Below are positions 1 to 64,000 of a stretch of DNA of 64,000 bases, one piece after another (position 1 is the first letter of the stretch; each line of letters begins with the position of its first letter). The stretch comes from Eledone cirrhosa (Eukaryota), in the NCBI GenBank assembly GCA_964016885.1, contig OZ024740.1, forward strand, positions 360,840,001 to 360,904,000, in the 5' to 3' direction. The notes under the pieces are model-generated. The model was given only the letters and a program-made list of their open reading frames with translations. It was not told the DNA's origin and ran no database searches. A program made the position numbers and the translations under genes.

Positions 1-294
1 CCCACTCTCCCACTGCAAAGTGGTCATGGAGGTGCCATGGCAAAAAAGCACCCAGCCCACACTGTAAAGTAGACGTGTAGGCGCCACGGAAAAAAAGCAC
101 CCAGCACTCACTGTAAATGAGGTTGGTGTTAGGAAGGGCATCCAGCTGTAGAAATCAAGCCAGAATCAGTTCCTGTATGAGCAAGACATGGTCAGCCAAC
201 CAGACACTGCCCACAACAGGACAACCCGTCTAACCCATGCTAGTGTGGAAGAACGGACGTAAAGCGGTGATGATGATGATGATGATGATGATGA
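1..294 (+). mobile_element. 3' UTR and (GAT)n tail of RTE LINE family A (runs off window edge)
   Basis: Near-identical to the UTR after the RT stop at 14531-14838 and 55796-56052; ends in (GAT)n then (TA)n. Confidence 0.9.
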
Positions 295-295
295 C

Positions 296-326
<31 letters not shown>

Positions 327-331
327 TACAT

Positions 332-374
<43 letters not shown>

Positions 375-384
375 TATATAATAC

Positions 385-571
385 AGTAAAATGACAAGAG
401 GCCAGACAGGTAAAATTCCTTCAGGTTTTTATTTCTGGAAACACTATGTACATTTCAGTGGTCAGGTTACATATGAACCTGGTGACATCATCAGGCGTAT
501 ATTGCATCATAGTGTTTGCAGGAATAAAAATCTGAAGGAATGTGATATGTCTGGCCTCCTGTCATTTTACT
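385..571. repeat. Fold-back inverted repeat (arms 385-448 / 508-571) next to (TA)n; probable Penelope-like pseudo-LTR remnant
   Basis: agtaaaatgacaagaggccagaca...aaacactatg is the imperfect reverse complement of catagtgttt...tgtctggcctcctgtcattttact. Confidence 0.85.
441..498 (-). ncRNA. Minimal type I hammerhead-ribozyme-like motif in the hairpin loop (degenerate)
   Basis: Minus strand reads acgc CTGATGA ...caggtt catatgt aacctg... GAAATGTACAT A gtgt; stem I acgc/gtgt; stem III looks like a CpG-decayed ACGTACGT palindrome. Confidence 0.55.
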
Positions 572-712
572 CGATAATATTTAACTCTGTTCCCACACCA
601 CCAACAGGATTAAACATGGATGAATTGCGTAACGTCGAGTGCTTTCCTACTATTACATCATGGTTAACAATGCGGAATGACCAATTCTACCCAGTGGTGA
701 ACCACCAAAATT

Positions 713-1067
713 TTAAACATACGGTATATTGCCAAATATACTACACATACATTCATGTATACATCGCTATTTCAGAGCACCATTCCTAATAACTAATTTT
801 TGCTGGACCGGCAATCACTCTGTATAATCAGCTCCTGATTATTACTGGAATTCTATAAGAATCCAGCTTCTATAATTTTCAGTGGAAGCAGGGGGTGCGT
901 GGCTCTGATGATCACCAGCCAGCGTGAAACAGACTGTTAGCTTCTCTCCCTTCTTTTGCCGAAAAGAAGTGACATAGTCACTACTTTAAAACCGATAACG
1001 TATGGTCTTCTAAATGTTTTTAATTAAACATACAGTATATTGCCAAATATACTATACATACATTCAT
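713..1067 (+). mobile_element. 311-nt repeat unit plus partial second copy; pseudo-LTR or retrozyme-like
   Basis: aaacatac(g/a)gtatattgccaaatatacta(c/t)acatacattcat occurs at 715 and 1026; a relative lies at 15491-15694. Confidence 0.65.
901..942 (+). ncRNA. Minimal hammerhead-like motif with weak stem II
   Basis: ggct CTGATGA tcaccagccagcgt GAAACAG a CTGT T agct; stem I ggct/agct; near-palindromic stem III ACAG-a-CTGT. Confidence 0.5.
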
Positions 1068-1255
1068 ATCATCATCATCATTTTACGTCCACATTTCCCT
1101 GCTTGCAAGGGTGGGACGAGAGCTGATTCTGGCTTAATTTCTACAGCTGGATATCCTTCCTAACACCAACCTCATTTACAGTGAGTGATGGGTGCTTTTT
1201 TGCCGTGGCACCTCCACGACCACTTTGCAATGGAATGATAGGGACCCAGTCCCTC
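1068..1255 (-). mobile_element. Truncated SINE with RTE-A-derived 3' tail
   Basis: Matches 50310-50512 and 60430-60630; (GAT)n tail on minus strand. Confidence 0.8.
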
Positions 1256-1265
1256 AAGAATTGAG

Positions 1266-1297
<32 letters not shown>

Positions 1298-2789
1298 TCA
1301 TCATCAATATATATATGTATATATATATATATAATATGTATATATGCATGTATGTATATATATTAATATTAGGGTGGCAAATTGAGTCATCATTACTGTA
1401 AGATGGAGTAAATCTTTTTTCATTATGAAGACTAAGGAATTATAAAAGAATGTAAGCATTTGAAAGTTTTGCAAAAGATTACAGGTTTTGTATAAAAAAT
1501 TGTTGTACACTACATTACCGTAAATATACATATATTTAAAACTATATACTATACTATATGCCACACAAGAAAGGCAGTTTAAACTTTTATTCATTGTGTA
1601 TAACATATTCCTATTATTTACATTAAATAATTTGATCAAATCCAGGCTGACCAAATTATTTATATTACATAATTTGGTCAATAGCAGGCTGACTTTGTTT
1701 ACCAAATATGATTGTGCCAGAGTTTTAGGAATATGTTTAGAAAGTTGATTGGTACTTTATTTCATCAACCTTGGATCGATAAACTTTGTTAGGATTTGTA
1801 CTATGAGCACAGAAAGCCAAAACAAACACTGCAAAGCGTTCTCTTTGATGATTAAATGATCCTGCCACTTTACCACCATCTTAATAACTTAATAATGAGA
1901 AAGTTAGTTATTTTACTAAATCATTTCAGATTCATGATTATTTTCAAAATTAATTGAAACATTTATACAGTGTATTTTATAAGAAATATATTTTTCAAAT
2001 AGTGGGGATGGATAAGCAATATGACATAAACAGAATTGATTATTCTAAAATGTTTACAGAAAAAAAGAAAAAAAATCAAAGCTGCAATGTAGCATAAAAT
2101 GATATAAAATAACAAAACAATACAGATATTTCAAAATTAATCAATCAAACAAGCAACCAACCAATCAATATTGATTTATTACACACAAGTGTAGATAGAT
2201 ATCTTTGTGTGTATTCGGTTTACAGTAGGTTCACCATATCCCTGTGTATTGTCAGAGGTGACTAAAAGGGTTGGCTTCAGGAATAGCATCTGGCTGTAAA
2301 ACATTGCCACAAAATGGACCAGATTGATGTGGATAAAACCAGTTATGAGGTTCACAAGGCTTTAGCAGCGAAAACAGCCTTAAAATCAATTGTTGTTGTA
2401 CAAATGTGATAGATAGACACTTCACTCAACCACATGTATCCATCAAAATAAGAAAATAGGATTAAAAATTTAATTTAAAAATTTTAATTTAATTTAGAAT
2501 AAATTCTACAGCAATTAAGTACACAAAAGATAAATATCAGCACCAGAATAAGATGTCAATTTTTAGTAGGCAGCTTTTCCCATGAAAGGAATTGAATACA
2601 AATCTTTAAACTGGTTAATTTCATAATCCTGCCCCTGCTTTTAGAGGTGAATTTTACTTATGCATTATACCTAGTTACAGCTTGGTGGACTGAGATGTTA
2701 AGAACTAAAAATCTTGACCATGACACAATTCAGTGTTGATTATATGAGTTATTCACACTACCTCATGAGAGAGAGGGGTGGTTTTGGTA

Positions 2790-3010
2790 TTATTATTGTG
2801 GGTTTAGGAATGGCAGATTTGTTAGAGCATTGGACAAAATACCACATGGTATTTGTTCTAGTTTATGTTTTGAGTTTAAATCTTGAAATTAACTTTGCCA
2901 TTTGTCCTTCCAGGGTCAATAAAATAAAGTACCAGTAATGCAGTGGGGTCGATTTAATCAACTTTCCCCCTCCCCAAATTGTTGACCTTGCGCCTAAATA
3001 AGAAACCATT
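2790..3010 (+). mobile_element. Older tRNA-derived Nin-domain-like SINE
   Basis: tggcaga A-box-like start, gagtttaaatc B-box-like, ccttccagggtcaataaaataaagtaccag core. Confidence 0.65.
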
Positions 3011-3384
3011 ATTATCATTACTCATCGTCATTTGACTACACTAGTAGACATCTACAACTCTATTCCATCCATTGCAGCTTTCATAATCAGTTGTGGTCCC
3101 ATGGTCAGGTGATTATCTTTGGCCATTGATGGGATTTGAATCCTGAAGCAGGATTTGAACTCAGAACGCAAAGTATCAAAACATACTTGCAAAGCATTTC
3201 ATCCGATACTCTGACAATTCTGCCAATCCACCACCATATACTACTACTTTATTCTATTGACCTTGAATAGATGATAGGCAAAGTTGACTTTGATATAGTT
3301 TGAATCCAGAGTACAGAGAAACTGAGACAAATACCACAAGATAGTTATCTAATTAACTATCAACCTACTCAATTTGCCACCTTC

Positions 3385-3613
3385 CCTTTACCATTTAAAC
3401 CAGCCATATCCGGCCAGAATTCTTTCATCTCTTTCTGTTCAAACCGGCTGAAACTGGCCATTCATACTAATGTTAAGGTAGTGTTCTCAAAATAAATAAT
3501 ATCAAAATCTTATAGATTCGATATTATGTGAGATAATTATGTAAGATAATGCCTTTACCATGAAAATATAATAGTAAATACAGTATAGAGTAATGTAAAT
3601 GCTAAAGGGTTAA
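3385..3613. mobile_element. piggyBac-like MITE family 1
   Basis: ccctttaccattta ... taaatgctaaagggttaa termini; reverse-orientation homologue of 20630-20853. Confidence 0.75.
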
Positions 3614-3739
3614 TATTAATATTACTATTATTTTTGTTTATGTAAATAAACTGTGGAAGTCTGATTATTTCAATCAAGAAGTCCATTTTTCTGTCTTAAT
3701 CCTTTTATTTTGAAACTGCCCTAGGTTCTATGATAGTTC

Positions 3740-3932
3740 TTTTCTTATACCCACTAATTCCTGAGAGGATTGTGGGGAGCTGAGTCCTTAGACATGCCTT
3801 GCAGACGGTCCTATCAGGCTTTGCCTGTAAAATTTGTCCTGCAATTTTTTTGTTAGACATTCTATCCACACACCTGTAATACCAGAGTTGTGATCTCTTC
3901 ATGTGAAGAAGCAGTGTCTCTATCTGGAGTGA
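3740..3932 (-). pseudogene. Degenerate RTE RT C-terminal fragment nested in a MITE
   Basis: MKRSQLWYYRCVDRM...ILQAKP resembles the RTE motif RSQLRWYGHVxRM. Confidence 0.5.
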
Positions 3933-4107
3933 CTTTTATCTAAATTCTTGATTATTTTCAAAATGATTTGAAAATCAAAGGCAATGTCTTTATTAGAAAT
4001 ATGGCAATGAAAGGGTTAAAAAATGGCAACTAGGTATTTGAGAAGAAAAGCTTCCAGGAATCCATGCCTGCAGACTGGACTTTATTTCATGTGGAGCTAT
4101 TCATTTG

Positions 4108-4334
4108 TTAACCTTTTTGATACCAAACCACCCCTGGCTCTACAATACAAGAAATGATTTTGATGTGTTTATATTTATCTAAAAATCTTCCATCATTTAA
4201 CTTTGTTAAGTTAAGCTTCAAACACCCATGTAATAATGAGAAAGTAATACCACTAAATTTCTTGATTATTTTCAAAATGGTTAAAAAATCATAGGCAATG
4301 TCCTTCATTAGAAATATGGTAATGAAAGGGTTAA
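4108..4334. mobile_element. piggyBac-like MITE family 2 (further degenerate copies near 7.1, 11.9, 20.9, 26.6, 42, 43.7 and 59 kb)
   Basis: TTAA-ccttt ... aaaggg-TTAA termini; conserved internal tcattagaaatatggtaa. Confidence 0.7.
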
Positions 4335-4501
4335 TGTTATTTAGTCATAGTCAGTCACATCAACAAGATGGTAGCCAATCCAAACAGGATGGGTTGTTAC
4401 AACCAATAGATGTTAGTGTTTTTTTGATCATTTTTTTTTTTCATATAAAGGTGTTAGTTATGGTGATGGAATGGAAGGAAGTGGTTTAGAACGGGTCTTA
4501 C

Positions 4502-4588
4502 CGCTTGGCCTCTTTTTCTGCAATAATCTGGCCTAGTTTTCGGGCAGTCTCCTCAGCAGCCAATTTCTCGGCTTCCAATGGCTTTAGC
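4502..4588 (-). CDS. RUFY2: Internal exon (87 nt, phase 2/2) of RUFY-family gene: (K)LKPLEAEKLAAEETARKLGQIIAEKEAK(R)
   Basis: Acceptor ctgccttgtcacccctAG, donor CG|GTAAGA; joins in frame to exon 46548-46645; the joined peptide resembles the RUFY1/2/3 coiled coil (recalled, not searched; symbol is family-level). Confidence 0.85.
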
Positions 4589-4878
4589 CTAGGGGTGACA
4601 AGGCAGGGTGGCGCACACAACGACGTCAGACGAAGATGAGAAGGAAGAGGAGGAGCCAGCAGGTTGCAGCATGCAAAAGAAAACAAAAAAAAAGCACACT
4701 CGTTGGTAGAAGTCATTTTTGGCATGACACAACATGATAACGTGCTGTTGTTGTTGCTGCTGCTGCTGCTGCTTCTTCCACTGCTGTGGTAGGGGTGGGG
4801 GAACTGGAGTGAGAGGGAGAGGGGAACAATGGGACAAAGTGGCAATTATTTTTTTTTTATGAATTAAAAAAAAAAGAC

Positions 4879-5090
4879 CAGTGGAGGCAATACCCCAACA
4901 TGGCTATAACCCACAGACTAAAACCATTAAAAAAAATACCATTGAGGCAATGCTCCAACATGGACATAACCCTCAGACTGAAACCAATAAAAAAAAAGAA
5001 GACGAAAAAAGAAATGAACATTGAAGGCAATGCCCCAGCATGGCCAGCCATAGTCCACAAACTCAAACCAGCAAAAGAAAAAGAAAAATC
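4879..5090 (+). repeat. Three tandem SINE 3'-tail fragments
   Basis: aggcaatgc(t/c)ccaacatgg...aaacca-A-rich repeated three times. Confidence 0.65.
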
Positions 5091-6229
5091 ATTTACATCC
5101 TAATGTAGAAGTTGGGCTTGAAAAAGGATGGGGATGTGACTTTTAGTAGGAACGGTAGTGGTGGCAGAGGTGGTAGTAGTAGTGATGATGGCCAGCAAAG
5201 ATTTTAAACCCAAATTTCTCTATCTTAAGTTCAAAACTCCAAAGTTGGTCTAGCATGAATTTATCTAAGAGTTGTCAAGATATATAGTTTTGTAAATCTG
5301 AATTAGTGACTCAATTCTTTCTTTTTACCTACCACTACACAGACTTTCACTGCTAACATTCTGTATTATGTGTTTGCATATGAATATGTGTGTGTATGTG
5401 TTTTCACATTTGTGTGTTTGAACTGATGAGTGTCTATTTTCAACCAAGTCTGAGTTATAACACTGATTAAATTGTAAAATAGAAGTTGCTATCATCAACC
5501 CCAAAAAGGTTATAAACCATTGGTGAAAGGTTAGAAGATAACATTTCTTTTTTCTCTAGACATTCATCAGGCTAAAGTTTATCCGAGTTTCAAATATGTT
5601 AAGCAAGTGAAAGTAGAAAAATTCCCCTTGGATGGGATGCCAGTTCATTGCAGGTTTAACCCCTAAATGCTGCTAGAAGGAGAGAGGGTGGATGGGGAAG
5701 GAACGAGAGAGTGAAATGAGAAAGAAATATAGAGGATAAATTGACTCCCGTATTGACCTGGTACTTTACCTTTGAACCTTGAAAGAATGGTGGTATTTGA
5801 ACTGAGGGTGCCAGAACAAATACTGCAAAACATTCTATCCCAAAGTTTTAACAAGTCTACCACTCCATCCCCAGTAATATTATATAACATGGGTCAGCTA
5901 AATCTGGGGAATGTATGTCTTGGTAGTTGCAACATGGAAGTTAATAGGAACACATAACATGCGGAAAGGGAACATGCATTTCATCTTATTGATATAGATC
6001 TAAACCATCTTTTTTTATATTACCACTGACAAGTTACCATTTTTATGGCAATCTCTAAGAGATGGTGAACTGAGAATGAATGAAAAGCTTAATCAGTATT
6101 GAATAAGATGATAAGAAGGTGGAATGAAAAAATGTTCAGAAAATGTAATACCCCTTGTGGGGGTTAAAAAACAAACAAAACAAATTGTAGTCTGAAAGTA
6201 TTGCAAGGCAATTTACTTGCTATAGGTAA

Positions 6230-6660
6230 CAGTACCCTACAGCTATAGGGTACTACAACCTATAGTTATATGGTACTATAACCTATACTTAAATGGTACT
6301 GTAACCTATAACTATAAGGTAGTGCAACCTATAGATATAGGTTACAATACTCTATAGCTATAGAGTACTACAACCTATAATTATAGGGTACTATAAACAA
6401 TATAGTTTGTAATGCTCCATATCTATAGTTTGCAGTACCCTATAACTATATTCCGCAGTACCCTATAACTATATTTATAGGGTACTGTAACCTGTACTTC
6501 TAAGGTAACATAATATAGCTATAGGGTAACAAACTATAGTTATAAGACAACAGCAACAAACTCTAGCTATATAATATTACAACCTACAGCTATAGCAGAA
6601 CATCCTACAAGTATATAGCTCAACAACATATACTTCTAAGTTAACAATATATATATCTTT
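6230..6660. repeat. Degenerate ~22-bp palindromic minisatellite
   Basis: Recurring ctatagctatagggtact(a/g)(c/t)aac units, e.g. gtaccctacagctatagggtac. Confidence 0.75.
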
Positions 6661-6759
6661 AGGGCAGTAGTTCTCAGAGACCTAAGTCATATTCCACTGT
6701 CAATTATTTTTTCACCATGAAACTTTTACAGAGCTATTTGCAATCACACTTATAATTGG

Positions 6760-7100
6760 GTGCATTGGTATTTCATTTGATATATATACACAATGTGCAT
6801 TATAGGTGAGTATATTGGTATTTAATTTTATATATATATACATATATATAATGTACTCTATAGTTGGGTATATTGGTATTTCATTTGATATATAAATATA
6901 TATGATGTACTCTATAGTTACGTATATTGGTATTTCATTTGATATATCTACACAATGTGCATTATAGCTGAGTATATTGGTATTTCATTTGATATATATA
7001 TATCATGTATTCTATAGCTGAGTATATTGGTATTTCTTTTGATTTGTATATATCCAATGTACACTCTAGATGGGTGTATCAGTATTTCATTCAAATATCC
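6760..7100. repeat. ~46-50-bp minisatellite
   Basis: About 7 copies of tatag..gagtatattggtatttcatttgatatata. Confidence 0.85.
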
Positions 7101-7512
7101 TTAACTCTTTTATACCAGGTCACATGACACTGCTTAATTCTTTGATAAAAAAAGAGCAACTAAATTTTGAAGTATTTTATTTGAATTTAAACCTACTCTC
7201 AAAATTTTATGTAAGAAAATTTTGTTGTGTTATATAATCTGAATAAGTTTCATAGTAAAAAAATTAGTTATTTTGATAAATCCCTCCAAAGTCCTGATTA
7301 TTTAAAAAAAAATTATTTGAAACACATTAACAGTGTATTTTTTTAGAAATATTGTCAAGAGACAATACATATATACCTGTTTCTTGTTTCTATTAAAACT
7401 ATTCTTCTCATTTCTACACACAGTATAATTTGGTATTTCAATGCAGATGGGTGGTATAATGGTCAACACTACTTTTAATGTAAATTGCATTTTTATCAAC
7501 TTTGAAGTTAAG

Positions 7513-8506
7513 ATGTCAAAACGAGACTTTTGCCAAATTTATTTCTTTGTGTTTAAACTTGGCTTTAGTGTAGCACATACAATTAGAAACAAATGAAGTT
7601 TGGGACCAAGGAAGTATTAATGAATGCAAAGTGCAACATTGGTTTCAAAAATTCTGTTGTGCTGAATTTACTTTTGAAGATAAGGAAGGTCAAGGATGCC
7701 CTTCTGTCATTGACAATGATGAATTATTGAAGGCTTTGGTGGAAGCAAATCCTCACACAACTGTTTGAGAGCTTGCAGGAGAGCTAGATGTAAACATTGG
7801 AACAAATTCTGAACCGCATTGGAAAGTTAAAGAAGCTTGAAAAATAGGTCTACCTTGCACTTCTTTTGTGCAACAAAAATGACCCATTTCTTGATTGCAT
7901 TGTGATGTGCTATGAAAAGCGGTTCCTATATAATGACTGATGATGTTCAGTATAGTGGCTGCACCGGGATGAAGCCCCTGGACATTTCCCAATTTGGAGT
8001 AGCACCAAAAGAAAGTAATGGTGACTCTTTGGTAGTCCGCAGCCAGATCAATCTACTACTGCTTTCTGAGTCCTAGTGAAACTATCAAGGCAGAGAAGTA
8101 TTGTCATACAATCGATGAAATGCATAAAATATTGCAGCATATGTGATCAATAGAAAAGGTCCAATCTTCTTGCATGACCACATATCACACAACCAATTCT
8201 GCTGCACCAGCATACTTACTGGATCTTTCACCAATTAATTATCACTTTTTCAAGCATTTTGACAACTTCTTTCAAGGAAAAGTCTTCACAACCAAACAGC
8301 AGCAGAAATTGTATTTAAAGATTTCATCACCTCCAGAGCTTCAGAATTCTATGTTAGCAGAATAAATAAGCTTGTCTCTTGGCAAAAATGTGTACATTCT
8401 AATGTTTTTTTTATTTATTTTGAACAATAGAGTTTATTCTGGACTGAGATATGTTATTTTAAAGTTAATGTTTAAAAACCAGCATTGATTTCTGAACAAC
8501 CTGATA
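7513..8506 (+). mobile_element. Decayed mariner transposon (Hsmar1/SETMAR-like transposase pseudogene and right TIR)
   Basis: MSKRDF..FKLG..WFQKF..EDKEG; KKVMVTLW; PAYLLDLSPINYHFFKHFDNF (YSPDLSP-like); ends aaaaccagcattgatttctgaacaacctgata; many stops and frameshifts. Confidence 0.85.
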
Positions 8507-9159
8507 CATCTGCTTTACATGCTGGCATGGGTTTTATGGGCCATCACAATCCAAGAGTAGATATGGTTGGATAACTACATCTTGCTCATACACTTCATAT
8601 TTTGGCATAGTTTCTACAGCTGGATGTCCCTATCGCACCAACCACTTTACAGAGTGAACTGGGTGCAGTTTATTATGACACCAGCACTAGAAAGGTTGTC
8701 AGGTGCTATATTGAATCAGTTTATTTGTTAATGTCCTATTAAAATTAAAGTAGTGGGTGTTGTTTATAAAATACAGGTATGGGTTCCACATATTTGTGGA
8801 AAATCATATACATGTTCTACAATGAAATAAGTTTGGGAGCTGTGCTCTACAGCAACAAGTCAGGTAAAAATGATTTTCTGTATGTTCTAAAAAGAAATTA
8901 TTATTATATTTTTTTTTTTGCACTTGTTATTTATTTATCTAAGATGAAACTGGGGAATATAGTTTTGTGTTTGTTTTAAAAGACATTTTAGAGATATAAA
9001 ATATGAGCAGAAAGAATTAATTAGACCTAACATGCAATATTTTCCAGTAGGAACAGATATCTGAAGTGTTTTGAATGCTATGTTATGGTTCTCAACTTAA
9101 CTTGTGCACTGTTCTCTCTAAATTTATTGAATACATCTTTATAGAGACAAGACTTCAAA

Positions 9160-9365
9160 GGAAAGCAGAAGAAAGAAATGGTGACAGAAGATGATAAGAG
9201 AAGGTGATGATAACAGAAGAAAACTGATAATAAAAGAAAGTGATACTAGAAGAAAACAATGACGAGAAAGCAATAATAACCAAAGAAAGCAATGACAGTA
9301 GAAAAAGATGACACAAGAAAATGATAACATCAAGAAAACAATAATGATAGAAGAAAGCCATAATG
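9160..9365. repeat. Purine-rich ~19-bp minisatellite
   Basis: Repeated agaagaaagcaatgata(a/c). Confidence 0.7.
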
Positions 9366-9709
9366 AATCTAGTTACAAATCTACAACATCCCAGCCTCTA
9401 TTGAATTATATACACTTTCAGCCATAGAGTCCAAGAAAGAAATCAAAATATACATACACATGCAAATGAGCTTAATTTGTCAAAAATAGCAGCTAAATTT
9501 CTCTTGAATAAAAAAAAAAAAAAGAAGATACTTTGGATAATGTAGTCTGGAATAAACTATGCCTGAAAAAATAGATGGGATCATATGTCTGCTCAGAGGG
9601 AACTTATGGTCAAAACAATAGTATATACATGTAGAAATCTCCAAAATTATGGCAGTTAAAAAAAAAAAATCCTTCATAACACGGTAAAGTAATACAACAA
9701 CAACACGTA

Positions 9710-10145
9710 TTTTAAGGTAATTATTCCTGCTGAAGGAGGGGTTAGCTTTGTAGGCGCATGACAAGCTTCTACATTTTACCCTATCAGCTGCAACCTCCTT
9801 CACCAATCACCTGGCTTTCATTTCTTTTTCCATCAGCTTTGGTCTCTCCCTTCCTCTACCTCTTTCTACACTCATCTTCATCATTACTCTCACTCAGTCA
9901 CTTTCATCCTTCTTGAACACATGACCCAACCATCTCATTCCATTTCTCTTTACAACCTTCATCACTGATTCTACTCTATCACTACTCTCACCTAGTCACT
10001 TTCATCTTTCCTCATTGCATGACCCAACCATATCATCATATCATTCCATTTCTCCTCACAACATTCATCACTGGCTCTATCTCCATCTCCCCTCTCATAC
10101 AGTTATTTTCATCCTTCCTCAACTCATGACCCTACTATCTTATAC
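9710..10145 (-). mobile_element. Old RTE 3' fragment whose 5' ~100 bp is triplicated
   Basis: atgaccc(a/t)ac (WLGHV-like on minus strand) at 9921, 10019 and 10126; followed by GRGRPK-like and AADR remnants. Confidence 0.6.
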
Positions 10146-12293
10146 CAATAAAATAAATATTAAAACAAAAACATTTTATTAAAACAGAATTATATATTAA
10201 AAAAATGAATAAGTTTTATTGCAAGATCTCAGGTTATGACAACAACGAAGGAATCTTTATGTGACTACAGGAAATACTAGAAATAGCAGCTAAATATCAC
10301 TTAAATCACTTGACTATGTTTAAAGAAAAAGGAAGGATACATTACATAATGTAACCTTAGATACAACTGGCCCTTTACCCACAAAAATAATTGTTTCTGT
10401 TTTTGGCACATTACTGGTGCTTTATTTTATCGACCTTGTAAGGATGAAAAACAAACCTAACCTCGGCGGGATTTGAACTCAGAACGTAAAGCACCATAAC
10501 TCTGTGCTGCAAAGCATGGTGCCCCCACAAAAATAATGATTTCTAATTATAAAATGATCATGACTGAAACCAGAATGCCTCTAATCATTAGTTTACTGAA
10601 TGGTGGTTGGCTTGAGACAGCTAAAAGGAAAAGAGCTGATCATCTCCATTGCTGATACTATCAACCAATCACAAGTCCTGGGAGAAGGAGGTGGAATTTG
10701 AACTCAGAACGTATAGCAGCTAGATTAGATACAGCAAAGCATCTGATTTGACTCTTTAACAATTCTGCCAACCTACCACCTCTGGACTGGTACTTTATTT
10801 ATAGACCACAAAAGGACAAAAGGCAAAGTTGCCTTTGGTATGATTTGAACTCATAGCATAGTGAGCTGGAACAAATACTGAGGCATTTAAAACTGACATC
10901 ATAATGACTTTGTCAAATTGCACCTTAAACATTGAGATATTATTAATCTCATTGTTTTCTTTTGCTACAATATTCTTTTATTCCAATATTCTTCAAGTGG
11001 TTTCTGTCATTAGACTGTAGCCAAGTTAGGACATAGCTTTGAAGGGATTTAGTTGATCATATTGACCCCAGTACTAATTTATTTTTCAAGTTTGACACTT
11101 ATTTTGTCTACTTCTACCTGTTGAACTGATAGGTTATGGGAAATAAAAAAACAGTAAACATACACATATACAATTAGCAGAGTTGCTAGAGGACTGGATT
11201 AAAATTCTTTGGGTGTAATTCTTCCAGCTCTCTAGAGTTCAACTTTGTTTTTCATCCTATACACCAACCTTATGATATCCTCCAGTATTATCATGGACAC
11301 AGGATAAGCTAGTGTGGAAATTATTTTGTTTGAGTTCCAATCCAGTTGAACTTTTACAAACTAAAAGATATAATTAAATGACATGATGGTAACACTAATT
11401 AGTCTTAAGTGGATTAAGAAAGCATCATTGTTAATAAAATAATTAGCTGTAACATCTCCACCATCATTGCAGCCACTGCCTCCATCCTCTCTCCCCCAAC
11501 TCACCACCATAATCATCATTGTTGCCACTACCACTACCATCCCCACCAACATTACATAGTCACTGCCATTATTATCATCCCCACCTCAATTATTATCATC
11601 ACTACTACAACAACCACTGCACTCACCACCACCACAACCTCGCCCATTATCACCCCTCCCCATCTCATCCATTATCATCATCACCACCAGCTCACCTATT
11701 ATCATCATCACCTCCACCATTATGTGCTAATTGTGTTGTCAATAAGTCATTGAATATCTCTTCTATCATCCCTTTGATCCAGCAACTATTGACAGAGAGA
11801 GAAAAACGTGCAATGTACTGAGCAAAGCACTACACACTGCCAGTCCAATTTAATCCTTTTCATATCAAATTGCCTGAAACTGTCATTGGTTCTATAATAA
11901 AGCTGTTTAATTTGAAGTGTTGATATTTATCTAAAAATCCTTCCATCATAATTTTAAGTTTGTTAAGTTATGTTCCAAACACCAGTTAAATAATGAAAAA
12001 GTTATATAACTAAATCCAAATTCTTGATTATTTTTGAAATTATTTGAAAATCACAGGCAGTGACAACAATAACAATCTTGATAAGATGCAAAACACTCCA
12101 AAACAATCGTCGATTGTTTTCTCTCAGCTACTGCTGGAACAAAAGGATGATGTTGTCATCTAACATGTGTTTATGAGGCTGTTTACTTGTAAACAAACCA
12201 AATATTATGTTATTATCAAAAGATTATTATTCATTCACGAATACATTTAGGTATCCACCATGTTAAGAGCGAAAACAAATTATTTATATATAT

Positions 12294-12349
<56 letters not shown>

Positions 12350-12489
12350 CTTTGTTCAAACTATGCAACAGCCTGTTTGTAAAATTAATGTGCAAGTGGT
12401 TGACTAAATCCACAGATAGAGATAATCTTAATGTAATTCTCAGGGAGATTCAATGTGACAATGTGTGACAAGGATGTTCCTTTGAAAGG

Positions 12490-12990
12490 CAGGTACCTGC
12501 AACTTTATAAAGTACCTGCAACTTTACAGAGTATTAACCATTTCAGAGAGTGTAAACAACTTTACAAAGTATTGGCTACTTTACAGAGTACTCGTTATTT
12601 TACAAAGTACCAAGCACTTTATAGAGTACTGGCCACTGTACAGAGTACCAGCAACCTTACAGAGTATTAGCCATTTAAGCATTTACATTACTCTATATAT
12701 ACTATTATATTTTCACGGTAAAGGCTTTATCTCACATACTATCGAATCTACAAGATTTTGATATTATTTAATTTGAGAACAATACCTTAATGTCAGTATG
12801 AGTGGCTGATTACGACCAGTTTGAACAGAAAGAGGTGAGAGAATTCTGGCCAGATATGGCCGGTTTAAATGGTAAAGGGTTAAGAGAGTATAAACCACTT
12901 TACAAACTATCAGCTACTTTACAGAGTATTGGTCACTTTACAGAGTACCAACCACTTTACAGAGTATCAGTTATTTTACAAGGGATATCA
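12490..12990. repeat. ~19-bp minisatellite interrupted by a family-1 MITE (about 12675-12883)
   Basis: cactttacagagta units on both sides of gcattta...taaatggtaaagggttaa. Confidence 0.75.
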
Positions 12991-13836
12991 ACAAACATCT
13001 ATGTTACATGTCAGCTGCTCATTAAAAACTCATAAAAAGAACATTTGTCCCAATTTGTAACTGTGAGGGAAAATGGCATTTAATAATAGTTCTCTGAAGA
13101 TTGAAGAGTAAAGCCTGGTATGAGATTTCAGTCAATCATCTAATCAAGAAACCAACCATTCAATAGATAAAACTTCAAACAATCAAACCAAATTAAACAG
13201 TTAATAGATTTTTTTTTGATTTTGTTATTTAAAAAAAAATCAGATGCTGCATTTTAAAACAAGGAAATGAAAGGAAAGGGTGAACCAAACTAATTTTTAA
13301 TGGTAAGTAAACCATTATATACAGCGATGGCATTGGAAAGTTAATTTACAACATATCTTATCGACAAGACATGTTCAGTGTAAGACACTGAAACACTCTA
13401 GTTCTTAGGTATATAAAAGAAAATTTTTTTTATTTTATGGCAGAGAGTAGTGGTGGTATTAGCAGTGGTAATAGTAGTGGTGTTGGTAATAGTAGTAGTA
13501 GAATAGTGGCAGCAGTGATGATATGATGATGAACACATCAAATATTTATATTTGTAGACTGACTTTCTCAAGATTACCAGCAGTATAGCTAGGTATCAAA
13601 TATTTATGGTGAGAATCAAATTAGACCGACTTTATCAAGACTACCAGCAGTATATAACTAAAGTAAATTGGTTTCAATAAACAATCAAGAAACTGGCTTA
13701 ACATGAGAGACCTATGGTGCATGGGTGTGTGTATGCTAAACAAACTAACACATGCTTTTTCTAAAAAGAAAATTTGTTTCTGTTTCTTCCTCTTCTTACT
13801 TTCGTCTATATTTTGCTTCTTTTTTTTCTCATTTTA

Positions 13837-13872
13837 TCTTCTGATGAAAGACTATTGTCCGAAATGTTAATA
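13837..13872 (+). ncRNA. Degenerate minimal hammerhead-like motif in a Penelope-like pLTR fragment (about 13780-13957)
   Basis: tctt CTGATGA a agac tatt gtcc GAAA tgt taata; the sister copy at 24401-24510 has aaga after the site, restoring stem I tctt/aaga. Confidence 0.6.
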
Positions 13873-13954
13873 CTCTCTTCCCACTATATCAAGTGTTAAA
13901 CTAATATATATCTTCATTATACTGTATCGTTTTCCTGTCTTGTTTATCTGTTTA

Positions 13955-14838
13955 CTTCTGCTACCTAGGTGACCGAATTAGCAGCGGAGGTGGGTGTTCA
14001 GAAAGTACAATAACTAGGGTAAGAACGGGATGGAAGAAGTTCAGGGAACTACTGCTACTGCTAGCTGCAAAAGGCTTCTTCCTCAAAATGAAAGGCAGAC
14101 TGTATGATGTGTGTATCCGAACAGCGATGTTGCATGGTAGTGAGACCTGGGCGCTGAAGGTGGAAGACTTACATAGATTAGAGAGAAACGAAGCCTGCAT
14201 GCTCCGATGGATGTGTAATAGTAATGTACGCGAACGACAAAGCATAAATGAATTGAGAGAGGGACTGAGCATAAGAGGAATCAAATGCTGTGTGCAGGAG
14301 AGGCGGTTGCGTTGGTATGGACATGTGATGCGTATGAAGGATGGCATAAAAAGGTGCAGAGCACTAGAAGTCGATGGAAACCGCGGAGTGGGGTACCCAA
14401 GATGACCTGGGATGAGGTGATAAAAGCCGACCTTACCCAATTACACCTCTCAAAGGCGATGACACACGACCATGACCTCTGGCGTCACGCAGTAATACAG
14501 AGTACCCGACCTCCCATGGGTACAAGCTGAAGCATATAGACAATATGCCCCCACACCCTCCCACTGCAAGGTGGTCGTGGAGGTGCCACGGCAAAAAAGC
14601 ACCCAGCTCACACTGTAAAGTGGACGTGTAGGCGCCACGAAAAAGCACCCAGCACTCACTGTAAATGAGGTTGGTGTTAGGAAGGGCATCCAGCTGTAGA
14701 AATCAAGCCAGATCAGTTCCTGTATGAGCAAGGCATGGTCAGCCGACCAGACACTGCCCACAACAGGACAACCCGTCTAACCCATGCTAGCGTGGAAGAA
14801 CGGACGTAAAACGGTGATGATGATGATGATGATGATGA
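13955..14838 (+). mobile_element. 5'-truncated RTE LINE family A
   Basis: [27 protein letters not shown]; 3' UTR; (GAT)n tail running into (TA)n. Confidence 0.95.
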
Positions 14839-14944
14839 ATATATATATATATATGCAGAAAGTTAGGTAATAATGATAATTGTTTCTACGTTAGGCACAA
14901 GGCCAGCAATTACCCAGTGCATTACTGGTACTTTATTTTATGAA

Positions 14945-15482
14945 AATATTGTGTACAGTGCTCAGGTGCACTACAACTCATCAAAAAGTGTATGTATAGT
15001 ACATAGGGTAATGTACAAACATCAGGAAAATGAACAGTGCATGAGTCATGATGTGTGCATGTGTATGGAAGGGGGACATCAGGTGTAGTTTTGGCGAATT
15101 TCGGGAAGCATGAGGGTTTTAAAGGATGCAGTGTCTCGACAGCTAACAACTGACGCAGGCAGTTTGTTCCATGCTTCAGCAACTCTAAGCGTGAAAAAAT
15201 GTTTCCGAAAGTCATGGGAGCTGTGCTGTTTTCTGATTTTGTAGGCATGTCCACGTGTGTTAGACACATGGAGATAAAAAAGGTGCTCAGGGTTGTTGTT
15301 GGCGAGATGGTTAATAACTTTGTGGGTGTTTACCAAATCGGTTGCCAGACATCGGAGCTTCAGTGTATCCATGCCCAGGGAAGCAAGGTGTTCAGAGTAT
15401 GGTAGGTGTCTGATGGAGTATGCGTTTGGTTGCACGTCTCTGAACAGTTTCCAGGAGGTCAATGTTCTGAGCAAGATAGTAT
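14945..15482 (-). mobile_element. 3' end of a CR1-group LINE
   Basis: ORF 15079-15474: TRGHAYKI..RKHFFTLRVAEAWNKLPASVV..FK, a typical CR1 RT C-terminus. Confidence 0.85.
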
Positions 15483-15490
15483 TTATATAT

Positions 15491-15694
15491 TAGTATTGGT
15501 GCTCTGAAATAGCGATGTATATATGAATGTATGTATAGTATATTTGATAATATACTGTATATTTAATTTAAAACAGTTTGAAGACCTTTGTTTTTGCTGA
15601 GAATAAGTGACATAGTCACTACTTTAAAATTCATAGCGAATGGTCTTCAAAATGTTTTTTATTAAACATACAGTATATTATCAAATATACTATA
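15491..15694. repeat. Fold-back copy of the 713-1067 family (arms about 15534-15586 / 15642-15694) ending in (TA)n
   Basis: tatagtatatttgataatatactgtat...gaagacc versus ggtcttc...atacagtatattatcaaatatactata. Confidence 0.8.
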
Positions 15695-16002
15695 TATATA
15701 TATATATATATACACACACATTACCTAACTTTCTGCACATGGTTGTTCCACTTCGAACCCTACCAGTAGATCGGAATAATAGAAACTGATGCATTAGTCC
15801 AAGTATCTCAATTATACCCACACAAAGTCATCTTCCTCACTAGTTAACCAGTTGGGTTAGAATTTTAATAATATGGACTTAATTAGCTTATTGAGTGAAT
15901 GAGGAAACTACCGAAGTTGTGTCCATTTTATTTGATAAGCTCCGTATCTTAATTGTATATATACATATGTATATATACATTTCTATATTAAGGCAAGTTT
16001 TG

Positions 16003-16062
16003 AGTTTCATCTGATGATACTGTGAGTTTACAGGAGAAACACCAGAGTAACAGGACTGAAAC
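16003..16062 (+). ncRNA. Type I hammerhead-like motif with intact core nucleotides
   Basis: CTGATGA (16011) ta-ctgtg agtt tacag-ga GAAAC accaga GTA (16047-16049); distal pairing agtttca/tgaaact. Confidence 0.55.
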
Positions 16063-16559
16063 TTGGCATCAATAAAGAAAATATTCATCTCTGCTTTGGT
16101 ATTAAGTACTCATTCGTGTGACCATCAATGTGTGTGTGTAAATAATCGGTTAACTTACAAAGCATTGGGAAATTTGTAATTTGAAAATGAAGTCATCCTA
16201 ATGCAGATAATTATAATAGCTGATCTCAATAAATAATTGTGATTTTTTTCAACTACTATTTATATACATATACATACATAAGTGTGAGTGTGTTTGTATA
16301 CATAAGCAGATGGTGGTGGCAAAGTAGATAAAATATATATATTGTGGTTGATAGTATATGTTCAAAATCATTGGGGCTAATAAAGCTGACTGAAACCAGT
16401 AAAAGATAAAACACACACACATATACATACATGAATGTGTGTGAATATATGTACATGTATGTGTTTATATACACACAAACATATATATAGGAATATGTAC
16501 ATTATTAAATATATAAACATACACACATACATTCATGTAGACAAACATACATACATATT

Positions 16560-16695
16560 TTAATCAAAACAGCCATCAGTTGTAAATATAACAGATCTGA
16601 TATGGTTGTTTGAGACAGAAAATGGAAATGATGTACTGTCATTGAAGTCAGCTGTCATGTTGGTGAAAATTTCTTCAAAATCTTCAGCTTCTCTA
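16560..16695 (-). CDS. Candidate alternative last exon of the RUFY gene: (N)REAEDFEEIFTNMTADFNDSTSFPFSVSNNHIRSVIFTTDGCFD*
   Basis: ataatctCAG acceptor (NAGNAG), phase 2 compatible with exon 46548-46645, 44 further open codons of non-repetitive sequence; no transcript evidence. Confidence 0.4.
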
Positions 16696-17058
16696 CTGAG
16701 ATTATAAATTCACATTCATACCAATAATTATCAGTGCATTTGGCTATGTTAGCTTAAGTGACAAACTAGAAAAGCATTTTTAGATATTTTCTGCTACATT
16801 GTTACAGGATGTTAAGAGCTAACAAAAAAAAAAAAAATTTTAAAAGGGCGAAACAAAAATAATATTTAAAAATAAAGATATATGATGAAAAGAGAGAAAA
16901 GCTAAATTTTAAGGAAATCATTTGTGATTTTCTAAAAAAAAATCTATCAGCTATACATAATCTATTTCTTCAGTGAACTAATTTACACAGGTGAAACCAA
17001 CTGATACAACTACCAAGACAAGGTGAGATAAGTAAGTTAAAGTGTGATAGGGCTTTAT

Positions 17059-17519
17059 AAGAGGTGGGGAACCTTTTTATGCTTCAAGGCCTGCATAGAT
17101 ATTAACTGACAACTAATGACATTTGGAAAAAAAATATTGTTTAGATATTTTACAAAATATATATATTTAGAAAACAGAGATTTAGGGGGCTACAACAATG
17201 CAAATACGACACTGGAATGTTACGTTGGAGATATTTAATTAGTCCTCAAAGTTTTGGGGAAAAAATTCCCTTTGTCAAAAGAAAGGATAAGGAAATTAAA
17301 CTGGAGCACAAGATCTCTATTATATAATTATTTATATAAACTCTAACAAAATTTAAAACAATTTTAAATTAACTAATCTTTTAATGACATTTATGTGATT
17401 TTTTTCTTATGGGAAAGCATTTCAATGTTTGGTTCTAGCGTATGAAAATTTGCCTTCAAATGTCGTGCTTCTTTCAGAAGGCCACATGCAACCTTAAAAT
17501 TACAGGTTCCCTACCCCTG
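17059..17519. mobile_element. hAT-type MITE
   Basis: Imperfect TIRs aagaggtggggaacct / aggttccctacccctg; 8-bp TSD ggctttat / ggcttgat. Confidence 0.75.
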
Positions 17520-17849
17520 GGCTTGATGGTTTACAATAGAATTTGGTGAGGTCAGGTAAATCAGGGATATGGAGGGGTGGAGTATATGTGGGAGAAAGTG
17601 GGAGAGGGGCATGCAAGTAAGGGAGCAGAGCAATATGGTTGCTAACAACAACATCAAGGCTTACTATAGAAAGAGAAAAAAGAAAAAATAAGTAAAATGT
17701 AAAAATAAATAAAAAACAAAAATAAAAACAACAAACAATTCTACAAACAATAAAAAATAAAAACATTATTTTTACTGAAAATTTATAAGAAAATAAAGCA
17801 AAAATATTTACAATACAATAGCAACAACAACAGTGATATAACAACAATA

Positions 17850-18830
17850 ATGATAATGATTTCTTTTATTGGCTACAAGGGCCAAGGACATAGGGTACAA
17901 TACTAGGACAAAGGCAATACAACACAGTGCAGTTTACATCAAGTAAAGGAAAGGGGGCATTACTGAAGTGAAAATGGTAGGAATAATAATAATTGTTTCT
18001 ACTTTAGGCACAAGGCCAGCAATTACCCAGTGCATTACTGGTACTTTATTTTATCGACCCCGTAAGGATGAAAGGCAAAGTCAACCTTGGCGGGATTTGA
18101 ACTCAGATCGTAAAGGAACGTAACTATGCTGGAAAGCATGGCGTCCGACCCTCTACCGATACTGCCAATCCACTAATAATGATTTCATTTATTGGCAACA
18201 AGGGCCGATAATAATGATAAATATATATAAATATATATAAAAATGGGGGAAAAATAAAGAAAAACAAGAAATGTCAACAAGGACAAGTTCCCCAATAGTG
18301 GGGACTAATCTTGGGAAGCTACCCTACACAAAGCCTCAGATTACTGTTATTACTACTGCATTAAAAGTGCCCTCTCCCTATTTCCTTCTTTCTACTTAGA
18401 AAAGTATAGTCAGATTAGGCTCATTCACTTGCATCAATCTCGCTGTTCTCACCTATCTTTCACATAACTCACTAGAACACTGTATAACTTAAAGAAGTTG
18501 ATAGGGCCTTGGGCAGAGAGGAAAGTTCTTGTCCTCAATCCTTTTAGACAAGTCCACCAAACAGCTTCCTTCACCATAACTAACAGAGGAAGTCATACCA
18601 CGTCTCCTTTCTAAAAAAAGGTGGTGGTTCAATCTGCCCTACAGACCCAGCTGGTATTTTTGGAAATTGTCCATGATCCTGGAAGAGTCTGTTTAGATTG
18701 TCTTTGTCAACGCCCAGAGCCACTCCCTGGCTATCATTGATCATACCTTTTACTAACCTTCTATAGAAAGCAAATGTTGTTTTCTGGCCTCCTATCATGT
18801 TGTTTAGTTGGCAAAGTGCCATTAGCACCT
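17850..18830 (-). mobile_element. 3' fragment(s) of a Tx1/L1-like LINE, interrupted by a SINE
   Basis: TFAFYRRLVKG resembles TLAFYSKLVAG at 35.9 kb; shared 3' end aataaa..gaaatcatta. Confidence 0.55.
17991..18172 (-). mobile_element. Young tRNA-derived Nin-domain-like SINE
   Basis: Minus strand: TGGCAGTATCGG A box, GAGTTCAAATCC B box, gcctttcatccttacggggtcgataaaataaagtaccag core; near-identical to 19628-19810 and 46100-46290. Confidence 0.9.
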
Positions 18831-19176
18831 GATAACATTAATAATAATAAGTAACCATTCTGAATATAAAATAATATATATATATAGTTCTGTCAGATAA
18901 CCTCATTAGTGCTGGTGGCATAATAAAATGCACCCTGTTCAAGTTGTAAAGTAGTTGGAAATAAGAACATTCAGCTAGAAAAACCCGGCCAAAAATATAA
19001 TAATTCCAGCTATTCTAGGAGCAAATACACATGGAAACACAAATTACTTTCCAACAAAAGATTGTCCTATTAGGCACTGTGCACATATCAAAGATAGGGT
19101 CTTTGTCGAGATTCGACAGACAGTAGAAGATCCAGTAATCATCATATTTACTGGGAAAAACCTTCAATAATATTAA

Positions 19177-20160
19177 TAATTGTTTCTACTTTTGGCACAA
19201 GGCCAACAATTATCCCAGTGCATTACTGGTGCTTTGCTTTATCGACCCTGTAAGGATGAAAGGCAAAGTTAACCTCGGCAGGATTTGAACTCAGAACGTA
19301 AAGGGCCATGACTCTATGCTGCAAAGCATGGTGTCTGACACTCTACCGATATTACCCATCTACTACCCTTCAATAATAATAGTTTATAATTTAGGCATAA
19401 AGCCAACAATTTGGAGGCAGAGGAAAATTAATTATACTTTATTTCATTAACCCCGGAATGATAAAAGGCAAAGTTGATCTCAGCAGGATTTAAACTCAAC
19501 ATGTAAAGAGCTGGAACAAATACTGCAAAGCATTTATCCAAAGTTCTGTCTCTACTAACACACTGTCCTTAATAATGATTCCTAATTCAGGTAATAACCA
19601 GAATTTTGGGGGAAGGAAAAATTGATTAAATTGTTTCTACTTTAGGCACAAGGCCAGCAATTACCCAGTGCATTACTGGTACTTTATTTTATCGACCCCG
19701 TAAGGATGAAAGGCAAAGTCAACCTCAGCGGGATTTGAACTCAGACCGTAAAGGGATGTAACTATGCTGGAAAGCATGGCGTCCGATCCTCTACCGATAC
19801 TGCCAAACCACTTGACCTCATTACATGACTGGTATTTTATTTTATCAACCTTGAAAGGGTGAAAGGTAAAGTTACCTCAGTGTGATTTGAACTCAGAATG
19901 TAAAGAGCCAGAACAAAATTCTGCTACTGCCAAATATTTAATGACATTTCTAATTTAGGCACAAGGCCAGCAATTTGAGGGGATGGAGCTACTTGATGAA
20001 ATTGACACCCAGAACTTGACTGGTATTTTATATTATTGACCCAATAAGGTATAGTTGACCTTGGCAGGATTTGAACTCAGAATGTAAAAAGCTGGAACAA
20101 ATGAAGTGCCAAATATCACTAAGTCCTTTATCCAATGCTGTTTCTGCAAATCCGCCACTG
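19177..20160 (-). mobile_element. Head-to-tail or nested train of 5-6 Nin-like SINEs
   Basis: gattt(g/a)aactca B-box complement recurs five times in the same orientation. Confidence 0.85.
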
Positions 20161-20175
20161 TAAATGATGATGATG

Positions 20176-20220
<45 letters not shown>

Positions 20221-20257
20221 GACATAAAAATAAAAGCAAAAATGAAAATAATTAAGC

Positions 20258-20307
<50 letters not shown>

Positions 20308-20629
20308 AATAACTTAAAATATCATTCTCAATATCAATGCATAACATCAGCAGCAACAACAACAATAATAATGACAAGTTATAAACATATTTAAAAAAAC
20401 AACATTAAATTCAAATAAAATATAAGGCAAGCAACAATGAAGACACAAATAAATAAAACAGTATGAAATAGGATAAAATGCACAATATTAAACAACAGCA
20501 GCAGCAGCAATAACAACAACAACAACAAACATCAGTAATAAATAAGATTACTATGTTTAACAAAATTTAGATGAGATATAACATATGCAATGTCAAGAAC
20601 TAACCATAATAAGAATTATGTATCATGAT

Positions 20630-20853
20630 TTAACCCTTTAGCATTTATATTATTCTATATATAGTATTGTGTTTTTGTGGTGATGGCTTTATCTCATAAT
20701 TACCTCACAAAATATCAAATCTATGAGATTTTGATATTTATTTTGAGATCAAGACCTTAACATCAATATGAGTGGCCAGTTATGGCCGGTTTGAACAAAA
20801 AGAGGTGAGAAAATTCTGGCCAGATAGAGCCGGTTTAAAAGCTAAAGAGTTAA
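20630..20853. mobile_element. piggyBac-like MITE family 1
   Basis: TTAA ccctttagcattta ... taaaagctaaagag TTAA. Confidence 0.85.
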
Positions 20854-21686
20854 ACTGCCCCAAGTTCTATGATAAAAAACTTTCACCATAATTTTATGTA
20901 AGAACCTTTGTTTAGTTATGTTCCAAATATCACCTTAACTATCCTAAAGCATTCCTGATTCTATAATACAAAACTTTTTATTTTAAAGTGTTTTTATTTA
21001 TCTAAAACCTTTCCATCATAATGTTATGTAAGAACTCATAAGTTATGTTTCAAACACCATATAAATGAGAAAGTTATTTTACTAAAACCCTCCAAATTAT
21101 TTGTAACATAAAGGCACTGTATTTCATTGGAAATATGGTAACGCAAGGATTAATATTTGTTTCTCTATGTTGGCATATGTATATGTGAAGGTAATGTGGT
21201 TTAGTGTTTAGGGTGTTCAGCTTGTAAGTTTGTTTCTTGAGAACATGCTGCATCCTTGAGCATCATTTTATTTCACATTTGCTCCTGTCCATTCTACACA
21301 TACATATACATATAATCATACATATATACACATATGTGCACACATGAAACAAAGACTATAAAAACATATATTACATCAATGTGAAAGATAAAACAAAACA
21401 AGCAACACACATATATACACATCGTTAATAAAATCAGTTTTTAAAATTATTTACCTTATCTTTAGAGCACATATTTACTCTTTCTCTCATACACACACTG
21501 CATTTCAATTAGTGTATATTTACAATATATAAACATCTGTATATATATATCAACTGTTCTACTGCCATCATTATCAACTTTTAATGTCCATTTTTCCAGG
21601 CTGGAATGAGTTGGACAGGTCGTCACAGTCCAAATTACTACTTAATCAGAGTTATTATCCTTCCGTGTATATATATATATATATAT

Positions 21687-21798
21687 AAAGGAAAAAGTAT
21701 GACCCCGACGGCAGAGCTCAAGCCGTTTCGACAGCTATGTCCAGAAATAGCCGTCTAAACGGCTTGAGCTCTGCCATTGGGGTCATACTTTTTCCTTT
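21687..21798. repeat. Hairpin with 52-bp arms and 8-nt loop after (TA)n, containing the 3' half of a hammerhead-like motif
   Basis: Arms 21687-21738 / 21747-21798 with 4 mismatches; minus strand gacggctat-loop-atagctgtc GAAACGGC ttgagctct GCCGTC. Confidence 0.9.
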
Positions 21799-21882
21799 TT
21801 CCCACTCTACTACCCTAAGTATTGAGTACTCTGTTGCGTTATGGTCCTTCTGGTTCCTTACCACAATTCCTTTGTTTTATAT

Positions 21883-23678
21883 ATCATCATCATCATCATC
21901 ATCGTTTAACGTCCGTGTTCCACGCTTGCATGGGTTTGGACGGGGGTTTTCCCACTTGAGGCAAGAGTGGTTATCTTGCTCGCATAGGACTATCTGGCGG
22001 GTTTTCTACAGCTGGATGCCCTTCCTAACACCAACCACATTTACAGTGTGGGGCTGGGAGGTTTTTACCGTGTTGCCTACACGGCCACATTACAGCGTGA
22101 ACTGTGTGTTTTTTTGACGTGACACCTACACGATTTCATGTTTCGGCCTGGATGTTGTGGCACCAACATAACTTTACATTGAAAGGGGCGGTGTGGATGG
22201 GGTGGGGGTGGTGGGACGGGGGTGTATTTTGTTGGAGATACCTACTGACTGTAGTAGGTTTTACTTTGTATTTAGGTAAGGCGGGTCTTCTCTATTACTG
22301 AGTACCGCCAAAGGTCTCGGTCCAGTGACATTGTCTTGGTGAGGTGTAAGTGTGTGAGGTCGGAATTTATCAGGTCGTCCCAGGTTTTTCTGGATCTGCC
22401 TATTCCGTGGCTACCGTCTATCTTTATTGCCCTGCACTTTGTTATACAGCTATCGTCCTTCATGCGCATCACGTGACCATACCAACGTAGCCTTCTCTTG
22501 AGTAAACAACATCTGATCCCTCTTATTTCTAATTTTTTCCTTAGTTCGTTTATGCTTTGCCGTTCACGTATATTACTATTACACATCCAGCGGAACATGC
22601 AAGCTTCGTTTCTCTCTAGTCTGCGTATATCCTCTGCACACAATGCCCAGGTCTCACTGCCATGCAACATTGCTGTTCGTATGCAGGCATCGTACAACCT
22701 GCCTTTCATTTTTAGGGAGAACCCTTTAGCGGCTAATAGTGGTATAAGCTCTCTGAACTTTTTCCATCCAGTTCTGACTCTAGCTACTGTACTTTCAGAG
22801 CACCCTCCCCCACTGCTGATTTTGTCACCCAGGTAATGGAAGCTGTTCACTATTTCTATAGAACCCTCTGCGCAGTTGAAAGAGCTAGTATTTTGTGGGC
22901 ACTTGCTGCTACTTATTGCCCCAGAGCACCGGCCACATGTAAAATCTATGTTCTTAGTTAGCTTACCTGTGATCCCACCACACCTTTTATGGACCCATAC
23001 GTTGCATTTGGGACACAAAATGGAGTTTCTACCTACGCCTTTCCTACACACTGAGCATGGCCACTTCCCGGAGGGGACCGCCGCCTTATTTTCTTTCTTA
23101 CAAACTAGAACTTTAGTCTTAGCCAGGTTAATTTTAAGGCCTTTTGATTCTAGGCCGTGCTTCCATGTTTGGAATTTCTTCTCTAGCTCGGCCATTGATT
23201 CAGCTATGAGCGTTAGATCATCTGCGTATAGGAGTTCCCATGGGCAGCCGGTCTTGAACTCCACTGTTATAGTCTGGAGGGCAATAATAAATAGTAGGGG
23301 GCTAAGAAGAGAGCCCTGATGAACACCAACTTTTACGCTAAACTCTTCACTATATTCGTTAATTCTAACCTTGCTGACTGTTTCTTTATACATGGCTTGT
23401 ATAGCTCTCACAAGCCATTCATCAACACCTAGTTTTCTAAGAGCCCACCAGATAATGGAACGGGGGACTCTGTCGAAGGCTTTCTCCAAGTCGACGAAAG
23501 CTAAGTATAGGGGTTTACTTTTAGCTAGGTACTTCTCCTGTAGTTGTCGTACAATGAAAAGAGCGTCTGTGGTACTTTTGCCTGACACAAACCCGAACTG
23601 CATTTCATCTAGATCAATTCTCTCTCTGATTAGTTGCGCTATTACTTTTTCCGTGACCTTCATGACCTGGTCGATTAA
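21883..23678 (-). mobile_element. 5'-truncated RTE LINE family B with open RT frame (22272-23678)
   Basis: QFGF, FVDLEKAFD, GVHQGS, LYADD, Cys/His finger, YLG, HGSETW, RWYGHV; (GAT)n tail; (TA)n at both ends. Confidence 0.97.
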
Positions 23679-24505
23679 TATATATAGATATATATATATA
23701 TGTGCTTTGAAGCATTTATTCTGACTCTCCTTCATATCCTGGTTCCATCCTTCTTGATGTCCACATTAACCTTAATCAGTCAGAGTTATGTGCTTGACAA
23801 TTACATTGTTGCAAGCAGCATACATGGTATATCTTCTGGCTTTCTGCCTTGTTGTCTCCCTAGACCATACTCATGACAGGAGAAGTGGTGACTTGTAAGC
23901 GTGTGCCACCATTATTCTCCTTCTGTAACACATAAAGAGTATTACTTGTATATACATATGTACATAAATGCACACACACACACACACACACACACACAGG
24001 CATACACATAGATCTAGTGTGTCAATCTCACCAAACAGTTGTTAACTCCCTATGCTGGTCAGTTCATGTGTATACACACATGCACTCAAACATACACAAT
24101 ACATAAACAATAGACCCCCATCTTCACTCATGGATTGATGTACACCATGACATTCATACCCTCACAACTTTGTACAACCAAATACACACCCACTTCTTTT
24201 TCTATCTCCTTTATTCTTATCTTTTCCCTTTGATATTTAATCGACACTAGTCTCATTCAGAAATGTTGACTTTTCAAGATGGCTGATTAACAACAAATAC
24301 ATGCATTTTCTCCTATCTACTTTTCCCTGTTTTCTTTCTTTTCTTAATCTTATCTATCTTCCTTTTTTCCTTTATCCTAAACATCCTCTTTTCTCTCTCT
24401 CATTCTATCTTCCAAAATGTGAAGACTCTTTTTCAACTAAATCAAGTGTTAAACTAATATATCATCATTGTATTGTATTGTTCTCCTGTGTTATTTTTCC
24501 TTGTT

Positions 24506-24546
<41 letters not shown>

Positions 24547-24576
24547 AAAAATAGAGGTGTGACACACGAGTTGTGA

Positions 24577-24984
24577 TATATTAGTAAAAAGGAAAAGAAA
24601 ATGCTGACAAATTTTTCCCAGTGAAAAATAGTTTAAGTAGGAATAAGTATAAATTAGTAATAAGTATTAGTTAGTATTCAGTTTTAGTTTTAAGTTTTTA
24701 CCGGTTGCGCATTTCTAATGCTTTTCAAAAATAATTTTGAGATAGAGTGCTCGTGATTTTTGGTCTAATCACGTCCATTCCTCTCCGACAGATTAGAGCA
24801 AAAATCGCGAGCACTCTATCTCCAAATTATTTTTGAAAAGCATTAGAAATGCGCAACCGGTAAAAACTTAAAACTAAAACTGAATACTAACTAATACTTA
24901 TTACTAATTTATACTTATTCCTAATTAAACTACTTTTCATTGGGAAAAATTTGTTAGCATCTTCTTTTCCTTTTTACTAATATA
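24577..24984. repeat. Near-perfect inverted repeat with 194-bp arms and 20-nt loop, between (TA)n runs
   Basis: Arms 24577-24770 / 24791-24984 are complementary apart from a few substitutions. Confidence 0.97.
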
Positions 24985-25671
24985 TATATATATATATATA
25001 TATACAGACACATGCATAATACATACACACACACACACTTTATTTCAATGGGTTTGATCTGTCACCAGGAGTCATATCCAATTATATAATGTAAATGTTA
25101 CCAAACAGGATTTGAACTAGGAAGCTATACTTCCAAGTGGAGGTCACTATCTTCAAAGTCACCCCACAAGTGAACATACAGTCAGTTATCATCATTAAAT
25201 GAACATACAGTCAGTTATCGTCATTAGGCTCCCGTCTAAACTCAATGAAGTAAATCAAAAAGGAAAATATATTTCTAAAAAACTGTCAATCAAATTTGAA
25301 AAAAAAATTGTTACATTCATTAAACAAACATTTTATGTAAGTGTAACATAAAAACATCTGTGTGTATGTGTGCATATGTCCTTGTTCATGTGTATGTGTG
25401 CATATGTCCTTCTTCATGTGTGTGTTAGTGCAAATGTGTATGAGTGAATGTATGCATGTGTGAATGTGGGATAGGAAAGCAGGATATTTTAATGAGGGCA
25501 GAAAAAAATGTTTATTTAAAAAAATTTTTTATTTCAAATGTAAAAAAAACCCAGTATTGAAAGCTAGATTCTCCAGTAAACTGACATTTGTGTTTATTTA
25601 GATACATCATTGTTTCAAGAATGTGCAAAACATGCACACATACATATGCACACATACATATGCACACACAC

Positions 25672-25718
<47 letters not shown>

Positions 25719-25720
<2 letters not shown>

Positions 25721-25981
25721 TCATCATCATTTAACGCCTATCTTCCACGTTAGACGGGAGTTGTCCCATTTGAGGCAAGATTGGTCGGGTGACCGTGTCT
25801 CGCTCGTATAGGACTGTCTGGCAGGCTTTCTATGGCTGGATGGCCTTCCTAACAACAACCGGGGCATATATATATATATATATATATATACATACATATA
25901 TATATATATACACACACACACAGTCTAACCCATGCTAGCGTGGAAGATAGACATTAAACGATGATGATGATGATGATGATA
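25719..25981. mobile_element. Two RTE/SINE-type 3' ends arranged head-to-head around a microsatellite
   Basis: (CAT)n-ttaacgcctatcttccacg on the left; cgtggaagatagacattaaacg-(ATG)n on the right. Confidence 0.75.
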
Positions 25982-25989
25982 TATATATT

Positions 25990-26230
25990 GGCAGGGGCAT
26001 GGCTGTGGGGTTAAGGAATTTGCTTTGCAAACCATAAGGTTTAGTTCCATTGCACCTCAGACAAGTATCTTCTCCTATAGCCTCAGGTTGACCAATGACT
26101 TATGAATGGAATTTGGTAGGTGCAAACTGCAGAATATATGTGTATTTGTATCTCATAACTTAGTGGCCTGACAGCAATGAGATCAATAAAACAAGTACCA
26201 GATTTGAAAAAAAGTAAATATATGGATCAG
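25990..26230 (+). mobile_element. tRNA-derived SINE, octopus OR-like family (also 47432-47820, 49020-49350 minus, 53560-54270)
   Basis: gcatggctgtgg..ttaag head, caagt(a/g)tcttct..tatagcctcaggttgacca body. Confidence 0.65.
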
Positions 26231-27266
26231 TTCTATATCTCTTTCTCACTTCTTACTCACTGTATTTCTTTAGAAGAAATTGACTATCTATAGTCTGTTC
26301 CTTCAACCTCTAACAGCTTTGAGGATGACTTCAACTAAAGCATATGCTTTTTCAAACTCAAAAGTTCCTAGTATGAAAAAAAACAAAAACAGATCTTATA
26401 GTGATTCATTGATGAAAGTCTTTTAAAACTGCAAATTTTGAATAAACATTATGTTTTAATTCTTTATATGCATTGTTTGGGCTTCTAATCATTTAAAATT
26501 ATTATATCAAACATTACATTACCATATTTCTAATGAAATATAACTGTATTTGAATAAATTAATGGAGAATGTAGTGGGATTTTCTAAAATTAATAATTAT
26601 TTCATTATTAAGATGGTAACTTAACACATGATTCTCATATGAAATTATTTTTAAATTTTAATTTAAATAGGAACCCTTTAAAATGAATGATTTTGTTTCA
26701 TAGAATAAGTGCCATTTTTAGCCAGGTTGGTATTAAAAGAATTAATAATTTCAGTTTAACTGCTTTGTTACATGTGACTGTTTGTTTACATGATCAGCAA
26801 GCAGATGAAGCAGAAATGAAACATCTAAGAAATTGACTTCACCACTGGATTTAAGAGTAACCATTTATCTAGACAATGTAAGTTAATATTAAATTAAATG
26901 TAACTAGCAGTATTTATAATAGTAGTGCCACCTTATTTATAATATCTTAGTGAAATATTTTGTAGGACACATGTTTTGATGCCTACACAAGAACATAATA
27001 GCATAGATAGATTAATTCCCTCATCATAAAAGTTATGTTTAGGATAATACCTTGATTCACAAATGTTGATTTTGTTGATTACAAAAAACTTGAGTTGACT
27101 TTAACATGTGATACATGGAAAATTCCAAATTTTTAGCAAAAAAATAGGGTTTGACTTTTACACACACACACACACACTCATATACAGACGAGGGTCAGTT
27201 GAAAAGTTCATAGGCTTCCTAAGATACTCTCATGGAATGACCAAATGAGGTTTATTTTTTCAGTCT

Positions 27267-27304
<38 letters not shown>

Positions 27305-28697
27305 TGTTTTTAGAAATCTTTACCATGAATATAAATTATAAAAGCTCAACCTTCTGATACTGAATATCATGACAGAAATGACAAAGAACCATTGACCATT
27401 TGATGTACTGGAGAAAACTTGCCTATCAGTTTCCATGTAGAAACCATGCCAAAAAGGGTTGAGAGAACTCTCCAGTCATGGCATGACAACTTCTCTAGTG
27501 CTGATGCCATGAAAATGCACCATGTATACCATGTAAGGTGGTTGGTGATAGGAAGTTTACCTAGTCATTGAAACCATACCAGAAAAGTCAAGAGGCCCCT
27601 TCAGATGTGTTAAGGGTACCACAACCTCTCTAGTATTGGTGAAGTAGATGATAAACCCACCCAGTACACTCTATAAAATGGTTGGTGATAGGAAGGGCAC
27701 CCAGGCATAGAAAACCTGTCAAGAGAACTATTCAGCTGTTTCGAAGATATGACACCCTCCCTAGTGTAAATGAAAAGTGGGCCTCTCAGCCGATCTAAGA
27801 GCTCTGATTAAGTACTGACTTGGCTTTTGGTGATCTGTACAAACCTTGATAGCAGGGAAAAATAGATGTTAAATGATGATGAAGATGTTAATCATTATTA
27901 TTTCATTCTATAATCATATTTTAAACAAATTATTATTGTTATCATCATCATCATCATCATCATAATCATAATCATCATCATTACATTTGTTCTATTAGTT
28001 AACATCGACAACATGAATTAAAAAAACCTGGCTTGTGTCAGCATCTTCAATGAAACATTCAGACACACACACACATATTCACACATACAAATTCAAACAC
28101 ACGCATTCACATCAATAAATGCAACATTCTCTCTCACACATACATTCTTCATCATCATCGTTTTATGTACATTTTCAATGCATGAATTACAGATGCAAAC
28201 AAACAAACACATTCATATACACACACATTTTCAACAAACACAAAAAAAGCACATATTCAACAAACAAACAAATTTGCACAAAAACAAACACACATACAAG
28301 CACATTCTTACAGAGAAAGACACACACATATACATAAACAATCACACACACATACACATTTACACACACAAACATTGGCAATAAACATAAAAAAAACGAC
28401 AAGACATATGAGAGAGAACAGAAGGAGAAATACCACCATCCACCATACATCAGTGGAAAAAGATAAGCTGACAAAAGATGAGCAGCAGAGAATAAACAAG
28501 AAATTTATTTTTGAAAAAAAAAATTTTTTAATGATAAAAACAAAACTATCAATTTAAAAAAAAAAAATTGAAATAAAATTGGAATATATATATATATTTC
28601 CTTTTCTGTCAAAGAATTTTCTACATTGAAAATTTTGCACACAAAAAAAAACAATGTAATGAACAAATCAATAATGATAATTAATAATAATGTTATA

Positions 28698-28730
<33 letters not shown>

Positions 28731-31700
28731 TGCCTGTTTGTTTGTTTGTTTATTTATGTTCGTCTACAGCGTGATAATGCCACACAAAAATCACCGGGAG
28801 TGACGAAATCACCGGTGGTTATGTAACCATAAATTCGCCAATCCTCGATAAGAGTGTTTAAATGTCGAACCTAAACAGTTCGAATAACGGTGAAGTGGAG
28901 ACTAGAATGTCATGTGACAGACTCTCACCCAACAGGTGCTCCCTGGCTCAGCAGCAGGGACCTGGCTGTCAACCAAATACTGCTGGTGTCGGAGGAAGAA
29001 GAAGAAGGAAAGAGACCAGAACCAACTGGATGAAAGAATTGAATAGAACTATTATGCAATGTTACCTGAAGAGTAACCCCAAGGAGAAAGGCTATAGGAA
29101 ACGGATGCATAACATCTGGAACGAGATTGGTCTATTTAAATTAGATGAACAAAAATTGGCCGGGTGGTAAGCGAGCTGGAACTGGAGGAACTGAGCAGAG
29201 AGATTAGCTTGGAAATGGAGAGTGGAGTATGCCAGGTAAACGAGCCAGTGGGAAATGAAGGTGAAGAGGTCGAGAGAACGGAGGAACCACCCGAAGCAGA
29301 CAATGATCTGAATGCTGAAATAAATAATACCTGGAACAGAGATACGGCCATTGAGGAAATGAATGCTGACGGGCTAGGACAAGATTTGGTTGATATCCTA
29401 AACTTAGTGGTAGATGAATTGAACAATGATAGTGGGAAACCTATGAACCTAAGATTTGTAGACAGGAAAAAGTTAAAAGAAACAACAGCTAAGGTAAACA
29501 AAGTCATCCCATACCTTGAGGCGAGGAGCCTTCACTAGTGCAACAATATCCTCAAAGCAACAGCAAATACGGTGAGGAAATTACTTGGTATAAAAGTGAG
29601 AGGAAACAACAAACAAGAAAGATCAGAGCCCTGGTGGAAGAAACGACTGAGTGGTCAAATCAGGGAAATGAGAAATGACATTGGAAAGCTTGAGTCCCTA
29701 CTGAATGGGACACTAAAAAACATAGACACTAAAAATAGACTGGAAATAAAGTACAAAACTAGGAGGAAAAAGCTAAATATTATCATAGAGGAACTGAAGC
29801 AACGCATTGTAGCAAAGAGTGCAAAAATCAGGCGATACGAGAACAGAGTCAGTCAGTATAGACAGGACCGCATGTTTGACAACAACCAGAAGATGCTGTT
29901 TGGACAGCTTGAAGGGAAAGAAAGAGGCAACGACTTGATCCCTGAGGTGGAACAAACTAAAACATTCTGGAGAGGAATATGGGAGCAGGATGTTAAACAT
30001 AATGACCAGGCAGTGTGGATTGAGACAGTACAGAAGGAGATTAGTGAACAGGCACACCAACAAACTGATTTGAGTATCACAGTTGAAACTCTTAAGGGGC
30101 AGGCCAAAAAACTAACCAACTGGAAATCACCAGGTCCAGATAGTGTGCAGGGGTATTGGATAAAAAATATAACATCCCTCCACCCGAAACTGACAACCAT
30201 GTTCAATGACTGCTTGATGTCAGGTGAGGTACCAGAGTGGTTGACAAAAGGTACCACAGTTCTGATAATAAAAGACCGAATCAAGGGTAATGATGTTACC
30301 AACTATAGACCTATCACATGTCTGTCCGTAATGTGGAAACTGTTGACAAGCATTATGTCTGAGGAAATCTACCATCACCTCCACACAAACAACTTGTTTC
30401 TGGACGAACAGAAAGGATGCCGAAAGAAGTCCTGTGGTACAAAGGACCAGTTACTTATTGATAAGATGGTGATGAGGAATTGCAAGAGGAGACATACTGG
30501 TCTTGCCATGGGATGGATAGACTACAAAAAGGCATTTGACATGGTGCCTCATTCTTGGATCACCAAAAGCCTGGAGATCTTCAGGGTGGCAGATAACATC
30601 AGACAGTTGTTGGGCAAAAGTATGAAGTCCTGGGAAACAGAGTTAACATCAGCTGGAGAATCCTTGGGAAGCGTGAAGATCAAGAGGTATTTTCCAGGGA
30701 GATAGTCTGTCCCCTCTGTTGTTTGTCCTTGCCCTGATGCCCCTGACCAGTATACTGCGAAAAGTGAGAGCAGGATACAGGTTGGGAAAGGGAGGGCTTA
30801 CCATCAATCACCTCCTCTTCATGGATGATCTTAAGCTCTTCGGGAAGAGTGAGAAGGAGTTGGATGTGCTTGTTGACACTGTCCGTATTTTCAGCAATGA
30901 TATATGTATGCAATTTGGTATTAGTAAGTGTGGAGTCCTTGTGATGAGGAGGGGTAAATTGAGCAGAAGTAACGGAATCCAGGTACCAACAGGTGAGATG
31001 ATAAAGGAAATTGACACTGTAGAAGGATACAAGTATTTGGGTGTTCTGGAGGCTGATGACATCAAGAACAAAAAAATGAAGGAATTGATAAGAACTGAAT
31101 ACATTCGGAGAGTAAGGAGCGTATTAAAGTCACATCTGAACAGTAGGAATGCCATAAGTGCAGTAAATTCCCGAGTGGTTGAAAAGAGGAGACCTTAAAT
31201 AGGCTGCAGAAGGAATGTTAATGGCTGTGCAAGAGCAGGCCCTCAAAACGAAGTGGTTGAAACACCATATTTACAAGGAGGAGGCTAGCCCACTGTGCAG
31301 GATCTGTGGAGAGAGAGAGGAGACTGTGGCCCACATTGTATCCGAGTGTAAACACCTAGCCAAGACTCACTATAAGGGCTGGAGACATGATGTGGTGGAC
31401 AGGGTGATCCACTGGCACCTATGCAAAGTAAACAATTTACCACATTCTGAGAAGTGGTATGAGCATAAGCCAGAGTTGGTGATAGAAAACGATCAGGTGA
31501 AGGTGCTGTGGTATTTTAGGATACAGACGGACAAGAAACTGGAACACAATAGACCTGACCTGGTGGTTGTGGACGAAGAAAAAAAGATCGTGCCTGATTG
31601 TGGATGTGGCCTGCCCATTCGACACGAGAGTGCAAGAGAAGGAGAAGGAGAAAATTAACCGATACCAGGACTTAAAGTGGGAGGTAAAAAGGATTTGGAA

Positions 31701-31942
31701 CTGCCATGAAGTCAAAGTGGTCCCGATTGTCATAGGCACACTAGGTACTATCTCAAAAAATTTCCAGGGATGGTTAAAGAAAATTGGCCCCTTCACGCTT
31801 TTTGGAACGCTTCAAGAGGCATGCTTGCTGGGAACAGCAAGAACCCTCCGATACGTCCTGAATATCTGAGGCTGCAGGTAGTGGCTTGATATTCATTTCA
31901 ACAAACTTTCCAGTTAACTAACATCAATGACTGAGACTCAAA

Positions 31943-31943
<1 letters not shown>
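28731..31943 (+). mobile_element. Near full-length R4/Dong-like restriction-like-endonuclease LINE, frameshifted and internally deleted
   Basis: Myb-like N-terminus, NWKSPGPD, NYRPITCL, WIDYKKAFD, HLLFMDD, YKYLG, CRICG..HIVSEC, RHD, RPDLVVVD; flanked by (AAT)n. Confidence 0.93.
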
Positions 31944-31974
<31 letters not shown>

Positions 31975-31975
<1 letters not shown>

Positions 31976-33240
31976 GATATGGATCATCTTTACCTTCCTA
32001 GAACTCAAGGAGGCCATGGCCTGATCCAATTTGAACTTGCTTACAAGACCACCATCATTGGACTGGCCAAACACCTTGAAACAACTAACGACTGTATGCT
32101 GAAACTTGTTGAAAAGCATGAGAGAAGTAAGAAGCTTCATTCTATCTTGAAGGCGAGCAAAAAATATGCTACTGATCTCATGCTTGATACCCAGGCTGGA
32201 CAGACTAAAGAAACTGTTGCAACTGATGCTGCTAGGCACATAAAATCACTGGCAAAAGCAAAAGGGCAAGGACAATTAGCATCAAATTGGGAGCAGAAAC
32301 CTCTGCATGGCAAATATGTGGCCTGTAGCAAACAAGCTGATGTTGACCAAAAGCACACCCATCAGTGGCTACGTAGTTCAGGGCTAAAGGCGGAGAGTGA
32401 AGGCTTCATCTTAGCTTCCCAAGATCAAAGCTTATTGACTCATAATTACCAGGCCAATGTGATGAGAAACGGAATAAACCCAAAGTGCCGATTCTGAAAT
32501 GCTGAGGTTGAAACAGTGGATCACTTAGTCTCTGGATGTAAAGTTTTAGCACCAGTAGAATACAAATATAGACATGACAGAGTTGGCCAATATCTACATT
32601 GGGTAATATGTCGGCATTACAAAATCAAAGCTGAAGACAAGTGGTACAATAATCACCGTGAGGCTGTAACTGAAGGAGAAAAAGTAACAATTCTCTGGGA
32701 CTTTCCTGTACATACTGACAGGACCATAAAAGCAAATAGACCTGACATCATTGTAAAAGATCAACAATACAAGGTCTGTTTATTGATAGATATGAGCATC
32801 CCATGTGATCACAATATCGCGGCAAAAGAATTTGACAAGCTACGAAAATATAAAGATCTGCTTATTGAAATTGAGAAAATGTGGCACCTCAAGGCCGTTA
32901 CAATACAGTGATTGTGGGAGGACTGGGAATGATCAAGAAAGGAACAGAACAATATTTGCGAATGATTCCTGGTTTACCCGCTCTGCACGAGGTGCAAAAA
33001 ATTGTTTTGACTGGTACTGCACACGTATTGAGAAGAGCACTATCTCTGTAAGATTGATATCCCTCCTTGTATTTACATATGCATATGTACATGTGTATAT
33101 ATGTATACTGTTTTTTAAATTTTTTTTATTATAATCAATGTGATGTATTAACTGGCTTACCAATGCACACTGTGAATTTATTTGCCCTAGGTGTCAGGAA
33201 GACACTTGGCATATATCTCAGAAACAATAATGAAAGAAAA
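31975..33240 (+). mobile_element. 5'-truncated second R4/Dong-like LINE (distinct family)
   Basis: LYLPRTQGGHGL, KPLHGKY, CRF..HLVSGC, RHD, ILWDF, NRPDIIVKD, KYKDL; (AAT)n on both sides. Confidence 0.92.
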
Positions 33241-33250
33241 TAAAAATAAA

Positions 33251-33288
<38 letters not shown>

Positions 33289-33304
33289 TAATAAAAATAT
33301 AAGA

Positions 33305-34070
33305 TAGGTGTCATGATAAAATGCATCCAGTACATCCTACAAATTGGTAGTGCTGGTGCCATGATAAATACACTCACTACATCCTGCAAATTAGTAGTGC
33401 TGGTGCCATGATAAAATGCACCTGGTTCATATTGTAAAGTGGTAGTGTTGGTGCCACAATAAAATACACTCAGTACACACTGTGAAATGGTAGTAATGGT
33501 GCTATGATAAGATGCACCTAGTCTGCTCTGTACAGTGGTAGTGCTGGTGTCACAATAAAATGTACTCAGTACACTCTGAAAAGCAGGAGTGTTGGTGCCA
33601 TGAAAAATGCATTGAATATATTATGCAAAGTGGTAGTGTTAGTACCATGATATAATACACTGGGTACACTCTGCAAAGTAGTAGTTCTGGTAACATGATA
33701 AAATGCACTCAGTTTGCTCTGTTGAGTGGTAATGCTGGTGCCATGATAAAATGTACCCAGTCTACTCTATAAAGTAATAGTGCTGGTCCATGATCCAGTA
33801 TTCCATATAAAATGGTAATGCTGGTGGCACCATAATATGGTCCTATAGTAAAATGCACTCAGTACACTCTGTAAAGCGATAGTGCTGGTGCTATGATAAA
33901 ATGCACTCAGGACATTTTATCAAATGGCAGTATTGAGAGTGGCATTCAAAAGTAGAAGCTATGTCAACTGGAACATAGGAGCAAGATATGATCAACCAAC
34001 CTGTTTAATCTCAGACCATAACAACCTATGAAACCCATGCCAGTGTAGAAAACGAATATAAAATAGTGAT
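33305..34070 (+). repeat. About 13 x 47-48-bp array of a SINE/RTE 3' module, ending in a SINE-like tail
   Basis: tagtgctggtgccatgataaaatgcactcagtacactctgtaaagtgg units at 33348, 33395, 33443 and onward. Confidence 0.85.
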
Positions 34071-34082
34071 GAAATAATAAAT

Positions 34083-34558
34083 ACTGTATATACTCGTATA
34101 TAGGCTGAGAAATGTGCAACGAAAAAAAAAAAATCAATGGTATTGTAAAATGAAGGAAGTCGGCTTATATTCAAGGTCCATATTTTGCCGATTTTTACCA
34201 CCTTCAAAATTCTACTTAAATCATATGCTAAAATATCTTTGCTTTGGAGATGAATATTACACTGGTTTCACTTTCTATGTGAAATTCATATTTCCTATTG
34301 TTTTTTTAATATGGCCTTCAAAACAGTCAGAAATTGATAATAAAAAATCATTATGTTATGGAACTGTGAAACAAAAACTATGTTCTAAACAACACTTAAA
34401 ACACTTTAAATATCAAAACTTCATAAATATATTCTTCACTCATGAGAATTTTGAAACAGCACCATCTGATCAATATGTGTTGACTAACTACCTCAGCTTA
34501 TAAAATGGGTTTGGATTTTCGCCTATTTCTCAGATATAAAATAGGGGTTCGGCTTATC
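34083..34558. mobile_element. Tc2/pogo-like non-autonomous DNA transposon remnant
   Basis: Starts ctgtatatactcgtatataggctgag; internal cggcttatattc and terminal ggggttcggcttat. Confidence 0.45.
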
Positions 34559-35159
34559 ATTGTCATTTTAATGTTGGCTTATCATCATTGATTTAATGAC
34601 CGCTTCCTGTTAGTAAGTGTTAGATGGGTCTACATAGACCAAGTCAATACTGAAGCGGTGGCTACTGATCTCCCAGACAAGCCAGGGATCTGTTCTCACT
34701 TATGTATGGTCTCATGTTCTACCAAGTGCACAGGGGTGGTTGTCATGTCTTGGACACCACTGAGGGTCCTCCCAACCCTTTGTTTGGCCAACTTTCTATG
34801 GTTGAATGCCCTTCCTATCACCAACCACTTTATAGCTTGTACTGATTGAGAAATATACTTTAAAATTATATTAAATATTAAATTCAAAATTATAGCTAGT
34901 AGTGATATTATTAGTAACAATAATAACGGTTTTTAACCTAGGTACAATTTTTTGTGGTGGTGAGTGTGGGTGAGGCAAAGTCCATTATATTGACCCTAGT
35001 ACTTGACTGGTACTTTTTAAAATCAATCTTGAAAGAATGAATAGCAAAGTTGACCTCAGTGTGATTTAAACACAGAATGTAAAGAGGCAGAAAAAATACC
35101 ACAACGTACTATGTTTGATGCCCTACCAATTCTGACAATCTATCACCCCAATAATACTA

Positions 35160-38100
35160 ATAATGATTTCTTTATTAGCTACATGGGTCTGGCATGAACA
35201 AGACATTAAAGATGGCACACAACGATACAATGTGGGGTTTTTCGTGTAGAAAATGTGATAACAGAAAACAACAAATATGTAAAAACAATTCTAAAGAAAA
35301 TTCCCCAATAGGAAGGAAACTTCTGAGAGACATTCATGGAGAAAGCAACCAAATAGCCACAGTCGCCCTAACTGCTAGGGCAAAAGCCCCATCCCAGATG
35401 TCTTCAAATATACAAGTGCATACTCCAAACAGGGATGTTTACTCAGTCTATGCTCACCACTCTCATTCATCTTTAAACAAACTGGCTGGAAGGCAACACT
35501 TCCCCCTCCACTCTGATTTTCCTCTTCAAGTGGAACTTGAAAATGAAAGTACCTGTCCTGAACCAGTTCAAGTGGGTCCATCACAAAACTGTTTTCGCCA
35601 TGGCTACCAGTCAGATGAAAACTACCTGCTCTTCATGACAGAAGGAGGATGGTGGGGTTATCTTTATAATGGACTTAGCTGAGACCCAGATCTGTCATAA
35701 ACGTGACAGCAGTTGTTCGACATAGCTCCACAAATCAGCAATGCTGAAAGTATTTCTGTGCTTGCAGAGCTTATCTTAAACTAGCAATATTCCTTGGTAG
35801 CACTACCAGGCTAGAGATTTCTGGAAGTCATCCATTGGGACCAGACTGAAAGTTCTCTGGAAGAGAGCAGCCAATTAATCATCTTCTATGATCAGAGTCC
35901 CCTCAAGAACATCATCACTTTTACCTGCCACTAATTTGCTATAAAACGCCAAAGTATATTTCCCACTAATTGTATTGCTCAATGGGTAGAGGACTGGGAG
36001 TGTTTGACAACAACCCAGTTGCCAAGTGCTCCCTCTTGGTCTTTGCTTGACCCAGAACTGAAGCTCTGTCAAGGAGAGAAACTGGGGGAATGTGTCTGGA
36101 AATCAGCAACCACACATGTTCACTGCTAAGGAAATGCTGGTCATGTTGCAGCTTCAGTGCATGACTGTGCATCATCAGCCACGGCATGCTCAGTCTTCCA
36201 TGCAGTGAGTGTTGACAGCAGATGGACTACCTAACCGCTGGAAAGTTCTAGTGTGGTCAGATGTGAACAGGGGTAAGGCCTGAGGGTCAGGTGGTAGTAG
36301 ACAACAGAGGCACTAGACTCATTTGCCCTCTTTGCCAAACCTTTCAGGGATAGTTTCCTATTGGTTCATTTCTGAGTGAGAGTCACTAACGTGCTCATTA
36401 CTTCGTCCCAGTTTTTGTCCACTTGGAAACTGGATGGAATCAATGACATTTTTGGATGGTATGGACCTGTCTTTTCAGGTACTGTGCTGTGGGCCCACTG
36501 GCTTTTTCTGGTTAACTTTTGCTCCCATTACCACCTCATACCATGATGATGTTGTTGGCATATGCCAACATGGATCTCCCACATCCTTAGTCATGCAGGA
36601 TACCCTTCATCATCTCCAACTTTTGTAGCAATGGCTGAAGAGTTAGTATGTACAAGAGAGGGCATCACTGATGGATTGAGTGTATGATACTGAATGGCTC
36701 CAATAGTTGGCCACACCCTCTGATCACTGAGAAAATGTCGCTGTACACTGCAGCAATTCATCCCTGGAAACAGAGCTAAAACTGACCACCCTAAAGACAT
36801 TCAATAGGTAGTGATGCTTGACACTATTGAAAGCATTTGATTGATCCAAGGCTCCCTTCTTGCCAGGTTACTTGCCATCTCTATCACATGAAGTGGATTT
36901 ATTTGGAATGGCGCTCATCTGTGCCTCCCCAACACCTTGGACAGAATCTTGAATTCTGTGTTTAGTAAAGTTATAGGCTTTAAGTTATCTATGTGATATC
37001 CCGTGTTTGGATCCTTTCTCGGCAGCGTCACCACTCCGTGGCTTACGGAATTGGGAATTCTTCCATTCTGCCACCAGTTGTAGACATCCACTAAGATATC
37101 ACTGAACATGTCTGGCATGTAAATGTAAAGCTTGTAGGGCAGACCATCCAAACCTAGCCGTTTGCTCCTTACAGAGTCAGTTATATTCTCTTGTATTTCA
37201 TGAGTTGTTTTCAGTCTTTTGCAACAATGTGCCTACATTACTGACAGTCATGGCAGGAAGTTAAGGTAGGCACTGAAGTTCATCCTGCAATCCAGCTCTC
37301 CACTCATCCCAAACAGCTGGGTGAAATGCCACTGAAAGGCCATACACATCTGCTAGGAACCAAGTAGCATACACCCTAATTAGTCAGTCAGCCAAAGACC
37401 AAATTATGGCTGTGTTGTCACATTGCCATTTCAGTGGATAGCTTTTATCCTTTAGTGTCTCAGAGGACAATGCAGCCTTAGTATTTTACATTAAAGAATT
37501 GGTTGAGGGCCAAGCTTGTTGCAAGCATATTGGTTACTATGACTAGCCTAAATGCCTCTTGTAGCTTCCTGACTAGCTCTCCCTCTAGTCTAGTTTTCTT
37601 TATCACTTCTTTATTAAACCTTATTGATTCTATTTTAATTGCATTTTTTATAGCAGACCACCATTTGTTATTGATGATTGCTTCAGTCAACGCTTGCTTA
37701 ACTAATTCACAATTGAAGCCGGGATCCAAAATACCATTCAAAGGTCACTAAAGAGCGGAATGTTCCTAGAACATTTTTTAGACAGCTGAAGAAATCTGGC
37801 TATCTTGCCTCTATCAAGATTTAGATAGCCACTAGCCTGAAAGAATATCCTTCACTGCTAGCCACACCCAGAACCAGCAACTTACCTTCTGGGCCACGGA
37901 AGATGGTCCATAACACAAGATCCAGGCCTTTCTGAAACAACACAGCAAGTCTACTTCCCGATCTTGTAGATGTATACACATCATGGCCATTGAAAATGGG
38001 TGCAAAGGCACATGTCCTGGGAATTCTGGCTTTGTTGATGGCCATCACTTCCATATTCAGTGATCAAAGGCAGTTGAGCAGATGACCCTACTTCCAAGAC

Positions 38101-39080
38101 AACATCAGGCTATGTGCATTTACACTTCTAATCCTGAGCTAAGTCATGTTTCATGAAGAGGAGGAAAAGTGAGAAGGATCACTTACCTTGTTTATGTTAA
38201 GGAAGGACGGGTGATCCTACCTTTTGGTTGGCTGTGGGTGTCTCCACGATTATATTGGATTAAATTCTCTTTGTGATGGACTCATTGGGGTCTCTGATTT
38301 CATTGGGGGTATTATTTTTAATTTCATATAGGTGTTTTATTCAACCTATGAGTAGTGTACTTTTTGGGGAGTGATGTAGTCATTTTCTGTAATGTCTGTG
38401 TTGATCTGTATGAGGTGCATTAAATTTTTATTGTTATGTTTATGGCTGTGTAACTTGTGATGTTGGTCTCTTTTTGTTGGGTTTGCATTTGTTGGTGTCT
38501 GTGATGGAGGTGATGATGATGGTGGTGGTAATGATGAAGTTGATGTAGGTTTCAGTGTTATGTGCCTTGCAGCTTTAACATTTTCCTTCTACCCTCTTTT
38601 TTCCTATGAGCAAATTCAGAGAGCGTTTTGATTTTTTTTTGTGGGAGACAATTTGCCATCCTCCACCTCGCCTCAAATCATATCTTGTGGGAGAGTATGT
38701 CCTCCATGTGTGTTTGTGTTGCTGTTGTGATTCTTAATGCGCTGGTCATTTGACTGCATAAAAGTTTTGGCACCTCTGCTGCTGGTGCCACTGGTATTAT
38801 TTTCCACAATGGTTGAGACATTGGCAGAAGTGGGTTCTTTTTTTTTCTATGGCTAGTTATAGGCAGAAAGCCTTTGAGTGAGTGGCAGCACCACAAATGA
38901 GACACTGCAGTCTTCTCCCTTCCACTGCTACTGCCATGTGTACCCTCCAGAGCGTCAATCACCTCAAGGATGAAGTCCAGGAATTTTTGGTCAGTTTGGA
39001 TGAGGAGCTCCATTCCCATTCCACACCAGTTTTCCTTTCTCATCTTACAGACTTCAAGTATGGTGGATTGATCCTTCATA
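35160..39080 (-). mobile_element. Decayed Tx1/L1-clade LINE (ORF1 remnant, APE, RT)
   Basis: EGKLLVLGV..FRLVAI (APE); GLDGLPY..GVVTLPRKD..KPITLLNTEFKILSKVL (RT); AATAAA at the 3' end. Confidence 0.85.
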
Positions 39081-40801
39081 TTGGTGGTGATGGCTGCTAC
39101 ATATATACATTAGCAATAAACACAAAAAGGCACATATTCATGCACACACGCACACAATGTTCACAGTGACAAATACACACATTCACAGAAACAAAACACA
39201 CAAACACATTCAAATACATACATTCACACAGGCACACACACATTGCATGTCTAACAACACTCTCCAGTATGGAAAGGTGGTGACTTTTAGGATGTTTGAC
39301 AAAATACCTTTTTGTATTTTGTTATATCCTTTTGCCTTCAATGCCCAGGTCCACTGGAGTCAACTCTGCCTCTCATCTTTCATAGAGTGTGTATGTTGTG
39401 ATCAATGAGGTAGTGATTGATGAAATAACTACCAGTTCAGTATTGGGTGGGAGAGATCAATTAAAATTATCAAATGCCCTCCAAACAATTCACCTCATTT
39501 TATGTTGTCTAATAAGATCAATGTAAGAAAGGTGGAAAAAAATTGTTACAATTAGAATAGTTCCTTCTTTTATCCTCATGGATTGCGTGTGACTCATGAG
39601 TGGCAGTGAGCTACACCCTGTGACGTGAAGAACTGAGGTGTGACAGAGCGTGATGAAACACCAATCATTGTTAGTACTAGGGTGAGTGATATGGTGGAGA
39701 GAAATCTGTTTAACAATTTTGGAGTTAGCTTCTATTGTCAAAGGCTGGATAGAGGTAATGAGGGAACAAACTAACTGTGAGGGAAATGAAGAAGAAAAGG
39801 GGGTGGGTTATTATGTATGCGGGAAAGAAAGTTGTTTGAAAGCATATTTTGTCTATCTGTTAAATGCTACAATCTCACAAAAATGTTCTAAAATTTTTAT
39901 TTTGAATTCAGAGAGCACAATTAAAAGTAAGATAAAAAATTGTGTTCTCAAATGGTTTTATCTATGCCAGAAGGCAGTGTTCTCTGCAATTCCTTTCCAC
40001 TCTCTCTCTCTGAGGTTGATGACTGTTACAGGACATACACAAACAAAATCAATTGTCAAGTATGGTTTATAAGCTTGAATACAGGCACACATATATACAT
40101 ACACACATTCTAGGCACACCATGTATCTGTAGGTATATATATTTATTTTCCAAGTGTAATGCTTTATAAAATCTCATGTAAACTATCTCATTTTGTTCTT
40201 ATTTGCTCCCTTTCTCTTTCATGGCATTCATTTCTCCTTTTCATCTAATTCTCTTTCTCACTCTTACGACTTTACTAACAATTCCTCTTTTTCCACTCTT
40301 CATAGATTGTCTGCTGTTGTGCTAAGTGAGTGAGAGAGGAAAAGAGCGGTAGATAGGATTAAAGTAGAAAGCAATTTACTTTAAATTTGAACCAGCATTA
40401 CATTAACTAAATGTATTGCTTGGACAACAGTCATATTTCTTTTGTATCAAGTTTTATATATTTACAGCAAATATAAGTAATATATTGACACACATTGGTG
40501 CAATATTGGTCTCTAATTTCCTAACGATGTACATTTAGAAGAATTCCAATCTTCCACTTTCATCCAATGTTGGGGTTTTAAACTCCATAAATTTTTCCCC
40601 AGTACTTCACATAAGTCATGCATATGAATAACTCTTAAAATACATGTGAATCACCATCAATTTTGATGAATCGGGCCAACTAGTAAATATATATATATAA
40701 TCGACAAACATAGCTTTGTTACAATTTTGTGAAGAAACTGAACATTGCTTATTCTCTCCCTAAAATTACGAGTTATGTACTAGTAATGATATAACAACAA
40801 C

Positions 40802-40835
<34 letters not shown>

Positions 40836-42739
40836 TTGTTTATTTCACACAAAGCCATTTTGATGACCCACAATATAATTGGGAATAACAAAAACAATAC
40901 ACAGCATGTAGTAATAATAATAATAATAATAATCGAAAAAATGATTTGCTGCTTTTTCTTTTTTGCTTTTGTTGTTATAGAGATGTTGGTGGTGGAAGGA
41001 GGGGAGATGGGGGAAGAGGAGTGAAAAACAGCACAAAATGGATTGGTCTGATTTGACTTGTAAAATATTAAATATTTAGGCATACAAGAATAGTTAATTA
41101 GAGTTAGCTAATTGTAAAGAAAATTAATGAGAACATAAATCAGAAATTAATTTGTCAATTCGATATAAAATCTACAGGGAGAGAATGGAGTGGGGTGGGG
41201 ATGGTTTCTAATTTAGGCACAAAACCAGTAAATTGGAGGGGAGCAGAAAGTCAATTTGATAAAAATAGGGGAGGGGATTATAGTCTCCAAGGAGAATAGG
41301 GTAGTGTTGGAGGTTTCTAATTTAGGCACAAGGGCAGCATATTGGAGGAGAGGGGAAGTCAATTTGATATAAATCTGGGGTATTGAAATAGGGACTGGGT
41401 GGTGTGGGGCATTAAGTGAATGGATACAGGAGGTGGGGTGGAGGTGGAGTTCGAGACTGTTTGATTTTAATTTTTGTTGTGTGTCATCATTTATTATAAT
41501 GATTGTTATGAGATTAGGCAATGGCCATTGTTATTATTGTTGTTACAATAGTATTGGTGGAGCTGGTGGTCATGGTAGCAGTAGTAGTAGGCAGATAGGA
41601 AGGTGGAGTGCTGCAGTAGTAGTGGTGGTGGTGGTGGTAGGTAGGATGGTGGAGTTCCATAAAAATAGTAGTATGTCATACAGAATGCCCCAATTTTTTT
41701 TTTTATTATTTTTGTTGGTATTTACTTTTCATCTTCATTTATTCCAACTTGGAAATCTGGCAGGATCAACTTCCTCCTTCATCCCTTAAGTCAATGAAAG
41801 AAGTATTAGTTATATAATGATTGGCCAATCAATTCACTCACCCACAACCTCCCTAAAAATTTCTCATCTTTTGACCTCATCTTAATCTTTTCCATACCAA
41901 ATCACCTGGTACTAAGAACTTTTATTAAATTATGCTCAAAATACCAGCTCAACCATTTGATATCAAACCCCTTGAAATTATCTCAGGTTCTACAATATAA
42001 GTGTTTAGATTTATCTAAAATCCTTCCACAATAATTTTATGTAAGAGTTTTCTTAAGCTATGTTTCAAAACACCAGCTTAACTAGTTGATACCTAACCAT
42101 TTGAAACTGCCCCTTCTTCTATGGTACTAAGCTGTTTGTTATAAAATGTTTCCATCTTTATGTCCTTAACTCCTGGTGGCATCATAGGTGGTATTTTGAG
42201 CATTTAAACTTGGCAAATCCCATCTCTCTTCATTTTCTGAACAAAGTTGAGTTCCAGTGAGCGAGAGTGAAAGTAAAAAAGAAATATAGAAGAAGAATCA
42301 ACTCCAATACTAAACTGGTACTTTATTCATCTTGTAGGGATCAAAGGTGAAATTGACTGTGGTGAGATTTGAACTCAGTACGCAGATAACAAGAATGAAT
42401 ACCAATGATTATTCTAGCCAATGTTCTAATGACTGCCACTTTGTCACCCTAAAGTATTTAATTTTATCTAAATATTTTCAAAATTATTTTAAAATCATAA
42501 GCTATATCCTTCATTAGAAATATGGTAACGAAAAGGTTAAAGAGTTTATATTTATCTAAAAATCTCTCACCATAATTTTATGAAAGAACCTTTGTAAAAT
42601 AATAATGAGAAATCTCACCAAATTCTTGATTATTTTCAAAATGATCTGAAGCCCAGATATTATAAACATGTTAACAAAAGAGTTAATGTTTGTTAGTTAA
42701 TCGAGCAGGCGATGATAAATTTCTATATAGCACAATCAC

Positions 42740-43400
42740 AAGCCTTGTCTAGAGTCTGCTCCTAGGCCTGGTCCATGGTTGCCAGATCCTCCTCCACAGA
42801 GCCTGACTTGATTAGCCTCCTCCAAATTCTACATAAGAGAGGCTCCCATTGATCTCTTTGTGGCCATCTGTAGTAAGTGGCTGAGCATCTTCCACCATCT
42901 TTAGGTGATGGTGTACTGTAGGTTACTCAGCATTGCCTTTCCCATGACTTTATTTATGATGTGGTCATGACAAAAAATTCTTAGTATGGTCCTAAAGCAA
43001 TGTCTGTGGAAGACATCTGCAGTTTTATAGACTCTGTTAGATTTTTTTTTTATGTTTCACAATTATAAGTTGTTAATACAATGATTAGTGTATAGAGGTG
43101 GAGTTTGCTGCCTTGGTTCATGGAGAAATTGGAATACACAGGTGGAGTTTGCTACTTTAATGGATGGAGGAGTTGGAATATACAGGTGGAGTTTGATGTC
43201 TTAATTGATGGAGGAGTTGGAATGTACAGGTAGAGTTTGGTACCTTATTTAATGGAGAAGTTAGGCTATATGGGTGGAGTTTGGTGCCTTGGCTGATGAA
43301 AGCATTGTACCATACAGATGGAATTTGATACCGTATTTGATGGCGGAGTTGGACTATAGAGTTAGGTGCTTTAGCTGATGGAGGTGTTGGCCCATGCAGG
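42740..43400 (-). mobile_element. Old RTE 3' fragment whose 5' end is a 44-bp x ~7 minisatellite
   Basis: DVFHRHCFRTILRI..DHI remnant; ggtggagtttg at 43097, 43141, 43185 and onward encodes a (T)KLHLY-like RT segment on the minus strand. Confidence 0.65.
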
Positions 43401-43879
43401 CTAGTAATTGTTATATAATTCTTATAGATGGCTAAAGCAGTACAGTGAAGCCTATCATCTTCATTCTAATTACACTACTGTGATTACCTTTGTCCAATTA
43501 TTCAAGGTCCAAAAAACAAAATACCAGTGGTGTAATGGAGTAAATTCAATTATCTATTTTCTCATTTACCTTGATCATAGGGGTCATAAATGATGCCGTT
43601 GCTAGTCCTGCCAAGATTAAAGAAGGTTAATTCTATTTATACCAAAATGCCTGAAACTGCCCTTTCGTTCTATGGCACAAAACTGTTTTGTTTTAAAGTG
43701 TCTAACTTTATCTAAAAACTTTCCATCTTAATTCTATATACGAACCTTTTTTAATTTATGTTCCACATACTTCATGATTATTTTTTAAATAATTGAAAAA
43801 AGTAATAGGCAATTTTTTTTTTAAATTAAAAATATGATCACAAAAGGATTAATGCTTAGCTTGGAATCCTGGAGGGTAA

Positions 43880-44340
43880 AAATATGGACAGGGAATGGAT
43901 TCCAGAGGATTGCAGTTCTAAGGAAGAACTGAAGATGTTTAATGTAGAGTTTATGGGATAGTGGTACACAATAAACATATCAAGGACGTGGTGGTGGAAG
44001 GATGAGGGTAAAACTGATAGAGTCTGGCAGTAATGTCACACAGCTTGCTGGTTCACAGGAATTCAAGCCATTAGAGCAGTGATAGAAGCAGAAAGAAGAA
44101 ACAACACATCTGTGGTTTTAGCATGTTAATGAGTGAATTTCCATCAACCAAACAATTTATTCTTTATTCTTAGGTGTAGTCAAAGATGTTTAGGTGTGTG
44201 TAGCAGTAACATTAACCATAACTTTAACCAATATATGTGGGGTAAATCTGTGTTTTGTAGAGCATCAGCAACAGTTCAAGGCTGAAGTATTTTCTTAGCC
44301 TAAAGAAGAGTTTAGTGGTCATTATGATGTAGTTTTGGCA
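43880..44340 (-). pseudogene. Decayed CR1/L2/Jockey-group RT C-terminal remnant
   Basis: FRLRKYFSLELLLMLYKTQIYPT resembles the LYKxxIRPxLEY motif. Confidence 0.55.
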
Positions 44341-46099
44341 AGGTTCTGAAGGTCTGAGACCAGGTGGGTCAACGAGACCTCATCTTGCTCATACATTCCA
44401 TATTTGGCATGGTGTCAATAACTAGATGCAGTTCCTAATGCCAACCCTTTATCATCATCATCATCATTTAACATTCACTTTCCATGCTAGCAAGGGTTGG
44501 CCAGGTCTACATAGACCAAGTCAGTAATGAAACGAGGCCACTGACTTCCCAGACAGGCCAAGGGGTCTGTATCCTGCTTATGTACAGTCATATCAAGTGT
44601 AGAGGAGAAGTTGTCATGTCTTTTGACACAAACTGAAAGGTCCTAACCCCTTGTTTGGGAAGCTTTGTATGGCCGGATACCCTTTCTAACACTAATCACT
44701 TTACAGTATGTACTAATCACTTTACAGTATGCTTTTATTGTGTATATTATTAGAACTAGGGAAGTTGACATGTCCTTGACACAATTAAAGTGTACTCCTA
44801 ACCGTTTGTTTGGCTAGCTTTCTATGGGTGGATGCCCTTCCTATCACCAACTACTGTATAGCATGTGCTGGGTGCATTTATTATGTAGATCACCAACACT
44901 AGAGAGATTGTTGGGTCATTGACACAACTAAAGGGTCCTCTCAACCCTTTTAGGTATGGTTTCTACAGCAGGGTTTCCTTCCTGTCACCAACCACCCTTA
45001 CGGAGTATACCAGGTGTATTTTTGTGGCATAATCACTAGAGAGGTTGTTAGTCATAGACCTAACTGTAGAGCCCTCTCAGCTCTATGGAGAGGCAGGGGC
45101 AATAGCAGAGGGAGATAGGTATGAAGTTATAGGTGTATGTGGGGATTTAGCAGGACAGTGAGCAAAGGGTAGGGTGGCTGATTATTGTATGGGCATGTAG
45201 CTTAATGTAAAAATTAGTTATATTACTAAACCCCTCCAAATTCATCATTATTTTCAAAATTGTTTGAAAATTATAAGTTGCATCTTTCATTAGAATGTTG
45301 GTGATAAGATAAAATACACCAAGTACAGTTAGTAAAGTGGTTGGTGAAAGGAAGAGTATCTAGCCATAGAAAATATGCCAAACAAAGAGTTAAGAGGATT
45401 CTTCAGTTTTGTCAATGACATGACAGCTTTCCTAATGCTGATGCCACAATAAAATGCACCAAGTGCACTTTGTTGATTGCAGGAATATATGTAAGTGAGA
45501 TGTGGCTCCCAGCATGTCTGTGATGACTCATCCAACTAATGCTAGCAGGGAAAATAGATGTTAAATGATGATGATAATGAAAGATTATTACTACTACTTA
45601 GTCCTTGTGTATCTTTAGTTAGGCCCCAACTATGTTGCAATCATTCAGACCAGGTCCCCAGCCTGAGGATAACAATATCTTAATGCGCTGCTTCCTGCTA
45701 GAACAACTTATGAATGATGGTTTTGCTATGCAACTACCACCACCACCACCACTATTGCAAGTCTCACAATCCCTAAGCCAATAAAATATTTAAAAGAAAA
45801 AGAAAAAAAAAAGAAAAAAAGAAACAAACAAGTTTGATGCTCTACCAATAAACCAATAACAACAATAATCAACAGCTATAGTAATAATGGTTTCTGATTT
45901 AGGTACAAGGCCAAACATTGGGGGGGGGGGGGGGGGGGGGCATACTGGTACTTTACTTTATCGACCCCATAAGGGTGAAAGGCAAAGTTGACCTTGGAGG
46001 AATTTGAACTCAGAATGTAAAGGCTGTAACTAAATGCCTCAAAGCATTTTGTTCAACATTCTAATGATTTTGTCAATCCAAATGATATAATAATCTTAA

Positions 46100-46290
46100 T
46101 AATTGTTTCTACTTTTGGCACAAGACCACCAATAATCCAGTACATTACTGGTACTTTATTTTATCGACCCCGTAAGGATGAAAGGCAAAGTTAACCTCGG
46201 CAGGATTTGAACTCAGAATGGCAAGGGTCGTAAGTCTATACGTCAAAGCATAGCGTCCGACCCTCTACCGATACTGCCAATCCACCGCCC
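46100..46290 (-). mobile_element. Full-length young Nin-like SINE
   Basis: Complete head ggcggtggattggcagtatcggtagag on the minus strand. Confidence 0.9.
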
Positions 46291-46547
46291 TCTTAATCTT
46301 AATAATGACATTGAAAAAATGTTCTTTAAATGTCTTGCTTGAGGGAAGTATTACAGAAAGAGTTTTTTTAACAATCATGGAAATGTGTTTGCACAACAAT
46401 GATGCTGCTAACAATAATTAGAGAAAAAAAAATTATAACAGTAACAAGAACAAGGAAGACGAGAATTTACAAGAAAAAAGAACAGCACTCCAATAATAAT
46501 AGAAGAAAAAAAAAAGGAGAAAATAAAAACCAAAAACAAAGACTCAC

Positions 46548-46645
46548 TTCTTCTCCATCTCCTTCAGAGTGTTTACTAGTTGTTCGGTTTTCTCTTCCAG
46601 TTTGGCAACCACTTCAGTCTTTTGTTTCAAGTTACTATCACAAGT
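46548..46645 (-). CDS. RUFY2: Internal exon (98 nt, phase 0/2) of RUFY-family gene: TCDSNLKQKTEVVAKLEEKTEQLVNTLKEMEK
   Basis: Branch-like cactaat, pyrimidine tract, tttCAG acceptor, AA|GTGAGT donor; resembles RUFY2 LKEKNEIIARLEEKTNKI (recalled; symbol is family-level). Confidence 0.88.
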
Positions 46646-47906
46646 CTGAAAGACACAACAAGTTGGAAAAGATTAGTGCTGCTATGTCGACTAACAACAA
46701 TTCCATTTTGGGTACATGCAATGTAAAGCTGGCTACAGTGAAGTTTAAACTTAAAAATATAAAAGGGCTAAGGCACTCTTATCATCATTATCATCATTTT
46801 ACATCCATTTTGGCATGAGTTGGACAGGTTGTAATGATCCGAGACTAGATGGGGTTGGAGACACCTTATCTTGCTCAAATGTTTTATATTAGACATTGTT
46901 TCTACGGCTAAATATCCTTCCTAACACTAACCACTTTACAGAGTTTACTGAGTTTATTTTATAGTGTTACCAGCACTAGAAAGGTTGTCGTAAGTTCTGC
47001 CAAACTGAAGAGTTTTGTTTAACCTATACTGTCTCTGATCACTGACCCCTTTACATAGTATACTAAGTTCATTTTATTGTGGCAAAAATACCAAAGTGGT
47101 ATTTGATAGGTTCAGAGGATCCTCTCTAATCTAAAAGAAAACAAAAGTTGAAAGAAGCCAATCATCCGATTAGACCAAGGAGACAATGTTTCCATTGGTC
47201 TTTCCACTGTTGATACTGTCTACCAATTGCAACTCCTGGGAGAAGGAGATAGGATTTGAACTCAGAATGCATAGAGCCAGATCCAGTTTCGCTTTAACAG
47301 TTCTGTCAATTCATTGTCCCAGGACTGGTATTTTATTTATTGTCCCCCAAAAGGATAAAAGAAATAATTGACCTCAGAGCACAGTGAGCCAGAACAAATA
47401 CCAAAGCATTTAATCTGGTGTTCTAACATACAAGCATGGCTATGTAGTTAAGAAATTTGCTTCACAACCATGTGGCCTTACGTTCTATCCTACTATGTGG
47501 AACCTTGAGCAAGTGTCTTCTATTATAACCTCAGGTTGACCAGTGTCTTGAGTGAATTTGGTAGTCAGAAACTGTATGAAACCCGATATATATATATGTG
47601 TGCCTGTCTCTTCTATTTGCTTTTGAAATCACTAGTGCATGTGCTGATATTTCTTTATGCCCTGCATAAACAGAGCTCCTGCTGCTTAGAGGATATGCGG
47701 AGATCTGTACTTTACTTAAAAATCAAGTGAGGGTTGTCATCAGAAAGAGCATCCGAATGTAGAATTCTGCCTCAAACAGTCTTGCCACCATGAAATAAAA
47801 ATGGACATAAAACTAATGGTAGTGATGATATAATTCAAATCTAGGACCCATCTGTTTGAAGTAGGTTCAGTGAAAGTTGGAAAGCTAAAAACTCTTACTG
47901 TGTTTC

Positions 47907-48125
47907 TTAACTCTTAACATCCTGCAAAGATTTAGCAGAAAAGGTTTATTGATTCAAATCTTTATAGCATCTTTACTACTTTACTAGTGGACAAATCATT
48001 TTAAAAATTTATAATATTAGAATAAAGACTTCAATTTTTTTATGTGATGCAGTCAGTGCTATTTTGTACTTTTCAAGAATGACTTGCTAATGTAGTTTTG
48101 TGCAGTACAGGATGTTAAGAGTTAA
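47907..48125. mobile_element. piggyBac-like MITE family 3
   Basis: Perfect termini TTAActcttaacatcctg / caggatgttaagagTTAA. Confidence 0.85.
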
Positions 48126-49423
48126 TTCAAATTCTCCATTTGCTCATTCACTTGGCTAAATGTGTATGTATGTACATGGTATGTGTGTATGTGTATGTAA
48201 ATGAGCGTAAGAGCTATAGCTATTATTGTTATTATTATTTTCTATCAGAAAATAACATTGTTTGTTTCTTGTGAAATAAATGAGTTCTGTTGAGAAGTGG
48301 AATTTGTTGTCTTCTTATTTTTGTCTACTGTCTGTAAAAAATATATTTGTTTTCAGTAAAATTTTCTTTTTAAACATTGTAGCCATTTTGGTGGTTTATG
48401 AGTGGTAGAAAGAAAAAAAAAGATTTATTTGTACATTAAAGTCTTTTTACTCTAAACTGAGAAGAAATAGTGCAAGCAATTAAATTCTGACCTCACTATT
48501 TAGAATAAAGTCACTGATACATATATGTTGTAAGAAGTGATTAAAAGATTTGGCAGCAGGAAGTGCATCATGACATAAAAAACATTGCCTCAAAAAGGAA
48601 CACATGATAAGTATTAAGCTTGTCGTGGGGCTTGCAAGGCTAACCTCTGCTTTGGCAGGAAAAATGACCTTAACCCTTTCATTACTATATTTCTAATGAA
48701 GGCATTGCCTATGATTTTCAAATATTTGTGAAAATAATGAATAATTTAAAGTAATACAACTAACATAAAAGAACTTTGATCTACACAATGGGGAAGCCAG
48801 ATGAAACAGATCATCATCATTATCATCAGGCTCTGTGCATTCTAAGTTCAAATCCTACCTCCTTCTCCTAGGAATTGCAACTGGTAGATAGTATCAACTG
48901 GAAAGACCAATGGAAACATTGTCTCCTTGGTCTAATCTGATGATTGGCTCCTTTCCTTTTTTGTTTTCTTTCAGATTAGAGGAAGAAAAGGCGGAAGAGA
49001 AGAAAATACATTCTTATATTCTTTTGGTGATTTCAGTCATTGGACTGCAGCCATGTTGGGGCATCACCTTCGAGAATTTTAGTTGAGCTCAATACTTATT
49101 TCTTCAATCACCATTTCTTCTTTTAAGTGTAGGTGTGAAAGGATTGTAACTTGACATTATGCTTACACTGGTATATGCAAGCATTGATAGACATGCACAC
49201 ACAACTGGCTTCTGTACAGTTTCTGTTAACCAAATTCCACAACTCAAGGCTACAGTAAGAGATACTTGCCCAAGGTGCCATGCAGTAGAACCAAACCAGG
49301 AACCACATGATTGCTAAAGGATCTTGTTAATTATAAGGTTATACCTGTGTCTATGGCAAGAAAAGAAAAACATTTGATGACTAATACTATCAGAGCTTGA
49401 AAAATAAATATAGACAAGGACGT

Positions 49424-49633
49424 GGTTCATATACTGGAAGCACTGGCCACAAATTTATGCATCTGCATCAAAGGACACAATCACAGAAGTGTTTCTCTGT
49501 TAGGAAACAACTACAAAAATGCCACATTCAAAATATCAATGCTACCAACAAAGACACAGAATGAAACATTGGAAACTTAAGAATTTAAGCAGCATTCCTC
49601 ACTAATATAACCAAGTCTTCTATTAACAATAGA
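49424..49633 (+). pseudogene. Heavily decayed GIY-YIG endonuclease of a Penelope-like element
   Basis: With frameshifts reads SYTGSTGH-LCICIKGH (YIGxTxRxLxxRIKEH) and KLKNL-AAFLTNITKSSINNR (LEAxxIxxxKPSIN). Confidence 0.5.
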
Positions 49634-50140
49634 CACAGTTTATATATAACCGTTTGGCTATTGTGAGTATATCTGTCAGTACAACCCAATACCCCTCCCC
49701 CAACCTGATATCTCGATTTCCTTTTTCTTTTGAAAGAGGGGTCTCAACCATCACATGTGAAATATAATGTAAAAGTGTAAACTGTTGCATTGTTTTGTTT
49801 TACTTCATTCCCATTTTCACTCCTTTACTTCTAACTTGCATTGCATTGGCTTTTCCAAAACAATTTTAACCACATATTTCAAAATGTTTCATGTAAACTA
49901 TAAAACATATGTTTGTGTATGTGTGTATATATAGTTTATTGGTGTGCCATGTTTACTTACTATTGGTTCAGCAGTTTAAACACTTGATGTCAATGTGGGT
50001 CTGGTTGCCAGTGTGGTATTGTATGTTTGACATTACACTTTTAGTCAGTATCCTTAAGAAGCAGAGGTTGATACATCGTTCCTACTCCTCATTATATACA
50101 CACTCACACACACACACATATGTATGTGTATGGATATATA

Positions 50141-50207
50141 TATATCACCACCATTTAACATCCATTTTCCATACTATGGAAAATGGACATTAAATGGTGG
50201 TGATATA
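50141..50207. repeat. Palindrome with 33-bp arms built from two retroposon 3' termini in (TA)n
   Basis: tatatcaccaccatttaacatccattttccata c tatggaaaatggacattaaatggtggtgatata. Confidence 0.9.
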
Positions 50208-50230
50208 CATATATATATATATATATATAT

Positions 50231-50512
50231 TCTCAGACAGGGTGATGTGTTGTTTCCTTGAGCAAGACACTTTATTTCACATTGCTCCAGTTTACTCAGC
50301 TGTAGAAATGAGATGATAGGGACTGGGGTCCTATCATTCCACTGCAAAGTGGTCGTGGACGTGCCACGGCAAAAAAGCACCCAGCACTCACTGTAAATGA
50401 GGTTGGTGTTAGGAAGGGCATTCAGCTGTAGAAATCAAGCCAGAATCAGTTCCCGTCCCACCCTTGCAAGCAGGGAAAAAGCGGACGTAAAATGAAATGA
50501 TGATGATGATGA
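50231..50512 (+). mobile_element. SINE with CORE-like body and RTE-A 3' UTR tail
   Basis: ccttgagcaagacac body, then sequence shared with the RTE-A UTR, then (GAT)n; minus-strand twin at 60430-60740. Confidence 0.85.
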
Positions 50513-50621
50513 TATATACATATATATATATATATATATAAAGAATGATGTGCTCATGCACAGGGTTGCTATAAAATAGCTTATAAAATAGGTTGAAGAC
50601 CCATGAAAGAAGTTGCCATCA

Positions 50622-50694
50622 GCCACTATGAGGAATTGAACCCCATACCTTCCAGATACTGGCTAGGTGCTTTTAATCATTAAGCCAAGGGACC
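50622..50694 (-). pseudogene. Degenerate tRNA-Thr(AGT)-like sequence (pseudogene or SINE head)
   Basis: GGTCCCTTGGCTTAATGATTAAAAGCACCTAGCC-AGT-ATCTGG...GGTTCAATTCC; acceptor stem does not pair. Confidence 0.5.
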
Positions 50695-51219
50695 ATGACA
50701 ACACTTACTGTCTTAAATTAGATATCGTTAAATGATGATGATGATGATAATGATGTGTGTGTGTGTGTTATATCACCATTTTACACCCACTATTGGGTAA
50801 GTCATCATAATCTGAGCCAGTTCTTAATTGGAGTTACTTCTCTGCTAGATGGGTCAGAGAACCACATCTCATTTATTTTTCTCCATGCAGGGACTGGTTG
50901 AAGGCTGAGGGTCATTCCAATTTCAGGTCACAAGTATAATCCCTCTGCTGCTATTACTGGTAGACATTCTCAACTGAGTGGACTGGAGCAACGAGTATGA
51001 AGTGCCTTGCTCAAAGACAGAATGTGCCTCCCAGTCTGGGAATCGAACCCATGACCTTACAATTCTAAGACCCATATCTATACAACTAAGCCATGAGCCT
51101 TCACTAGATGTTGACCTTTTATTGGTTCTGACAAGTGTTCCAATTATTTGTTCAACAAAATATCCTGCTCTTGAAATTAATGTGTAAGTGGCTAAGCATT
51201 TCACAGAGATGCGTACCCA

Positions 51220-51447
51220 TAACCCTTTAGCATTTACATTACTCTATATATACTATTGTATTTTCATGGTAAAGGCTTTATTTCACATAATTATCTCACA
51301 TGATATTGAATCTATGAGATTTTGATGTTATTAATTTTGAGAACAATACCTTAACATCAATATTATTGGTCAGTTACAGCCAGTTTGAACAGAAAAAGGT
51401 GAGAGAATTCTGGTTAGATATGGCCAATTTAAATGCTAAAGAGTTAA
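51220..51447. mobile_element. Family-1 MITE inserted at a TTAA within a SINE-like element
   Basis: Host sequence resumes ttaatgtagttatcaaggagattc; empty site cttaatgtaattctcagggagattc seen at 12427. Confidence 0.85.
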
Positions 51448-51877
51448 TGTAGTTATCAAGGAGATTCGGGATAATACAGTGTGTGAAAAGACCAGGCCTT
51501 TACAGGCATGACACATTATATCATCTGAGTGGACTTGAGCAACATGAAACAAAGTGTCTTGCTCAAGGAGACAGCATACCATAACATTAGTTACCTAACT
51601 TAAATGTAAACGTTAAAAAATTCACCAGATTTATATATTCATTTCATCTTTTGTCCAGATTGTATGTGGAGGTAGAGGAGAGATTTATCAATTTCCAAAA
51701 CTATAAATTGCCACAATAAAATACCAAAAAACGTTAACCTCCAGGAATAAAAAAAAAAAAAAAAATTTCATCCGATAACAATACAAAGACTAGATCACTG
51801 GTTCCTCTCCCATCATCACCAATGCCATTTATAAATAATAATAAAAAAAGGTCATAAAAATTCTCTTGACATTATTA

Positions 51878-52391
<514 letters not shown>

Positions 52392-52583
52392 CTATGTGTA
52401 TGTGTGTGCCTATATATATATGTATATAAGTGTTTGTGTGTGTTTGTTTGTGTATTAAAAGAGATGGTAACAATGATTAGCCACACACACGCACACAATA
52501 CATACACAAGAAGTACAAACGAAAATAATATAACAATCAGAAATATATCAAGATAGAGTGTAAGAGGGGGGAGGGAGGAATAT

Positions 52584-52626
<43 letters not shown>

Positions 52627-52961
52627 CCTATATATATATATATACGCACGCACACGCGCATGCACAGACACACACTCACACACATGTGTATTATCATATC
52701 CATGATGATGATGATGATTTAAAGCTATTTTTTACATTCTTGCATGGGTTAGACAGGCTTTCATGTTATGAAGCTAGACAGGTCAGGTGATCATGTTTTA
52801 TTCATAGGATCTGTTTAGGGCTTGGTTTTCTATGGCTGGATGCCCTTTATAATTCCAACCCCATTATACGATGGACTGGGTACTTTTATATACATCATCA
52901 TCGTTTATATATCACCATCATATATATATATATACACATAAAGATATATAAATACACACAG

Positions 52962-53021
<60 letters not shown>

Positions 53022-53179
53022 ACATCACCTCTGTTTTACGGCTGTTTTCCATGTTGGTATAATATATATATATATATGCATGTGCAAGTGGCCATGTCTT
53101 TATATATATTCCCACACACCGTCACATTGTGTGTGTAAGTGAGAGGGTGTGATTTCTAAATCTACGAGGCAATTAAGTA

Positions 53180-53292
53180 TCACTAATTAAATTGTCAACT
53201 TCAACCATATTCTCATTAATTATTATAGTCGGAAGTCACTAGATCTTCAGTGGGTGGAGCGCAGATAGGGGCGGCAGGATTGGTCATTGGAA
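53180..53292 (-). promoter_or_regulatory. Candidate promoter or enhancer motif cluster
   Basis: Two CCAAT boxes (minus strand, 53279 and 53286), GC box GGGGCGG (53268), ETS CGGAAGT (53230) and TAATTA sites in non-repetitive sequence. Confidence 0.3.
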
Positions 53293-54590
53293 AGATAATT
53301 TATGAGATAATGTTGTACTGAATTCACACCTCCACTCTCCATCTTTGCACATACTACCTTCAGCATAAACACAACCACAACCATTATCACCACCACCACC
53401 ACCACTACAACCATCATCACCACCACCACCACCACCACCACCACTGCCATCATCAGCATTATTACTACTGGCACCATCATTACTACAACAACCATCATCA
53501 TAAGCCCCCCCCCCCCCTCCACCCACTACCTGCACCACAAACACCACTACTACCAAAATCATGGTGGTTAAGAAGTTTGTTTCACAATCATAAGATTATT
53601 GGTTCAATCTCATTGTGTGGAATTTTGGGCAAGTTTGTTACCATACATTCTGATTAATCAAAGCCTTAGAAGTGAAATAGGATAGACAGAAGCTGTATGG
53701 AAACACATCGGCTGGATTGTACTTGTAATTTAGAGGTCTAACCATGTTACATACTGTGTTGTGCTGATTTGGCCTGGGAATTATGTTAATGGGACACATG
53801 TCTGTGAAATATTCAACTACTTATGCATTGATTCACAGGTTGAATGCTCAGTTGATCAAACAACTGAATACTCATCATGGAAGCCTACAGAAGATCCACG
53901 ACCATCCTCATCACCATCATGTATGTTTATGTATGCATAGGCTTCACTATGATGCAGTTTCAGGTTCAATCCCATGGTGTGGCACCCTGGGCGTGTGTCT
54001 CATATTGCAGCCTTGGGTTGACCAATACCTTGTGAGTGAAATTTAGTAGAAACTGTAGAAGCCCATTGTGTATATAAGTTATATATATGTGTGTGTGTTG
54101 TGTGTGTGTCCATGTTTGTGTTTATGTCTCATAACTTAGCAGTTTGACAAAAAAGGATCAATAAAATAAGTACCAGATTTGAAAAAAAATATTAAATGCT
54201 GGGGTCAATATGATTGACTAAATCGCTTAAGGGTGATGCCCAGCACCAAGTAAGAAAGAAGAAGAAAAGAATGCATAAAAAAGATACATGGAAAATCTAT
54301 GGAAAACATTAAGGCCTCCCGTTATCATATTGTTAAGAAAATACACTCCTTTTCAATTAGTTAATGAAGAATTTTGAGATATTTACTAAAATTATTGATT
54401 ATTTAAACTGGCTGTATCCAGCCAGAATTGTCTCACCTCTTTCTGTTCAAACCGGCCGCAACTAGTAACTCACTTATGTTAAGGTGTTGTTCTCAAAATA
54501 AATATTATCAAAATCTCGTAGATTCGATATTATGTGAGATAAATATGTGAAAAGCTATAGCTTTTACCGTGAAATTACAATAGTATATGT

Positions 54591-56052
54591 AGTAGATGAA
54601 TGGCTTGTGAAAGCGGTACAAGCCATGTATATAGGAGTAGATGAATGGCTTGTGAAAGCGGTACAAGCCATGTATAGGGGAGCAGTCAGCAAAGTTAGGA
54701 TTAGCAATGAGTATAGCAAGGAATTTAGCGTACAGGTTGGGGTCCACCAGGGCTCTGTTCTTAGCCCTCTCCTGTTCATCATAGTCCTGCAGGCAATAAC
54801 GGAGGAGTTTAAGACCATGGGAACTCCTGTATGCTGATGACCTCGCACTCATAGCTGAATCTATGGTAGAACTAGAGAATAAATTCCAAACTTGGAAGCA
54901 GGGACTAGAAAGAAAGGGTCTCAAAGTCAACATGACAAAGACTAAGGTCCTTGTAAGTAGACGAGAAAACAGAACCCAGATCCCCTCAGGGAAATGGTCT
55001 TGCTCAGTATGTAGGAAAGGTGTAGGTAGGAACTCCATTCTCTGCCCCAAATGCAAACAATGGGTACACAAGAGATGTAGCGGGATCTCAGGAAGCTTAA
55101 TTAAGAATGTAGGATTCACATGCAGCAGCTGTGCTGAGACAGCAAGCAGCAAACAGCCACAGGAAACAAGTACCACCAATCTCTGGGAGGGCCCTGTAGA
55201 AACAGTAGACAGCTTCTGCTACCTAGGTGACCGAATTAGCAGCGGAGGTGGGTGTTCAGAAAGTACAATAACTAGGGTAAGAACAGGATCGAAGAAGTTT
55301 AGGGAACTACTACCACTGCTAGCTGCAAAAGGCTTCTCCCTCAGAATGAAAGGCAGACTGTATGATGCGTGTATCCGAACAGCGATGTTGCATGGTAGTG
55401 AGACCTGGGCGCTGAAGGTGGAAGACTTACGTAGATTAGAGAGAAATGAAGCCTGCATGCTCCGATGGATGTGTAACAGTAATATACATGAACGACAAAG
55501 CATAAATGAATTGAGAGAGAGACTGAGCATAAGAGGAATCAAATGCTGTGTGCAGGAGAGGCGGTTGCGCTGGTATGGACATGTGATGCGTATGAAGGAT
55601 GACAGCTGCATAAAAAGGTGCAGAGCACTAGAAGTTGATGGAAACCGCGGAGTGGGGAGACCCAAGATGACCTGGGATGAGGTGATAAAAGCCGACCTTA
55701 CCCAATTGCACCTCTCAAAGACAATGACACACGACCTTGACTTCTGGCGTCACGCAGTAATACAGAGTACCCGACCTCCCATGGGTACAAGCTGAAGCAT
55801 ATAGACAATATGCCCCCACACCCCCCACCGCAAAAAAGCACCCAGCCCACACTATAAAGTGGACGTGTAGGCGCCACGAAAAAGCACCCAGCACTCACTG
55901 TAAATGAGGTTGGTGTTAGGAAGGGCATCCAGCTGTAGAAATCAAGCCAAATCAGTTCCTGTCAGCCGACCAGACACTGCCCACAACAGGACAACCCGTC
56001 TAACCCATGCTAGCGTGGAAGAACGGATGTAAGATGATGATGATGATGATGA
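54591..56052 (+). mobile_element. 5'-truncated RTE family A nested in a family-1 MITE
   Basis: ORFs 54547-54837 and 54863-55795; MITE halves at about 54402-54590 and 56053-56072. Confidence 0.95.
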
Positions 56053-56139
56053 ATATAAATGCTAAAGGTTAACATATGGCTCATATGAATTATGTTGAGA
56101 GATTTTAATTTCACTCTTTTGTTATATTTCTACTTATCT

Positions 56140-58960
56140 TCTTATTCCTGGAAGGACCATGAGAACAGAGTCATCAGACACATCTACCAGTGGTTCCTGT
56201 CAGAAGCAACTGTCTCCAATTGATCCAGCTGGATCCTCAAGCAACACCAGCGAAATTCATGGATGTTATCCAACTATCTTGCACAGGGTCTACCTCTGGG
56301 TCTCCTGCTAGTTGGTTTTACCCAGCTCCATTAATTCTTGCACTTAATTCAGCTTCATGCCTTCTATAACTCGTGAACACAACCCTGAGATACTTGAACT
56401 TCTCTACATGCTTCAGTGGAACCCCACTCACATGTAGAGTGTACTGCACAGACTTCTTTGAGAAGATAAGTATCTCACTCTTTGCAGCCCTGATTTTCAT
56501 TCCTGCCATGCAGCACTCAGCAGCAAATCTATCAAATGCATATCAAAGATCACCTTCCAATAAGTTAAGTGGCCATGTCATCTGAAAATTCCACCCGACT
56601 AATTCTACACTTACCAGTCTTGATACCATTTCCAATGCAACTGTACATGTCAATCCTGTTCATGAAGATTATGAAGAGAAGAGGTGACAGTATGAACCCT
56701 TGGTGGAGTCTGACCTACATTGACTGGTTTCAACTTAGAACTATTTATCTGAACACAAATACTAGGGCATTCATATAGAGACATCAGGGGAACAAGAAAC
56801 TGTACTTCGACCCCATACTAATGTAGAACCTTCCACAACAGATCTCATGGAACTCAGTCATATGCCTTTTTGAGGTCTATGAAACAAGCATACACCTCTT
56901 AGCAATACTCTCACAATTTTTCGAAGACCTACTGCAGTGTGAATATTTGGTTGGCTGAGCTGTGTTTGGGGTGAAAACCACATCATTTGTCAGCTAGCTT
57001 GGAGTCAACAATATCCCTCCATCTCTTAGCCACATACTTAGCATAGACTTTACATTGGGGGGGTTAACAAGGAGATCCCTCTATAGTTAGAACAATCTCC
57101 TCTTTTGAAAATTAGGATTAATCATTCCTGATTGCCATTGTTTAGGTGTCTTACCAGAGGTCCAAGCCACCCGGCAGAAACGTATCAGTCTGAGAATATC
57201 TTTTCTCTTTAAAGCTTTTAACATATTCGGCTGAATTTCATTCTCCTCAGTGGCCTTGCGACATTTGAGCTCTTTAATTGCTTTTGTGACCTCAGCCTCA
57301 GAGAGGTTAGTCATTGCTTTAAGATGCATCTCATATAGATAAGATGTTGTGACTGGGTTTAGTGGATCAGCAAAGTTTTCTCTCCACCTCGTAATAATAC
57401 ATCTCTCTGAAGAGAAAATAACCTAAAACACAGTCCTGATAGCAGGCGTGGAGGAGTAGGCAGAGGACTTATTACAAAGTCGGCGGATGGTCTGCAAGAA
57501 TACGTTATTTGCTGAAGTCAGATTCCAGCTTGACCCCAAAGTCCTCCCATATCTTAACATTGGACGTCTTTATTGTTTCTGCTGCAACTTTTCACACCTG
57601 CTTGTATTGCAAGTGCAAAAGGAGGACTTATTTCCAAGCCAAGCTTTATAAGCTTCTTTCTTTGCTTGGATGGTATATTTGAGCTTTTGACTGAACCAAG
57701 GGCTACTCCTGCCACCTGGCCTCACACCTAACTGCTTTCGCTCACAGCATTTAACAGCTGAAGCAGAAACTGCAATGCTGAACAGTCTCCATTCCATTTC
57801 AATATCCTCAGTTTGCTCAGAAAGTTCTCTGAATTTGGATGCAATACTATCTGCATACCTGGTCCTAACCTTATCAGCTAGCACTTACCACTTTATCTTG
57901 TAGGTAAAGCTGGACCTCCCAGTTTTGTGGGTTTTCTTGGCTTTAGAAAGTCTCAGTTGACAATTAAGCCCCTCTCTTAACATGAATATGCAGTACAGAA
58001 TTGAAGAAATCAGAGACAATAACAAAATCAATTATTGATCTCTGCTCCTGATTCCGCTTATACCATGTATTTTTGCTGGAAGATGTTCATAATAGAGAGC
58101 CCATTTCGAGAAAAAAGTCTAATAAGGCCTCTCTATTTGTATTTAGATCAAGATTGCTGTTCCTTCCAATCACTTCTTTCCATGTCAGGTGGTCAATGCC
58201 AACAAAATGTACATTGATGTCACCCATTAGGATATATGACTCAGTCTTAATTATGCTGCAATAACTTCATGAAGGAAGGATCTGTATTCAGACTCTCTGT
58301 TTGGTACATAAACTTCCACCACCCAGAGACCTTTCTTTCGCCTAAGCTTCATGAGGCAAATCCTCCCTCCCAATGCAATCCAGTCCATAACACATTCTGA
58401 CAGCTGGGAACTTGTGAGTATTTCCACTCTCATCTGTGCAGTCATTTTTGGTATCACAACTGAATAGTGAATTTTCCATCCTCCATCCAAAGCTACAGTA
58501 CCCAAGCTATTGAACTTTGCTGAGGAAACCCCAACTATATTTAGCTGGTAGCATCACACGTCCTCTGCTAGTTCCTGCTCCTTAACTGTAAGGGTTGTAA
58601 TCTTTCAGTTGCCAATTGTTAAGGTTTGCTCTCTTCTTGACCTTCCTTGGGGTTTCAGGATATGCAACCTTTGTGCATCCTCCACACACTCCCAAGGGCA
58701 GGTCATAGGTCCATTGCCAGTTCTTGCAGTGTTTAATGAAGATCGCAATATATTTTTCGAATAGACTCCTCTACCTAAAGCTTGAACGCCTTTGCGTGGA
58801 AGACAATGTGATATGAATGTTTTTATTGTATCTAACCATCTTGAAGTATTTTGGTGATCTTATTTGTGCCAATCACCAACTTGGTGCTTTTCTCAAACCC
58901 GCGAAGAGTAGGTTTTCTTCCCCCAAAACTCTCACAACCCAGTGATGTAGCTAGGACAAG
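56140..58960 (-). mobile_element. Decayed near full-length RTE-clade LINE (Expander/Rex3-like)
   Basis: APE remnants GTVALDGGWKIHYS and VVEVYVPN; RT remnants EVTKAIKELK..EIQPNMLK..WQSG and VEKFKYL. Confidence 0.85.
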
Positions 58961-60248
58961 TCAAGTAAAGGCTGCTTCTAAAAAAAAGTCACTGCCTATG
59001 ATTTTCCAATATTTTCCAAAATAATTAAGAATTTGGAAGGTTTGATAAAATAACAAACATTATTAAGCTGGCATTTAGAACTTAACAAAGGCTCTTAGAT
59101 AAAATTATCATGGAAGGCTTCTAGTTTTGAATTTTAAAATCTGGAGAGGATTTTTATCCAAAGATTTATATGGGAACCCTTTAAAATGGGTGATTTTGTT
59201 ATAGAGAACCAGAGCCCTGATTTGGCTGGGTTTTTTTATCAACAGGATTAATTAAAAAAAAAAAAAAATTGAAAAAAATGCTAACTCTGCTGTTCCTGAA
59301 CTCTCCAAAACCCAGTCCCCACCCCCACCATTAAAGTGCCTCACCCTCACAACAATCAGAAATTATGGTGGTGTAAAACTGTCAATTGGAACAGATTCAG
59401 CTGCCCTATATATATTAACAATAGAGTGACGCTGGTGGGGGTGATTGGCAGCTGATGATGATTGGTTGGTAGTAGTGGCGATAATACTGGTGGAGGTGTT
59501 AAAAGTGGTGGTGGTGGTTACAGCAGTAGTGGTGGCGGTGTGGGTACTGTGGAAATGGTGATAGTGGTGTAGTTACTGTAGTAGTGGTAACAGTGATGTG
59601 GTTACTGTGGTAGTGGTGGTGTGGTTATTGTGGTAGAGGTGACAGTGGTATGGTTACCGTGGTGGTGGTGGTCATAGTAGCTATAAACTGAAAGAGCAGT
59701 AGACAATTTGTTTTTGTTGTTTAGCTGAAGATCAGCATTGACAAAGCGATAACCAATGGTGTTCCAGCTATGACCATCTCATCTATCATTCAGTTTTTCT
59801 AGTATATCATGACTAGATTTTTCTTTTGTAAGATGGTAGGCTGTGATATGAGGAGAGATTTAGCTGCTTTTTCTAATGGCTTGTGAAAAGCAGGTGATGA
59901 TATGAGGTGTGAGAACATAGACTGGAGAGGAGAGAGTGGGAGGGTGGAGAGTGGGGAGAAGATGGGGGTAGAAAGAAGAGAGAGGATGGTTGGAAGAGGC
60001 AGGCTACAGTTGATTCAAGCAAACCAAGCCTCTCACACACCTGCAACTCTCCTCGTTATTCTCTCACCATCTGATACTCTTTCTCTCTCTCTGCCTGTCC
60101 CCTCTCTCTTTTATGTTCACAGTGTATTGAACGTACCAAGACAAAAGTTTTCCAGACAAAAGTGTGTGCATTTGCACGTGTGTGTATGTGTGTGTGTGTG
60201 TTACTACTGCGTATGGATTTTTTATTAAAAGAGGGAGTTTAATAGACA

Positions 60249-60279
<31 letters not shown>

Positions 60280-60429
60280 GTATATATATATATATGTGTG
60301 TATATATATATATGCATGTATATATATGTGTGTGTGTGTGTGTATATATATATGCGTGTATATATATATGTGTGTGTGTCTGTGTATATATATATATATA
60401 TGTGTGTGTGTGTATGTATATATATATAT

Positions 60430-60740
60430 ATCATCATTCATCATCATTTCATTTTACGTCCGCTTTTTCCCTGCTTGCAAGGGTGGGACGGGAACTGATT
60501 CTGGCTTGATTTCTACAGCTGGATGCCCTTCCTAACACCAACCTCATTTACAGTGAGTGCTGGGTGCTTTTTTGCCGTGGCACCTCCACGACCACTTTGC
60601 AGTGGAATGATATGGACCTCAGTCCCTATCATCTCATTTCTACAGCTGAGTAAACTGGAGCAATGTGAAATAAAGTGTCTTGCTCAAGGAAACAACACAC
60701 CACCCGGTCTGAGAATTGAACTCAAAACCTTTCGATTGCA
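60430..60740 (-). mobile_element. SINE with B box, CORE-like body and RTE-A tail
   Basis: gagttcaattctcagaccggg head remnant; matches 50231-50512. Confidence 0.85.
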
Positions 60741-60759
60741 ATATGTGTATATATATATA

Positions 60760-60792
<33 letters not shown>

Positions 60793-60929
60793 GTGTGTGT
60801 GTATATATATATATATAAATATATATGTGTGTGTGTATGTGTATATATATATATATATATATGTGTGTATATAAATATATATATATGTGTATATATATAT
60901 ATGTGTGTGTGTGTATATATATATATATA

Positions 60930-61497
60930 GTACAACCTGTCTCATGGTCGGGTCGTTGGCGACTAAACTGGCAACCCCACCAAGGTTTCTTGGTGAGGAG
61001 GGTGACTTTGGACATCCTGCAGGACTAAAAACAAAACCTGTCAAAGGGCAAAGGAGCTCATAAGATTCAATGGCCATCCAAAATCACCGGGAGAGATGAC
61101 CCCTTAGCCTCTGTCAAGGCAGAATTCTAGGAGAAGGAAAACTCTGATATAACACCTGCAACTCTGATGGTATCCAATGATGTTGACTTGTTCTTCTTTT
61201 TGGTAAATAACATCTTGGTTAAGAGAGTGGGACTGGCTTTGTGCACTGCCTTTGCTCACTATAAAAGCTTCACGGCACAGGTATTGCTTTATATCTGGAG
61301 ATCTCTCTGCACTTGTCGTCACATGGTACCAAGGGCCCAGCACTAAGTGTCAATAATTGTCACAGGTGTAGTGTTTGTACAAGAGTTTTCAGGTCGCTGG
61401 CTGGACTAAAAAGTCACACTCGTTCAGCGCATCGGTAGGAGTTTTCCTACATGGATATAAAGTAGTGACCGTACTCGAAAACGAGTTGGCAGCCACC

Positions 61498-61498
<1 letters not shown>
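60930..61498 (+). mobile_element. Non-autonomous bipartite RTE derivative (5' UTR plus 3' end encoding a C2H2 finger)
   Basis: ctaggagaaggaaaactctga RTE 5' UTR-type motif at 61127; [23 protein letters not shown] at 61367-61438; (TA/TG)n on both sides. Confidence 0.65.
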
Positions 61499-61531
<33 letters not shown>

Positions 61532-61602
61532 ATATATATATATATGTGTGTATATATATATGTGTATATAAATATATATATATATATATGTGTATATATA
61601 TA

Positions 61603-61633
<31 letters not shown>

Positions 61634-61646
61634 GTGTGTGTATATA

Positions 61647-63370
61647 TCATCATCATCATCATCATCATCACCGTTTTACGTCCGTTCTTCCACGCTAGCA
61701 TGGGTTAGACGGGTTGTCCTGTTGTGGGCAGTGTCTGATCGGCTGACCATGCCTTGCTCATACAGGAACTGATCTGGCTTGATTTCTACAGCTGGATGCC
61801 CTTCCTAACACCAACCTCATTTACAGTGAGTGCTGGGTGCTTTTTCGTGGCGCCTACACGTCCACTTTACAGTGTGGGCTGGGTGCTTTTTTGCCGTGGC
61901 ACCTCCACGACCACCTTGCGGTGGGGGGAGTGGGGGCATATTGTTTATATGCTTCAGCATGTACCCATGGGAGGTCGGGTACCCTGTATTACTGCGTGAC
62001 GCCAGAAGTCACGGTCGTGTGTCATTGTCTTTGAGAGGTGTAGTTGGGTAAGGTCGGCTTTTATCACCTCATCCCAAGTCATCTTGGGTCTCCCCACTCC
62101 GCGGTTTCCATCAACTTCTAGTGCTCTGCACCTTTTTATGCAGCTGTCATCCTTCATACGCATCACATGTCCATACCAGCGTAACCGCCTCTCCTGCACG
62201 CAGCATTTGATTCCTCTTATGCTCAGTCTCTCTCTCAATTCCTTTATGCTTTGTCGTTCACGTATATTACTGTTACACATCCATCGGAGCATGTAGGCTT
62301 CGTTTCTCTCTAATCTATGTAAGTCTTCCACCTTCAGTGCCCAGGTCTCACTACCATGCAACATCGCTGTTCGGATACACGCATCATACAGTCTGCCTTT
62401 CATTCTGAGGGAGAAGCCTTTTGCAGCTAGCAGTGGTAGTAGTTCCCTAAACTTCTTCGATCCTGTTCTTACCCTAGTTATTGTACTTTCTGAACACCCA
62501 CCTCCGCTGCTAATTCGGTCACCTAGGTAGCAGAAGCTGTCTACTGTTTCTACAGGGCCCTCCCAGAGATTGGTGGTACTTGTTTCCTGTGGCTGTTTGC
62601 TTGCTGTTTCAGCACAGCTGCTGCATGTGAATCCTACATTCTTAATTAAGCTTCCTGAGATCCCGCTACATCTCTTGTGTACCCATTGTTTGCATTTGGG
62701 GCAGAGAATGGAGTTCCTACCTACACCTTTCCTACATACTGAGCAAGGCCATTTCCCTGAGGGGATCTGGGTTCTGTTTTCTCGTCTACTTACAAGGACC
62801 TTAGTCTTTGTCATGTTGACTTTGAGGTCCTTTCTCTCTAGTCCCTGCTTCCAGGTTTGGAATTTATTCTCTAGTTCTACCATAGATTCAGCTATGAGTG
62901 CGAGGTCATCAGCATACAGGAGTTCCCATGGGCATCCGGTCTTAAACTCCTCCGTTATTGCCTGCAGGACTATGATGAACAGGAGAGGGCTAAGAACAGA
63001 GCCCTGGTGGACCCCAACCTGTACGCTAACTTCCTCGCTATACTCATTGCTAATCCTAACTTTGCTGACTGCTCCCCTATACATGGCTTGTACCGCTTTC
63101 ACAAGCCATTCATCTACTCCTAGTTTTCTAAGAGCCCACCAGATTACCGCACGTGGAACTCTGTCAAAGGCTTTCTCAAGGTCGACAAATGCCAAGTAGA
63201 GTGGCTTACTTTTAGCTAGGTACTTTTCCTGTAATTGCCTCACAAGGAAGAGGGCATCAGTGGTGTCTCTCCCTGGTACAAACCCAAATTGCATCTCGTC
63301 TATATTCACCCGGTCCCTAATCAGCTGTGCTATAACTCTTTCTGTTACTTTCATGACCTGGTCCATCAAC
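61647..63370 (-). mobile_element. 5'-truncated RTE family A with open RT frame (61954-63369)
   Basis: Full RT motifs, Cys/His finger, 3' UTR, (GAT)n tail. Confidence 0.97.
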
Positions 63371-63374
63371 TATA

Positions 63375-63411
<37 letters not shown>

Positions 63412-63416
63412 GTGTG

Positions 63417-64000
<584 letters not shown>

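What the first reader, a model, noticed from the sequence alone, without database searches (positions are those of the whole stretch)
24577..24984. 194-bp-arm intronic hairpin with a variant hammerhead-like core (U3-A8) in each arm
Seen: at 24833-24862, TTGAAAA-GCATT aga AATGC-GCAA-CCGGT-A, identical in both arms. It maps onto CUGAnGA-stem II-GAAA-palindromic ACCGGT-GUA with C3U plus G8A and A13C. Known: positions 3 and 8 form a tertiary Watson-Crick pair, and the U3-A8 swap is tolerated. The A13C change and the 3-bp stem I are unexplained. The hairpin is also a strong ADAR or Dicer substrate in the RUFY pre-mRNA.
Basis: partly seen in the sequence, partly recalled or inferred. Interest (0 to 1): 0.75.

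Follow-up and report, generated by a model that had tools for sequence, protein, structure and literature searches.

The report
Penelope retrotransposon end with altered hammerhead
This hairpin in an octopus gene's intron is one of thousands of mirror-image end pieces of a Penelope-type jumping gene, and the self-cutting-RNA motif it carries has a family-wide change at a normally fixed position, but in this copy the motif is predicted to be locked inside the hairpin and unable to cut.

Summary
The 195-bp inverted repeat is real. It is a 5'-truncated insertion of a Neptune-type Penelope-like element (PLE): pLTR plus tail, preceded by an inverted pLTR, in (TA)n inside a 42-kb RUFY intron. The same arm flanks an RT + GIY-YIG ORF elsewhere in the genome. 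The motif is a true PLE minimal-hammerhead homologue: two sister families keep U3-A8, GAAA and ACCGGTA, stem I covaries, and the motif is 28/30 identical to a sister whose RT is 54% identical. U3-A8 and a 3-bp stem I are published PLE features. A13C is fixed in this family (4,818 motifs against 96 non-C copies); I did not find it in print, but the key paper (Lünse 2017) was not held. Each strand has only one sense motif, buried in the duplex, so this copy probably cannot cleave. Editing could not be tested (no RNA run). Copy 5' ends cluster at a predicted transcription start in two families. The scan noted similar two-armed PLE insertions before in this genome. Verdict: ordinary element, one open ribozyme question.

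The parts
24511..24543 (.). (TA)n target microsatellite, tail side
   Evidence: TA-type runs at both ends in 19 of 19 palindromic copies
24544..24575 (-). PLE 'tail': about 32-nt extension at one end only; in full elements it runs on into the 5' UTR and ORF
   Evidence: tail described in PMC8557442 and mapped to the two RT start sites in PMC11167929
24576..24770 (-). Sense pLTR arm, starting 2 nt inside the family's 5'-end hotspot (predicted transcription start)
24696..24731 (-). Minimal type-I hammerhead homologue (core 24728-24699: U3-A8, C13, palindromic ACCGGT; 3-bp U-A stem I). This is the only copy in RUFY-sense orientation
   Evidence: predicted buried in the duplex
24771..24788 (.). 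18-nt copy-specific filler at the fold-back junction
   Evidence: centres differ among 19 copies; no match of 12 nt or more in the fetched loci or the rest of the window
24789..24985 (+). Inverted pLTR arm without tail, starting exactly at the hotspot
24830..24865 (+). Second hammerhead homologue (core 24833-24862), antisense to RUFY
24986..25004 (.). (TA)n target microsatellite, other side
46547..46651 (-). RUFY2-like exon upstream of the host intron (aa 414-448 of P0010)
   Evidence: tblastn 97% identity
4501..4593 (-). RUFY2-like exon downstream of the host intron (aa 447-477; matched by 2 of 4 isoforms tested)
   Evidence: tblastn 90% identity

Best explanation
The feature is a 5'-truncated insertion of a Neptune-type Penelope-like retroelement (an inverted pLTR, a filler, then a pLTR with its tail) in a (TA)n run of a RUFY intron, and its motif is the family's minimal hammerhead homologue with a fixed A13C change, predicted to be inactive in this copy because it is paired into the hairpin. 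Shown: family membership, anatomy, homology of the motif. Inferred mechanism: a full element is likely transcribed from a start site about 45 nt upstream of the motif. The element's endonuclease would nick (TA)n, and reverse transcription would start at the two internal sites that bound the tail and run off the RNA 5' end after about 200 and 230 nt. Joining the two short cDNAs head to head would give the palindrome. In RUFY pre-mRNA the result is a passive 195-bp duplex and a likely A-to-I editing substrate, like many sister copies.
For: 2,063 candidates in the genome. The arm follows a shared 3' UTR in 30 of 30 loci, five of which show GIY-YIG fragments further upstream. Three of 3 EN fragments pass the Pfam cut-off and the RT scores RVT_1 29.1 bits. 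Arm plus tail stands directly before the ORF in 19 of 25 loci. The one-sided tail and TA flanks occur in 19 of 19 palindromes. Of 29 copies picked by their 3' end alone, 19 have an adjacent inverted arm, lengths vary, and 11 start within 10 nt of the hotspot. In sister family B, 17 of 28 do. TATA-like boxes sit at -31 and -32 in one copy each of A and B. The motif is 28/30 identical between A and B against 28/50 and 56/135 in the flanks, while the RTs are 54% identical. All 3 stem I pairs show two-sided changes. The probability of the first stem II pair in the full hairpin is 4e-17.
Against: The RT fragment is just under the Pfam cut-off (29.1 vs 29.6). No intact full-length copy was sought. 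Neptune assignment rests on domain order and motif likeness to the alignment in PMC8557442, not on a tree. The transcription start is inferred from sequence and copy ends only; the family B sample required the motif, which favours ends near it. 18 of 29 family A copies do not start at the hotspot. Two of 19 centres (L010, L030) are alike, so some copying of whole palindromes is not excluded. Covariation rests on three lineages only.
Confidence: 0.88

Rival explanations
1. The U3-A8/C13 motif is still a working ribozyme in the parent element, cleaving as a dimer through ACCGGU or with help from the element's protein. A13 would then not be strictly required.
For: Between subfamilies A1 (92 arms) and A3 (8 arms), both C13, core plus stems show 0 of 31 substitutions against 27 of 183 in the flanks (Fisher p = 0.011). 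The palindrome self-duplex is -8.3 kcal/mol. The PAc hammerhead cleaves only with its protein (PMC11167929).
Against: The invariant block (arm positions 21-83, loop II excepted) is wider than the motif, and A1 vs A2 is not significant (0/31 vs 9/182, p = 0.24). A13 is in the consensus core (PMC3088659). Stem I is the weakest of the three families: +2.4 vs -1.8 and -1.3 kcal/mol in one copy each, and a rival hairpin covers U3-A6. Hammerhead cleavage was dispensable for insertion in vitro. From memory, with no source seen: A13 substitutions strongly reduce minimal hammerheads.
Confidence: 0.25
2. The motif in this family is a catalytically dead relic kept for another job, such as a splice donor in its GGTA or a protein-binding fold in the 5' UTR.
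For: Of three GT[AG] sites in a 5' pLTR copy, the one in the motif is the only GTA, and a pyrimidine-rich CAG precedes the ATG. D. virilis Penelope has a 5' UTR intron (PMC2377424) that overlaps its hammerhead. The C13 family has more motif matches than either sister pattern (4,818 vs 1,603 and 1,971).
Against: No intron-less genomic copy was found: 0 matches, which is weak because PLEs retain introns. Splicing is untested.
Confidence: 0.5
3. The palindrome is a MITE-like DNA transposon with long terminal inverted repeats and TA target sites.
For: Long near-perfect arms and TA flanks; many copies of similar length among the best hits; one pair of similar centres.
Against: One-sided tail, variable truncation, copy-specific centres, and continuity with an RT + GIY-YIG ORF on both sides. 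The uniform length is partly an effect of using the palindrome as query.
Confidence: 0.04
4. The hairpin is a domesticated regulator of RUFY (cleavage, editing or small RNA source).
For: It lies in a RUFY intron and is the most identical long short-range inverted repeat listed for the window. Octopus has very high hyper-editing, tied to near-perfect duplexes (PMC5625713).
Against: Arm-to-arm difference is 8/195, within the 2-13 range of 19 copies, with no sign of special preservation and no A-to-G polarity. About two thirds of sampled copies form such hairpins.
Confidence: 0.05

Closest known systems
Neptune-clade EN+ Penelope-like elements (Craig et al. 2021, PMC8557442; passages and supplement part 54 read)
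   Same: RT followed by C-terminal GIY-YIG; CX2-5CxxC linker with long spacer; pLTR before and after the ORF; inverted 5'-truncated copy; 30-40 nt one-sided tail; microsatellite targeting; hammerhead in the pLTR.
   Different: This octopus family is not among the two Octopus rows seen in their supplement, which are Naiads (2 of 4 'octopus' hits seen). It has a strong 5'-end hotspot giving about 410-nt palindromes, and a predicted TATA/Inr promoter, whereas D. virilis Penelope has a TATA-less internal promoter.
Minimal type-I hammerheads of metazoan PLEs, including the S. mansoni U3-A8 variant (Cervera and de la Peña 2014, PMC4209133; parts 1-2 of 4 and supplement passages read)
   Same: UUGAnAA box (their S. 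mansoni(4) row has UUGAAAA and a 3-bp helix I), G10.1-C11.1, palindromic helix III region, UH cleavage site, position in the pLTR, dual motifs on opposite strands 100-700 bp apart.
   Different: GCAA instead of GAAA (A13C); no extra nucleotide after position 9; all-AU stem I.
PAc Poseidon of Anolis (Frangieh et al. 2024, PMC11167929; parts 1-2 of 4 read)
   Same: Two fixed 3' ends bounding a tail; AT-rich targets; hammerhead upstream of the RT start sites.
   Different: PAc has a canonical C3-G8 hammerhead overlapping the ORF start. Here the motif lies about 180 nt before the ATG, and both 3' ends fall in short AT runs that could pair with (TA)n.
Palindromic repeats as hyper-editing substrates (Porath et al. 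2017, PMC5625713; passages read)
   Same: Self-folding near-perfect duplex in an octopus transcript.
   Different: Their example is a Harbinger DNA repeat in frog; editing here is untested.

Membership tests
EN+ Penelope-like element | RT followed by C-terminal GIY-YIG endonuclease in the parent | tested here: met
   (EN above cut-off in 3 of 3; RT 29.1 bits, cut-off 29.6); all fragments are from broken copies
EN+ Penelope-like element | pLTR on both sides of the ORF | tested here: met
   arm after the 3' UTR in 30 of 30 loci, before the ORF in 19 of 25
EN+ Penelope-like element | One-sided 30-40 nt tail and inverted 5'-truncated copy | tested here: met
   19 of 19; 19 of 29 with inverted arm
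EN+ Penelope-like element | 5' UTR intron | tested here: inconclusive
   candidate donor and acceptor; no intron-less copy; no RNA data
Neptune clade | CX2-5CxxC linker before GIY-YIG with long spacer | tested here: met
   C-x4-C-x2-C, compared by eye with Fig. S2 of PMC8557442
Neptune clade | RT phylogeny | not tested
   no reference sequences on the script machine; motif likeness only
PLE minimal hammerhead | Y3-U-G-A-N-R8-A box with a 3-8 pair | tested here: met
   U3-A8 in families A, B, C; position 7 varies
PLE minimal hammerhead | G12-A13-A14-A15 box | tested here: not met
   C13 in 4,818 matches; other letters in 96; sisters have A13
PLE minimal hammerhead | Stems I and II, palindromic stem III region | tested here: met
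   91% of cells paired vs 66% shuffled; stem I two-sided changes in 3 of 3 pairs; three lineages only; stem II changes in family C reflect a register shift
PLE minimal hammerhead | Self-cleavage (as dimer or protein-assisted) | not testable with these tools
   needs an in vitro assay; predicted blocked in this copy
MITE (Tc1/mariner type) | Symmetric fixed ends and a shared internal sequence | tested here: not met
Non-LTR retrozyme | Head-to-tail tandem units each with a hammerhead | tested here: not met
   single inverted pair; definition from bioRxiv 10.64898/2026.07.22.740005, part 1 of 5

The most novel reading that the evidence does not exclude
An abundant PLE lineage carries a natural hammerhead with two departures from the core at once, U3-A8 and A13C, which stayed under constraint after the change and still cleaves as a dimer or with the element's protein. 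Its two A13 sister families give a ready natural control series.
Probability: 0.22. Interest if true: 0.65.

Novelty: new variant of a known kind. Interest (0 to 1): 0.36.

Why it matters
The locus itself is ordinary mobile DNA. The family is useful for one open question: what PLE hammerheads are for. A lineage that fixed a change in the GAAA box and still out-copied its A13 sisters either shows that A13 can be replaced in a working core, or shows in vivo that cleavage is dispensable for PLE spread, as suggested in vitro for PAc. One cleavage assay on three natural motifs separates these. The 5'-end hotspot also predicts the transcription start and offers a simple route to the many short palindromes that likely feed octopus hyper-editing.

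Tried and rejected
Rfam scan: no hit. RNA evidence: no RNA holder listed. Laying four contig runs of unknown kind from one study showed only very high depth over the arms against about 7-11 on the unique flank; no piece spans the locus, so neither editing nor an empty site could be read. A C3-G8 sister family: the canonical-core hits that resemble this family proved to be single mutated or junction copies of families B and C, so I do not claim one; that pattern's total (103) was also below its reversed control (154). 'All palindromes share one 5' end': partly a query bias; the 3'-selected sample gives 11 of 29. Editing scars fixed in DNA: none in 19 palindromes. Intron-less copies: 0. mis-indexed the motif; one search replaces it. 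Search for published A13C: 0 papers for 'hammerhead' + 'A13C'; nothing relevant in the listings or passages. Lünse et al. 2017 and a hammerhead structure-function review sought by DOI were not held; Lünse may already list this variant. The PMC9901934 supplements held no per-mutant values. One supplementary file of PMC4209133 could not be searched. The sequence look-up in earlier scan notes gave unrelated hits.

Full report
Observation. The inverted repeat is at 24576-24770 and 24791-24985: 195 nt, 96% complementary, 20 nt apart, with 8 mismatches, none in the 30-nt motif. Either strand folds into one long hairpin (-284 and -280 kcal/mol, z about -40). A RUN-domain exon about 75 kb beyond the window is 100% identical to Octopus RUFY2-like proteins. 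Two RUFY exons lie in the window on the minus strand, at 46547-46651 and 4501-4593. The hairpin is therefore in a 42-kb stretch without a detected exon, and the minus strand is the pre-mRNA.

What it is. The genome search gave 2,063 candidates, of which 40 were scored. In 19 of 19 distinct palindromic loci examined, the element sits between TA-type runs and has a tail of about 32 nt on one side only. Four of the five 'half' hits fetched continue upstream into a shared sequence. In 30 of 30 loci found with that sequence the arm follows it directly, and five show GIY-YIG fragments further up. Longer stretches show RT then GIY-YIG, with a C-x4-C-x2-C linker (Pfam). Searching with the ORF's 5' end, arm plus tail stands directly before the ORF in 19 of 25 loci; five have an inverted arm or UTR instead and one has neither. 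So the arm is the pLTR. Inverted truncated copies, a one-sided 30-40 nt tail and microsatellite targeting are the published anatomy of PLEs (PMC8557442, passages). Domain order excludes Naiad/Chlamys, and the linker and its spacing match the Neptune rows of that paper's alignment (by eye; no tree).

How the palindrome likely forms. Centres differ from copy to copy, mostly scrambled bits of the arm start; two of 19 are alike. To remove query bias I took 29 copies (the first 30 of 41 matches, less the window) selected only by their 3' 93 nt. Nineteen have an adjacent inverted arm (one 32-nt low-complexity match not counted), 5' ends range from -380 to +111, and 11 fall within 10 nt of one site. 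Sister family B shows the same hotspot in 17 of 28 copies, a sample that had to include the motif. The site fits an initiator consensus (consensus recalled), with a TATA-like box at -31 in an A copy and -32 in a B copy, and E2F-, E-box- and CCAAT-like words further upstream (labels recalled). I infer a transcription start. In PAc, reverse transcription starts at two internal sites that bound the tail, on either nicked strand (PMC11167929, parts 1-2). Two such cDNAs running off the RNA 5' end and joined head to head would give exactly this structure. This step is inference. Five pairs of neighbouring opposite-strand matches share the same rare position-13 letter, as expected if both arms come from one template or were later homogenised.

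Is the motif a hammerhead? Copies within the family cannot answer this, since all positions are about equally conserved (75 arms). Sister families can. Family B (1,603 motif matches, 0 in the reversed control) has an RT 54% and an EN 48-55% identical to ours (one and two loci). Family C was collected, and a wider C-type pattern gives 1,971 matches. All have U3-A8, a GC-closed stem II, G.AA and ACCGGTA; position 7 and loop II vary; B and C have GAAA. Majority sequences of A and B are 28/30 identical in the motif against 28/50 upstream and 56/135 downstream (downstream alignment is imperfect). On 21 natural copies (15 distinct), 91% of cells pair against 66% in shuffles and 30-44% with slid partners. 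All three stem I pairs change on both sides: U-A to A-U, U-A to A-U, and U-A to C-G. These are three lineages, not 15 events, and the stem II changes in C come from a register shift. Two other measures (pairs changed, pair types) did not exceed the shuffles. U3-A8 cores, 3-bp helices I and opposite-strand pairs are described for PLEs (PMC4209133).

A13C. It is fixed in family A: 4,818 matches with C against 96 with A, G or T under a slightly stricter pattern, mostly T, which is background mutation. A13 belongs to the consensus core (PMC3088659). I found no paper on A13C, but Lünse 2017, the main survey of such variants, was not held. Evidence on function points both ways. For: between C13 subfamilies A1 and A3, core and stems have 0 of 31 substitutions against 27 of 183 in the flanks (p = 0.011), though the invariant block is wider than the motif and A1 vs A2 is uninformative. 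Against: A has the weakest stem I and a competing hairpin; U3-A8 itself is reported active but was not a rescuing pair in a full mutational scan (PMC9901934, passages); and cleavage is dispensable for PAc insertion in vitro. The motif's GGTA is also the best donor-like site ahead of an acceptor just before the ATG, which could explain the constraint; no intron-less copy exists to confirm it.

This copy. On either strand only one arm carries the sense motif, and the sequence shows that the antisense arm is transcribed first. In the minus-strand fold the first stem II pair has probability 4e-17. The upstream promoter-like region is missing. A cis dimer is impossible. Cleavage here is unlikely. 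The duplex is a likely ADAR substrate, given octopus hyper-editing of near-perfect duplexes (PMC5625713, passages), but this was not testable. Mismatches in 19 palindromes show no A-to-G polarity, and nothing marks this copy as specially preserved.

Verdict. The element is a new member of a known kind; its hammerhead is a variant of a known kind. As a hammerhead it fails one defining feature (GAAA), so I call it a hammerhead homologue, not a proven ribozyme. Earlier scan notes on this genome describe similar two-armed PLE insertions; they are leads, not support. Interest 0.36.

Noticed in passing
L037:4657-8340 (G000:C2 near 156.0 Mb): A different PLE family (RT about 30% identical to ours in the best stretch) with 950-nt inverted arms 99.8% identical and an apparently canonical hammerhead core read by eye, inserted next to a family A palindrome. 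The same family recurs near L034, L039 and L068.
   Followed up: partly
L139-L168: Another repeat family with a CUGAUGA...GAAACCGGUC hammerhead-like motif makes up most of the 103 matches; some copies are in inverted pairs and some in a spaced cluster on C3 at 89.4-90.4 Mb.
   Followed up: no
window:24544-24575 and families B, C: The tail begins with a similar short word (CA(A)CTCGTGT) in all three families although the rest of the pLTR has diverged; a candidate RT-binding or start signal. Both 3' ends fall in short AT runs that could pair with (TA)n.
   Followed up: partly
L034:3270-3484 (-), L192: The 3' UTR upstream of the pLTR carries repeated E2F-like and E-box words in families A and B and a CCAAT word in A, suggesting a cell-cycle or germline promoter (labels recalled).
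   Followed up: partly
window:21687-21798: A 112-nt palindrome next to (TA)n; similar sequence recurs beside family A copies in several loci. Probably another small TA-targeting element.
   Followed up: no
window:22272-23765, 28862-33134, 54800-55795, 61954-63369: Reverse-transcriptase-like ORF fragments of LINE type fill this intron (family not tested).
   Followed up: no
window:4501-4593 (-): This RUFY exon is matched by 2 of 4 Octopus isoforms tested, so it is probably alternatively spliced.
   Followed up: no
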